From the NCBI GenBank assembly GCA_030584005.1, contig CP129486.1, forward strand, positions 1,855,933-1,919,932: a stretch of DNA of 64,000 nucleotides, written 5' to 3'. Of the stretch, positions 1 to 64,000 are shown in pieces; positions within the stretch are counted from its first letter, which is position 1; each line of letters starts with the position of its first letter. This stretch comes from Bdellovibrionota bacterium (GTDB lineage Bacteria > Bdellovibrionota_C > UBA2361 > JAFLCA01). A model generated the notes under the pieces. It made no database searches and was not told where the DNA came from. It worked only from the letters and a program-made list of their open reading frames with translations. The position numbers were made by a program, and so were the translations under genes.

Positions 1-95
1 CTTCGGAGTTTGCAAGTGGCTCGCTCGTACTTGCTATCCCGCATCCCGCACGGAATAGCTGCCATGGGTTCGGTTTCATGCCATGCTCGGGTCAG

Positions 96-133
96 AAGTG
101 GTCTCAAGTATACCTCTATGAAACCACTCATAG
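96..133. repeat. Palindromic intergenic unit, family A (AGTGGTTTC-N13/14-GAAACCACT), copy 1
   Basis: agtggtctc-aagtatacctctat-gaaaccactcatag; arms match copies at 731, 10046, 23554 and 62507. Confidence 0.7.
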
Positions 134-150
134 TCATATGAGATAGCATT

Positions 151-735
151 ATGCTTGGATTGCCCCTCGCCCACTGGCTCGTTGTGTTGAGCGCCTTTAT
201 TACCGTTGCCGGCGCGATGGCCTATATTCGCGATACGCTCGCCGGAGCAACGAAGCCCAACCGCATCTCCTGGTCGATGTGGGCAATGGCTCCGCTCATC
301 GGCACCGGTGCAGCCGTTTCTGCCGGCGCGGATCTTTGGGCAACGGTGCGCATTTTTCTGGCTGGATTCCTGCCGCTGCTCGTGTTTATCGCCTCGTTCG
401 TGAATCCACGAAGCTACTGGAAACTTACGACATTCGATCTGTTGTGTGGTGTTTCCTCTGTGATGGCACTGGTATTCTGGCTCTCGATTGATGAGCCAAG
501 GGTGGCGATATTGCTGGCCGCAATTGGGGACGGTTTCGCTTCTATCCCCACTATCGTCAAGGCCTGGAAGTATCCTGAAACTGAAACTGGGGTCACCTAT
601 CTGGCAAGCTTTGTCAGCGCGCTGTTGGTGCTCCCTTCAATCCCCGTGTGGAACGTCGAGAACGCGAGTTTTCAAATCTACCTTCTGATTGCTAACGCGT
701 TGTTGCTGTTTGCAATCTATCGTCCGCGGCTATAA
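151..735 (+). CDS. Uncharacterised multi-pass membrane protein (loosely PQ-loop/SemiSWEET-like)
   Basis: 194 aa, about 6-7 hydrophobic helices, two internally similar halves (KPNRISWSMW / PETETGVTY). Confidence 0.75.
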   Translation: MLGLPLAHWLVVLSAFITVAGAMAYIRDTLAGATKPNRISWSMWAMAPLIGTGAAVSAGADLWATVRIFLAGFLPLLVFIASFVNPRSYWKLTTFDLLCGVSSVMALVFWLSIDEPRVAILLAAIGDGFASIPTIVKAWKYPETETGVTYLASFVSALLVLPSIPVWNVENASFQIYLLIANALLLFAIYRPRL

Positions 736-773
736 AAGTGCTTTCAAAAAGGTAGTTGTGAAACCATTTTTAG
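731..773. repeat. Palindromic unit, family A, copy 2
   Basis: tataaaagtgctttc-aaaaaggtagttgt-gaaaccatttttag; left end overlaps the TAA stop of 151-735. Confidence 0.75.
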
Positions 774-805
774 AGGTACGCTGATCTGATTCAGCATGTC
801 CCTAG
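770..805. repeat. Palindromic unit, family B (YTAG-AGATACGCTGAA-N5-TTCAGCGTA-CCCTAG), copy 1
   Basis: ttagaggtacgctgatctgattcagcatgtccctag; matches 16691, 26770, 28398 and 57972. Confidence 0.75.
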
Positions 806-853
806 CCTCCTGAGTCAATGAATTTGTATATAAGTCGAGTCTCAGGAGGCTAG
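802..853. repeat. CTAG-bounded hairpin unit (family D)
   Basis: Perfect 13-bp inverted repeat ctagcctcctgag / ctcaggaggctag. Confidence 0.7.
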
Positions 854-984
854 CCGGCCATGAATGGCTTGCTCAAACGCCGCGAGGCCTTTGGACGGCC
901 GCAAAGATGGAGTGTCTCGGGGCCCCGTCTTGGCGTGGTCGTTTCGGAAATGGCCATGGACGGCCATTTCCGGATAGGTTCTAG
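850..984 (-). repeat. CTAG-bounded unit, family C (core AAATGGCCGTCCATGGCCATTT), long copy
   Basis: Core cggaaatggccatggacggccatttccg at 945-972 is the reverse complement of the cores at 28361 and 57873; CTAG at 850 and 981. Confidence 0.7.
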
Positions 985-1047
985 TCTGCCGAGCAACCGA
1001 CTGTCGAATGTTGCAATTCATTTCTGACTCGGGAGATTAGGAGCACT

Positions 1048-2157
1048 ATGGCACCCCTCATAATGACTATACTGCGTGTTCAGGCTGCCGTGGTAGGAAG
1101 CGTGATGTTGGCTGTTGCGGCTATAGGGAACACTGAGCCGCTGCGGGTGGGCGCCGTGCTACCTCTCACCGGGGTGACCGCTGATTATGGGGAGACTATT
1201 AAAAACGCCATCATGATGGCGCAGGACGACAGCGTGGTGCTGCGCGAGAAAGTGAAATTTATCTTCGAGGATGCCGGATATGACCCCAAACAGGCGGTAA
1301 GTGCATTCAAGAAGCTGGTACAGGTGGACCGGGTCGATCTGGTGTATGTGTGGGGAGTGGCTTTTTGCAAGGCACTCGCGCCGCTGGCCGAAAGTGCCCG
1401 CGTGCCCATGATTGGTCAATGCATCGATCCGGACGTAGCCCGTGATAGGCGCTACGTCCTGCGCTTCATGAACTACACCGATCAATACCTGCGAGCGACC
1501 GCCCAGTTCTTGGCAGCAAAGGGCGCCAGAAAGTTGGCGGTGGTGATCACCGACAATCCCTATCTTGAGGAGATGCTGGCAGCCCTTGAGAGAAACCTGG
1601 AGCCGGGTCAGACGGTGTCGGTGCTGCAGCGCTACCAATCGAACGAGATGGATCTTCGGTCTGTAGTATCGAGGCTGCGTGGCGGAGAGTTCGACGCAAT
1701 AGGCATCTTCCTTTCCTCCGGTCAAATCGCGGCTTTTCATCGGCAGCTCGCCGAACAGTCGGTCGATATACTTAAGTTTGGCACGAATTACTACGAATCG
1801 CTCTCAGAGGTGAGCGCAGCGGGCGGGGCCATGAACGGCTCCGTCTTTGCCAATAACGCGGTGCAGCCGGAGTTTGTAGAGCGCTATCGCAAACGCTATG
1901 GCGAGGTCACTCAGATTGGATTTGGCGCACTGGCTTTTGAATTTGCGGCGACTCTCGGACGCCTGTTGGAACACTCTTCAACAGCCTTCGAGAGCGGAGC
2001 AGCAGTGCTCAATGCGATCGAGCGCATGCCTGTTGCCCGAGGGACTGCCGCTGGTCCATACCATTTTGAGAACGATCCGGCAGTTGGTCGTTACATACAC
2101 TTTCCGATAGTGATGAAAGAGATTCATGGTCATGAGTTTCGGATTGCGGCGAGGTAA
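1048..2157 (+). CDS. ABC transporter substrate-binding protein, LivJ/branched-chain amino acid type
   Basis: Signal peptide, then LRVGAVLPLTG...G..IKNAIMMA and FIFEDAGYDPKQAVSAFKKLV; periplasmic binding protein type I pattern. Confidence 0.85.
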   Translation: MAPLIMTILRVQAAVVGSVMLAVAAIGNTEPLRVGAVLPLTGVTADYGETIKNAIMMAQDDSVVLREKVKFIFEDAGYDPKQAVSAFKKLVQVDRVDLVYVWGVAFCKALAPLAESARVPMIGQCIDPDVARDRRYVLRFMNYTDQYLRATAQFLAAKGARKLAVVITDNPYLEEMLAALERNLEPGQTVSVLQRYQSNEMDLRSVVSRLRGGEFDAIGIFLSSGQIAAFHRQLAEQSVDILKFGTNYYESLSEVSAAGGAMNGSVFANNAVQPEFVERYRKRYGEVTQIGFGALAFEFAATLGRLLEHSSTAFESGAAVLNAIERMPVARGTAAGPYHFENDPAVGRYIHFPIVMKEIHGHEFRIAAR

Positions 2158-2212
2158 GAGCTAGACGACAAGACCTGCGCCAGAGTGAGCGGCCGCCATT
2201 TCGGGGCAACGC

Positions 2213-2950
2213 TTATTCCCCAATAAAGAACGTCTCTAGGCACACTTCGGCCGACGAAATTGTCTGCCGGGCGGTTGAATAGTCGCACACGTAGTAGAGC
2301 TCATGGGAGTCGCCAAGCACCATCTTCTCTCCGACCAGATAGACGATACGCCATAGATCGCTTGACTCGGGCTGATCGGGATGGTCAATCGGAATGGCGG
2401 CATGGAGCTGCGAGAAGGTAAGCGGACAGTGCATCTGTTGAGCATCACAGAAGTCGCGAACCCTGCCCTCTTCTACGCGCAGCAGATTCTGACAGGCACT
2501 AAGCGCACCAGACCGCGGGTCGCTGAGGGAGGGCACGGTTCTATAGTTTTTAAGGTGAAAAACGGGCACCCAGTCCTGATCGAGCGCAAAGTGGCCCTCG
2601 GCGAGCAGAATGCTCTTGTCGGGTTGGGATTCAATGGGAGCACTCAAATCGGCATCAAAGTGTACGACGAATTCTGGCTCCGACTCAGCGGTGCGCCTCA
2701 AGTACAACACCTGTCCGAAGAGCCTTAGGTGTGGTCCGGGCCGGAATGCAGTGCCTACGCGGTATTCGCCGACAAGGCGCATCGTTTCCTGCAAAAGTGG
2801 GGCTTCGGGATGAGGTGCATGAGTCTCTTTGCGGCACACGTTGCCAATCGATGCGATCTCCCCAACGGAACCCCCGAACCGGCTGAACCACATAATGGCG
2901 GCTATTATCAGAAAGCCCAAGGCTCCCCATACCAGTTTGGGTACCCTCAT
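2213..2950 (-). CDS. Hypothetical protein with N-terminal membrane anchor
   Basis: 245 aa; hydrophobic LVWGALGFLIIAAIMWF, then soluble domain; fills the gap between neighbours. Confidence 0.6.
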   Translation of the reverse strand: MRVPKLVWGALGFLIIAAIMWFSRFGGSVGEIASIGNVCRKETHAPHPEAPLLQETMRLVGEYRVGTAFRPGPHLRLFGQVLYLRRTAESEPEFVVHFDADLSAPIESQPDKSILLAEGHFALDQDWVPVFHLKNYRTVPSLSDPRSGALSACQNLLRVEEGRVRDFCDAQQMHCPLTFSQLHAAIPIDHPDQPESSDLWRIVYLVGEKMVLGDSHELYYVCDYSTARQTISSAEVCLETFFIGE

Positions 2951-2979
2951 GTTCCTCCAAGGCGAACGTCAGCAGCTAC

Positions 2980-4734
2980 CTACGGGAAATCGAGCATGGC
3001 CTGTTCACCCGTAGAGCTTCGACGCTCTACCGTAAATGAATGATTCCTCAGATCCGCCTTTAGGATGGCCTCATCCGATCCCTTCCGCCAGTGCAATTCG
3101 AGTCGATGATCGACTGGTGACCGTACCTCTAGATCTCCATCAAAGGCGGGCGAGGAGTTGCGCAATTTGATTAATGCAAGCTGCTGTAATACGACTGAAC
3201 GGGTAAGCCCCTCCTCAATGTCTTTGAGCGAAAGAGTCGTTCTGTTTATCTCCTTGTGTCCGGCGGCACCACCCCGATCTGCGGCTTCATAGTCGTTCTT
3301 TCCGGCAAATAGATCGAGGTACCATACCTGAGGTATGCCCGGCATGAAGAGGTGCAAGGCTCTCGCCAGCAAGAGCTTGCGTTCGTCTTCACCGAGCGCA
3401 CTGAAAAACGTTGCATTGACCTGATAGTAAGCAATCTTGCGGCCATCGGGACCGTAGAGATTCTTGACCCGTCCGCCGCGTGCGAGGATGCGCTCTACTA
3501 TTCCATCAATCTCTTCCTCACTCAGGAGCGCTTTCTCTTCGGGGGTGCCTTGGCCGCGTCCTTTAAGGTCGAGTACTGGGATGCCGTCGTGGCATCCGAG
3601 CATGGTGATTGTCTGCATCTTGCGCTGCTGTACTTCGGCAATCCACTTGCGTAGAGCCCGCGAGGTGCCCCGATCGAGCGCGTCAATTACTAAACCTGGG
3701 AAGAAAAAGTCATAGATAGGATAGCCCTCTCCTGCCACCTCTTCATGCAGCTTTACGCCGTACTCGCAATGGATCTCCGGCAGCAGAACCAAGTCATACT
3801 TTGAAGCGAGGTCTCTCAGTCGGGAGAGGTAGTGCCAGGTCTCCGGCTTGTTGAAGAAATTGGTCTTGCCGGGTTCCTTGTGAAGGTAGGCAAACGCATC
3901 GAGCCGAACAAGAGTGGCGCCATATTCCTTGAGCTTCCGAAAGGTGTCTTCATAGAACTGCCACACCTTTTCCGAACGGGCGTTCAGATCCATCTGGCCC
4001 AGATAGGTACGCTTCCGTTCAACCACCGACATCACGCGCTCTCGCAGCGCGGCGGGTAGCTCAACGACAACACTGCGGAGATCCTGCTTGGCAACGATCG
4101 CAGCATTAATCTTGTTCACGACGTTCTCGGCACCGCTTGGGCTCAATCCATCAATCGAAGCCAGGTCCCCCAGGGAAATTGGGTGATAATCGACCTGCTG
4201 ATAGAAGGTATTCCAGTAGGGGCGCTCAGAACCATCGGGAAAGCGAACTTTGAGGATTGGCAGTCCAGGCTTGCGCATGAAGAGCTTCTGAAGATGCTCT
4301 GGCTTTGGGACGATGAATCCCTCAGATCCCATCTCCCCGTGGCCTCTCCAGAACTCGTTCCAGTCAATGAAGAAGTCCTTGTACTCAGAGGCATCTCCGC
4401 GGCTCAGCATATCCTGGAATTGCGGAGAGCCGACCGAAAGGTGATTAAGAACTAGATCAAACTTCAACAATATGCCGAGCTCTTTGAGCGCCTTCAGATC
4501 CTCCCGACTGACGAGGGCGTCGTTAAGGTTGTAATCTATGATGGAGAATCCCCTATCCAGATCACTGTTGAAGAACGTCGGGAGTATATAAAAGAGCGAG
4601 AATGCTCCCCGTAGCTCGGGTCGTCTCAGCATCTGCACTGTATCGGCGAGCCGATTTCCGATACTATCGGGGTAGGCATTAAGCATTACCCCCTTGATAC
4701 AATTAGCCACCGTTAGCCCTCCCCGGTTGTCCAC
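2980..4734 (-). CDS. GH13_18 sucrose-phosphorylase-family enzyme, probably glucosylglycerol phosphorylase-like
   Basis: GVMLNAYPDSIG, NSDLDRGFS, DLVLNHLS, RLDAFAY (nucleophile), EIH (acid/base), CHDGIP, YYQVNATFFSAL. Confidence 0.85.
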   Translation of the reverse strand: MDNRGGLTVANCIKGVMLNAYPDSIGNRLADTVQMLRRPELRGAFSLFYILPTFFNSDLDRGFSIIDYNLNDALVSREDLKALKELGILLKFDLVLNHLSVGSPQFQDMLSRGDASEYKDFFIDWNEFWRGHGEMGSEGFIVPKPEHLQKLFMRKPGLPILKVRFPDGSERPYWNTFYQQVDYHPISLGDLASIDGLSPSGAENVVNKINAAIVAKQDLRSVVVELPAALRERVMSVVERKRTYLGQMDLNARSEKVWQFYEDTFRKLKEYGATLVRLDAFAYLHKEPGKTNFFNKPETWHYLSRLRDLASKYDLVLLPEIHCEYGVKLHEEVAGEGYPIYDFFFPGLVIDALDRGTSRALRKWIAEVQQRKMQTITMLGCHDGIPVLDLKGRGQGTPEEKALLSEEEIDGIVERILARGGRVKNLYGPDGRKIAYYQVNATFFSALGEDERKLLLARALHLFMPGIPQVWYLDLFAGKNDYEAADRGGAAGHKEINRTTLSLKDIEEGLTRSVVLQQLALIKLRNSSPAFDGDLEVRSPVDHRLELHWRKGSDEAILKADLRNHSFTVERRSSTGEQAMLDFP

Positions 4735-4864
4735 ATCTTTTTTTACTATGTACCGTCTTGGCGGCCGTCATTTAACCCCACAAGAACGCGGGAAATCAAC
4801 CGGTAGACTGAATTGCCGGGGGACGACGCACAGAGGGGCGAGGATGAGTAAGATTAGTGTATGT

Positions 4865-6658
4865 CTAATTACGAGTTGAGCCGCTTGCGTTCCTGACTGC
4901 TTGACCTATGAACCCTCGCAGCTGTTCGGTTTCATCCGCATTTCGTTCCTTCAAAAACTGATCAAGGGAATCTGTAATCCTGGAGCCGATGCTGATAAAC
5001 CGTGTTGTCGGCCATAGCCCCAGGAGCCCTTCCTCGGACTTGAGCAGCAGTTGACGGCAGCGGCGCCCAATCTGCACCACCGAGCTGCGCGGGTTTGTCA
5101 GTGCAAGTAAGAGACCTGCTGCCATCTGATCGATCGGCTCTTGGTACTCTATAGCCTGCCTTAATTCCTGATCGAACTCTCCCCTGCAAATAGCCCCAAT
5201 CGTCCGGCGGCTTTCCTGCGCTGCCCGTTTACCCTCTTCCTGTTGCTTGTGCGCATGGCTCGTGAGCAGCGCTGCGCACCGCCTATAAACCTCACCCAAT
5301 AGTCGATTAGTGCCAGCACTGAGCCCAACCGCGCGGCGCTTTTCTGTACGGATCGATTCTAGTGCCCTGCTCAACTGCAGGAGGCCTAGCTCACCGGGCA
5401 TCGGCGCCTCCAGTATCTTGTTAATTCGTCTAAGCAACGGAGCTAGGGAGTCATCCGATGGATGAGAGGCCAGTTCCCGGGCTAGAGATATCAGTGAATC
5501 AGGAGATACGACCAACTCGCGTGTGCGGGAGGGTGCGGCGTCGGGAGCATCGCCTTCGACATCGAAATAGTCACTGTCAATGAGTGCCTCATCAGGCCGG
5601 GTCGCGGAGTCTATACCCTCTGGCTCGATTGCAATCGCGGGCAGAGTCGCCTCGTGGAGGGCGTTTCTGAAGGCCAATGCTGCTCCTTGTGAGCGCTCTG
5701 TGCCAACGAGCAGTGTCAGGATACGCTCAGAAAATTTGCGTGCATCCCGTTCACAAAGGCTTTCACCGTAATAGAAGTCGTAGGTGCGTACCGGCATCTC
5801 AACTTCCTGGAGGTGCAAGGCGAGCTGCTGCTGAGATAGGAGTGAAAGTCTTAAGAGTATCGCGTCGGGATCCCCTGCAAATTCGTGGCAGGCCAGTAAG
5901 GCGCTTTGTACTCCGTGGCGCGCTTCGTGCAGCAAAACGCGGGTGGCCTCAATCGGATGGTCATCCCAGCTTAGAGTATCGCTAGGGAGTCTGTGAATCC
6001 GCACGACCGGCGTAGTGGAGTCGCCGGCGAAGCTCCCTCTAATCACATGGGTTGTGCCGTCTAGCGGCTCTCCGCCTTTCAGTGCGGCGGCTTTAATTCC
6101 GTAGGCTCTTGCCACTTGAGCTACGATATCTTTGCCGTCTACTCCGGGTACTCCGGGAGTTTTGTCTAGCACCGGCAGTAATCCAAGTTCGTCGAGCGCA
6201 GTGGCAGTCCTGCCCATGCGTGCCTCATCATGCTGCCTGAATTGAGCTGAAAGGTTCACTGAGGTGTCGAATTTCCAGTAGGCTATTCTCTGCAGGACCG
6301 TGTCACTGGCAAGCTCTACCAGCCGGTGCAAAGGCGAGGCCATCTGCTGAAAGGGCAGGGTTAGGGCATGGGTATCGGCGGCGGTGATGAGAAAACTGAA
6401 AAACTGCTCGGCATTCTTGAGGTAACTGCCGGCAAACTGCGGCAAACTAATATTACCGAGTCGTCTGTTGAGCTGATCGAGCACAGCAGGAACCACCTGA
6501 TCGATGAAGACCCTGCGGTTTTCTATGATAGCAGCGTTGAGCGCCGAAAGCTGCGCGGCACAATCATGTGGTTGGCAGTCCAGCGCATCAACGACCGCCT
6601 TGACGGTTCGCATGCGGTAGGACTCGGTACTTGTTGGTGTGGACTCAGGAGTAGGCAT
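4865..6658 (-). CDS. Hypothetical protein with HExxH zinc-metallopeptidase motif
   Basis: 597 aa; VLLHEARHGVQ followed by ESLCERDA (possible third ligand Glu). Confidence 0.6.
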   Translation of the reverse strand: MPTPESTPTSTESYRMRTVKAVVDALDCQPHDCAAQLSALNAAIIENRRVFIDQVVPAVLDQLNRRLGNISLPQFAGSYLKNAEQFFSFLITAADTHALTLPFQQMASPLHRLVELASDTVLQRIAYWKFDTSVNLSAQFRQHDEARMGRTATALDELGLLPVLDKTPGVPGVDGKDIVAQVARAYGIKAAALKGGEPLDGTTHVIRGSFAGDSTTPVVRIHRLPSDTLSWDDHPIEATRVLLHEARHGVQSALLACHEFAGDPDAILLRLSLLSQQQLALHLQEVEMPVRTYDFYYGESLCERDARKFSERILTLLVGTERSQGAALAFRNALHEATLPAIAIEPEGIDSATRPDEALIDSDYFDVEGDAPDAAPSRTRELVVSPDSLISLARELASHPSDDSLAPLLRRINKILEAPMPGELGLLQLSRALESIRTEKRRAVGLSAGTNRLLGEVYRRCAALLTSHAHKQQEEGKRAAQESRRTIGAICRGEFDQELRQAIEYQEPIDQMAAGLLLALTNPRSSVVQIGRRCRQLLLKSEEGLLGLWPTTRFISIGSRITDSLDQFLKERNADETEQLRGFIGQAVRNASGSTRN

Positions 6659-6754
6659 AGTCTAGCGACAGCGGGTCAATGAAAGTGTTCCTCAGTTAAT
6701 CGCAGCCACTGCTGGTTATGAGGAAACGACGAGAACATGTTGCAGGAGCCCCGT

Positions 6755-8734
6755 TTACCTGACATGCGACAGTACCTGGTTGATGGCTTGAGAAATTGTG
6801 GCTTGATCCACGGCATCCACACAGCCAAGTTGAGACCTTACGGCACGAAGCCTTACCTCAATCGCCGAAACATCTGCTTTCGTGAGCCGTTCAACATCAA
6901 GGTGCGAGAGAAATCGAAAGGCTGGCTCCAGCAGGTCCCTCGATCTGAGCCCGCCCTCAATCACCGAGAGAGCAAAGTTGACGGCCTGTCCGCCATCGGC
7001 ACGAGCAAAGCGCTCTCGGAGAATTTGATCAATGGATTCAGCTGTAAGTGCCCTAAAGGGGGCGTTTGCGACCATGACGGTTTTGGGAAAGGAGGGCTCG
7101 TTGCATTCAATCAACCATTCTGAGAACGCCCGGGCCAAGGGTGCTTTGGTATTCCCTTCCGTCGCTGCGCTTCTGATGGCGGTAAGACCTATTGAGACCA
7201 TATCGCGGAGTCTGCCTTTGGCCGGATTGCTCCGACTGCTGAACAGCCAGCGATTGGCATCTCTATCGTGGGGTCCGAGGAGTAACGCCGCGTATGTTTG
7301 TGGGGGTAACCCTAAGCCTAAAAAGTCTTCAAGACGCATTACTCGCCTAAGGGCCGCCCTCGCGTCCGGTCGCTCGGATACTCCGATCGCCACGCATGCC
7401 AGAGAAATACGTGCAACAAGCTGCGACGAGGAGGCCTGGAGATCAATGGGATCACGAAACAGTGATCTCACAGACCTAGCGATTCTTGCCCCGATGGTGG
7501 TAAGGGGACGCAGATTCGCAATTGCTGAATCAACGGCGCCCGCATCTGCCTCACGTTCGTACGCCTCGCGCAAACTGGCTACTACCTTTGCAGGAAGCGA
7601 TTTATCGGCCAAAAGCGAGTTGAGAAATGCTCGGTCGGCCGCCGCCCCTTTGAACTGGGCCAAGAACACGTCAAGTGCCTCGGATCTTGCTTGTTCGGAT
7701 CGCGTTCCATCTTTAACTATCCTTGTAGCCGGCTCACGAACGTCTGGGTACTCGCGTAGATCCAATAACAGGCGCGCCGCCGTAGGATCGATCGCAAAAG
7801 CATTCTGGCAGGCCCTTTGTGAATCCGGATCAGGTGAATGTGCGAGAAGGGAGAATACCTCCCCTGCTGCGTTGGAGCGAACCCCCAGCAGCTCCCGCAG
7901 AGCTTGTTCCCGTTGCGGGTTAAGGTGTGCCCGCAGTGTCTGCAATGCGTCTGACTTTATCCTGACGTCTGATCCCACGTCGAGTAACGGTTCCAGGTCG
8001 TCGTCCCTTGCATACATAGAACATTTAAGAAGGAGCGGACGACGAACAAGGTGCTCTACGCATGCGAGGAACTCCGCGTCGGAAAGCTCGGCTCGTGGCT
8101 GCACCGCGGGAGCGCGCGCATTATATTGCGGAAGGAGGGATGGCCTGGCGAGGATGATAGCGAGGCAGATATCGCCAATCACCTGTTGCTCTTCTACGGA
8201 ACCGAGAGGATGGTTAAGGACAGACAGGGCGAGCTTCCTGGAGGCCGACCCTTGATCGACAAACAGAGCGCAAAGCGCCGTCGCTCGGGTCTGGAAGGTG
8301 TCGCCAGCTTCCGCTTGCTGAGACAAGAATGCGAGTGCCGCAGAGAAGTCTCTTACGACCATTCCAGTGGCAACAGCGAGCTGCTTGCCATTAACAATCA
8401 GGCCATCTTTGGTATGCGGGTAACGACCCAGTTCGACAAACGCCTGTTCCAGCAAGTCACCTGCTTGTTGGTATGGCGAGGCGAGAAGAAATCTCAGCGC
8501 TTCAGTAAACACCGTAGCTTGCGCTGCTTCCCGCAGGTCAAGGGGCGGGGCGAGCCCCACTACTAGTGTCTTGGCCGCTTGTGCGCGAGCTTCTTCCCCA
8601 AGCTCTGCGTTACGCATTCTGTGCAGTTCGACATGCCACCCAACACTAAGCGGTATCCCAGTGAGAGGGTTCTCGGGGCGTGCAGATCCTCTTGGTGACA
8701 GTCGTTCGTCAAATGGACTTGTGCCGGAACCCAT
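6755..8734 (-). CDS. Hypothetical all-helical orphan protein
   Basis: 659-aa ORF with ATG start, Ala/Leu/Arg-rich helical composition, co-oriented with 4865-6658. Confidence 0.6.
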   Translation of the reverse strand: MGSGTSPFDERLSPRGSARPENPLTGIPLSVGWHVELHRMRNAELGEEARAQAAKTLVVGLAPPLDLREAAQATVFTEALRFLLASPYQQAGDLLEQAFVELGRYPHTKDGLIVNGKQLAVATGMVVRDFSAALAFLSQQAEAGDTFQTRATALCALFVDQGSASRKLALSVLNHPLGSVEEQQVIGDICLAIILARPSLLPQYNARAPAVQPRAELSDAEFLACVEHLVRRPLLLKCSMYARDDDLEPLLDVGSDVRIKSDALQTLRAHLNPQREQALRELLGVRSNAAGEVFSLLAHSPDPDSQRACQNAFAIDPTAARLLLDLREYPDVREPATRIVKDGTRSEQARSEALDVFLAQFKGAAADRAFLNSLLADKSLPAKVVASLREAYEREADAGAVDSAIANLRPLTTIGARIARSVRSLFRDPIDLQASSSQLVARISLACVAIGVSERPDARAALRRVMRLEDFLGLGLPPQTYAALLLGPHDRDANRWLFSSRSNPAKGRLRDMVSIGLTAIRSAATEGNTKAPLARAFSEWLIECNEPSFPKTVMVANAPFRALTAESIDQILRERFARADGGQAVNFALSVIEGGLRSRDLLEPAFRFLSHLDVERLTKADVSAIEVRLRAVRSQLGCVDAVDQATISQAINQVLSHVR

Positions 8735-9068
8735 AGCTATAAAGAGTTAGTCTTCTCTGTGTGTTATGCCCTGAGTCAATTCGAGCGAAACGGGTTCAGA
8801 AGAATAATTACTCTAGTATTGTTAACATGTTGGAAGGGGCTCTGGGGCTATTGGCTTGGATTGACCGCCAACACGGCGTGGGAGGGTATTGTGCATTACA
8901 AGAAATACTTTGGTTACGGCCTCTACGTGCAATGATGGGTCAAGGAGCAGCTCGATCGCTGAGTGTAACTTCCCTTCTAGTAGGCTGACCGACGCCATTC
9001 TCTACTCGCTCATCGCAGCTTCGAACCACCTTTAGCGGCCTCCTCGAACCTAGTCAGAGCCAAAACAA

Positions 9069-9998
9069 TTACTGGCTGCGGGTGGCGGCATAGATTCCGT
9101 CATCGGTTTCCCAAATGAACATCCTTTTGGTGCCGCTACTCTGTGTCAGAATGAAGGCATCTTGTGGATTGCCGGGGAGCCCCAAATTACCGTTCTCAAC
9201 CGTAGTATCTGTGTTCACCCCCAGCACTTTTTTCCTGATCTTGAATCTCCTGCCGTTAGTCGAGGTCGCTAGATACACCCCGGAGTTTCTCTGATTGCCT
9301 TCGGCGGTAAAGTATAGACGGAATTGATCAGTACTCGCGTCGAACTCAACAAACGGGCTGAACACCAGGCCAACGTCACAAAGGGTGCCGCGAAGTTTAA
9401 GTCTACGCATCTCGCTCCGCGACAGGTCGTCACAATCCGATCTTCTCTTGATCCGAACCCCTGAATCCTGGGTGCAAGTGAGACCAGTCGCATCGCAGCT
9501 AATGCTGCGAATGTTCCTTCCAAAATTTGGATTAGCGCTCACTTCTTGATCGTAAAAAATTCTGAATGTTCCATCTGCTTGTTCCATTGCCGAGGGATGA
9601 ATGATCTGACCTGCTCCTGTCAATCTAATCCCATCCTCCTGTGTAAATGTGGTTCCATCCGTGGACGTGGCGCTGATAAGACCGCCACTATCAGACGTTG
9701 AGTAATACATTCGAAACAGAGTATCGCTTAACTTCAACAAGGCGTGGTGTTGCCCGCTGAGGATTGTGCCCTCATCGGTGAACGTTTCGCCATCATCCTC
9801 GGATACGGCGGTACCGATCGAGCCCTCCTTCATATAATAAGCGCGAAATCTCTGGCCATTGAGCGGAACTATATCGAGGTTCGCATACGAGTCATCAAAG
9901 ACCCGTGTGTCCAGTCGCGTCCAAGATTCGCCGCTTTGCGCCTGGGTTGTCTGCAGTGCAATGATCAATAGCATCAAGACGATGGAAATGTGGTTCAT
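9069..9998 (-). CDS. Secreted beta-propeller protein (GH32/GH43-like blade repeats)
   Basis: Signal peptide; repeated blades FRAYYM..AVSEDDGETF, FRMYYS..ATSTDGTTF, FRIFYD, FRLYFT..ATSTNGRRF. Confidence 0.65.
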   Translation of the reverse strand: MNHISIVLMLLIIALQTTQAQSGESWTRLDTRVFDDSYANLDIVPLNGQRFRAYYMKEGSIGTAVSEDDGETFTDEGTILSGQHHALLKLSDTLFRMYYSTSDSGGLISATSTDGTTFTQEDGIRLTGAGQIIHPSAMEQADGTFRIFYDQEVSANPNFGRNIRSISCDATGLTCTQDSGVRIKRRSDCDDLSRSEMRRLKLRGTLCDVGLVFSPFVEFDASTDQFRLYFTAEGNQRNSGVYLATSTNGRRFKIRKKVLGVNTDTTVENGNLGLPGNPQDAFILTQSSGTKRMFIWETDDGIYAATRSQ

Positions 9999-10045
9999 TC
10001 TCCCCTCTCATTAAGTCATCACGAGTACTGCGCGCTACTTGTCAA

Positions 10046-10085
10046 AAGTTGGTTTCAAAAAGGTACTTCTGAAACCACTTATAGG
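10046..10085. repeat. Palindromic unit, family A, copy 3
   Basis: ttggtttc-aaaaaggtacttct-gaaaccacttatagg, 3 bp from the type III PKS stop codon. Confidence 0.75.
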
Positions 10086-10088
10086 TCA

Positions 10089-11141
10089 CTACGCGGCAAA
10101 GCGGAATAAGATAAGCTCGAGTGTTAGTCCTGGCCCCACACCGACGAGCAGGGCATAATCGTCTTTCTGCGGGGCAGCCGACGCAAGAAAGCGCTCAAGC
10201 ACAAACAGTACGGTGGCAGAAGAAAGATTGCCGCAGCTCTGCAGGACCTCTCTTGCCCAGGGCGCCTGCTCCGGCCGCAAAGAAAAAGCCGACTCCAGCA
10301 GCTCTAGAATTCTAATCCCCCCTGGATGGAACAGCCAGTGTGGAATGCTCGACGGTGTAAGATCGTGCTGCGCGAGGAACGAACGCACGAGTTGCGGTGC
10401 GGCGCTGCTCAAGGATTGCGGCAGCTCTTTGGCCAAGCGCAGGTGAAATCCATCGTCGAACAAATCGTATCCCATCAGATGTCGCGTATTGGGCAAGAGA
10501 TAGGATTGATGGGCGATGAAAGTGAGCCCTGATTCCCCCGCACCGACGACCGCGCAAGCTGCTCCGTCTGCAAAGAGGGCACTGCCGACGAGTTCGGCCG
10601 ATGAAGGGTTCTCGCTGTGGAATACCAGGGAGCAAAGCTCCACTGAGTTAAGAAGCACAGCGCCCCCGCTGTGTGCGAGCTGAGAAGCGATGCCCAACCC
10701 GACCACCCCGCCGGCACAACCCTGCTGATATATCGGAATACGTTTGGTATGGCGCGACATGCCCACCCGTTCAAGGATCAGTGCGTCGATTGAAGGGATG
10801 GTGGGGCAGCTGCAGGAGGTAAAAACAAAGGACTCCACACTCTCGGGAGTCACCGCCGCCTGGGTGAGCGCTCGCGTGACGGCCTGGCTGCCGAGCTTCG
10901 GCCCCTCTCGTTCGAAATGTTCGGCCCGACCATGCAGGCCATTAAGGGACAGTATCTCGGGAACGGGTATGGCAAATGAACGACGCTCTGTTCGAGTCGA
11001 AGATAGAAAGCGTTCAAAAATGGCCCGCTTTGCTGGGTCGTGTGCAAGCCAATTATCGGTGCAGCGGGCGATCTCTTCGGGGGTGTAACTATGCTCGGGG
11101 ACGGCAGTGCCGATACTACGGATGGTGATCGGTTTATTCAT
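10089..11141 (-). CDS. Type III polyketide synthase (chalcone-synthase-like)
   Basis: Cys-His-Asn triad: QQGCAGG, WLFHPGG, CGNLSSA; LFADGAA; GVGPGLTLE. Confidence 0.93.
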   Translation of the reverse strand: MNKPITIRSIGTAVPEHSYTPEEIARCTDNWLAHDPAKRAIFERFLSSTRTERRSFAIPVPEILSLNGLHGRAEHFEREGPKLGSQAVTRALTQAAVTPESVESFVFTSCSCPTIPSIDALILERVGMSRHTKRIPIYQQGCAGGVVGLGIASQLAHSGGAVLLNSVELCSLVFHSENPSSAELVGSALFADGAACAVVGAGESGLTFIAHQSYLLPNTRHLMGYDLFDDGFHLRLAKELPQSLSSAAPQLVRSFLAQHDLTPSSIPHWLFHPGGIRILELLESAFSLRPEQAPWAREVLQSCGNLSSATVLFVLERFLASAAPQKDDYALLVGVGPGLTLELILFRFAA

Positions 11142-11751
11142 GAGTCGGTTGACCCTTTAAAGTGAGGGCAAATGTGATAGTAGCAATCGGATCAACTCTC
11201 GCAATCAATATCGATGGATCTTCTACCTCATACTCCGCCCAGGTGATAGGAAAACTCCCCTGAACTACATAGTCCTTCCCCTGTTTCGTCACAGATGCTT
11301 GTATCTCGACTGCATGGGTAATCGATCGAATGGAAAGATTCCCGCGCAAGAGGATCGCACAGCGACTCGCCTCTACCATGACTGCCGGATCGCACGGAAT
11401 GTCCGCAGATTTTAGATCAAACTTTACCTTGGGATACTCCTCGGCCGCCATCACCTCGCGCAGTTTATCATCACGCATGCTATTGTCTGTATTAAACTGA
11501 GCTACAGGTACCGAGATCTCTGCCCGTAAACTTGCGCTGTCTGCCGGATTCTCAATCCATACTCGACCGGAGACCCCGGTGGTGGTGCCGTGCACGGTGT
11601 GCCAGGTGGAGTCCACTTCGAAGGAAAGCTGGGTGTTGTAATCCCCGAGCGGCGTTGGAAGGTTCCACGGTGTCGCAGCGGCAAGATCAGGATACATGTG
11701 TGCGCACAATAGAAGTGCTGCGACGAGCCGTCGAACTCTCATCCTTCTCAT
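11134..11751 (-). CDS. YceI-family lipid/polyisoprenoid-binding protein
   Basis: Signal peptide; LSFEVDSTWHTVHG, FNTDNSMRDDKLR, YPKVKF, GNLSIRSITH. Start moved to ATG 11751, which overlaps the upstream TGA (ATGA); stop overlaps the PKS start by 8 bp. Confidence 0.85.
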   Translation of the reverse strand: MRRMRVRRLVAALLLCAHMYPDLAAATPWNLPTPLGDYNTQLSFEVDSTWHTVHGTTTGVSGRVWIENPADSASLRAEISVPVAQFNTDNSMRDDKLREVMAAEEYPKVKFDLKSADIPCDPAVMVEASRCAILLRGNLSIRSITHAVEIQASVTKQGKDYVVQGSFPITWAEYEVEDPSILIARVDPIATITFALTLKGQPTHE

Positions 11752-12887
11752 ACGTATGCTCCCAGAAAGGCCAGGGCGACCCGCCCCAGCGAGGAACCGG
11801 CTGACGATCCATGCAGGCACGCACCCATCCCCTGCCCGAATCGAGATCTGGTCAGGGTACGGAGCATAGGTAGGCCCTGCCACGACTTAAGAGAGTGGTA
11901 GGTCAACGTAGTAAATCCACGCAGCGGCCGGGCCGCACGCTCACGGTTTCGACTGTATTCTTGCAGACGCATGGGGATGCTGCCAGGGTGCTCGAGGCTT
12001 GAGGCAAGCGCTCTCGCGGCAAGCTGGGCAGAGAGGATAGCATGGGTCATGCCCATCCCCCCGATCGGGTCGAACTGTTCGCAGGCATCGCCGACCCTGA
12101 TGCAGCGTTCACTCACTACCGCATTTTGACGGGCCTTGTGGATCGGTGTGGACAGGTAATCCGCTTCTACCGTCGCGCTCCAGTTGAGAGACTCAAGAAG
12201 CTTAGGGATAGCGGAATCCTGCAGGGAGCGGATCAATTTGGATCTATGCCGATCTCGGTGTCCAAGAAAGCTCACGTTAAGCCGATTTGATGCGAGCGGC
12301 GTACAGAAGAACTCCCCTGCGGGGTGTAGAAACACATTGGCATATGGGGTTTCGATGGGGCGTGTTCCCTGTAGGTGGAAGGTGAGCCCATAGCGAAGCG
12401 GGTGGATGGCAGGGTTTGAGGAGTGAGCATACAGCCAGCCGCCCTGCCCTGCCGCATCAACAACATAGCGTGCAGTAATCGACTGCCCTTCCAGATGTAC
12501 CGCTCCGCTCAATGGTTCGACCATGGTGACTTTCTGCCCCAGAATTGCGGTGACGGTGGGTTCTTGGAGCGCAGAGGAAAGGAGGGCAGCATCGAGCATG
12601 CTACGTTCGATCCCAACTCCCGCGAACTCAGTGGGTATCACAAAGGGCGCGCCCTCCATGGGATGGATGGCATAACCGCGAAAGGGGCGAACTGGAATCT
12701 CGTCAAGCGAACCTCCAGCAAGCTCCCGCAGGGTTTCCAAACCTAGTTTTGAAAGGCCTTCGCCGCAGGGTTTGCTGCGGGGAAAGGAGGCCTTATCAAT
12801 CAGGGCGACAGAGTAACCCCTGGCTGCGAGCTGCTTGCTCAGCACCGATCCGGCAATCGAAGCCCCCACGACGGCAACATCAAACAT
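11748..12887 (-). CDS. FAD-dependent oxidoreductase/monooxygenase (geranylgeranyl reductase / aromatic hydroxylase family)
   Basis: FDVAVVGASIAG Rossmann start, KPCGEGL, VVDAAG, VGDACEQFDPIGGMGMTHA. Confidence 0.85.
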   Translation of the reverse strand: MFDVAVVGASIAGSVLSKQLAARGYSVALIDKASFPRSKPCGEGLSKLGLETLRELAGGSLDEIPVRPFRGYAIHPMEGAPFVIPTEFAGVGIERSMLDAALLSSALQEPTVTAILGQKVTMVEPLSGAVHLEGQSITARYVVDAAGQGGWLYAHSSNPAIHPLRYGLTFHLQGTRPIETPYANVFLHPAGEFFCTPLASNRLNVSFLGHRDRHRSKLIRSLQDSAIPKLLESLNWSATVEADYLSTPIHKARQNAVVSERCIRVGDACEQFDPIGGMGMTHAILSAQLAARALASSLEHPGSIPMRLQEYSRNRERAARPLRGFTTLTYHSLKSWQGLPMLRTLTRSRFGQGMGACLHGSSAGSSLGRVALAFLGAYV

Positions 12888-12936
12888 AGAAACATTCTGC
12901 TAGTAAGAACCTGCTCCATCATGACGCTCTGGCTGC

Positions 12937-13548
12937 GTGAAATCATCACGTCCTGATGGCCAATGGTGCTTCGATCGCGATTTAGGTAGAAGTTACACAG
13001 CGTTGGCTGAATGTCATAGGCGGTTTGTGCGAGAGGATGTAACCGAGTTCACACCAAGAGATCGAAGGATCGCAATCGGATTCCTCGCCGCCGTGGCGGC
13101 GCTCACCCTGATGGATATCATCGAGGACCTGCTGGAGGGCGCAACGGCGTTGCACGCAGCGACAGAGGGCCTGGTCGTTGCTGCCTGCATGATCGGGGTG
13201 GTGGTGCTTTGGCGCCGCTCATTCCATGGGATGCGGCAACGCACGAGGACTTTAGAGGCCGAGCTAGTGAGGGCTCACTCCGATCTTTCTTCCTGGCAGC
13301 ACCAGACAGAAACTCTTCGCAAGGGACTGCACGAGGCAATCGCTAAGCAGCTTGTTGATTGGCAGCTCACCGCTGCCGAGCAAGATGTGGCTTTCATGCT
13401 CCTTAAAGGTCTGAGCATCAAGGAGATCGCCAGCGCGCGCGAAACCAGTGAACGAACGGTGCGCCAACAATCGGCTGCCATCTACCAAAAATCAAAACTC
13501 GAAGGTCGGGCCCAGCTAGCCGCCTTTTTCCTCGAAGATGTGCTGTAG
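12937..13548 (+). CDS. Membrane-anchored LuxR-type HTH transcriptional regulator
   Basis: Two hydrophobic segments, a coiled coil, then LTAAEQDVAFMLLKGLSIKEIASARETSERTVRQQSAAIYQK; start uncertain. Confidence 0.8.
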   Translation: MKSSRPDGQWCFDRDLGRSYTALAECHRRFVREDVTEFTPRDRRIAIGFLAAVAALTLMDIIEDLLEGATALHAATEGLVVAACMIGVVVLWRRSFHGMRQRTRTLEAELVRAHSDLSSWQHQTETLRKGLHEAIAKQLVDWQLTAAEQDVAFMLLKGLSIKEIASARETSERTVRQQSAAIYQKSKLEGRAQLAAFFLEDVL

Positions 13549-13739
13549 GTGCCGACTCATTGGCTTAAACGAATCCATGTACGGTCCCATTGAGGGTGCC
13601 CGTTCAGTCTACGGCCAGGGAATGAACCCTCATTCTTCTGAATTATCGCAAACTTAGGCCACATTTTTGCGCTCCATGCGAACAGCCATGGGGTGTTTGG
13701 GCGTCTTAATGGTGCGATTAGTGCTATTTTAAAAGCGAT

Positions 13740-14858
13740 ATGGCGTTGTTTCACCAGTCATCGGCTGAGTCGCGAGGGGCTCGGACGGATCCCTCGAGAG
13801 AGCACTACCTTCGATTGTCGGAGGTGGTGGCTCGCCACGGTCTGAGCGCTCCGCAGAATCATCACGGATCGAGTGAGCGAGCGGCCATCGAATTAATCGG
13901 ACGCTTTGCCTTTGCGGAGCGCGAGCTGCAGCGCCAACCTTCGGAGAACATCTCTGTCGATGAGGGCCGCGCACGCTGGAGACTTGGAGTAGTTGAAGCA
14001 ATTCATAGGCTCATTCCGGAAGCGCAGAGGCTGGCGCACCATGATTATGACCAGGCGGTAGGAATGCTTGGGATGGTGCGAGCAGGAAAGATTCTTTTCC
14101 GGCATGGGGTGGATACAATTAAGAAGACCCCCATGTCACCGGAGTTAGACGCAGTCATCAAGGGACTTCGGCGTGTCTATAGTGTCGCTGGCTACGATGC
14201 AGGATCCATCGACCCGCAAGGGACGTTAGCGGCGTTCAGCTTCCATGTGCCTCGTCCGGATTCGATTGAGGGCAAGACTGCTCTGTTCGGACTTGGGCAG
14301 GGTGAAACCCTAGACGCAGCTTTCGCACGAGACGCCATAATGCTCATGCGACTCGTGCATCCACTTGGTCTTTGCCCCCTGCTCAATATTCCCGGAAGGA
14401 CTCATATGGGGTTTTCTGGAGATCGAGCCGGCATCGATTTCGGGCCGCGGCTTGGTAATGTAGAGATAGAGTCAAACAGCGCTCGCACCAAGATTACCTA
14501 CATTCCGGCCCCTGGCCCCGGTCAACGCAGCGGGGAACCGATCCGTATTCAGAATGGTGAAGCAATATTATTAGGCCGTCCACTCACCGTGGGTGCGTTA
14601 TTCGGGATTCATTTTGATCCGGTGCACATTGAGCCTGGATGTAAGATTCCGGAGAACGAAATATCACGTGCCGCCTATTTGATCGTGCGAGACTATAGCG
14701 GCGGGGTGTATCTCTTTGATCGTGGTGCGCGCCATTCCTTTGGTTTCTGGGAGAGCTACGGTGGCCGGGAGAGCCGCTATCGTTTCGACCCGCGAGCCAC
14801 CTTGAACAACCAGGGTCGTTTTACTACCGGGCAAACCTCGCTCAGCTCCCCCCTATAG
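13740..14858 (+). CDS. Hypothetical protein with C-terminal degenerate FHA-like domain
   Basis: AILLGRPL ... ISRAAYLIVRD..GVYLFDRGARHS resembles FHA GR...SR.H...DLGS.NG. Confidence 0.55.
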   Translation: MALFHQSSAESRGARTDPSREHYLRLSEVVARHGLSAPQNHHGSSERAAIELIGRFAFAERELQRQPSENISVDEGRARWRLGVVEAIHRLIPEAQRLAHHDYDQAVGMLGMVRAGKILFRHGVDTIKKTPMSPELDAVIKGLRRVYSVAGYDAGSIDPQGTLAAFSFHVPRPDSIEGKTALFGLGQGETLDAAFARDAIMLMRLVHPLGLCPLLNIPGRTHMGFSGDRAGIDFGPRLGNVEIESNSARTKITYIPAPGPGQRSGEPIRIQNGEAILLGRPLTVGALFGIHFDPVHIEPGCKIPENEISRAAYLIVRDYSGGVYLFDRGARHSFGFWESYGGRESRYRFDPRATLNNQGRFTTGQTSLSSPL

Positions 14859-15019
14859 GCCCTATGTGCGTTACGCTGACTGGGCCAAAGTTACCCCATA
14901 GCCGCTACGCTAGCCCTCCACGTATACTCACAAGACGTTGTTCCGCATTCCCGCGCATCTGGCGAGGTGTTTGCAGCATCAACTAGTATTGGGGCAGTTC
15001 GTATTTTGAGTGCATCGCT

Positions 15020-15970
15020 ATGCATCTCGCCATTGATAATGAGAATCCATCCTTCCAGCAGCCTCCCCCGGCTGGATTTCTAACCGAAGATGTCCTTCCC
15101 TGGCGTGCCGATATTCCTGCCCTTTTGGCGAAGGATCATCGGCATGGCCCGGCGCTGCGCTCGCTCGAGGTGAGAGTCGTACTAAGACCGGTTCCTGATG
15201 ATTTGAGTGTGGAGGTGACGGAGCGCTTTAATCGCTGCAAAGATCGATTGAGCTCGCGTTGTCTTAAACTTTTTGAATTAGTGCGATACGGCAGCGCCTG
15301 CATGGTCTCGCATGAGTATGTCCCTGCCCTCCCGTTGCAAGAGTTCCTCGAACGCACGCACAGCCCCTTAAAATTGCAGCAGTTAGTGAGACAACTCGGA
15401 GAGCTTGTGCTGGAGGAGGAGTCCATTCGTAGTGAACTAGTCTTCACCCCTCTCGATATTCTGGTAGGAGAGGATGGAGTATTGAGGTTTGACACCGCGG
15501 CGGCCCTCCTGCGGGAGGCTCACCATGGGGAGCAGGATGACCAAGCGCCGCTTGCCACCGTAGTCATGCTACGGGCGGCTGGAGAGCGTCTGCTGACGGC
15601 TTCTCGTAGAAAGTTATTACATCGATTTGGTGTATCTAAGGCGGATACTGCGATCGTTTCACGGCTCTTGGAAGCGATAGATGCAGGCTCAAAGGCGCTT
15701 GTCTGGCAGCTCGCCATGGACCTCACCACCCATTTTAGCCCTCGTCCTAATCTCCTCGCCCATACCCTTGTTTCTCAGGCTAAGGCGCATATCGAACGTC
15801 AAGAACTACGCAGAGGTTGGTATGTCGTAGCCTTGATTGCATTTTACAGTTTCACTCTAATGACTCTCGTGGCAATCTTTTCTGCATCCCGCTTCGCCCC
15901 CAATGAGTCAGAAGAGAAGGATTTATCGAGTCGGCCTATTGGGAATAGAGCGATCGATGAGAGCTATTGA
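15020..15970 (+). CDS. Degenerate Ser/Thr-kinase-like protein with C-terminal TM helix
   Basis: MVSHEYVPALPLQEFL (hinge-like), FTPLDILVGEDGVLRFD (catalytic-loop-like, no HRD or DFG), TM WYVVALIAFYSFTLMTLVAIF. Confidence 0.55.
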   Translation: MHLAIDNENPSFQQPPPAGFLTEDVLPWRADIPALLAKDHRHGPALRSLEVRVVLRPVPDDLSVEVTERFNRCKDRLSSRCLKLFELVRYGSACMVSHEYVPALPLQEFLERTHSPLKLQQLVRQLGELVLEEESIRSELVFTPLDILVGEDGVLRFDTAAALLREAHHGEQDDQAPLATVVMLRAAGERLLTASRRKLLHRFGVSKADTAIVSRLLEAIDAGSKALVWQLAMDLTTHFSPRPNLLAHTLVSQAKAHIERQELRRGWYVVALIAFYSFTLMTLVAIFSASRFAPNESEEKDLSSRPIGNRAIDESY

Positions 15971-16051
15971 GCAATAGTGAGAGTCCCGCACGGACAGACT
16001 GACGGTTCGTGTGTTGAGTCGGCGAAATTTTGTTTTATGGAGCAATCTGCC

Positions 16052-16528
16052 ATGTCAATTGAAGCGAGCGATCGAAAGAGCACCCAGCATGCCACCATTG
16101 GCCCCTCCGTGTGTGTCAAAGGTGAAATTTCTGGTGATGAGGACATTCTGATTGAGGGCTCCGTAGAAGGCGCTATCAATTTGAAGAAAAATGCCGTCAC
16201 CGTTGCAAAATCCGGTCGGGTCAAAGCCAATATATCTGGCGTAGTCATCCACGTTGAGGGTGAAGTGGTCGGTGACCTGCACGGGGTTGAGAAGGTGGTG
16301 GTGCATTCTTCTGGAAAGGTCGTCGGAAATATCTCTGCTCCACGCATCTCGCTCGAGGAAGGCGGCAAGGTGAAAGGCATGATTGATACCGAAAGTGCGG
16401 GAGAGTCAACAGGTACCTTTCGTTTGAACAACAAAATCGAAGAAACCCGTCCCTCCAGCATCCCGACTGCGAATGGTCCAGTACCTCAACCTATTACCAA
16501 GACGTCTGGCACGATTAGTGTTTCCTAA
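16052..16528 (+). CDS. Bactofilin (polymer-forming cytoskeletal protein)
   Basis: TIGPSVCVKGEISGDEDILIEGSVEGAI..VTVAKSGRVKANI..VEGEVVGDL..GNISAPRISLEEGG; start placed at ATG 16052 after GGAG. Confidence 0.9.
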   Translation: MSIEASDRKSTQHATIGPSVCVKGEISGDEDILIEGSVEGAINLKKNAVTVAKSGRVKANISGVVIHVEGEVVGDLHGVEKVVVHSSGKVVGNISAPRISLEEGGKVKGMIDTESAGESTGTFRLNNKIEETRPSSIPTANGPVPQPITKTSGTISVS

Positions 16529-16572
16529 GGAATAGGCAGCGGCGTGTATAACGTCGCGCTAAGAGAAGACTG

Positions 16573-16609
16573 CGGGCTCGGGTGGATATCCCCCGAGCCC
16601 GTTTTTTTT
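16573..16609 (+). terminator. Rho-independent terminator after bactofilin
   Basis: cgggctcggg-tggatatcc-cccgagcccg followed by T8. Confidence 0.9.
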
Positions 16610-16690
16610 GTGATTGGCCCACACACTACAGTTCGTCAGCAACTCCTGATGCACTGTGCTGCCATGGGCTCGGCGCCACGCAATGTCGGG

Positions 16691-16726
16691 CTAGAGATAC
16701 GCTGAACTCATTCAGCCTACCCCTAG
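16691..16726. repeat. Palindromic unit, family B, copy 2
   Basis: ctagagatacgctgaactcattcagcctacccctag; right CTAG supplies the TAG stop of the AKR gene. Confidence 0.8.
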
Positions 16727-17619
16727 ATCTGTCCGACCCAGTACTGGTCTGCTCGTGCCTTCCAGGTGTTGCGAATGTGCTGCTCCACCGCCGGTTCCAG
16801 CGGACCAGCGGCGAGCAACTCGATATTGTGCCGGAGCCGCTCAGGGCGTGTGGTACCTACGATGGCGCAGTGCACCCCCGGCTGAAAGGCGGTGAATCGC
16901 AGGGCCATGGCGGCGATGTGCTGGGAATCCTGGGTGGCGAAGTCATACTTCAAAGCATTCCAACGTTTCCAGTATTCAAGGTGGTACTCATTCTCGGGCG
17001 GAGCAGTGTATCTCCACACCGCATTCCCTAGAGAGCGTTTTATAACAACCCCCAGATTGTTTTTGATGGCGATGGGAAGGTGGAGCGAGAGAGCTTCTTG
17101 ATCCAGGATTGAGAGAGAAGTCTCAATAACGTCGAAACGACCGCATCCCGCTGCCCATAGGGCGGCTGGACCATCTCCACTGTAGCCGACGAATCGAGTG
17201 TAGCCGGCATCTCGAGCCGCTTCGACACCCTGGAGAGCTTCCCCCCACTTCATCTCGAGTTCGCCGCATGAGTGCAGAAAGAGCAGGTCTACATAATCGG
17301 TCTTAAGATGCTTGAGGCTCTTTTGAACTGTTCTCAGGATCCCCTCTTTGCTCCAATCGCTCTTGGAGAATCCCTCGACCGCACCGCATTTGGTGGCCAG
17401 CACCACCTCACTGCGGCGATGACCAAGCGCCTGACCGATCAACTCTTCACTTGTTAGATAGGCTGCCGCCGTATCAATGAAGTTCACCCCGGCATCAAGC
17501 ACAGCGTGCAGCGTTCGCGAAGCATCATCGACAGTTACATTCGCGAAACCGATTTCGGCTGCGCCAAAGCCTATCGCTGATACCTTTAATCCGGTTTTAC
17601 CAAGTGTCCGAGTCTGCAT
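16723..17619 (-). CDS. Aldo/keto reductase
   Basis: LGKTGLKVSAIGFG, NFIDTAAAY, LATKCG, SLKHLKTDYVDLLFLH; GGAGG SD before ATG 17619. Confidence 0.9.
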   Translation of the reverse strand: MQTRTLGKTGLKVSAIGFGAAEIGFANVTVDDASRTLHAVLDAGVNFIDTAAAYLTSEELIGQALGHRRSEVVLATKCGAVEGFSKSDWSKEGILRTVQKSLKHLKTDYVDLLFLHSCGELEMKWGEALQGVEAARDAGYTRFVGYSGDGPAALWAAGCGRFDVIETSLSILDQEALSLHLPIAIKNNLGVVIKRSLGNAVWRYTAPPENEYHLEYWKRWNALKYDFATQDSQHIAAMALRFTAFQPGVHCAIVGTTRPERLRHNIELLAAGPLEPAVEQHIRNTWKARADQYWVGQI

Positions 17620-17940
17620 GAGTGCCCTCCATATAGTGACCGTGCCGCAACTATACCTCACCGCCAAAGTGTGTGGAACCGCACCTAGGGGAGCTGCAGC
17701 CGCGCCCCAAAAATGCGTTCACACTCCAGTCCCAAGGCGTTCCGCTCCCGGCAACAGCGCGGTGAGTGGCGCACCGTCTTAATGCATTCATAGCAGCAGG
17801 TTAGCATTACCGTTGCCACTCGTATTTCTGTACCGATTGACTAGCTCCGGATATGCACCAGAATATCGGGAGCTCGGTCGCCTTGACAGGTAGTGCCTTA
17901 TGCCATTGGCTAGAAAACGCTCGAGACAGTTAGGCTATCT

Positions 17941-26805: not shown

Positions 26806-28289
26806 CGCCATCCGGGTATAGCCCGGTTGAAGCGCGTATCAATGAAACGATGGCTGCTCTGAGAGGGATCGCGTCTTGAGGCAGCGATAACCTGTTGGAG
26901 CGCTGCGCTCGCCCTGTGCATATCTCCGTCAGGGTAGCGCAAGACTCCGCATACACAGGGTGCCTGGACTCCGGTTGTTGATGGGAGGGTAAAGGGAATC
27001 CCCTTGACTAGACACACCGCGGCGTCCGCGAAGATGCGCGCCTCCATGGCTCCGCCGTCAAATCCGTAGTCTAACGACGGTCGGCACTGCACTGAGCCTT
27101 TAAGCACATCGCTCACGCGCCGAAACGCTGCTTGATGCTCCGGCAGGACCGGATTGAGGTCAAATCTTCCGTGCAGCAGCCCCCTAAAGTGCTCGGCGAT
27201 CACCGGATTCTCCCAACCGCCGCCACATAGCCCGAAGTGCTTGGGCAGCACCAACTGATCTGGCAGGAGCGTCAGTGAAAACATCACGGCGTAGGCCGCC
27301 AGATACTCGGCGGTGCGCATGCGATCAGGCAAGCCCAGAGGTTCTCCTCCCACGGGAGCCTGCCCCGCAAGCTCTGGCGGAAAGCGATACCATTGCGGAT
27401 CTGAGGATTTAGGGGGAGGTAGTGTGAAGAAGTTTCTGCCATCGCTTGTGATCGCCGCACCGTCAAAAAGCAAGCGCAGCAGCGCAGTGTTCACCTTGCC
27501 CTGTGCTCCGATAGCCCCGTTCTTATCGTGCGTGGCATTTCCCTCTTGCCGTGCGAGCATATCAGGAAAGTGATTGAACGGTCCTGCGTCCCATCCCATC
27601 ACGCGGGACGCGCCGGAGTTCGATTCGCAGGAAATGACACTTAGGTTTGCCGTGTTTCCGCCATTCACAAAGGCTATCGGAAAGTAGCCGCGCTTCTTCG
27701 TGTCCTCGGTAAGGTGCTGATGGTGTACCGGAGCTAGAGGAGCCCCCTCACCTCCGGCCATTATGTCATCAGATCTAAAATCATAGGCGACTGTGATGCC
27801 TATGCGATCAGCGAGTTTCTGCCCATCACCAAGTTGAATGGTATAGGGAGTAGTGCTCTTCTTACGGGCAATTGAGGGTGGGCAGTGACCGCAGGTTTGG
27901 CCGTGAAAGCCGACTATATCGATCTCCCCCTTTGAATTGACGATATTAAGGGACTGCGCTTTTCTAAGGAGCGCTTCCACTCCCTCGCTCACGCATTCAA
28001 GGTAGTTATCATGTAATTGGGAAAGCGCGTGTGTCCCCCCCACCGATTTGTTGAAGGCCGTCTCCGCTAACCCTATAGAGCCATTCGAGTCATCAAGCGC
28101 CGATCGCAACTCTCGGATCTGCTGGGCAAGAGCTTGGGGAAAGGCTTCTGAGTGAGTAAGCAGGTCCTGCATCGACCCGTCTGCTGCAAAGCGGGTAAGC
28201 ACCAGATCCACGGCATCCATTGAGTTTCCGGTCATGATGCCTATGGCGGTAAGTCTAGGTGCACTGGACATAATACATAATTGTAACAT
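26802..28289 (-). CDS. anmK: Anhydro-N-acetylmuramic acid kinase
   Basis: IGIMTGNSMDAVD, VGFHGQT, TIQLGDG, DFRSDDIMAGGEGAPLAP, NGGNTANLS, DAGPFN, CGGGWEN. Confidence 0.88.
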   Translation of the reverse strand: MLQLCIMSSAPRLTAIGIMTGNSMDAVDLVLTRFAADGSMQDLLTHSEAFPQALAQQIRELRSALDDSNGSIGLAETAFNKSVGGTHALSQLHDNYLECVSEGVEALLRKAQSLNIVNSKGEIDIVGFHGQTCGHCPPSIARKKSTTPYTIQLGDGQKLADRIGITVAYDFRSDDIMAGGEGAPLAPVHHQHLTEDTKKRGYFPIAFVNGGNTANLSVISCESNSGASRVMGWDAGPFNHFPDMLARQEGNATHDKNGAIGAQGKVNTALLRLLFDGAAITSDGRNFFTLPPPKSSDPQWYRFPPELAGQAPVGGEPLGLPDRMRTAEYLAAYAVMFSLTLLPDQLVLPKHFGLCGGGWENPVIAEHFRGLLHGRFDLNPVLPEHQAAFRRVSDVLKGSVQCRPSLDYGFDGGAMEARIFADAAVCLVKGIPFTLPSTTGVQAPCVCGVLRYPDGDMHRASAALQQVIAASRRDPSQSSHRFIDTRFNRAIPGWR

Positions 28290-28349
28290 CGATGAGAGCT
28301 ATCGCCTAGGCTCACGGATGAGGTACAGAGCACTGAAGGGCCGCGCTCT

Positions 28350-28401
28350 CTAGTAGTCAATTTTAAATGGCCGTCCAGGGCCATTTAAAAATCGCTCCTA
28401 G
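28350..28401 (+). repeat. CTAG-bounded unit, family C, short copy
   Basis: ctagtagtcaattttaaatggccgtccagggccatttaaaaatcgctcctag. Confidence 0.75.
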
Positions 28402-28433
28402 AGATACGCTGAATAAGTTCAGTGTCTCCCTAA
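28398..28433. repeat. Palindromic unit, family B, copy 5
   Basis: ctagagatacgctgaataagttcagtgtctccctaa; shares its CTAG with the preceding family C unit. Confidence 0.8.
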
Positions 28434-28588
28434 CGGACATCTCATAAATGTATTCTTTCTTCTGGCATATCCTCGGAACCCCCTCCAATATAGTAGGTCT
28501 TTCTCCGGGGCTACGGCGGATAGAAGCGGGCCATCTATGCTTGTTATGAGACCGCTTCTAGATTGTATTGGATTTGGACTGACAAATA

Positions 28589-29578
28589 ATGAAACAGCGC
28601 CTTTCACTCGTTCGCCTTCTCAATGCACTGTTGCTCCTTTTGATCGCCCTTTTGTTCGGCTCGGGCAGCATATCCTGGCACGATATCCGCTACGCCTTGG
28701 AAACTGACCCCTGGGCACCGGCGGAGCACCGCAATGCACTTGCCCTGGGTGATCAGGCCAGGGGCTCGGATGAGATAGAGATCGCTATCCAGCCGATGGA
28801 AGAGTTCGATGGCTGGGCGAGAACAGAGATCGCCAAGCGACGTGGTGCCATGGTCGCGCGCCATCCGGAGCTGGTGCAGGGTGCGTATCAGCCCTCAAGA
28901 TCCATCTTCGGACAGATCGTCAGTGGCAAGCCATGGTGGGGCATTATTGGTCAGGAATATCTGATGATTGAAGATATGTCCCGATCAACCGAGGGTCCTT
29001 CAGAAGAGAGCCGTCAGATCCTAAACCCGTTTGTGCTCCTGTGGCCTGAGCACTGGAACATTTGGTACTTCCCTGAGGTGAAAGAGGTTCGAAAGAGTAT
29101 TACTAATGAAGCGCTGCACGACCCCAGCTTTCCATTAATACTCTATCCGCACTCGCTCACCTACTACCCCCGCCAAAGAACCGCGCGCCTAAGACTGCAT
29201 CTGACTGAGTACCGCCAAAGAATTGAGAAAATCTGGGGATCGTTCCCGGAAAAGAACTGGGGTGTTGGTGGGCTTAATAATTACAACGCGCGTGATTTTG
29301 GGCTTCCATTTCTGATCCCGTCTGTAGAGGAGTCCAAGAACATCAAGTTCCGTTGTGATACCGGTGCACCACGTATAGCCGAGACCACTGAGTATGTGCA
29401 TTTGGGGGGCAGCTGTCGTCAGCCGGGGGGGTGCAACAACATGAGCGGCAGTATGGGCGATACTGGATGCCGATTGGAGGTGGAGGCCGTACCTGCCTCT
29501 GTTGTGTATCATCTCTGGGGAGCGTACCCGGAGCAGAATGAAGCGCCAGCCCTTCGATTCATCCTGGAGTACCTGTAG
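28589..29578 (+). CDS. Hypothetical exported/membrane-anchored protein
   Basis: N-terminal hydrophobic helix; FGQIVSGKPWWG, NARDFG and HLGGSCRQPGGCNN motifs. Confidence 0.65.
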   Translation: MKQRLSLVRLLNALLLLLIALLFGSGSISWHDIRYALETDPWAPAEHRNALALGDQARGSDEIEIAIQPMEEFDGWARTEIAKRRGAMVARHPELVQGAYQPSRSIFGQIVSGKPWWGIIGQEYLMIEDMSRSTEGPSEESRQILNPFVLLWPEHWNIWYFPEVKEVRKSITNEALHDPSFPLILYPHSLTYYPRQRTARLRLHLTEYRQRIEKIWGSFPEKNWGVGGLNNYNARDFGLPFLIPSVEESKNIKFRCDTGAPRIAETTEYVHLGGSCRQPGGCNNMSGSMGDTGCRLEVEAVPASVVYHLWGAYPEQNEAPALRFILEYL

Positions 29579-29783
29579 CCGTCGTAGAAGCTGTTTTTTT
29601 AATCGCCTTTTGCTGCGCCAGGAGGGCAGTTTTGAATTCACTTCCGGTGTACGGTCACAGTGATTAGTTACAAGATGCTCCCTCGCTGAGCTCGCTCTCC
29701 TTTTTGTGCAATGTATCAATACGAATCACACGGAGCGGTGAGTGCAGCGAGCAAATTCTCCCGATGACTTTTGTGATGGGACG

Positions 29784-30632
29784 CTACGGATGGCTGCCGC
29801 TTAGACGGTGTGCCAGCAGGTATTCCACGAAGCGCTGCCGGGAGCTCTCGGATCGAAGCGCCTGAATATGCCCGGCCCCTTCAATCTCCCATAGCGCTTT
29901 GGGAGAGCGTGCGCGTTCAAAGAGAGCACGCGAGTGATCTGGTGGAACGATCTGGTCTGCGGTTCCATGTATGAAGAGCGTTGGAGTGGGAGCGATCTGT
30001 TCCACGACATCGAGCGGGTCATACCCCCGATCGATGGTCCAAAGGAGTGGAGTGCGCAAGAGCCTTGTGAGCCAAAACTGGTCCAGTTTCTCCCCTGCCA
30101 CGCGCCGATAGCCTGCAAAGGCACTTTGACTTATCACGGCACAGTACGGCCGTTGCGGAGCCATTTTAGCCGCTGCGTGCAACCCGATCGATCCCCCTAA
30201 GCTTTCACCATAAAGGAATAGACAAAGGTTCTTTGACCCCTCTCTCTCCTTCAGATACTCAGTGGCGATTTCAACATCCTCACTCAGTGCAGCCAGAGTT
30301 GGAGAACCTTCGGACCTGCCAAATCCGCGATAGTCGAGGGCGAAAACAGCAAATCCGACCTGAGGCAGCCAGGCTACGCTGTTGATGTGAGTACTGATGT
30401 TCTCAGCATTGCCGTGCAGGAACAGAATAGTAGCGCGATGTGTGCCTTGAGCCGGTAGATACCAGCCATGAATGCGAGGCCCCTCGGACAGGTACACGTC
30501 TTCGTAAGCGAGCCCAAGATCTTGTGGGGTTTGCACATGCTTTCGCAGCGGGTGGAAAAAAACCGAGGTGCACCCCGCAGGCATAAGCAGCAGTACAAGA
30601 AGCGCGAGTGTGCGAGTAGGACCGTGCAGCAT
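29784..30632 (-). CDS. Alpha/beta hydrolase, predicted lipoprotein
   Basis: Lipobox PAGC; FLHGNAEN, DYRGFGRS, GESLGG (Ser), HGTADQIVP (Asp), GAGH (His). Confidence 0.88.
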   Translation of the reverse strand: MLHGPTRTLALLVLLLMPAGCTSVFFHPLRKHVQTPQDLGLAYEDVYLSEGPRIHGWYLPAQGTHRATILFLHGNAENISTHINSVAWLPQVGFAVFALDYRGFGRSEGSPTLAALSEDVEIATEYLKEREGSKNLCLFLYGESLGGSIGLHAAAKMAPQRPYCAVISQSAFAGYRRVAGEKLDQFWLTRLLRTPLLWTIDRGYDPLDVVEQIAPTPTLFIHGTADQIVPPDHSRALFERARSPKALWEIEGAGHIQALRSESSRQRFVEYLLAHRLSGSHP

Positions 30633-32549
30633 TTAAAAAAACAGATCGAAATAAACCGCGCTGCTGTTTAGTACTCCCCCAATATCGCGCTCCTGGATGG
30701 TAACGAAACGGAGATTAAGGTCACGTTCAATTTGCAGCCGCAATGAACCCTCGATGCCGTAGCTTGTGAAATTGTCCCCCAGGCTATAGCGCTCAATCCA
30801 GCTCCGAGCGCTTACTCCCCACTGTTGAGTCAGGTTATGGATAACCCCGGTTTCAAACCCTGCGCCAGCGGTTGCCGTCGAGTCAAAGTAATCAGCCCCC
30901 TCCATGCCGGTGGTGATGAGGCCATAGAGGAGCGAGCCGTTGATGTCATAGGTCAGTCCCGCTCCGCCCCATAATCTTCCCACAAGGGGCCTTGAGCCCT
31001 CCCCCGTGCGTCTATGCGCGCCCACCTCAAGCCGCCATGAGAGGGGTCGTATGAACTCATCTCGTGGAGTTAGGGAGGTGGCGCGCAGAGCCTGGATCTC
31101 TTCTACCTCCACACCATCTGCCTCATTCCACCGCGTCTCCAGTCCGCCCAATACCATCTCTCCTCCTGGGAGGTAGCCGGCGGGAGGATCGATCAGTTCG
31201 TGATACACGGCACGCACTCCGAAGGTGCCAAAGAGTGTGTCATCGGCAAAGCCCGATCCGAGGGAGAGGCGCAACGTTCGATGTCCCTGTTCCGGTCTCG
31301 TGGGCGGCGTAGGCGGCGGGGGGGGTGCTGGAGCTTCCAAGCTGCTACGGGCCAAGAGAAGTGCATGTGCACGCTTGCGTAGCTCCTCTGATCGGTCGGT
31401 GGTCGATAGAATGCGGTAATTTACATACTCATAGGCGATATCGAGGGTGAGCGCCTGTTCCGAAGGAGCCAGTGAGACCAGATCCTGGTCGGCAATCGTG
31501 CGTTCCCCGCGCGCGATCTGTGCGGCCGTCGCACGGATGATCGGAGCTGCGGTTCTATCGAGGTGCCTCAAGGTGAGGGCCTTGGAAGGGCGAAAACGCA
31601 CCGCACCGACCAGCCCGTCTTCTTCAACCAGCGCACGGACTGTGTCTACCGGCAGCGCCCAAGTCGGGAACTTTGTGGTGAGCGATAAAGCCGGGCGAGC
31701 AACCTGCAGCAATGAGAGCAGGGCAAACGAGCAGTTCTCGTCGAAGTAATAGTAGGAAAAGGCAACTCGACGCAGCTCCCAAAGGTGCTGCACGATCGTC
31801 TGCACCTCCTGGAGGCTGAAGTTCAATTCATACTCCCAGATATCTCTGTCCTCCAGATCGTTATACTGGGTGACCTTGTTATAGTACGGCTCAACGGAGA
31901 AATAGCCATTGTACCCTCCAAAGAGCCCCTTGGCTGCATACACCAGGGCGTTGTCTTGAGGGTCGGCGTGCGCGGCAAAGTTGGCTGCGTAGGAAAGCAG
32001 ACGCTCGTTGTCTCCTCTCTGTGCCTGATCAAATCGAATCAAGGTATGGCCGAAGGCTGAAGCCGGGTTGTTCACGAAATATGAGGGAAATACCAGGGTG
32101 ATGCGTGCTGCATCGATGGCCTTGGACCACTGCTCGAACTCTGGGCAACGAACATCGGGAAGTAGCTGTGCTAGTTCAGGGAGGTGCGCCTGCAAGAAGG
32201 CCGTACGGGCGGGGTAACGGCATTTAGGGTGCATATCTCCCTGCTCGTCAGAGGTGAGCAGGGTTTTTAGGGTCACCAAGAGCTCATCGCGTGCCGTGAG
32301 GGGCGATGGAGCAGAGAGAAAGAACTCAGGCGATTGGACTAAGGATCTGTCCTGTGCCTCGTCGGGAGCAGAGGTAAGATGCAGCAGGGCGCGCCAGGAA
32401 GGATCTCTCCACAGCTGTAGCGATAACGCTCGCTGCTCTAAGGGGGTGGTTTCAGCTGTCGCGCGGATGGAGAACAGCGCGAGCATCAGTGGGATGAAGG
32501 AGAGTATCCCAATAGTACGATGCAATGCCGACACAAATTCTATCCGCAA
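30633..32549 (-). CDS. DUF4105 / Lnb-N-domain protein with C-terminal outer-membrane beta-barrel
   Basis: NNPASAFGHTL, GLFGGY.G.FS..PYY, EDRDIWEYEL, YYYFDENCS; C-terminal amphipathic strands ending in F. Confidence 0.8.
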   Translation of the reverse strand: MRIEFVSALHRTIGILSFIPLMLALFSIRATAETTPLEQRALSLQLWRDPSWRALLHLTSAPDEAQDRSLVQSPEFFLSAPSPLTARDELLVTLKTLLTSDEQGDMHPKCRYPARTAFLQAHLPELAQLLPDVRCPEFEQWSKAIDAARITLVFPSYFVNNPASAFGHTLIRFDQAQRGDNERLLSYAANFAAHADPQDNALVYAAKGLFGGYNGYFSVEPYYNKVTQYNDLEDRDIWEYELNFSLQEVQTIVQHLWELRRVAFSYYYFDENCSFALLSLLQVARPALSLTTKFPTWALPVDTVRALVEEDGLVGAVRFRPSKALTLRHLDRTAAPIIRATAAQIARGERTIADQDLVSLAPSEQALTLDIAYEYVNYRILSTTDRSEELRKRAHALLLARSSLEAPAPPPPPTPPTRPEQGHRTLRLSLGSGFADDTLFGTFGVRAVYHELIDPPAGYLPGGEMVLGGLETRWNEADGVEVEEIQALRATSLTPRDEFIRPLSWRLEVGAHRRTGEGSRPLVGRLWGGAGLTYDINGSLLYGLITTGMEGADYFDSTATAGAGFETGVIHNLTQQWGVSARSWIERYSLGDNFTSYGIEGSLRLQIERDLNLRFVTIQERDIGGVLNSSAVYFDLFF

Positions 32550-32624
32550 CTATTTGCTATTCCGATCCTGTCCGAGCAACGGGCTTTCTGCCCTGCTCAG
32601 GAATGCTTTTATGTGAAAGGTGGG

Positions 32625-32665
32625 AAAAATAAAAGGAGGTTGATCTGAAAACTAGATCAACCTCC
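32625..32665 (-). terminator. Rho-independent terminator after the DUF3015 gene
   Basis: ggaggttgatct-gaaaact-agatcaacctcc with plus-strand aaaaataaaa (U-tract on minus strand). Confidence 0.8.
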
Positions 32666-32692
32666 CCTGGAATTGTCGCAATGTTGAGGACT

Positions 32693-33181
32693 TTAGATCC
32701 TTGCTACAAGACTTGAGAGCTCGCTATCCGCAGCCAGCACTCCCTTGATCGACTGCAATGCTTCCGATGAGGTGGTTTCCTCAGTTGGGAAGATCGCTGC
32801 AAAGTTATCCTTTAGCGAAGCGTTGAGCTTGGTCTTTGTCTCACCTTCTGCGCCTAGTAATGCAGCAAACGCATCGAGGCTCTCCCCTTCCCCACGTGAC
32901 ATGTCGCGTGCAAGCTTGGTCATATTCTCGTCAACGAACGCTGCCGTCTGCCAGCTAGAGGTAACAGTGCCCTCCTGCGTACATCCGGAAGTGCCCGAGG
33001 TGATGGCGAATGTCTGGTTGCCGGAAGTACCGTTTGTGGTGGCAGCCAATACCTGGGGGGCGATACCACTTTGACCTTGAAAAACTTTGGATCCCCATCC
33101 ACAGCTCCCCACATTATTGTTCGCAAACGCGGACGCGGGAATCAAAGCACACGCCCCAAGGGCCAGAAAAAACTTATTCAT
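32693..33181 (-). CDS. DUF3015-family secreted protein
   Basis: Signal MNKFFLALG..AFA; NVGSCGWGSKVF, LAATTNGTSGNQTFAITSGTSGC, LARDMSRGEGESL; GGAGA SD before ATG 33181. Confidence 0.85.
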   Translation of the reverse strand: MNKFFLALGACALIPASAFANNNVGSCGWGSKVFQGQSGIAPQVLAATTNGTSGNQTFAITSGTSGCTQEGTVTSSWQTAAFVDENMTKLARDMSRGEGESLDAFAALLGAEGETKTKLNASLKDNFAAIFPTEETTSSEALQSIKGVLAADSELSSLVARI

Positions 33182-33368
33182 GGACGAATCTCCTAAGCGA
33201 TATAGATCTCCCATGCCCCCGGAATGGGTGGCCTGTATGAGAGAATTGTTAACTTGCGCACTATATAAACGAAGCGACCCACTCGGCCAGCTATAAAATG
33301 TACGTTCCCCGGTATGGATAAATTTTATAAAGGAGTTATAAAGAGAGTGATTTAACGGAGAATTACAT

Positions 33369-33581
33369 ATGAAGAACCCACATCCGCTTACAACGCTGAA
33401 TATACTGGGGGCTTTCTCGGCAGTGCTCTTGCTTGCTGCATGCTCCAATGTGGAGCAAGGAACCGGTCAGGCGCTCGGAAATATTGGCAGCGCGATTGAG
33501 CACGAGTCAAAGAAAGTGTGGATTGCACCAGGCGAAAAGAGCTCAAAGCGTGACGAGGAGGAGGATTCTCGAAGGTATTAG
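33369..33581 (+). CDS. Small lipoprotein (entericidin-like)
   Basis: Lipobox LAAC then SNVEQGTGQALGNIGSAIEHESKK, similar to the EcnA/B CNT..G.G.DI...G.AI pattern. Confidence 0.55.
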   Translation: MKNPHPLTTLNILGAFSAVLLLAACSNVEQGTGQALGNIGSAIEHESKKVWIAPGEKSSKRDEEEDSRRY

Positions 33582-33632
33582 GACTCTCGAACTTATCCGG
33601 CGGCCACAATCTGGAAGTGAGCAGCAGGCAGT

Positions 33633-35384
33633 ATGACTCTCACGGCAGTTTCAGGAAATCGTGCGCTTCCCATTTCGGAGTTGAGGCTCCCCACTGAGGG
33701 AGTACAGGGGCACCTGTTTGATGCGGGGTATGCTATCCCGCTTGGACTTAGACTGCCACTCAGCCAGATCGTCAGCATCGTCGGCCTCGACACCGGTGAT
33801 GAGGGCAAAGGAAGAACCTGTTTCGACATGGCCGATCGGATTCGGCTTTGCACGGGGTGTGAGGATGCCGTAGCAATCGGATTCAAGCCCAACGGCGGTG
33901 CAAACTCTGGCCACTCAGCCGGCAATTTCAAATTCAATCTCATACCATCCTCAGCCGCCGATCCGTTGGTACCCTGCCTTGCCTTGGGCGCGGGAGTAGT
34001 GGCCGATCCGCTGAAGCTGCATTGGGAGGTCAGATCCTTAGAGGCGCAGGGGCTGACTGTGTGGCCCCGTCTCCGGCTCTCTCATAAGTTGCAGCTCAGC
34101 GATATCACCCATCGTGTACTGGATCTGGCCGAAGAACATTACCGTACGGTGGTTGCGGGGACCCCAAGAGGCTCAACAGGGCGCGGGATTAGTCCGGCTT
34201 TTCAGGCAGAGACCGGTCAGCGGCAGATCCACTATGTAAGCTTTCACGGCTCGAAGGATCTGTTCGCAAGCGCCATGCGTGAACGGGCTGCCACAGCCGA
34301 ACGCATGATACAACATGTATGGAAGGTCCCGGCGCAGGAGTGGTTCGCTTTTTTCGAAAAATTAAGCAGCGCCGAGGAACGTGCCAATAAGGCGGCGGTC
34401 GAGATCGGTGCGCTGGTGAAGGAGGAACTGGATCTCCGACGCTTCTGCACCGATCAGCCCTTTACATTCGCGGTTGATCGCATGATCGAAGAGTATTGGG
34501 AGGTCGGACAAGCAGTGCGCGCACATATCACTGATGTGAGTGAGCTGCTGATGGAAGCGCTGCGAGGGGGCCGCTACATAATTGTCGAGTTTGGTCAGGC
34601 CTACTGGCTTGATAAACGACATGGACACGCGCCTAATACAACCTCGTCCCACACGACGACTCCCGAGTTTTTCGAGTCCGCCGGAATACCGATCCAACCT
34701 GTGCACATCTCGGGCGCTGCGAAGGTATATGATACGAAAGTGGGAACCCATCATTTCCCGACCGAGATTCCCCTGGGGCACCCATTAGGCGATCTGTTGA
34801 GGACGATAGAGTTCGGCACCACTACAGGACGTCAGCGCATGGTGGGCTGGCCCGATACGGTTGCCAAAGGGCATGCCATTCGTCATTCCGGCATTACTGA
34901 ACTTAATCTCTTGAAGCTTGATGTGCTGAACTATCGCGGCGATTGGCAGCAGGGGAAGCTGCGTATCTGCGCGGCCTACCGAACTGCAGAGGGTAAAGAG
35001 CTGTATCAGGTCCCACTGCATGAGGAGGAATGGAAAGGCTGTACTCCCGTGTACATAGATCTCGATGCGTGGAGCGAGGATCTGCAAGGTGTGCGCAGCT
35101 TCAATGAGCTGCCTGAGGCAGCGAAGCTGTATGTTGCTGCTATTTATGTGGCGACGATGCGTTGTGCCCACCTCGGAACATTGCCACCTTACGACCAGTT
35201 ACCGCCGATTGGATTCGTCGGTGTCGGTCCGGGACGGGGGGAGGTGCTCACCGATTGCTACTCGCCGGCTCGACTCATCGAGATGGTGAGACGCGCTGGA
35301 ATCATGGCTGACTTCCTGGGGACTGCGGCCCCTGCCCCAACGACGCCCCTTCAAGAAGAGACAAGAATTGCAGTGGCTACTTAA
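33633..35384 (+). CDS. purA: Adenylosuccinate synthetase, long and divergent
   Basis: GLDTGDEGKGR, GGANSGH, GSTGRGISPAF, LDKRHG..TTSS, FPTE, EFGTTTGRQRMVGW, KLDVL, GVGPGR. Confidence 0.88.
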   Translation: MTLTAVSGNRALPISELRLPTEGVQGHLFDAGYAIPLGLRLPLSQIVSIVGLDTGDEGKGRTCFDMADRIRLCTGCEDAVAIGFKPNGGANSGHSAGNFKFNLIPSSAADPLVPCLALGAGVVADPLKLHWEVRSLEAQGLTVWPRLRLSHKLQLSDITHRVLDLAEEHYRTVVAGTPRGSTGRGISPAFQAETGQRQIHYVSFHGSKDLFASAMRERAATAERMIQHVWKVPAQEWFAFFEKLSSAEERANKAAVEIGALVKEELDLRRFCTDQPFTFAVDRMIEEYWEVGQAVRAHITDVSELLMEALRGGRYIIVEFGQAYWLDKRHGHAPNTTSSHTTTPEFFESAGIPIQPVHISGAAKVYDTKVGTHHFPTEIPLGHPLGDLLRTIEFGTTTGRQRMVGWPDTVAKGHAIRHSGITELNLLKLDVLNYRGDWQQGKLRICAAYRTAEGKELYQVPLHEEEWKGCTPVYIDLDAWSEDLQGVRSFNELPEAAKLYVAAIYVATMRCAHLGTLPPYDQLPPIGFVGVGPGRGEVLTDCYSPARLIEMVRRAGIMADFLGTAAPAPTTPLQEETRIAVAT

Positions 35385-35424
35385 AGCCTTTGCCGTGAAA
35401 ACGCGCCCTTGCAGAGACTGACGA

Positions 35425-36216
35425 TTACACTTCGACATCCCTTAGTATGCTGGTGATGGAGTCAACAAGCTCTGGGCGCCCTATGGCGGCACTACAACGT
35501 CCTGAAGCCCAGGGGGTTGGTTCTCTGAGCCAGCGGAAGAGCCTGCCGGACTCCTCGGCAATAATCGGTGCAGCGGCGATATCCCAGAGCTTTAAATTGA
35601 GCTCCACCGAGGCATCAAGTTTGCCGCTCGCCGCAAGTGCCTGGGAATAGCAGGTCCAGAAGGTCCGATAGTCAGGGAATGCGCCGCTTAGCTTTTCAAG
35701 CGCAGTGGTAGGAATGTCCGAACGGGTGAGGCTCTTTGCGGGCGGCAGAGCGATGAGAGGACTCTTGGGCGCTGCTGCCCCAGGCGGGGCTATCTTCTCC
35801 TCGTTCCAGAAAGCGCCCAGTCCCTTTGCGGCAAAGCATCGATCGTTAAGCGCCGGAAAATCGAACATCCCAGCAATAGAGACGTGGTTAATGAAACACC
35901 CCAACACGAGTCCAAAGGTGGAAAGCCCGTGCACGAAGTCGGCGGTTCCATCGATGGGATCGACGACCCATTGAATTTCTGCATCCGGATTGGTGTGACC
36001 AAACTCCTCTCCCAGAACCCCCGCACTCGGCATACTGTCGGCTACGATCTCCCGTACAAGTGTCTCCACCGCTTGGTCAACCTCGCTCACTAATGACCCA
36101 TCCGCTTTCTGCTCTATCTTGTAGGCCCTACGCCAGCGGTTGAGCACGATTGGGCGTGCCCTTTCCGCGATGGTCAGTGCAATGGTGAGCGCTTGGCGAG
36201 AAAGTTCAGTGTTCAT
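35425..36216 (-). CDS. Inositol monophosphatase family (histidinol-phosphatase-like)
   Basis: KADGSLVSEVD, LGEEFG, WVVDPIDGTADF, KLWDIAA. Confidence 0.85.
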   Translation of the reverse strand: MNTELSRQALTIALTIAERARPIVLNRWRRAYKIEQKADGSLVSEVDQAVETLVREIVADSMPSAGVLGEEFGHTNPDAEIQWVVDPIDGTADFVHGLSTFGLVLGCFINHVSIAGMFDFPALNDRCFAAKGLGAFWNEEKIAPPGAAAPKSPLIALPPAKSLTRSDIPTTALEKLSGAFPDYRTFWTCYSQALAASGKLDASVELNLKLWDIAAAPIIAEESGRLFRWLREPTPWASGRCSAAIGRPELVDSITSILRDVEV

Positions 36217-36338
36217 GGGGTGGCCCAGGGGTAAAGAGAGCGATTAGCCTAACCTCTTGAAGTATGGTATACGTAACAGCAAATTGAAAACGTGCTGAGT
36301 CGATTGCCTTAGCTACGTTGTAGCGTAAGGTTATTGTA

Positions 36339-37703
36339 ATGACTCAATCCCCGTCTTTTACACAGTTCTCACTGTGCCCAGAAATCTTGTCCGTAGCGTC
36401 GCGTTGCGGATTTGTAGAACCGACTCCCGTGCAAGTTCAAGCCATCCCTGCTGTTTTAGAGGGAAAGGATGTGCTTGGCCTAGCCAATACCGGTACCGGT
36501 AAAACAGCAGCCTTTGCTCTTCCGCTGCTACAGCGACTAGGCAAGGGCGGACGCGCCAAACCCCGTGTCTTGGTGCTTACCCCTACCCGCGAACTGGCCC
36601 AACAGGTCCAGGAAACCTTCCATCGCTTCGGTGCTCCTTTAGGTCTTCGAAGTTGTGTGGTGATAGGCGGGGTCAGTCAGCACATGCAGGTACAGCGGTT
36701 TCGCCGTGGCGTAGATATCATCGTGGCCTGTCCGGGGCGCATACTCGACCACATCTCTCAGCGTAATGTGGACATGAGCTCGATCGAGTATCTCGTTCTT
36801 GATGAGGCTGACCACATGTTTGATATGGGTTTTTTGCCGGATGTGAGGCGGGTGCTCAAAGCGCTTCCTCAAAAGCGCCAGAATCTTTTCTTCTCGGCCA
36901 CCATGCCGCCCGAAGTGCGACGGTTGGCCTTGGAGTTGGTACGCGATCCTGTGACGGTCGATGTGCGTCAAGGGCAGGCTGCTGAAACAGTAGCCCATGC
37001 CATATATCAAATCGGCGCTGCACAGAAGACCGACCTGATGGTTGCGCTTCTTGAGGCCATGCATTCGGAGTCGGTGCTCGTGTTCACCAGAACCAAGCAC
37101 CGTGCCAAGAAGCTGGCGCGCGACCTCGAAATGCGGGGATTCAAGGCGACCTCTCTTCAGGGCAACCTCTCCCAGAATGCGCGCCAGAAAGCGATGGCGG
37201 ATTTTCGAAGTGGAGCGGTGCAGGTGCTTGTAGCGACCGACATTGCGGCGCGCGGAATCGATGTAGCCTCAATTTCGCATGTGGTGAACTATGACGTGCC
37301 GGTGACCCCCGAGATTTATGTACACCGAATTGGTCGTACAGGACGTGCGGCGCGTACTGGCAATGCGCTGACCCTGGTTACACCAGAGGATCATGGGCTT
37401 GTGCGGGCAGTCGAGCGGCACTTGAAGCAATCCATCGAAAGACGTGTGCATGAAGGCTTAGTAACCACTCTCGTGCGCCAACCGAGCCACCAGTCGAGTC
37501 AGCAGCCACTTGATAGCCGCCGCGGTCAAGCCGGTAATGACCAGCCGATGCGCGGAAGATCTTCACATAATCGTTCGCGGGGCGCTGGGCGCTGGGGCTC
37601 ACGCCCTGGGCGCGGGCGTTCGTCGCCTGGAGGAACCTTCTCGCGTTCTAGCCGCTCAAGACACAGCAGCTTTTCGGGCCGGGACGGTCGAGCTGGCTAC
37701 TAG
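36339..37703 (+). CDS. DEAD-box RNA helicase (RhlE-like)
   Basis: PTPVQ, ANTGTGKT, PTRELA, LDEAD, FSAT, VATDIAARGID, HRIGRTGRA; Arg/Gly/Ser-rich tail. Confidence 0.95.
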   Translation: MTQSPSFTQFSLCPEILSVASRCGFVEPTPVQVQAIPAVLEGKDVLGLANTGTGKTAAFALPLLQRLGKGGRAKPRVLVLTPTRELAQQVQETFHRFGAPLGLRSCVVIGGVSQHMQVQRFRRGVDIIVACPGRILDHISQRNVDMSSIEYLVLDEADHMFDMGFLPDVRRVLKALPQKRQNLFFSATMPPEVRRLALELVRDPVTVDVRQGQAAETVAHAIYQIGAAQKTDLMVALLEAMHSESVLVFTRTKHRAKKLARDLEMRGFKATSLQGNLSQNARQKAMADFRSGAVQVLVATDIAARGIDVASISHVVNYDVPVTPEIYVHRIGRTGRAARTGNALTLVTPEDHGLVRAVERHLKQSIERRVHEGLVTTLVRQPSHQSSQQPLDSRRGQAGNDQPMRGRSSHNRSRGAGRWGSRPGRGRSSPGGTFSRSSRSRHSSFSGRDGRAGY

Positions 37704-37873
37704 CCTCTCCGTTTGCTGGCTCGGCAAACGTCGTTCTTCTGTAGATCGAGCTTCGTGCTGGCTCTAGTCTGAGGAAGATGGCCGCGCTTCTGGTCGAACC
37801 ATAATTGCGATTGTCACCGGCTTCTCTCTGCTGCTAAAACCGCAGCTGTTCTGTCTTACGGAGGGATACTCAT

Positions 37874-38431
37874 ATGTTTCGAATCGCTGCTCTTAGCGTC
37901 TTGTTGTTCGGTATTTTAGCATCGAGTGCATCGGCTGATGTGCTGTGCGCCAAAAAGAAGGTCAAGGTTGTTGGGGGCCGCGTTAACCTTGCTAATAATC
38001 TTACTATCGAAGCTGATGGAAGCTGCCCTACCAGCCATTCGCTGATTAAGGATTTTGGCACTATAAATGATCCACAGGTCGCAGCCTTTGCTCGCATCAA
38101 CCAGGCGGCAGAAGTGCTCAGTTTCGGTGGAACCGGCGTCACTGCAGTAAGCAGCACCCAGTCCATTGCTACCTACACGCAGTGGGATGTAACTTTTACC
38201 GGCAATTTTGAAGGGCTGAGTGACACCGATTCGGCTGACAATCAGAACCGTTTCACAGTGCTCACAACGGCGGCTTCGAATAGCTTTGGTGTGACAAACG
38301 CCTTTATTACGGCGGCAACTGCGACTGAGGTCACCGTGCGCGTATTTATCTGGAAGAGCGACGATCTTTCAAATGGTTACCAGAGTGGAATCTTTGTAGC
38401 GCTTCTGCAGGGAGAGCTTCCGGCCAGTTAA
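37874..38431 (+). CDS. Hypothetical secreted protein
   Basis: Signal peptide (ASA-D); small N-terminal Cys pair; Thr/Ser-rich beta domain; GGAGG SD. Confidence 0.7.
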   Translation: MFRIAALSVLLFGILASSASADVLCAKKKVKVVGGRVNLANNLTIEADGSCPTSHSLIKDFGTINDPQVAAFARINQAAEVLSFGGTGVTAVSSTQSIATYTQWDVTFTGNFEGLSDTDSADNQNRFTVLTTAASNSFGVTNAFITAATATEVTVRVFIWKSDDLSNGYQSGIFVALLQGELPAS

Positions 38432-38569
38432 GTAATCGTTGGCTCTGGAATATTATTTCCGAGCGGCGCAAGGCACTTGCTCATGCAGCTCCTGTGTGAG
38501 TAAGTGCCTTGTGGCATTTTCTGGCGCACCCTTTTGCTCCACCTTGATGAGTACCGGTAAGGATAATCG

Positions 38570-39355
38570 ATGCGGCTCCCAATATTTCAAGTTGATGCAT
38601 TCACGAACGAGCTTTTTAGGGGCAATCCTGCTGCCGTATGCCCCCTTGAAGAGTGGCTTCCTGACCAGCTCATGCAGGCTATCGCCATGGAGAACAATCT
38701 CTCTGAGACCGCCTTCTTCCTGGGGAAAGAGGGGCTATATGAGATCCGCTGGTTTACGCCGATCTCTGAGGTGGACCTGTGCGGACATGCGACCCTCGCA
38801 GCGGCATTCGTGATCTTTACCTTCAAGGAGCCGCACCGGATGATGCTTCGGTTTCATTCAAAGAGCGGGGCACTCGAGGTGTCAAACAATGGGGATACGA
38901 TCGCCCTGGATTTTCCTGCTGCGTTTGGTGAACAGCGCCCGGCGCCGCCTTTGATTAGCCAGGCGCTGGGGGTACCACCCATCGAGTACTACTTCGGTGA
39001 TTCTCACCTGGTGTTATTGGAGAGTGAGAAAGTGGTGGCAAGCCTCACCCCTAACCTAGAGCTGATTGCCCGGCTCCCAGGGATGGGGCTAGTAGTAACG
39101 GCTCGAGGCGAACAGTGCGACTTCGTTTCGCGATACTTTGCACCACAGATTGGCATTAATGAGGATCCGGTGACCGGGGCTACCCACTGCTATCTCGTTC
39201 CCTACTGGGCCAAGCGGCTTGGCAAGAGCGCGCTGTATGCAAAGCAGCTTTCGGCACGGGGTGGCGAGTTGTTTTGTGAGGATCGGGGAGAGAGAGTCTC
39301 AATCGCCGGTCATGCTGTCATGTACCTCCAGGGCGAAATTACTATTTCAAGTTGA
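38570..39355 (+). CDS. PhzF-family isomerase
   Basis: FQVDAFT..F.GNPAAV, ENNLSETAF, EVDLCGHATLA, RYFAP..GINEDPVTG. Confidence 0.93.
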   Translation: MRLPIFQVDAFTNELFRGNPAAVCPLEEWLPDQLMQAIAMENNLSETAFFLGKEGLYEIRWFTPISEVDLCGHATLAAAFVIFTFKEPHRMMLRFHSKSGALEVSNNGDTIALDFPAAFGEQRPAPPLISQALGVPPIEYYFGDSHLVLLESEKVVASLTPNLELIARLPGMGLVVTARGEQCDFVSRYFAPQIGINEDPVTGATHCYLVPYWAKRLGKSALYAKQLSARGGELFCEDRGERVSIAGHAVMYLQGEITISS

Positions 39356-39435
39356 ATTGCGGGCAATGTTCGGGCTGAATCGGAACTCTTTCAACCCGTT
39401 CTTGGGAATAAAAAATCGGCGTAGTCTTGCGGTAG

Positions 39436-39480
39436 AATTCGAAACCAGGGGCGGAGGGCATGCTGCCACTCCGCCCCTGG
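39436..39480. terminator. Hairpin terminator between convergent phzF-like gene and GC-rich ORF
   Basis: ccaggggcggag / ctccgcccctgg perfect 12-bp stem; short U-tract on the minus strand. Confidence 0.65.
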
Positions 39481-39506
39481 GCGAAGGAGAACCGTTGTAA
39501 ACATCT

Positions 39507-40181
39507 CTACTCTGCCAGCCGGAGGGTGTCGCCGTCCTGTTTGGGCGCGCTGTTGGGTTCAGTGGCGGCGACTGGGGTGGGTTCCGTCGGCGGCTGAACC
39601 CGCTCGGGAGCGGTGGCGGACTTCGCTGCTCCATTCGTCGAAGTGGCGGGGGGCTGCGGTTTCGGCACCGAGTCCCTGCCCGGATCGAAGCCAGCGATCA
39701 CGCCGTGCGCCATGTGGAGCGCCTGGGGCTGCAGCTGCGCGGGCAGCGACAGAATCAGGCTCTGCATGGCCCGCACCCGCTCATTGGCCTTGACCCACTT
39801 GCGCATGATGCGGCCGAGGGCGATCCCAGTCCAGCACTCGGTCAGATCTCCGTTGACCTCGGGGAACTCCCCCATGTCATCCTGGAGGTGCTGGTACCAC
39901 TTGCTGGGGTCATCGCCGGCAGCACGGAGCAGCTCCTCGACCCTCCCCCTCAGGCTGCGATTCTTCTCCGCATCCACGAGGCGAGACTGCACCTCCGCGG
40001 CCTTGAGTGGCTGCGGCTCCAGCGGCTTCTCGATGGCCGAGAACTGCTTCTTGGCGTCGGGGCCGCTGATGATGAAACGACCGTCGCCGAACTTCTTCTT
40101 GGCGGCCTCCTCAAGCGTCTTCCTGTCCTTCGACAGGAGGCTCCCATTGAGGTCGGTGACACGAGGTCGGAACAACCGCAT
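39507..40181 (-). CDS. Hypothetical protein on a high-GC cassette
   Basis: AAGGAGA SD 6 nt before ATG; about 70% GC in sampled lines; Pro/Thr/Ala-rich disordered C-tail. Confidence 0.65.
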   Translation of the reverse strand: MRLFRPRVTDLNGSLLSKDRKTLEEAAKKKFGDGRFIISGPDAKKQFSAIEKPLEPQPLKAAEVQSRLVDAEKNRSLRGRVEELLRAAGDDPSKWYQHLQDDMGEFPEVNGDLTECWTGIALGRIMRKWVKANERVRAMQSLILSLPAQLQPQALHMAHGVIAGFDPGRDSVPKPQPPATSTNGAAKSATAPERVQPPTEPTPVAATEPNSAPKQDGDTLRLAE

Positions 40182-40194
40182 GGCCGTTCTCCTT

Positions 40195-40384
40195 GTAATG
40201 CTGCCCCCTGGGGGGCTGGTGTGATTCGCAATCCAACAGCCCTCGACATTCGGGGGTGCTGCTGCGAGTCCTAGATGGGGCTGCCCAGCTACGACTCGCA
40301 GCAGCGATCAGCACAAGGGAAAAGGCGGATAAACCTTACTACTTGCAAGACTACACCTCCAAGGGGTGATACCTCTTGGAGGTG
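40195..40384 (-). other. Multi-hairpin structured leader (candidate cis-regulatory or ncRNA element)
   Basis: Stems gctgctgcgagtc/gactcgcagcagc (40258-40305), cacctccaag/cttggaggtg (40354-40384) and gggctg..cagccc (40213-40243). Confidence 0.4.
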
Positions 40385-40611
40385 GTCATGGAGTTCCTCT
40401 ACCGCAGCGATATCAGCTTAATGAACAGTGCGTTGCACTGTAGTCCTGTCCTGCGGCCTAATCAAAGGGCTCTTTGCGAACGCGTGCCCAGTGGGCCAGA
40501 CCCCATCTGTGCGCCTGCGCTCTTGTATTCTAAGGCGGCGCGATGATTAGCGATTTGCTCTCCCCTCCGGCCTCGCGTAAGCTCTCCTCGTTACAATACA
40601 CGCTTGATTGA

Positions 40612-42048
40612 ATGGGCTGCTTTTTACAGCTGATACGATGGAGGACTGCGCTGCTGCTTGCCGCAGCGCTGCTTGCTTCCACCAGCTGTAGCCTCCACGA
40701 GATTAATCCCCAGCCTCATCCGATCGTGGAACCCCCCGCTCGATTCGTTTTTGATGGGGATGCCGTCACGGGGCACGTTCTGCACATTGACCCCACTGAG
40801 TCGTGGTGGAGGCACTTCGGCGATCCCGTCCTCGACCAGTTGGTAGAAGAGTCCCTTCAACAGAACCTCGATCTTCGAGCGGCCATGGCGCGACTGGCCC
40901 AAGCGACAGCCATCACACGCCAATCCAAGAGCGTTCTTTTCCCCGAATTGGCGCTGGAGGCACGCAGTGATGGAGAGATCGATGCCGACTCAAGTTCGAG
41001 CTTTTCAGTACTCGTGGGACCACTTCTCTCCTGGGAGCTCGACTTTTTCCGGCGCAACTATTCGGAGTATCTGGCCAGGGGATTCGCTGAACAGGCGGCA
41101 GTGGAGGACTACGAGGCGGCCAAACTGATTTTGAGCACTGCCATCGTTAACTCATACTATGAGACGATAGAACAGAAGCGGCAGCTCGCGCTGCTGCAGG
41201 CACAGGTGGGGGTAGATCGCGAATTGCTAGAGCTGATTGAATTACGATTCAAAGGCGGACTGGTTTCTACCGTTGATGTACTGCAGCAGCGTGGACAGCT
41301 CGCCGAAACCGAGAGCCTGATCCCTATTGCTGAAGCCCGCGCTTACCGGCTCGAGAATCAGATCGATGTACTCTTGGGGCGCTACCCTGATGGCAAGGAA
41401 CGAGTGAAGCAAGAGAGCACCCTGCCTCTATTGAATGCGCAGGGCAGTGTGGCGCTACCGGTAGAAGCATTGCTTGATCGACCTGATATTAGGGCGGAAC
41501 GATTGAGGTTAGTATCAGCGGATGCGGAGATAGGTAGGGCGATTGCGGATCGCTTTCCGCGGCTGATGATCGAAGGGGGTTACGGGTATGCGAACACCCA
41601 AGATGATGCTGGGTTTGCCGGGACGCTGCAAAGTATCTTTACCCTCCCCTTGCTCGACTGGGGTAGACGGCGTGCGGAAGTGACCCGTAACGAGGCCTTA
41701 TATGATGAGCGATTAGCACGCTTCAGCGCTGCCTTGATTCGCGGCGTTCAGGAGGTAGAGGATACCCTCTATCTGCTTAAGAAGCAGGCTGAGTTCTTGA
41801 GCAAATTGGAGGCGCGAAGGGAGATTCTCACCGCGACAGTGGAAGAATCGCGCTTGCGATACAGTCAGGGACTCACGGATTACCTTCCTGTGCTTGATGC
41901 GGTGCAGGAGCTGCGTCAGATAGAGCGTGAATTATTGACTGAGCAGCGGGAATTAGTGGCGCTGCGCATACAGCTCCATCGCGCCATAGGCGGACCGATG
42001 GGACCAAAAAGCGGGATAAAGGAAGTGAAGGATGAAGCGCTCTCTTAG
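40612..42048 (+). CDS. Outer-membrane efflux lipoprotein (OprM/NodT/TolC family)
   Basis: Lipobox STSC; WWRHFGDPVLDQLVEESLQQNLDLRAA, SWELDFF, RPDIRAE, LHRAIGG. Confidence 0.9.
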   Translation: MGCFLQLIRWRTALLLAAALLASTSCSLHEINPQPHPIVEPPARFVFDGDAVTGHVLHIDPTESWWRHFGDPVLDQLVEESLQQNLDLRAAMARLAQATAITRQSKSVLFPELALEARSDGEIDADSSSSFSVLVGPLLSWELDFFRRNYSEYLARGFAEQAAVEDYEAAKLILSTAIVNSYYETIEQKRQLALLQAQVGVDRELLELIELRFKGGLVSTVDVLQQRGQLAETESLIPIAEARAYRLENQIDVLLGRYPDGKERVKQESTLPLLNAQGSVALPVEALLDRPDIRAERLRLVSADAEIGRAIADRFPRLMIEGGYGYANTQDDAGFAGTLQSIFTLPLLDWGRRRAEVTRNEALYDERLARFSAALIRGVQEVEDTLYLLKKQAEFLSKLEARREILTATVEESRLRYSQGLTDYLPVLDAVQELRQIERELLTEQRELVALRIQLHRAIGGPMGPKSGIKEVKDEALS

Positions 42049-43153
42049 TACAGCAAGATTGATGGGCCGCCGTGTGGGGATCGCACTCGTATGTGTGTGT
42101 GGGCCCCTCGTGACGGTCCAGGCTCAGTCCGAGCGAACAACCGAGAAAGCGGTGCCTGTTTTTGTGGCTACTGCTCGCCAAGATATGTTCAGCGATCGGA
42201 TAGAAGCGCTTGGAACCCTTCGCGCCAATGAAAGCGTTACCCTCACCGCAACGGTGGCTGAGACCGTGCGCGCGATTCATTTTGAGGACGGACAGCGTGT
42301 AGAGAAGGGCCAGGTTCTCGCAGAAATGACCAGCGCCGAGGAGCACGCGCTCCTTGAGGAAGCGCGCGCAGAGTCAAAAGAGGCCGCCTTACAGTTCGAA
42401 AGGTTGAGGCCGCTGATGGATCGAGGCGCGGTACCCGCTTCGACAGCGGACGAACGGAAGCGCAATCTTCAAACGGCGGAAGCGCGGCTCCGCGCGATTG
42501 AATCTCGGTTGGACGATAGGCTGATTGTAGCCCCCTTCGCCGGTAAGGTGGGCCTGCGCAACATAAGCGTCGGGGCGTTAGTAAGTCCAGGTGATGTCAT
42601 CACGACCCTCGATGATGACTCTATTATGAAGCTTGATTTCTCGGTGCCCAGCGTCTTCCTTTCATCGCTTAAGCCTGGGTTGAAGATCGTAGCGCGTGGA
42701 CGCGGCACGTTGAAGGATGCCTATGAGGGAACGTTGAGCAGTATTGACAGCCGCATCGATCAGGCCACCCGCTCGGTGCTTGTTCGAGCGGTCCTGCCCA
42801 ACGAAGAGCGCAGCCTTGTTCCAGGGCTTCTGATGACGGTGGAGCTGGTGAGCAATCCCCGGCAGGCACTAATGATTCCAGAGGAAGCGTTGATAGCTCT
42901 GGGCAAGAAAAGCTTCGTATTGAGAGTGCTGCCGCAGGGAGAGGGTTCCAGCGTGGAACGGAGGGAGGTCGTGCTGGGGGCCCGCAGGCCCGGCGAGGTG
43001 GAGATAGTTGGCGGTTTGAATGCGGGCGATACGGTGGTCGTGCATGGGACAATGCAGGCCAGACCAGGGGTGCCGATTCGTATTCTCAGCACCCTCGCCC
43101 CGGGGCAATCTGTGGAAGAGGTGCTAAAGAGCCTTACGAGTGATGCCGCATGA
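42032..43153 (+). CDS. RND efflux periplasmic adaptor (MFP)
   Basis: GTLRANESVTL, FEDGQRVEKGQVLA, IVAPFAGKVG, IDSRID..TRSV, GLNAGDTVV. Confidence 0.9.
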   Translation: MKRSLSTARLMGRRVGIALVCVCGPLVTVQAQSERTTEKAVPVFVATARQDMFSDRIEALGTLRANESVTLTATVAETVRAIHFEDGQRVEKGQVLAEMTSAEEHALLEEARAESKEAALQFERLRPLMDRGAVPASTADERKRNLQTAEARLRAIESRLDDRLIVAPFAGKVGLRNISVGALVSPGDVITTLDDDSIMKLDFSVPSVFLSSLKPGLKIVARGRGTLKDAYEGTLSSIDSRIDQATRSVLVRAVLPNEERSLVPGLLMTVELVSNPRQALMIPEEALIALGKKSFVLRVLPQGEGSSVERREVVLGARRPGEVEIVGGLNAGDTVVVHGTMQARPGVPIRILSTLAPGQSVEEVLKSLTSDAA

Positions 43154-46100
43154 GATTGTCCGATCTCTCTGTCACTAGACCCGTATTTGCCTCAGTGCTT
43201 TCACTGCTGCTGATTGTCTTTGGCCTGGGGTCCTTCTCGCGGCTCCCCCTGCGTGAGTATCCCGACATTGATCCACCCGTCGTTTCGATTGAGACGCGCT
43301 ACCGGGGAGCTGCGGCGGCGGTGGTAGAGACGAGAATCACAGAGTTGATTGAGGAGCGGATTTCGGGAGTCGAAGGAATCCGCTTCATTCAATCATCGAG
43401 TGAGGATGGGCGGTCCTCGGTGAATGTGGAGTTCTCGACCGATCGCGACATTGACGGCGCAGCCAATGATATTCGGGATCGCGTCTTCAGCATCCTCGAT
43501 GAACTGCCCGATGAGGCGGATCCCCCCGAGATAAGAAAAGTTGACTCAAATGAGGACGTGATTCTTTGGCTCAATTTGGGCAGTGACCGTATGTCGGTGC
43601 CCGAGCTGACAGACTATGCCGATCGCTACCTTGTCGATCGCTTTTCAGTGCTGGATGGCGTGGCTCGCGTGCGCATCGGCGGTGAGCAGCGCTATGCCAT
43701 GCGCATATGGATTGACCGAAGCGAATTGGCGGCGCGCAACCTTACTATCGATGACGTGGAAGTAGCGCTGCGGCGGGAGAACGTGGAGCTGCCGGCCGGC
43801 ACTATCGAATCGATTGAGAAGCAGTTTACGGTGCGGGTTGAACGGGCCTTTAGGACGGTCGATGACTTTAGACGCATGGCCGTCGCGCGTGGCGAGCAGG
43901 GATACTTGGTCCGTCTTGGCGACATTGCGCGCGTCGAGCGCGGCACTGAGGAGGAGCGCAATCTCTTCCGAGGCAATGGCATTCCGATGGTGGGCATCGG
44001 CATCGTAAAGCAGAGCACGGCCAACACCATTGCGGTAGCGCGGGCTGCCAAGGCTGAGATGACGCGGCTCAATCCCCTGCTCCCTGAGGGTATGCAGATT
44101 AGGGAGAGCTACGACAGTTCGGTGTTCATCGAGGGCGCCATTCATGAGGTGTATATTTCGCTTGCCATCACCATACTCCTGGTGATCGGAGTGATCTACC
44201 TGTTCCTGGGAGATGTGCGTGCGACGCTCGTACCGGCCGTCGCGGTGCCGGTTTCTGTCGTAGCTGCTTTCATAGTGCTGTATGCGCTAGGTCTTTCGGT
44301 GAACATATTAACTTTGCTGGCCTTGGTATTGGCGATAGGCATAGTCGTCGACGATGCGATTGTGGTGCTTGAGAATGTACACAGGAGGATCGAGGAACAT
44401 GGGGAAAGCCCCCTCGTCGCAGCATTCCACGGTACACGTGAAGTAGCCTTCGCCGTGATCGCTACGACCCTTGTGCTTATGGCGGTGTTCGTTCCGATCG
44501 CGTTTCTAGAGGGTGATATAGGAAGGTTGTTTTCGGAGTTTTCTATCACGCTCTCTGCGGCCGTCGCATTCTCAAGCCTCGTTGCCCTGTCCCTCTCCCC
44601 AATGCTCGCTTCTAAACTGCTTGGGCGGCGTGGTGCATCTCGGGGCAAGGTGGCGCTACTGGTCGACCGATTCTTTTTGGGACTGCGGGGGCGCTATCAG
44701 GCGTTGCTTGAACGGGTCTTGTTGAAGCCACGATCAATGATCCTCTCCTTTGGGCTTTCGATCCCCCTTTCATTGATCCTCTTTGTCTACCTTCCATCGG
44801 AGTACACACCAAAGGAAGATCGTGGAGCCTTCTTCGTGCAGGTCAATGGGCCGGAGGGAGCGTCATTTAACTATATGAAGCACTATATGGCGGAGATTGA
44901 ACGGCGGCTCCTGCCGATGCTGGAGACCCATGGGTTGCAGCGCCTTCTCGTACGCGCGCCGCGAACATTCGGATCTTCGCAGTCTTTTAATACTGGAATT
45001 GTCGTCATAACCTTGAAGGATTGGGGGGGGAGAGCTTCGGCGTGGGAGGTGATGGCGGAAGTTTCACGGCGCCTCGCCGACCTACCTGGCGTGCGAGCTT
45101 TCCCGGTCATGCGGCAGGGATTCGGTGGAGGAATTCAGAAGCCCGTCCAGTTTGTGATCGGAGGTGGAACGTACGAGGAGCTGGCGTCCTGGCGAGACAT
45201 CCTCATTGAAAAGATCAATTCCGATAATCCAGGGCTGCTGGGCATTGATTGGGATTATAAGGAGACAAAACCGCAGATTCAGGTGCGCATAGATTATGAC
45301 CGGGCCGCTGACTTAGGGGTGAGTGTAGAGAGTATCGGGCGGACCCTTGAGTCAATGCTGGGATCGAGGCGGGTCACGACGTACATCGAGGATGGGGAGG
45401 AGTACGACGTTCTGATCGAGGGGGAACGGGATCTTCAACGCACCGCGGGCGCGGTTGAGAATATGTATGTGCGGTCTGCGCGCACTCAATCCTTGATTCC
45501 CCTCTCAAACTTGGTGACATTTGAAGAGCGTGCCGATGCAAGCAGTTTGAACCGTTATAATCGGGTGCGTGCGGTCACCCTCGAGGCTAATCTCGATTCT
45601 GGCCTTGCGTTGGGAGGAGCTTTGAGCTTCTTGGAGCGGCTTGTGGATGAGCACCTCCCCGATGAGGTAATCGTAGACTACAAGGGACAGTCGCAGGATT
45701 TTAAAGCGTTTGGCGCCTCGATCGTGTTTACATTTCTGCTCGGTCTTTGCGTGGTGTTCCTGGTGCTGGCGGCGCAGTTTGAAAGCTATGTGCACCCCCT
45801 GATCATCATGGTAACGGTACCGCTGGCTATGGTGGGGGGACTGCTCGGGCTTTTCGTGAGCGGACAGACCCTCAATCTCTACAGCCAAGTGGCCCTGATT
45901 ATTCTGGTTGGTATCGCCACTAAGAATGCAATCTTGATTGTTGAATTCGCCAATCAGCTAAGGGATCGAGGGCACGACTTTGCGAGGGCGCTGGTCGATG
46001 CCTCAGCACTCCGGTTAAGGCCGATTTTAATGACGGCGATTACGGCGATTGTCGGCGCGGTACCGCTGCTCCTGGCTTCAGGACCGGGGTCTGAAACACG

Positions 46101-46272
46101 CTTCTCTATCGGCGTGGTGATCTTTTTTGGGGTTACGATTGCAACTCTGTATACGCTCTTCGTCGTGCCAGTGGCCTATAGTTTGCTGGCACGCGGCACT
46201 GGCTCACCGGGAGCGGTGGCCAGGCAGCTTGCCGCAGAAGAGCAAAGTGGCGGGGCCTCCCCTACCGCCTGA
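43150..46272 (+). CDS. RND efflux permease (AcrB/AcrD/AcrF family)
   Basis: LPLREYPDIDPP, AIGIVVDDAIVVLEN, GIATKNAILIVEFA, RLRPILMTA; ATGA overlap with the MFP gene. Confidence 0.95.
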   Translation: MRLSDLSVTRPVFASVLSLLLIVFGLGSFSRLPLREYPDIDPPVVSIETRYRGAAAAVVETRITELIEERISGVEGIRFIQSSSEDGRSSVNVEFSTDRDIDGAANDIRDRVFSILDELPDEADPPEIRKVDSNEDVILWLNLGSDRMSVPELTDYADRYLVDRFSVLDGVARVRIGGEQRYAMRIWIDRSELAARNLTIDDVEVALRRENVELPAGTIESIEKQFTVRVERAFRTVDDFRRMAVARGEQGYLVRLGDIARVERGTEEERNLFRGNGIPMVGIGIVKQSTANTIAVARAAKAEMTRLNPLLPEGMQIRESYDSSVFIEGAIHEVYISLAITILLVIGVIYLFLGDVRATLVPAVAVPVSVVAAFIVLYALGLSVNILTLLALVLAIGIVVDDAIVVLENVHRRIEEHGESPLVAAFHGTREVAFAVIATTLVLMAVFVPIAFLEGDIGRLFSEFSITLSAAVAFSSLVALSLSPMLASKLLGRRGASRGKVALLVDRFFLGLRGRYQALLERVLLKPRSMILSFGLSIPLSLILFVYLPSEYTPKEDRGAFFVQVNGPEGASFNYMKHYMAEIERRLLPMLETHGLQRLLVRAPRTFGSSQSFNTGIVVITLKDWGGRASAWEVMAEVSRRLADLPGVRAFPVMRQGFGGGIQKPVQFVIGGGTYEELASWRDILIEKINSDNPGLLGIDWDYKETKPQIQVRIDYDRAADLGVSVESIGRTLESMLGSRRVTTYIEDGEEYDVLIEGERDLQRTAGAVENMYVRSARTQSLIPLSNLVTFEERADASSLNRYNRVRAVTLEANLDSGLALGGALSFLERLVDEHLPDEVIVDYKGQSQDFKAFGASIVFTFLLGLCVVFLVLAAQFESYVHPLIIMVTVPLAMVGGLLGLFVSGQTLNLYSQVALIILVGIATKNAILIVEFANQLRDRGHDFARALVDASALRLRPILMTAITAIVGAVPLLLASGPGSETRFSIGVVIFFGVTIATLYTLFVVPVAYSLLARGTGSPGAVARQLAAEEQSGGASPTA

Positions 46273-46657
46273 TGCCGAGTTCGCTCAAAATCCGAAGGAG
46301 GTCATCGTGCACGATCGGCTTAACAAGATACGCGCCGCATCCCGCATCAAAGGCTTCCTGGAGATTCTTGCCCTCGGAGAGCGCGGTTGTCATGATCACC
46401 TTTGCTGCTTTTCCTCCGCTGATTTTTCGCGTGGACTCCTCGTTGCGCAGTTCTCGAAGCACTTCGAGACCATTCATGAAGGGCATCATGATGTCCAGGC
46501 ACACAAGGTGGTAGGGAGTACCGCTGTCGAGTCCCTTGGTCAGGAGCTCCATAGCTTCGCGCCCATTACTTGCGATATCACACTGTCCATAGCTGGAAAG
46601 CAGCCGAGCAAGTAGAGCGCGGGACACTATATCATCTTCGACGATCAGGATTCTCAT
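46262..46657 (-). CDS. Single-domain response regulator (CheY-like)
   Basis: MRILIVEDD, CLDIMMP..NGLEVL, VIMTTA, YLVKP. Confidence 0.9.
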   Translation of the reverse strand: MRILIVEDDIVSRALLARLLSSYGQCDIASNGREAMELLTKGLDSGTPYHLVCLDIMMPFMNGLEVLRELRNEESTRKISGGKAAKVIMTTALSEGKNLQEAFDAGCGAYLVKPIVHDDLLRILSELGIRR

Positions 46658-46765
46658 AAGCAAAAAGCCGACAAGAGTGAATTGTAGGAGAGTCAGTTCC
46701 TAGGGAAACACTGTAGAGGCTATAGCCGCTTTTTTGCTCGAGGGAAATAGCGCATGCTGCAGGAG

Positions 46766-46957
46766 TCAGAGGGTATGCGTCGAAGCGCTTTTAGCCTCTG
46801 ACTTTTGCAGCTCGACAAGCGTCTGATCCGGTTCCTGCGACATTGTATTCATAAGGAGTATGGCGATGAGCCAGACTCCAAGCACGATGGCGAAGCGCCA
46901 CCACAGGCGGTTCTTGAATCGGTACAATGAGGATCTCCATGCTCTCGGGTCTGTCAT
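46766..46957 (-). CDS. Small single-pass membrane protein (uncertain)
   Basis: 63 aa; basic N-terminus, one TM helix RFAIVLGVWLIAILLM, polar tail. Confidence 0.4.
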   Translation of the reverse strand: MTDPRAWRSSLYRFKNRLWWRFAIVLGVWLIAILLMNTMSQEPDQTLVELQKSEAKSASTHTL

Positions 46958-47199
46958 ACAGCTACCAATTATCTCAGCCTAAGCGATCCCCTGAGGCGGA
47001 GCTAAATGGTTGCAGGGCTGGACCATGTGCACAACCATTGGATTATATCTCCCTTTCAACTGGGAGCGCTCCTTGTATATAAAGGAATAGCAAAAGCTAT
47101 GCCGTGTTTGATGGCTTCTGGCATGTACTCGGTCATCGGATCTGGGTGGTGGGAGCCTTGCCTGCGGTGAACCCGGGGGATCGTGTGGTGCCGTATAAA

Positions 47200-48321
47200 G
47201 TGAAGCTGAATCGACGCATGAGCTGGCTATGCTTGCTCACTTTCGTGCAGATGGTGGGATGCTTGCAGGCGGTTCGAGCTCAGACGCCGCGCATCGCCAT
47301 AATTACGGAACTCAGTGGTCCAAATGCAGCGATTGGTGATGAATGTAGGGCGGGAGCCGAGGTCGCGGGACGCTACCTGGCCCCAAAAACAGAGCCAGTC
47401 GAGCTTGTCTATGGCGATTCACAGGACGAAGTGCGGGTGGCCGTGAGCGAGTTCAATCGCTTTGCTGCCGATCCACGAGTGCTTGCGGTAGTGGTGAGTC
47501 GGAGCAAAACAGCGATACCGCTCAACCCCCTCTCTGCGCGTAGTTCGATTGCGCTTTTTGCTACCGCAGCACATCCAGCGCTCCTGTCGGGCAACCCTAT
47601 TGCGCTCCGCGCCTACCTGAATGCGCGTGTGGAGGGAGAGTTTCTTGCACGGCATGCGTTCAGATTGGGTTACAAGCGCATAGCCATGGTGACAGTTGAG
47701 GATGAATGGAATCAGAGCTTTTCTGAGGCATTCCAAACGGAATTGGAAAGACTCGGTGGGTCGATTGTATTGAAGGAGAGTATTCAACCCTCGGTTGTTG
47801 ATATGCGGAGCTTTGTTGGGCGAATCCGCCCCCTTTCCCCTGATGCGGTGTTTGTCAACCTGCAGGTCTCACAGGCTGGCCCGTTCATCAAGAGGCTGCG
47901 AGAAGCGGGAGTAACCGCGCGCTTACTATCAAATTACTGGGTACAAAAGGAGGATGTGACCGCTGCTGCAGGGCACGCTGCGGTAGAGGGGGTTCTTTTT
48001 GGTGAGGTAGACAGCGATAGTCCGAAGTACCTGGAGATGTTCCGCAATGATTTCCCCCAAGCGCGTTCTACGGCAGCCGCATATATATGCTATGTGGCGG
48101 TGGCAGCAGCGATTGAGACTATTGGCCGGATAGAGGGTACGCTGACCCGGGAGTCCGTGGCCCAATCGGTCAAGGAGGTGCAATCGATTAGGCTGATGGA
48201 TGGGAACCTGAAGGTGATCGACCGAGAGATTCAGTTCCCTATGAGACTGTATCAGCTCCAGCAAGGTAAACGCAGCTTAGCTCCGGCAAGTTCTCTTAGC
48301 GCGAACGACGATGCTGGGTGA
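47200..48321 (+). CDS. ABC transporter substrate-binding protein, LivJ type
   Basis: RIAIITELSGPNAAIG..G, LVYGDSQDE, EDEW...FS..F; start uncertain (ORF open from 47104). Confidence 0.8.
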   Translation: MKLNRRMSWLCLLTFVQMVGCLQAVRAQTPRIAIITELSGPNAAIGDECRAGAEVAGRYLAPKTEPVELVYGDSQDEVRVAVSEFNRFAADPRVLAVVVSRSKTAIPLNPLSARSSIALFATAAHPALLSGNPIALRAYLNARVEGEFLARHAFRLGYKRIAMVTVEDEWNQSFSEAFQTELERLGGSIVLKESIQPSVVDMRSFVGRIRPLSPDAVFVNLQVSQAGPFIKRLREAGVTARLLSNYWVQKEDVTAAAGHAAVEGVLFGEVDSDSPKYLEMFRNDFPQARSTAAAYICYVAVAAAIETIGRIEGTLTRESVAQSVKEVQSIRLMDGNLKVIDREIQFPMRLYQLQQGKRSLAPASSLSANDDAG

Positions 48322-48362
48322 ACTGTAGTGCCGAGCTATCGGATTGGGAGCGAGTCAGCGCC

Positions 48363-49394
48363 CTAGCGGGTGCGGGCCGCAGTGGCCACCACGATCGGAA
48401 AATCGAAGTAGACGTCCGCGTTGCTGTTTCGCACCACAAGCGGCCCTGCGGCGCCCGCTTGCTGTGGAAGGGTCAGCAGATAGGTCGATAAATCGGCAAG
48501 TCGCCTGGCAGTCCAAGCCTGCTTGAGCAAGCTCACGGCGTCATAGGCATTTGCCGCGACGATCGGGACTGCAATGTCACTTCGCGTACTCAGTTTTGCC
48601 GCAAACTCAGGACTGGCCTGTGGTGTTGGGTAGGTCGCGCCATCCAGACTTCCCCTAGCCGCCTCAATCTCGTTGGGGTCGGATAGATAGGCACAGCCAA
48701 AGAATCGACCGCGGTAGTTCTGTTGACGAAGTTGCAGTGCAAGGGCTGCATTCTGTCCCGGATTCACACATAGGCCAACACTATCAGTGCGCTTATGCAG
48801 CACCTTCGCAGCAATGGAGCGCACATCAGTGTCAGCTCCGCTCAGCTGCTCATCAAATACGAGACGATCGCGGGGAATCACCTCGCGAACCCCTACTGCC
48901 CACGATTCCGAATACGCATTTTGAGAGATCACCAAGGCCATCTTGTCTACTCCGCGTCTCATCTCGTCTTCCGCTACCACTCGGCCCTCGACGGCACCGC
49001 TCGGATAGTTGCGGAGCACATAGCGCCTACCCCTTGAAATACGGTCATCACTGGCCCAGGCGATCAGAGGGATGGCGCGCTGCTCGGCTAAGGGAGCAAT
49101 CGCACTGCAAGGGGTGGAGCTAGAGCAAAGCACGACATCCACTCCCCTTTTGAGAAGTGTTTGGAAAGCCGTGACGGCTCTTCCGGCGCTGAACTCGTCA
49201 TCCTCGAAGGAGACGGAGATCCAATCTGTGCCCAGATCCTGTGCAGCAAGCTCAACGCCGGCTTTGAATGAGTTTCCGAATGGTGCCGCTGCCCCAGAAA
49301 GATGTGTAATCACACCGAGTCGCATTGGCTGATCAGCAAATACGACAGGAGATATGCATAAAACCCCGAGCAAACAGGAGATGCACCATTTCAT
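48363..49394 (-). CDS. ABC transporter substrate-binding protein, LivJ type
   Basis: Signal peptide; RLGVITHLSGAAAPFG.SFKAGVELA, FEDDEF..RAVTAFQTL, ANAYDAV. Confidence 0.85.
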   Translation of the reverse strand: MKWCISCLLGVLCISPVVFADQPMRLGVITHLSGAAAPFGNSFKAGVELAAQDLGTDWISVSFEDDEFSAGRAVTAFQTLLKRGVDVVLCSSSTPCSAIAPLAEQRAIPLIAWASDDRISRGRRYVLRNYPSGAVEGRVVAEDEMRRGVDKMALVISQNAYSESWAVGVREVIPRDRLVFDEQLSGADTDVRSIAAKVLHKRTDSVGLCVNPGQNAALALQLRQQNYRGRFFGCAYLSDPNEIEAARGSLDGATYPTPQASPEFAAKLSTRSDIAVPIVAANAYDAVSLLKQAWTARRLADLSTYLLTLPQQAGAAGPLVVRNSNADVYFDFPIVVATAARTR

Positions 49395-49586
49395 GCGATG
49401 TTACTCCAAAAAAGGCAGTACGTGGAGTCAAGGAAGTCAGTAGTAGCAATGACTTAACCCGGTGAGCCTATAGGGCTCCAAGACCGCATAGTACAGCTTA
49501 GAATCCTGAGTAGACAGAGCGATATATCGCATCACCCCGAACACGTAGCAGGAAAAGAGGTTTGGCGGGTTGATCGACAAATTTTT

Positions 49587-49614
49587 TTGCTAGGATTGCA
49601 CCCAGTGCTACAAT
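49587..49614 (+). promoter_or_regulatory. Candidate sigma70 promoter for the sigma-LAGLIDADG gene
   Basis: TTGCTA-N16-TACAAT with extended -10 TG, 48 bp before ATG 49663. Confidence 0.45.
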
Positions 49615-49662
49615 TCGGCGCATCAATGCGATGCCGCTTGGCGTATATGTAGCAGCAGTATC

Positions 49663-52110
49663 ATGCCCATTAGTTCTAGCACTCACACCAGCACAGCGTC
49701 CCTCCCCGCATTTTCATTGGTTACCGCGGCCCGACCGGAAGGTGCACCGATGGATGGAAGTGAGGTGCTGGCGCGAGCTGAGCTCGTTTCGAGTTTGCGG
49801 GACGAGTACGGGGAGCAGGTTCGCGCCATGCTGAGTGAGCGACCTCAGTTAATGCCGCACCTTACCTTTCTGGAAACCCGGATTTTCAATTCTGTTGCCG
49901 ACGAACTGCAGTCGGCCCACCCCCCGCTAGACGTATCCCAGCGCCTCACTGAAACCGTCGTGGAGGTGCGCAATACGTACTCAGTTGATCAGGACACTGC
50001 TGCACAAGATCTGATCAAACGGTTCGGGACCTTTATTCGCTCAATGGCGTCTGCCCGTCTGAACGACTTCCATCAGGTTGAAGACGTAAGCCAAGAGATC
50101 TTGCTTCGACTGCTCTCGTCCCTGCCACGCTACAATCCCGAACGAGGGGCTCTCATTACATGGGTGCGGACGATCGCCGGCCGGTATGTGACGGATGTGC
50201 TTAGGCGAGAACGTGTCCGAAGCGGTGTACAGGCACATGCTGAGGTGGATGAGGCGACTTCGGCGTCCGACAGTATAGGATCGATTGAACAGCGGGAACA
50301 GCTGAGGAATCTCGTTGCACGCATAGGGCAGCTCCCCGAAAAGGAGCGCGATGTGCTCAAGCTAGTGTATTTGCGGGGGTACACTTTGCGCCAAGCGGCT
50401 AGTGCGCTCGGCATTGAACTAGGAACGTGCAAATCACGCTTAAGCCATGGGCTTGCACATTTGCGCGAGCTTGTCGACGCGGGCGATGTGACTGCCCCCT
50501 TGGCAGAAAGGGAGGCAGGCCACGCGGGTCGGACGGCTGGCAGAGTGGCGCTCAACAATAATTCAGCCCGCTCCTTGCACGGTATCACCGTCGAGTATCA
50601 CGCGGGCACACCCTTCTTGTTGATTCAACTTGCATCAACAGGCAGAAGAATCGCTGCAACGGGAACAGATCCACGGGAGATAATTACTCAGCTCTATCAG
50701 CGAGGGATGATAACGCGTGCAGGGCTGAGAGCCGCATTCGACGAGAGCGCCCAGTCCTTGAAGGGAACGCACAAGTGTGCTGCCGAGCGATCGGCAGCAC
50801 TGTTACTCAGCAGCCTCGAGGGCTGCTGCAAGGACAGGGACGCTCGCTACCTCGCTCAATATGGAACTCCTTATGGGCTGGTTATTCAAGATGCGCGTGG
50901 AGAGGTCCTTCGCCTTCTCCCACCTGCTTCGCCGCAACGATTAGTGCATCTCCAGTTGGACTGCCGTTATGCCCTTGAAACGATTGAACGCAACTACCGC
51001 GCTTCCGGAAGAGAGAAGGAGATTGAACTGACAAGAAATGAGGTTCAGAGCGCTCTACGTGTGCTGGAGGTCGTCTTTGAATGGAGGAGGCGAGGTTATG
51101 GAAATCAAGAGGTGGCGGAGCGTGTCGCCCAGGAGTGCGGACAAGTTCTGAGCTCCGACAGAATCTCGCAATGGGTGGCAGGACACAAACTCCCAGAGCC
51201 GATAGCACTTGTTCTCTCGAACTCGAGTCGAAGACAATCGACCTTCAGGGTCCCGCTGCGCGCTTCGCTTGACCTCTCATATTTGTTAGGAGTGCAGGTG
51301 GCCACAACGCACTTTGCCACCAGCTATTGTGATTTCGGTCTAAGTCATGAAGACATGCAGGTGATGAATCGCTGTCGCCAAGCGCTGAGCCGGCTTGGAC
51401 TCGAGCCGACCTTTAGAAAGGCCGATGATCCATTTTCGGGTGAGAAGCATACGCTGCGGGTAAGATCCTTGGACTTATGCGGTTTACTGTTCGAGCAAAC
51501 CGATGGATTTACCCGACTGCCGTGGGCTTACCTCGTGGGGATGAGGGAGAAGGTCGCATTTCTTGGCGGAATGACCGACGCCGGCGGGGTGGTGCTCAAG
51601 GACCGCCTGCGCTTTGTGAAGGAAGGAGCAGGAAATATCTTTGAAGAGCTGGCATTGCTACTGGTGGATGTGGGAGTGCTTTCAACTGTACAGCGAGGGC
51701 CGAGAGCCAGTCTCAGTATAGCTTCGGGCTCGGAACTGAGATCCTTGCGAGCATTGATAGGACCGCGCTACGGGTCGTTCGACCGCAAGCTCAATGCAGC
51801 ATGCATCGATGGTGGCAAGTATCACCCCTCACTAAGGGAATATCGCGCGTATGAACGTGCAGTGACAGCCGTCGGGAGGTCCCTCAGTGACGTATCTGAG
51901 TATCTCAGAGTACAGGAGAAGGTCGCTCTTGATCGGGAGGTGCTGCGAAGATGGCTGAACGGCGTTCAACCCCTGGCTGCCCGACGCCTGGCCAGAATTG
52001 AGGCGCTTAGGGCGCATTACCCTGACATAACTGAATGTCATTCATTGGCTCACGCCGGGGTACCGCGGAACCGTATTTTTCCGATCGTGCTGGGCCGTGG
52101 CGGGAGCTGA
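49663..52110 (+). CDS. ECF-type sigma factor fused to HTH and degenerate LAGLIDADG domains
   Basis: Sigma2 VEDVSQEILLRL..YNPERGALITWVRTIA; sigma4 LPEKERDVLKLVYLRGYTLRQAASALGIELGTCKSRL; LAGLIDADG-like LSYLLGVQVATT and AFLGGMTDAGG. Confidence 0.8.
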   Translation: MPISSSTHTSTASLPAFSLVTAARPEGAPMDGSEVLARAELVSSLRDEYGEQVRAMLSERPQLMPHLTFLETRIFNSVADELQSAHPPLDVSQRLTETVVEVRNTYSVDQDTAAQDLIKRFGTFIRSMASARLNDFHQVEDVSQEILLRLLSSLPRYNPERGALITWVRTIAGRYVTDVLRRERVRSGVQAHAEVDEATSASDSIGSIEQREQLRNLVARIGQLPEKERDVLKLVYLRGYTLRQAASALGIELGTCKSRLSHGLAHLRELVDAGDVTAPLAEREAGHAGRTAGRVALNNNSARSLHGITVEYHAGTPFLLIQLASTGRRIAATGTDPREIITQLYQRGMITRAGLRAAFDESAQSLKGTHKCAAERSAALLLSSLEGCCKDRDARYLAQYGTPYGLVIQDARGEVLRLLPPASPQRLVHLQLDCRYALETIERNYRASGREKEIELTRNEVQSALRVLEVVFEWRRRGYGNQEVAERVAQECGQVLSSDRISQWVAGHKLPEPIALVLSNSSRRQSTFRVPLRASLDLSYLLGVQVATTHFATSYCDFGLSHEDMQVMNRCRQALSRLGLEPTFRKADDPFSGEKHTLRVRSLDLCGLLFEQTDGFTRLPWAYLVGMREKVAFLGGMTDAGGVVLKDRLRFVKEGAGNIFEELALLLVDVGVLSTVQRGPRASLSIASGSELRSLRALIGPRYGSFDRKLNAACIDGGKYHPSLREYRAYERAVTAVGRSLSDVSEYLRVQEKVALDREVLRRWLNGVQPLAARRLARIEALRAHYPDITECHSLAHAGVPRNRIFPIVLGRGGS

Positions 52111-52181
52111 GAACTGCCGCTACTTGCCAGGGGCAGCATACTCATCCATAATTGCGGGTTTTCCGCACGCCCCCAGGTCAC

Positions 52182-54086
52182 ATGCAGCAGCCCGCAACCG
52201 ACACCTTTCGCCTCCGTTTCTTTGGCGGTTTCGCCTCGCAGAGACGCGCACTTTTAGCGGCCCGAGAGCTAGCCGCGCCTGCACTGCATTCATCGATTCA
52301 TCAACAACTTAACGCATTGGGAGAGGACAGCGCAGTCGACCTCAGGAGGCTTGATTCACGATGGAAGCTCTTTTGGCGTTGTGTGCTGGCGGTCAGAGAG
52401 CTTGTGCTCGCCTCTATACTTTGGAACGCGTTGAGCGCGATCGTCGTGCTGTTTGCTGTTCTGGCTACCCGTAGAATCGTGGCCCAGGAGGATTCGCTGA
52501 GTACCGCTTTCGTACTGGCGATAGGTTATCTTGCGGCAAAGGTTGTCTACGCAGCGATCGACTACTTTGACTGGCTACGGCGGGCGCAGGTCAATCGAGG
52601 GGTGCAGACGTTCCTATTCCGGGTCGTCAACGCCAAGGTCGTGCGAATTGACCGCGCCCGCGCCCATGAGTTCACAACTGGAAACATCAAGACACTGATT
52701 GGTTCCGACGTTGAGAGTGTTGAAGATTTCATAAGCGCAGCGCTGGCCCAGTGGATCCCCACCCTTGTTACTCTCGCCATACTTGGACCTTCGATGTACT
52801 GGTTTGGCGGGACGCTCGGTGTCATAGCGCTAGCCCTGGCCTTGCTTTCCCTTCCCGTTGCGATGCTCGGCGCGCACTACATAGAGCGCTACCAGAGCCG
52901 CGCCCAGAAGGAGCAGGACCGGCTGACCACTCTGGTCGGCGAATGGGTCAAGAACATCCGACTTGTCCGATTCCTGGGCTGGCAGCGTGCTATTGAGGAT
53001 GAGATTGCACGGCAGATGCGCTCCTTCACCTGGCAATACGCCTTCCGACATACAATCGCCTGTGTCGTATACGGCGTGTCCTGGTCATGGTGGATGGTTC
53101 CAGTACTCGGCATGTTGGCGGCCGCCTACCTGCAGGGGATCGAGCTAAGCGTGGCCTCGGTATTCTCCGTAATCTGGCTCCTTGATCATCTTATGAACTA
53201 TGTGCAGCACCTCCCCTACTCGCTGTCCTTGTATGGGCAGGCTGGCGCGGGTGCCGACCGAGTGCTGGCGCTGCTCGGCGCTCCTGAAGTGACGGACGCT
53301 CTTGTGGACTCAAACGGCTCAGCCGAAGCGCCTCACGGGGTCCCTCAAAGGGTCCATTTTCGGGATGTCAGCCTGGAGCTTGGCGGCCGCAAGGTCCTAC
53401 AAGCCGTGAACGTATGTATCGAGCTCCACTCCCGCACCGCGATTGTGGGGAGTGTGGGCAGCGGCAAATCGCTCCTTCTAGAGCTATTGGTGGGTGAAAA
53501 AGCGCCCAGCTCCGGCAGTATCGAGGTTGAGTATGAAGGCGGTCAGCGCTTCTCCTTATGGCGGAGGGACGTCTATGAGTCGCTGCGCTCTCAAATTGCT
53601 TATACACCGGGGCAGCCTTTCCTCTCCAATGCCCTGATGCGACTCAATATCGACCTTGGGGGATCGGGAGAGCAGGCATCCATAGCATACGCGGCCGAGC
53701 GCGCGCAGCTTGTTCCTGACATTCAACAGCTGACACGGGGATATGATGAGGAGGTCGGCGAAACGGGAATCAACCTATCGGGTGGACAGCGGCAGCGTGT
53801 CAGTTTAGCCCGTGCGTTCTTTTCAGCGCGTCCATTTTTTGTTCTCGATGATCCGTTGAGCGCCGTCGATCCGGCCACTGAAGCGGCGCTTATGGACAAT
53901 TTGATCGATTCGGCGAAGGGCATTGTGATGGTGTCGCATCGGCTGCAGGAGCTTAGTCGCTGTGATCGAGTGCTGGTAATGGATGGGGGCTCCTTTGTCG
54001 AGGATGGAAATCCCCTGGAGCTTGCGTCCGACAGGAGGTCTCGTTTTTCGGCCTTCCTTCGAGCGGTGGAGGAACATGGGCACTGA
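52182..54086 (+). CDS. ABC transporter half (TMD+NBD), ABCC/MRP N-half-like
   Basis: GSVGSGKS, ETGINLSGGQRQRVSLARA, VLDDPLSAVD. Confidence 0.88.
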   Translation: MQQPATDTFRLRFFGGFASQRRALLAARELAAPALHSSIHQQLNALGEDSAVDLRRLDSRWKLFWRCVLAVRELVLASILWNALSAIVVLFAVLATRRIVAQEDSLSTAFVLAIGYLAAKVVYAAIDYFDWLRRAQVNRGVQTFLFRVVNAKVVRIDRARAHEFTTGNIKTLIGSDVESVEDFISAALAQWIPTLVTLAILGPSMYWFGGTLGVIALALALLSLPVAMLGAHYIERYQSRAQKEQDRLTTLVGEWVKNIRLVRFLGWQRAIEDEIARQMRSFTWQYAFRHTIACVVYGVSWSWWMVPVLGMLAAAYLQGIELSVASVFSVIWLLDHLMNYVQHLPYSLSLYGQAGAGADRVLALLGAPEVTDALVDSNGSAEAPHGVPQRVHFRDVSLELGGRKVLQAVNVCIELHSRTAIVGSVGSGKSLLLELLVGEKAPSSGSIEVEYEGGQRFSLWRRDVYESLRSQIAYTPGQPFLSNALMRLNIDLGGSGEQASIAYAAERAQLVPDIQQLTRGYDEEVGETGINLSGGQRQRVSLARAFFSARPFFVLDDPLSAVDPATEAALMDNLIDSAKGIVMVSHRLQELSRCDRVLVMDGGSFVEDGNPLELASDRRSRFSAFLRAVEEHGH

Positions 54087-55839
54087 GAGTTTCACCACCG
54101 AAGAGAAAGAAGGAGGAGTTCGCGGAAGCATTCCCCTCTTGTGGCGCTATGCGCGATCGCTCCCACGTTTTCAATTGCTATTGTTCCTGGCGGTGCTGTG
54201 CAGCCTCTTGGGCACGATAGGCTTCAATATCTTCGTATGGGCCAGCGGCAAGTACGCTGAATGCAAGCCTATGCTGCCCTGTACTGCTCAGGTCACCAGC
54301 CTAGACTGGGAGGTAGAGCTTACGATCTTTGGGATCGCTGCGTTGGCCCTGATCGTGGTGAGTGTGCGTGTTGTTGGGTGGATCTTCTGTGAAGTGGGCG
54401 GCCAGTGGTGCGCGCTCACCCTGCATCGCACTCTTGTGCATGCGGTTGGGACGACCCGTACCACTTTCTTTGACGAGTTCCCTTCCGGGAAGTTGATCAA
54501 CCGCCTGGTGCGTGACTTCGACAATTTGCGGGTCATGGCTCCAATCCGAATCGGGGACACCCTCAATGCGCTGATTGAGCTTGTGGTGATTGCAGCTGTG
54601 GTCTACCTGGCTCACCCCTTTGCGGCACTCGCAGTGCTCCCCACCCTTGCCATGTTTATGTACATTCAAATGAATGTGGCACCGATGATGCAGCGCTGCC
54701 TTACCTTGCGTTCCGTGCGCTTAGGGGAGGTCTTGCACCGTGAAACCGATGTGATTGAGGGCATTCGAACCTTTCTCCTGTATGGTCAGCAGAACGCGCT
54801 TTTTTCCAGGCTGCAAAAGGCAGTGCGGGGTTTCATCGAGATGCACGTGCTGCGATTTGAGGTGGAGGCCTGGGGACGCTTCTGGGGCCAGTTTGCCGCA
54901 GCGCTGTATGGTTTTGTAGCGCTGCTATTCGTGGCATGGGCGGTGCGCAGTGGCGGATTGTCCATGGTGCTGGGTGCGGTGGTGGTCACCGCAGTTTTTA
55001 GACTGGGTGCAACCTTTGGGTGGCTCGCCTGGTCCTCGGGGATGATGTTTGAAAGCGCTGCTCATATACGCCGCGTGTTCGAGTATGTCGATCTGCCCCA
55101 TGAGAAGGATGAAGAGGGCATCAAGAAAGATGAGAAGTCTCTACAGCAGCCCCGCGGCGATCTCGAGTTTAGGGATTTCACCATGAGCTATCGTAAGGAT
55201 ACACCGGTGATTCTGGACTCACTTACTCTCACCATTGCGCAAGGCGCGAAAGTTGGTCTGGTAGGCCGCACCGGCGCAGGTAAGACCAGTATTCTCCAAG
55301 CGCTGTTTCGTATGGTGTACGTGCATGGCGGAGATATCAGGGTGGGCGGTGTGTCAATATACTCGTTACCCGTAGAGCAGTCGCGCGAGCTCTTTGGCGT
55401 AGTGCCGCAGGATCCCTACCTGTTTGAGGGTACCATCCGTTCTAACTTGGACCGTTATGGGGATTATACGGATGAGCAAGTCGCGGCTGCACTGCAAGCA
55501 GTGCAGCTCCCCTTCGCAATGACGGAGCCGATTCATGAGGGCGGGCGCAACCTGTCGCTGGGTGAGCGGCAGCTAGTGTGTCTCGCTCGCTTGCTGCTCT
55601 CAAAGCGCCCCTTCGTAATCATGGATGAGCCGACAAGCGGTGTTGATTCTATCACCGACGCGATCATGCAGCGGGTATTGAGGACTGCCCTACACGATCG
55701 TACGGTCATAACAATTGCTCATCGTATCGAGACGTTAGCACGGGTTGACAGGATCATAGAACTTCAGGCCGGAAAGGTACTGCGCGATGGACGCCCCCGT
55801 GAGGTGCTACAGAAACTAACGGCTGATGCGATCCAATAG
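54076..55839 (+). CDS. ABC transporter half (TMD+NBD), ABCC/MRP C-half-like
   Basis: FFDEFPSGKLINRL..D, GRTGAGKT, PQDPYLFEGTIRSNLD, NLSLGERQLVCLAR, MDEPT, IAHRIET; start overlaps the upstream stop. Confidence 0.88.
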   Translation: MGTESFTTEEKEGGVRGSIPLLWRYARSLPRFQLLLFLAVLCSLLGTIGFNIFVWASGKYAECKPMLPCTAQVTSLDWEVELTIFGIAALALIVVSVRVVGWIFCEVGGQWCALTLHRTLVHAVGTTRTTFFDEFPSGKLINRLVRDFDNLRVMAPIRIGDTLNALIELVVIAAVVYLAHPFAALAVLPTLAMFMYIQMNVAPMMQRCLTLRSVRLGEVLHRETDVIEGIRTFLLYGQQNALFSRLQKAVRGFIEMHVLRFEVEAWGRFWGQFAAALYGFVALLFVAWAVRSGGLSMVLGAVVVTAVFRLGATFGWLAWSSGMMFESAAHIRRVFEYVDLPHEKDEEGIKKDEKSLQQPRGDLEFRDFTMSYRKDTPVILDSLTLTIAQGAKVGLVGRTGAGKTSILQALFRMVYVHGGDIRVGGVSIYSLPVEQSRELFGVVPQDPYLFEGTIRSNLDRYGDYTDEQVAAALQAVQLPFAMTEPIHEGGRNLSLGERQLVCLARLLLSKRPFVIMDEPTSGVDSITDAIMQRVLRTALHDRTVITIAHRIETLARVDRIIELQAGKVLRDGRPREVLQKLTADAIQ

Positions 55840-55885
55840 CTCGAGCCGGGCCGTTGAAAAAAATGTTTTGTCGTGAAGCAGAAAG

Positions 55886-55916
55886 TTTACACAAGGCGAT
55901 TTGCTTTTGCTATTAT
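55886..55916 (+). promoter_or_regulatory. Candidate sigma70 promoter upstream of the MFS leader
   Basis: TG-c-TATTAT extended -10 (55908-55916) with TTTACA upstream, in an AT-rich patch. Confidence 0.4.
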
Positions 55917-56331
55917 GCGTTATCTGTAGCGTTGATTTTATGAACTTCTTTGGCTCGTACCATACTTCCGTCCCCACCCCGTATCTAAGGGTGATGTCCC
56001 CGTGCGGCATTCGCCCGACACGGCAGGACGGTGGTGTAGCAACCCCATGGGTTCAGGGCGCCATTGCGGCCACTGATACAACCTCCCTCACACATCGAGA
56101 TACGGGTAGAAGTTTCTGATTCCGGCTTTGTAGCTTCTGCTCTACCCAATTCACTATCGAGCAATTGATGCCTTGAGCTGATCTCTGCGACAAGCGGAGC
56201 GCCGCTCGTTCTCTTCCTCCATTCCCATTCATTGAACTCCATCCAAGGTGCGCTTGCAGCGCATGGGGAACTGCGACTCTCCGCTCGGTGCAGAGGTCGG
56301 AATCAAGGTTCTCTTTTTACAAGGAGTTTTT

Positions 56332-64000: not shown

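Follow-up and report, generated by a model that had tools for sequence, protein, structure and literature searches.

A CTAG-linked stack of five short repeat modules in a Bdellovibrionota genome, probably a mosaic of lineage-specific miniature elements

The locus and its five modules

The window of this study, which means the whole stretch of 64,000 nt that was analysed, corresponds to positions 1,855,933-1,919,932 of a single-contig Bdellovibrionota genome of 2.284 Mb with a GC content of 55%. The cumulative GC skew of this contig had a single minimum and a single maximum approximately 1.1 Mb apart, which is the pattern expected for a closed circular chromosome. In the window, a spacer of 312 nt (736-1047) separates a membrane-protein gene from a gene for a LivK-type substrate-binding protein, both on the forward strand (Table 1). 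This spacer was found to be filled by five abutting repeat modules, A, B, D, C and E, with each junction formed by one shared CTAG or TTAG tetranucleotide. The earlier note had read four palindromic modules, A, B, D and C, chained through single YTAG words. All four are real, the tetranucleotides stand where they had been placed (TTAG at 770-773; CTAG at 802-805, 850-853 and 981-984), and one YTAG is common to each pair of neighbours at all junctions of the stack. The count was wrong, with the fifth module, E (981-1041), having been overlooked; moreover, module A opens at 730 with CTAT and not at 731 with CTAG, and module C, taken whole, is not palindromic but consists of four hairpins in a row.

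Table 1. Features of the locus, and transposase-type genes and elements elsewhere in the genome
Feature	Coordinates	Position	Strand	Remarks
Second family A copy	window	94-133		5' of the membrane-protein gene; 29.5 bits, E 5e-7
Upstream gene	window	151-735	+	194-aa membrane protein; no Pfam hit on record
Module A	window	730-773		degenerate copy of the 42-nt family A; nhmmer family model, 21.0 bits, E 2.5e-4
Module B	window	770-805		36-nt hairpin, family B; 24.4 bits, E 5e-5
Module D	window	802-853	+	52-nt hairpin; 57 bits, E 4e-15; left end of the D-C-E composite
Composite D-C-E	window	802-1041	+	240 nt, outer inverted termini
Module C	window	850-984	+	135 nt, four successive hairpins; 77.8 bits, E 1e-21
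Module E	window	981-1041	+	60 nt, CTAG...TTAG; 72.8 bits, E 4e-20
Downstream gene	window	1048-2157	+	periplasmic LivK-type (branched-chain amino-acid) substrate-binding protein; PF13458, PF01094
Intact HUH/Y1 gene	genome	63770-64735	-	outside the window
Intact HUH/Y1 gene	genome	1600077-1601009	+	outside the window
Intact HUH/Y1 gene	genome	2011776-2012807	+	outside the window
IS3-family element	genome	446312-447502
IS3-family element	genome	459160-460346
IS3-family element	genome	760308-761498
IS3-family element	genome	1473908-1475095

The consensus of family A was CTA-T-AAGTGGTTTCA...TGAAACCACTT-C-TAG, and that of family B was CTAGGGATACGCTGAA-TAAG-TTCAGCGTATCCCTAG. Module B has its TTAG in common with A and its CTAG in common with D, the two 13-nt arms of D (802-814 / 841-853) match perfectly as an inverted repeat, and C contains a perfect 11-nt hairpin (945-955 / 962-972). 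When the spacer was folded as single-stranded DNA, one set of hairpins per module was obtained (z = -6.2 against shuffles), and the stack is far beyond chance. The modules also touch both genes. The membrane-protein gene takes its last codon and its TAA stop (733-735) from CTATAA, the left tip of module A, and the right end of module E (TTAG, 1038-1041) stands directly 5' of the AGGAG ribosome-binding site of the transporter gene and overlaps it (1038-1047). The ends of both flanking genes may thus have been reshaped by module insertions.

Module families, chains and probable insertion at CTAG

Single-sequence nhmmer searches came first and recovered full-length copies whose ends matched the proposed boundaries. 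Iterated nhmmer models then gave 64 loci of family A, 91 of B, 71 of the C superfamily, 7 of D and 7 of E in the 2.28-Mb genome, together with two families missing from the window stack, P1 (27 loci) and P2 (7 loci). When CTAG-to-CTAG segments were listed genome-wide, as the earlier note had advised, they fell into tight palindromic length classes of 28, 29, 36, 42, 52 and 60 nt, and the family models bore out its expectation that the modules recur elsewhere as discrete units bounded at CTAG. Column conservation was 70-99% across the flanking CTAG and 30-40% one base beyond, and the B consensus, with up to 3 mismatches, occurred 35 times in the genome against 0 for the reversed control. Families A, B, P1, P2, D and E are hairpins with arms of 11-16 nt, that is, terminal inverted repeats on short non-coding units, and several units of only 28-42 nt are barely more than two fused termini. 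The termini read GGGATACGCTGAA in B, AAGTGGTTTCA in A and TCTCCYGAGTCA in D/E. At least six families have unrelated termini and one target word in common. C1 and C2 alone lack terminal inverted repeats; units of the C type have subterminal hairpins. Long forms of 135-180 nt (10286-10465, 490707-490867 and 601793-601927), with termini of the B type around a common GC-rich internal segment, were also observed, and the 36-nt B hairpin may descend from them.

The 274 modules were arranged in 199 chains, comprising 141 single modules and 58 combinations in varied order (A-B, C-P1, C-P2 and D-C-E, for example), with approximately half of the modules solitary. The longest chain in the genome is the A-B-D-C-E of the window. 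Between families with sharply defined ends, the overlap at the junction was exactly 4 nt, one CTAG-like word, in 20 of 23 cases. By crude ORF calls, 169 of the 199 chains were intergenic, and the other 30 lay in short, probably spurious ORFs or over-extended 5' ends; gaps between convergent genes were enriched, holding 52 of the 169 chains against 18% of intergenic gaps. CTAG is depleted genome-wide (0.70 of the Markov expectation), and its density was 13.9 per kb within chains, as against 2.2 per kb in the rest of the intergenic DNA and 1.0 per kb in coding sequence. There were 75 junctions among the 274 modules, and module flanks made up approximately 22% of the CTAG sites outside ORFs; therefore, the stacking appears to be roughly what random insertion into permissive CTAGs predicts, and a special attraction need not be invoked. 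Further B, C and P1 modules were seen in the window at 16691-16726, 26770-26805, 28365-28432 and 57877-58006, and its other stacks, which include C-B and C-C-P1-B chains, likewise have single CTAGs as junctions.

The claim that insertion at CTAG regenerates the target was supported by a paralogous pair of empty and filled sites. A D-C2-E composite at 108.9 kb has a single CTAG between C2 and E (...AACAGCACT-CTAG-TCTGCCGAG...), and its paralogue at 112.3 kb has a 152-nt P2-C1 unit at exactly that point with CTAG on either side; a third copy of the composite, at 464 kb, has P2 alone at the C2/E point. The terminal inverted repeats of P2-C1 matched at 15 and 18 of 24 positions in two copies counted in register by script, and at approximately 19 of 24 in two mis-registered copies read by eye. 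In addition, the 108.9-kb composite is placed mid-way in a unique 16-nt host palindrome, and a lone B copy at 1,319,141 interrupts a host hairpin whose arms match at 12 of 12 positions, the sole clear extra case among flank palindromes. A flank-to-flank search of the genome for paralogous empty sites returned only cases of module in module, and the flanks of the modules had no paralogues there. With modules that recur as discrete units and a paralogous empty site that has one CTAG, neither of the refuting outcomes named in the earlier note was observed.

One insertion per module, as the repeated-insertion model would imply, was not supported, for the D-C-E part of the stack was copied as a unit. 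The termini of D and E are related (CTAG-TCTCC-Y-GAGTCA), an inverted repeat (801-817 / 1025-1041) spans the left end of D and the right end of E, and the outer termini of D...E match at 13-14 of 18 positions. The order D-C-E was present at four loci, with C1, C2 or C2-P2-C1 in the middle, and the composite copies can be aligned through D and C2. Moreover, the window copy of C is chimeric, its 5' end belonging to subfamily C2 (CTAGCCGGCCA) and the remainder to subfamily C1, and the identical chimeric junction is found at 365.3-365.5 kb of the genome. A D-C2-P2-C1-E arrangement like that at 112 kb could have given rise to this junction if a deletion occurred between two short repeats, GGCCAGGGATGGC and AGGCATGGATGGC. 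The chimeric junction common to the window and 365 kb, taken with the outer inverted repeats, indicates that the composite formed once and was then copied, and the stack accordingly needs approximately three insertions and not four or five. Truncated C copies were found at 329 kb and 365 kb. Copies of A that are paired with B were more alike (0.795) than solitary A copies (0.669), with which both age and co-transposition of A-B are compatible.

As to the target duplication, CTAG does lie on both sides of the insert, as had been proposed, and duplication of the whole CTAG is less likely than that of TA in view of the ends of family A. Oriented by their asymmetric loop, the A copies mostly read CTA-T-AAGTGG on the left and CCACTT-C-TAG on the right. 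Because a target duplication is not inherited by copies, the T in the fourth position would belong to the element, and an element-borne T fits C-TA-element-TA-G, the IS630 pattern. At three junctions, the flanks of B differ as the terminal base of the neighbour differs, which agrees with a TA duplication; among the 91 B copies, 30 had CTAG/CTAG flanks, and matched pairs other than CTAG were rare (CTAA/CTAA 1, TTAG/TTAG 1). The target of IS630 is given as TA within 5'-CTAG-3' (Tenzen and Ohtsubo 1991, cited in PMC2170065), and CTAG is duplicated on insertion of the IS5-type MITEPsy1 (PMC3189936). Duplication of TA inside CTAG, as in the IS630/Tc1-mariner type, is the alternative that we slightly favour, and a 4-bp duplication of the IS5/IS1380 type is a plausible but less probable one.

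A probable mosaic of miniature elements and its possible mobiliser

The spacer is best read as a mosaic of non-autonomous MITE-type elements, belonging to families private to this lineage, that were inserted at CTAG; the probability of this reading is put at approximately 0.7. Each family would have its own terminal inverted repeats and all would use CTAG as the common insertion target. An insertion that leaves CTAG on both sides of the element would provide a fresh target each time, so that later elements could land end to end with one CTAG in common. With CTAG rare and tolerated chiefly between genes or on stop codons, insertions would build up in the same spacers. The window stack would then most likely represent approximately three events. 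In two of them, A would have come first and B would have entered at its CTAG end, or the two in the opposite order; the third would have brought in the 240-nt D-C-E, put together at another place and carried as one piece by its outer inverted repeats.

A parent for these elements was sought in the single-contig genome. Models of the IS630 transposase (PF13358, NF033545) had no match above cut-off in it, and none was found there for the transposases of IS4/IS5 (PF01609, PF13586, NF033581), IS1380 (NF033539) or IS1182 (NF033551). Genome-wide, no pair of family ends enclosed a transposase gene, and the B-B intervals of 1.4 kb and 2.7 kb contained ordinary genes. The earlier note had suggested looking for a RAYT, IS5, IS4 or IS1182 transposase with matching ends, and no such gene was found. 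Among the 90 other genomes of the order, 20 carried IS630, at 30 loci whose termini were unlike the modules. If sequence-specific DDE enzymes were responsible, at least six families with unrelated termini on one target would require several lost transposases. An IS3-family element of 1.19 kb, present in four copies that are 98-99% identical (Table 1), has orfA/orfB and TG...CA ends and, alone among the insertion sequences of the genome, is evidently recent. Two 1.33-kb repeats (1286254-1287581 and 1686794-1688120), 98.9% identical, hold a frameshifted HUH-type gene and are bounded by GGGACACCCA / TGGGTGTCC motifs, a repeat system distinct from the CTAG modules. The IS3 element and the 1.33-kb unit, the long repeats of the genome, were considered as autonomous parents and rejected, since neither has the ends of the CTAG modules.

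In families A, B and P1, the frequency of Watson-Crick pairs equalled the product of the column frequencies, which means that the arms mutate independently, and compensatory double changes were not in excess (16 observed against 13.4 expected for B). No replichore strand bias was found in any family (Fisher p 0.14 to 1.0), and copies of C, of which 15 faced the same way as flanking genes and 13 the opposite way, had no preferred orientation. Independent decay of the arms together with the lack of orientation bias fits neutral decay of dead copies and argues against selection on the hairpin, a strand-specific RNA role and single-strand transposition of the IS200/IS605 type. The elements look inactive now, because their arms decay independently and no matching transposase is left in the genome.

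These data bear on an unlikely alternative, namely that the modules are REP/BIME-type palindromes with a flanking tetranucleotide, spread by a domesticated RAYT-like HUH tyrosine transposase acting on single-stranded hairpins. Such an origin would suit hairpins of 28-52 nt with a fixed xTAG tag, their intergenic mosaics enriched between convergent genes (52/169 against 18%) and the C-type units that have subterminal hairpins and lack terminal inverted repeats, and an enzyme that reads structure would account for unrelated families on one target. The genome also has three intact genes of the Y1_Tnp type (HUH/Y1), of 310-343 aa, plus two frameshifted copies. However, the distance from a Y1 gene to the nearest module is never below 1.4 kb, and other, unrelated repeats flank these genes. 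The only Y1 protein scanned, that of the 2.012-Mb gene, scored 35.7 bits against the RAYT model NF047646, the cut-off of which is 80, and was also under the IS200 cut-off. Moreover, the absence of orientation bias relative to replication, the independent decay of the arms and the target on both sides of the insert in the empty/filled pair speak against it. Each intact Y1 gene was seen to be bracketed by short tandem direct repeats and not by hairpins; units of the CTAAATATTC type lie 5' of the gene at 63770-64735, and their inverse lies downstream. A further proposal, that a single enzyme reading structure and not sequence mobilises all families, acting on any CTAG-flanked hairpin, with the divergent HUH/Y1 proteins as candidates, is judged improbable. 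If true, a structure-reading mobiliser would be a new way of moving small palindromes.

Still less probable is the possibility that the modules are functional structured elements under selection, such as terminators, hairpins that stabilise mRNA or regulatory RNA sites; for instance, the leader of the transporter gene could contain CsrA-type binding hairpins, formed by C with its AUGGAU/AUGGAC loops. Two hairpins of C do have such loops, resembling CsrA-binding sites. The strong fold of the spacer, the position of C 5' of the downstream gene in the same orientation, and the module tips that provide a stop codon and adjoin a ribosome-binding site would agree with a function, and 847-981 (+), in C, matched the RsmW sRNA model over its full length. 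This match was far under threshold (24.7 bits against a gathering score of 52, E 0.06), and four more genomic stretches around other B copies gave zero Rfam matches at gathering scores. Identity with RsmW or a CsrA-sponge sRNA was rejected on this score and on the unbiased orientation of C. The functional possibility is also opposed by the C copies that face either way (15 and 13), by compensatory pairs that are not in excess, by hairpins with no T-tract on their 3' side, by a spacer in which no terminator or promoter was scored, and by the absence of the families from all relatives searched. Finally, it is scarcely credible that the stack arose without transposition, from chance palindromes or from neighbouring repeats that were duplicated or recombined locally: recombination between short repeats does reshape elements, as in the C2/C1 chimera and the truncated C copies, but the copies are dispersed chromosome-wide between unrelated flanks without paralogues, which already contradicts this explanation, the unit boundaries are precise, and the reversed-pattern control gave 0 against 35.

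The families behind the MITE-type mosaic are specific to this lineage. The B pattern had 0 occurrences in the 90 other genomes of the order and was not found in the species collection, JGI metagenomes or IMG/VR. Homologues of the downstream gene in 40 relatives of the same family and order were at most 46% identical, and none was found when its back-translated sequence was scanned against 185,579 species. The best homologue of a flanking gene among 5.8 billion proteins was 62% identical, and its contigs were not syntenic and had no modules. No orthologous locus was thus present in the public data covered (40 relatives, 185,579 species and 5.8 billion proteins). The sole identical contig (SRR24881069) agreed at 100% over all 7,110 bases and hence offered no strain variation. 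An exact 22-mer of a C hairpin, AAATGGCCATGGACGGCCATTT, was observed in three unrelated metagenome contigs with GC contents of 47% and 71% (L034:2036-2057, L035:5996-6017 and L036:3364-3385), which have only this simple hairpin in common with module C; in two of the three, the 22-mer is apparently inside another repeat.

Relation to known systems

The modules behave as CTAG-targeting MITEs in a BIME-like arrangement, and no specific IS family can be assigned to them because the defining transposase is missing from the genome. The earlier note had not recognised CTAG-nested families of this kind, and yet the kind is known, from IS630 at TA in CTAG and from MITEPsy1, which duplicates CTAG. Like the MITEs of IS630/Tc1-mariner, the modules are small non-coding derivatives with terminal inverted repeats that restore the CTAG target at their flanks, and the central TA is plausibly the sole duplicated part, as the ends of family A suggest. 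Unlike those MITEs, they have no IS630-type transposase in their genome, and none with matching termini was found in the order. They also resemble MITEPsy1 of Pseudomonas syringae in being short and non-coding with CTAG on both sides after insertion. MITEPsy1 is derived from the IS5 family, measures 100 nt with 18-nt inverted repeats, duplicates CTAG or YTAA, and has a resident parent IS, ISPsy2; it has been trapped moving (PMC3189936). In contrast, no IS5 transposase is present here, and the CTAT found systematically at one end of family A speaks against a duplication of 4 bp.

The intergenic head-to-tail mosaics of several short hairpin repeats, often behind genes, are reminiscent of enterobacterial BIMEs and REPINs. 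REPs have a GTAG tag on one side, and the RAYT gene is flanked by REPs. The present modules differ from the REP/RAYT system in that their tag is itself a palindrome, CTAG, and stands on either side, in that they have no associated RAYT, and in that the junctions are the common target word and not linker motifs. Composites with a variable number of modules, such as D-C-E with C1, C2 or C2+P2+C1, recall pneumococcal BOX elements (boxA-boxB-boxC) and the Correia elements of Neisseria, the latter also in their TA-type targets; unlike these, the present modules can also be found singly, each bounded by inverted termini of its own, and there is no sequence relationship. The PATE of the IS200/IS605 type do not duplicate their target, insert 3' of a fixed word and have an orientation tied to the replication strand. 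Elements of this type were rejected for the modules on the lack of replichore strand bias.

Taken together, these are new, lineage-specific families of the known MITE/BIME-like mosaic kind, which is an ordinary kind of selfish DNA. CTAG-targeting transposons and MITE/BIME mosaics are established already, and the only room for surprise lies in the missing mobiliser; the residual novelty is that many unrelated termini are found on one target without a resident enzyme. The locus provides a quantified example of how, through a self-regenerating target word, unrelated miniature elements can accumulate in growing stacks at individual intergenic sites, and of how such stacks can become new composite elements that move as units. 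The mosaic is also of value for annotation, as it explains approximately 270 hairpin repeats and the features at gene ends, including the stop codon, the ribosome-binding site and a spurious ORF. This 55-aa ORF (860-1027, +) lies wholly within modules C and E, is a gene call in the public Logan assembly (L021 2813-2980), and is almost certainly spurious.

Follow-up and report, generated by a model that had tools for sequence, protein, structure and literature searches.

As a rule, a sigma factor does little more than read promoters, and separate partner proteins control it. WhiA (DUF199; Streptomyces, Thermotoga; PDB 3hyi, 3hyj), found in Gram-positives, is a nuclease-dead monomeric double-LAGLIDADG protein of ~300-330 aa whose N-terminal core is followed by a single helix-turn-helix (HTH) of the sigma region-4 type at the C-terminus. 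It works at promoters with a sigma factor: in the RNAP-sigmaA-WhiB-WhiA complex the LAGLIDADG domain is a protein-protein scaffold that reaches sigma-A region 4 via WhiB, while the sigma-4-like HTH reads GACAC upstream of the -35 element (PMC10243135). Direct binding of WhiA to sigma-WhiG, with inhibition of WhiG-dependent transcription in vitro, was also reported (PMC3240954). Long C-terminal extensions are known from ECF sigma factors (ECF41/56/294 SnoaL-like, ECF42 TPR, ECF238 Cys-rich; PMC7826278, PMC3426412). According to the main text of PMC7826278 they are the second commonest form of ECF regulation, typically occur without an anti-sigma gene and track particular ECF groups. The SnoaL-like (ECF41/56) and TPR (ECF42) extensions act in an anti-sigma-like manner, folding onto sigma regions 2 and 4 and keeping the factor inactive until released. 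The main text of PMC7826278 mentions no LAGLIDADG-type extension for the 19 ECF groups with extensions, and we found no paper in the literature describing a sigma factor joined to a dead LAGLIDADG module.

The window analysed here, a stretch of 64,000 nucleotides from the genome of a Bdellovibrionota bacterium (contig CP129486.1), carries a gene with this architecture. A preliminary description, made from the sequence alone, had read it as a single frame at 49663-52110, and exactly this frame, 815 aa long, was recovered (Table 1). By its domain content the N-terminal half is a complete member of the ECF (group 4) sigma-70 family. A genuine ECF sigma spans residues 108-272 (TIGR02937, E 1e-23, 83.7 bits for a cutoff of 42.9), and the intact sigma2 and sigma4 domains described earlier at about 50000-50210 and 50300-50470 both score above the curated Pfam thresholds (PF04542, 48.8/24 bits; PF04545, 43.1/24.1; PF08281, 42.9/25.7). 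The Pfam scan of the protein gave no match to region 3 (PF04539), region 1.1 is also absent, and the connection from region 2 (residue 184) to region 4 (residue 215) is short, as in ECF (group 4) sigmas. No unfused ortholog of the sigma half above 30% identity was found in 12 related genomes. The segment ahead of the sigma core is acidic (residues 1-107, net charge -6) and without any family match. Its length is 107 residues, or 78 if translation starts at Met30 (ATG 49750), which is preceded by a better Shine-Dalgarno sequence (GGAAGG) than ATG 49663; either ATG may be the start codon. The promoter-like site upstream of the gene is weak, such sites being no commoner than in shuffled sequence.

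Table 1. Position of the sigma-module fusion gene and its parts in the window (nucleotides of the window; residues of the 815-aa protein).
Feature	Residues	Position	Strand	Basis
Putative sigma-70-type promoter-like site, TTGCTA-16-TACAAT, extended -10 TG		49587..49614	+	consensus scan only
Whole gene, ECF sigma + HTH / dead-LAGLIDADG / HTH module	815-aa ORF	49663..52110	+	
N-terminal extension ahead of sigma core	1-107	49663..49983	+	
Sigma region 2	117-184	50011..50214	+	PF04542 E 6e-13; TIGR02937 E 1e-23
Sigma region 4	215-269	50305..50469	+	PF08281 E 3.7e-11; PF04545 E 2.9e-11
Linker from sigma to module, low-confidence, probably flexible	~273-305	50479..50577	+	predicted model
Module N-terminal domain	306-476	50578..51090	+	predicted model, relatives' alignment
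HTH1, sigma region-4 / HTH_23 type	481-522	51103..51228	+	model helices, hhalign
LAGLIDADG-like domain 1, motif 1 SYLLGVQVATT	536-612	51268..51498	+	
Conserved TRLPWAYL connector + LAGLIDADG-like domain 2, motif 2 AFLGGMTDAGG	613-700	51499..51762	+	
HTH2	724-765	51832..51957	+	predicted model
C-terminal three-helix unit	771-811	51973..52095	+	predicted model, alignment

Sigma region 4 is followed by 543 residues, where about 550 had been estimated before. The first ~30 form a low-complexity, unconserved linker at which no homologue aligns; the model has a pLDDT below 50 at protein residues 290-305 (model residues 1-16). AlphaFold modelling of residues ~290-815 (pLDDT 79.9 with a 6-sequence alignment, 36 from the single sequence) predicts, in this order, a helical domain, an HTH, a double LAGLIDADG, another HTH and, at the end, three helices. 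The N-terminal domain of the module, common to the window protein and its closest free-standing relatives, would begin with two beta-hairpins, to which a bundle of helices and a long helical hairpin are added, and the three-helix end is conserved within the closest subfamily. The two HTHs of the preliminary description both map to three-helix units of the confident model. HTH1 terminates in W-x-x-G-x-x-x-P and resembles sigma region 4 (hhalign probability 84%, E 8e-6); at its position relatives match HTH_23, HTH_28 and Sigma70_r4_2. HTH2 terminates in W-L-N-G-V-Q-P and coincides with HTH_23, HTH_33 and Sigma70_r4_2 matches in relatives; compared directly with sigma region 4, it gives a weak match (probability 11% with fused sigma tails left out). 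No part of the protein is more basic than residues 701-815, which hold HTH2 (net charge +8).

The first residue of motif 1 (LSYLLGVQVATT) is 538 (nt 51274) and that of motif 2 (AFLGGMTDAGG) is 632 (nt 51556), as expected from the earlier estimates of about 51270 and 51550, and a glycine is conserved in each LAGLIDADG helix (G543, G636). Whether the C-terminal part folds as LAGLIDADG had been named as the point to check. In the Foldseek comparison of the module model with the PDB, LAGLIDADG proteins are 50 of the 50 top matches (I-DmoI, TM 0.64-0.69, E ~6e-6; WhiA, E 2.7e-5), while the family profile matches the PI-PfuI endonuclease domain (E 7e-8) and I-DmoI (E 2.6e-3). Judged from these profile matches and from the predicted fold, the likeness therefore exceeds chance. 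The family profile was needed to see it in sequence comparisons, since phmmer with the single module sequence gave no match among PDB sequences. PF14528 stays below threshold on the window protein (20.4 for 22.5 bits), and NCBIfam has no family covering the module, its weak matches being solely to intein-bearing archaeal proteins.

WhiA had been cited as the known case of a LAGLIDADG protein domesticated into a regulator with a sigma4-like HTH, and it is the nearest characterised analogue by structure, sharing with the module a dead monomeric double-LAGLIDADG core and a sigma region-4-type HTH. The module itself lies outside the WhiA family: its family profile meets 3hyj at E 0.22, the window protein (P0001) has no WhiA Pfam match, and a faint PF14527 (WhiA) match was found in one relative only (P0005, E 0.0074). 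Unlike in WhiA, the core of the module is flanked by an HTH on either side, and an additional N-terminal domain of ~190 residues and a three-helix end bring the length to ~526 aa. Its link to the sigma factor is covalent, whereas the contact of WhiA with sigma runs through WhiB, and it occurs in Gram-negative-type and archaeal lineages and not in Gram-positives.

Alignment to I-DmoI and PI-PfuI places Thr548 at I-DmoI D21 and Gly641 at I-DmoI E117, so that the acids said to be absent from both motif ends are indeed replaced. This is a property of the whole family: at LAGLIDADG position 8 of both motifs an acidic residue is present in 0 of 47 family representatives. Because the catalytic acids are missing in all of them, the sequences mark the family as a domesticated DNA-binding or scaffold family and not a nuclease. 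The same replacements, in the window protein and in 47/47 representatives, argue against a selfish element, still or until recently active, that had inserted at the 3′ end of a sigma gene as a homing endonuclease or intein remnant, a reading suggested by the homing-endonuclease fold and by nearest structures that are intron- or intein-encoded enzymes. The module does share the two-domain fold and the motif glycines with monomeric LAGLIDADG enzymes (I-DmoI, I-Tsp061I, PI-PfuI, PI-SceI) but differs from them by its HTH domains, the attached sigma factor and the lack of intron, intein or mobile context. The Pfam scan detected no Hint or intein domain, the GC content is uniform across the gene (0.53-0.59), a second strain shows synteny at the locus, and two scans of viral contigs gave no family member. 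We consider such an element highly improbable, and the captured homing element proposed in the preliminary description is disfavoured by the family-wide acid loss, the uniform base composition and the absence of intein or mobile context. The other two roles considered in that description were long-site promoter recognition and a built-in anti-sigma, both taken up below. A phage or mobile origin of the module was likewise rejected, no family member having turned up in the two scans of viral contigs.

The reality of the fusion was assessed in an independent assembly, two genes wrongly joined being the other concern raised beforehand. The Logan assembly of run SRR10807626 has the same uninterrupted 815-aa ORF, with zero indels and 31 substitutions in the gene. 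Given these substitutions, the run represents another strain and is not a second copy of the same data; the intact ORF, present there with sequence differences, therefore shows that the fusion is no assembly chimera. The genome of the window is moreover a single 2.28-Mb contig. That two genes were joined by an assembly error or a frameshift artefact is thus hardly conceivable. The 18 synonymous and 12 non-synonymous differences between the two strains, which belong to one species and are about 99.3% identical, are read as coding selection on the module.

An exhaustive HMMER search was used to find the module family; a word-indexed search returned just the query's own cluster or P0008. The family is present in 31 of the 124 genomes of the phylum and also in Planctomycetota and Altiarchaeota MAGs. 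It is usually a free-standing “hypothetical protein” of ~350-600 aa (81 of 87 non-redundant members). In the fetched loci, free-standing module genes have neither a sigma gene close by nor a neighbourhood that is conserved. The remaining members (6/87) are fused to sigma factors of three classes, in either order, which represents at least three independent events. In the window protein the ECF sigma is N-terminal of the module. P0016, P0007, P0044, L055 and L056 likewise join a dead-LAGLIDADG + HTH module to a complete sigma-70-family domain but carry it at their C-terminus: RpoD/RpoS-like in P0016 (8e-54), FliA/WhiG-like or generic in P0007, P0044 and in L055 and L056, both from one genome (G119). 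In the tree the window module falls in a clade (SH-aLRT 99) with eight unfused proteins, distinct from the clades of the reverse-order fusions; since its clade-mates are unfused and away from the other fusions, the phylogeny makes the window fusion an independent event. What is new in these comparisons is that the module is a whole free-standing family which became fused to sigma factors repeatedly and in both orders. A link to defence systems was rejected, the PADLOC match to MzaA being due only to the sigma tail of P0016, with nothing on the module.

The explanation that we favour, with a probability of roughly 0.45, is a single-chain initiation factor in which a WhiA-like promoter-reading module would be hard-wired to a sigma factor. 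The N-terminal ECF sigma would bind core RNA polymerase and read the -35 and -10 elements. In their entirety, the 526 residues at the C-terminus are a copy of the normally free-standing protein. Its HTHs would read a further DNA motif close to the promoter, possibly together with the beta-sheet saddle of the LAGLIDADG domain, and the dead endonuclease scaffold would pack against sigma or RNA polymerase. Such a fusion would confine the sigma factor to the few promoters having a long composite recognition site and would make a separate activator or anti-sigma partner needless. Since its family was fused to sigma factors several separate times, the module probably acts at promoters together with RNA polymerase. 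We infer DNA binding by the module, its location at promoters and, as discussed below, its target genes.

The intact sigma core, the LAGLIDADG fold without catalytic acids, the autonomy of the module, its repeated fusion to sigma factors, the absence of an anti-sigma neighbour, the likeness of HTH1 to sigma region 4, the precedent of WhiA and the coding selection are in line with a promoter-reading module. Less so are the lack of a DNA target and the net charge of the LAGLIDADG region, which is 0, so that the saddle may have no contact with DNA. The same applies to the free-standing relatives, which lack a sigma gene or a conserved neighbourhood, and to the N-terminal-ECF form, which was seen in one species only; its two near-identical strains mean that there was little evolutionary time to test this arrangement.

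The main rival to the promoter-reading module is an auto-inhibitory, anti-sigma-like extension, that is, a built-in regulator folding onto regions 2 and 4 and keeping the sigma factor inactive until a signal or a DNA site releases it. The window protein shares with the extended ECFs an ECF core, a long C-terminal extension and no adjoining anti-sigma gene; the extension has 543 residues, where more than 50 aa define the ECF41/42/56 type. The PMC7826278 main text associates such extensions with anti-sigma gene absence, and the inhibition exerted by WhiA upon binding sigma-WhiG (PMC3240954) is a further point in its favour. The predicted flexible linker would also be compatible with folding back of one half onto the other. 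Against this, the module is mostly an independent protein (81/87) and was fused on either side of three sigma classes, a poor fit to a co-evolved intramolecular inhibitor, because the known extension types track particular ECF groups, among which the main text of PMC7826278 names no LAGLIDADG type. Unlike ECF41/42/56-type extensions, that of the window protein has a homing-endonuclease origin and, with its ~540 residues and several domains, is of a DNA-binding type; the module is also found N-terminal to non-ECF sigmas. Pfam finds no SnoaL-like, TPR, Cys-rich, DUF1835 or transmembrane extension in the window protein. Overall we regard auto-inhibition as unlikely, at clearly lower odds than promoter reading.

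A recent near-neutral merger, in which neighbouring ECF sigma and module genes lost a stop codon and spacer while the halves kept separate jobs, would account for the restriction to one species with two strains, for the low-complexity, unconserved linker and for closest module relatives that are all unfused. However, the same module was fused independently to other sigma classes, which makes a purely accidental link unlikely. Furthermore, no fetched locus has a sigma gene adjoining a free-standing module gene as a precursor, and the fused copy is the sole module copy in the 2.28-Mb genome. This explanation is accordingly rather improbable, still more so than auto-inhibition.

A sigma factor that brings along a large module of its own for reading sequence, derived from a homing endonuclease, would represent a new design for promoter specificity or self-regulation, and orthogonal, long-site promoters could be engineered on the fusion as a natural and compact scaffold. 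The repeated independent fusions (“Rosetta stone”) predict a partnership with sigma factors or RNA polymerase for the ~80 free-standing “hypothetical proteins” of Bdellovibrio-like bacteria, Planctomycetota and Altiarchaeota. The WhiA story, in which an invasive endonuclease was domesticated into a transcription regulator, would thereby reach past Gram-positive bacteria. A broader proposal, tentative and on the unlikely side, is that the module is an undescribed WhiA-like transcription-factor class outside Gram-positives, a dead endonuclease scaffold docking sigma or RNA polymerase, and that the fusions are natural sigma-activator chimeras reading unusually long composite promoters. The archaeal members would then imply sigma-type promoter-recognition parts in organisms without bacterial RNA polymerase.

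A recurring long target motif was searched for by comparing the region upstream of the gene with the rest of the genome, and sharing was at chance level (64 12-mers for ~70 expected; one 16-mer). None of the genes flanking the fusion gene is anti-sigma-like. The neighbours code for periplasmic binding proteins, ABC exporters and an MFS transporter, and as a candidate target of the sigma fusion the ABC exporter pair next to it is the obvious choice.

The window gene (49663–52110, +) reads through 815 codons as one open frame and has an even composition (GC 0.53–0.59 along its length). Pfam finds sigma regions 2 and 4 where the preliminary description had placed them, the protein scores 83.7 bits against the NCBIfam sigma70-ECF superfamily model TIGR02937 (cutoff 42.9), and region 3 is absent in the domain scan. 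No close unfused ortholog of the sigma half was identified in 12 related genomes. There are two candidate start codons. ATG 49663, as annotated, has no good ribosome-binding site, and an in-frame ATG 87 nt downstream (49750, Met30) is preceded by GGAAGG, so that the acidic N-terminal extension has either 107 or 78 residues. A candidate sigma-70-like promoter, recognized by consensus match only, lies at 49587–49614. Long motifs of the upstream region do not recur in the genome above chance. The 16-mer GCTACAATTCGGCGCA (49607–49622), which overlaps the predicted −10 element of the promoter-like site, is found once more in the genome (C1:2229773, −), with ~0.3 occurrences expected by chance.

The intact 815-aa ORF is also present in the independent Logan assembly of run SRR10807626, from a second strain. 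Both assemblies share the gene order RND efflux genes, two periplasmic binding proteins, window gene, two ABC exporters and MFS transporter, and the genome containing the window consists of one 2.28-Mb contig. It is thus very unlikely that the fusion is an assembly artefact joining two genes, the error initially envisaged as its refutation. The two strains are 99.3% identical over 16 kb. All 53 differences in the neighbourhood sit in one 2.5-kb tract (50663–53162) that covers the module half of the window gene and runs ~1 kb into the next gene, an ABC exporter; on either side the sequences are identical (2 kb before the tract, 4 kb after it). The pattern suggests recombination between strains. 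Aligned to each other without indels, the two gene copies show 31 substitutions, with the codon changes (18 synonymous, 12 non-synonymous) all within codons 423–809. The ABC exporter pair begins about 40–70 nt downstream of the window gene and no terminator was found between them. The gene calls of the second assembly include a small stand-alone response-regulator receiver gene (131 aa; window ~46261–46656, −; 4599–4994 in the second-strain locus), located between the RND-pump and binding-protein genes.

Searched alone, the C-terminal region gives a sub-threshold LAGLIDADG_3 match in two stretches (20.4 versus 22.5 bits) and no match to PDB sequences. Exhaustive searching of 1.84 billion representative proteins with HMMER identified 47 relatives; their profile matches the PI-PfuI intein in its LAGLIDADG endonuclease domain (E 7e-8). 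The core-only profile matches PI-PfuI (3e-7), I-DmoI (2.6e-3, spanning both motifs), PI-PkoII and PI-SceI, and weakly WhiA (0.22). The AlphaFold model of the module, built with a six-sequence alignment, is confident (mean pLDDT 79.9; ≥70 at 434 of 526 residues) and LAGLIDADG proteins occupy the entire top 50 of its Foldseek matches in the PDB. I-DmoI is matched over the whole enzyme (TM 0.64–0.69); PI-SceI, the TliVMA intein endonuclease, I-Tsp061I and PI-PfuI are also found, WhiA is matched with E 2.7e-5, and the matches in the viral structure library are inteins and homing endonucleases. The model therefore bears out the LAGLIDADG fold proposed from sequence and the HTHs on either side of it, and both motifs lie where they had been read. 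HTH1 resembles the sigma region-4 HTH (hhalign probability 84%); for HTH2 this comparison gives no more than a generic HTH pattern. W-x-x-G-x-x-x-P closes both, and relatives have HTH_23, HTH_28, HTH_33 or Sigma70_r4_2 matches at both positions.

Features of the window protein and sigma domains of fused module proteins
Feature	Position	Evidence
Sigma70_r2	residues 117–184	Pfam, E 6e-13
Sigma70_r4 / r4_2	residues 215–269	Pfam, E ~3e-11
Flexible linker	residues ~273–305	model
Domain of two beta-hairpins and helices	residues 306–476	model
HTH1	residues 481–522	model
LAGLIDADG domain 1	residues 536–612	model
Motif 1, LSYLLGVQVATT	residue 538, nt 51274	
Conserved connector TRLPWAYL	residues 613–626	model
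LAGLIDADG domain 2	residues 627–700	model
Motif 2, AFLGGMTDAGG	residue 632, nt 51556	
HTH2	residues 724–765	model
Three-helix end	residues 771–811	model
ECF sigma, window protein	N-terminal	
Sigma, L055 and L056	C-terminal	TIGR02937 8e-12 and 6.6e-9; FliA/WhiG 1e-12
Sigma, P0007	C-terminal	4e-21
Sigma, P0044	C-terminal	1e-10
Sigma regions 2, 3, 4 (RpoD/RpoS-like), P0016	C-terminal	8e-54

Profile alignments to I-DmoI and PI-PfuI place Thr548 and Gly641 at the catalytic positions of I-DmoI D21 and E117, in agreement with the acids first reported missing from the motif ends. Both positions are non-acidic in all 47 representatives. Judged from these alignments, the whole family is thus a domesticated, non-cutting derivative, as is WhiA (PMC3384342). 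The helix-packing glycines G543 and G636 and the signature "PWEHL ... ER.AFL.GFFD..G" are conserved across the family. It is highly improbable that the module is a selfish endonuclease; the viral contigs scanned contain no member of the family.

The closest relatives (P0003–P0006 and L014–L016; 30–35% identity) are free-standing proteins of 534–586 aa that align with window residues ~305–815, so the window gene comprises an ECF sigma factor and one entire free-standing protein. A sigma domain is carried by six of 87 non-redundant module proteins. In the module-core tree the window protein groups with eight unfused proteins (SH-aLRT 99) and the C-terminal fusions are scattered elsewhere. The different domain order, sigma classes and tree positions indicate that fusion to sigma arose at least three times independently. 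These recurrent fusions are the strongest clue to function, suggesting that the module works in connection with sigma factors or RNA polymerase; a recent neutral fusion seems rather improbable. L055 and L056 are module-then-sigma paralogues (850- and 790-aa frames; contigs C48 and C247) of one genome, G119, from the same order as the window's organism. This genome, apparently the MAG labelled Bdellovibrionales bacterium HKST-UBA25 at NCBI, also encodes L028 (= L014), the free-standing protein most closely related to the window's module.

WhiA is the nearest characterised system. The cryo-EM complex shows its dead endonuclease domain serving as a protein scaffold that reaches sigma-A region 4 via WhiB, and GACAC, upstream of the −35 element, being read by the sigma-4-like HTH (PMC10243135). 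Sigma-WhiG is a further binding partner, inhibited by WhiA in vitro (PMC3240954). This analogy, and a module that is mostly autonomous yet repeatedly fused on either side of sigmas, favour a promoter-reading role, to which we assign a probability of about 0.45. In this reading an additional DNA element would be bound by the HTHs, and perhaps by the saddle too, with the dead-endonuclease scaffold sitting beside sigma; sigma and activator would then form one polypeptide for a long composite site. That the module is instead an auto-inhibitory extension of the kind known from ECF41/42 (SnoaL or TPR; PMC7826278) appears unlikely but deserves consideration; no anti-sigma-like gene was found near the window gene. 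The ECF classification has 19 groups with C-terminal extensions, none of LAGLIDADG type in its main text (PMC7826278), and nothing of this kind is found in PMC7671368. In the literature collection searched, papers joining LAGLIDADG and ECF all deal with WhiA or with Bacillus and Streptomyces genomes, and nothing closer was found. The window protein is akin both to WhiA-type domesticated endonuclease regulators and to ECF sigmas with C-terminal extensions, and an ECF sigma at the N-terminus of the module is a new arrangement.

The module is encoded in 31 of 124 species genomes of the window's phylum, usually in ORFs of 313–650 aa; tandem paralogues occur in some cases. Neither PADLOC nor NCBIfam has a family for it; members with public names are all "hypothetical protein", from MAGs labelled Bdellovibrionales, Planctomycetota or Altiarchaeota. 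The neighbourhoods of free-standing relatives are unrelated (flagellins, or DUF1800/DUF1501 genes) and no sigma gene was found within the fetched flanks. MCB0329081.1 (L014 2686–4457), the closest named free-standing relative, is directly downstream of two flagellin genes; this may coincide by chance with the FliA/WhiG-like sigma domains of some fused relatives. Diverged head-to-tail pairs of module paralogues are found at loci L061 (G003:C113) and L033 (G123:C5). Four proteins of family f9 genomes (L054, L057, L058, L059) form a deep, well-supported subclade with three HTH-like repeats (~'F.LY..G.S...I..LTG......I.....P') ahead of the LAGLIDADG core.
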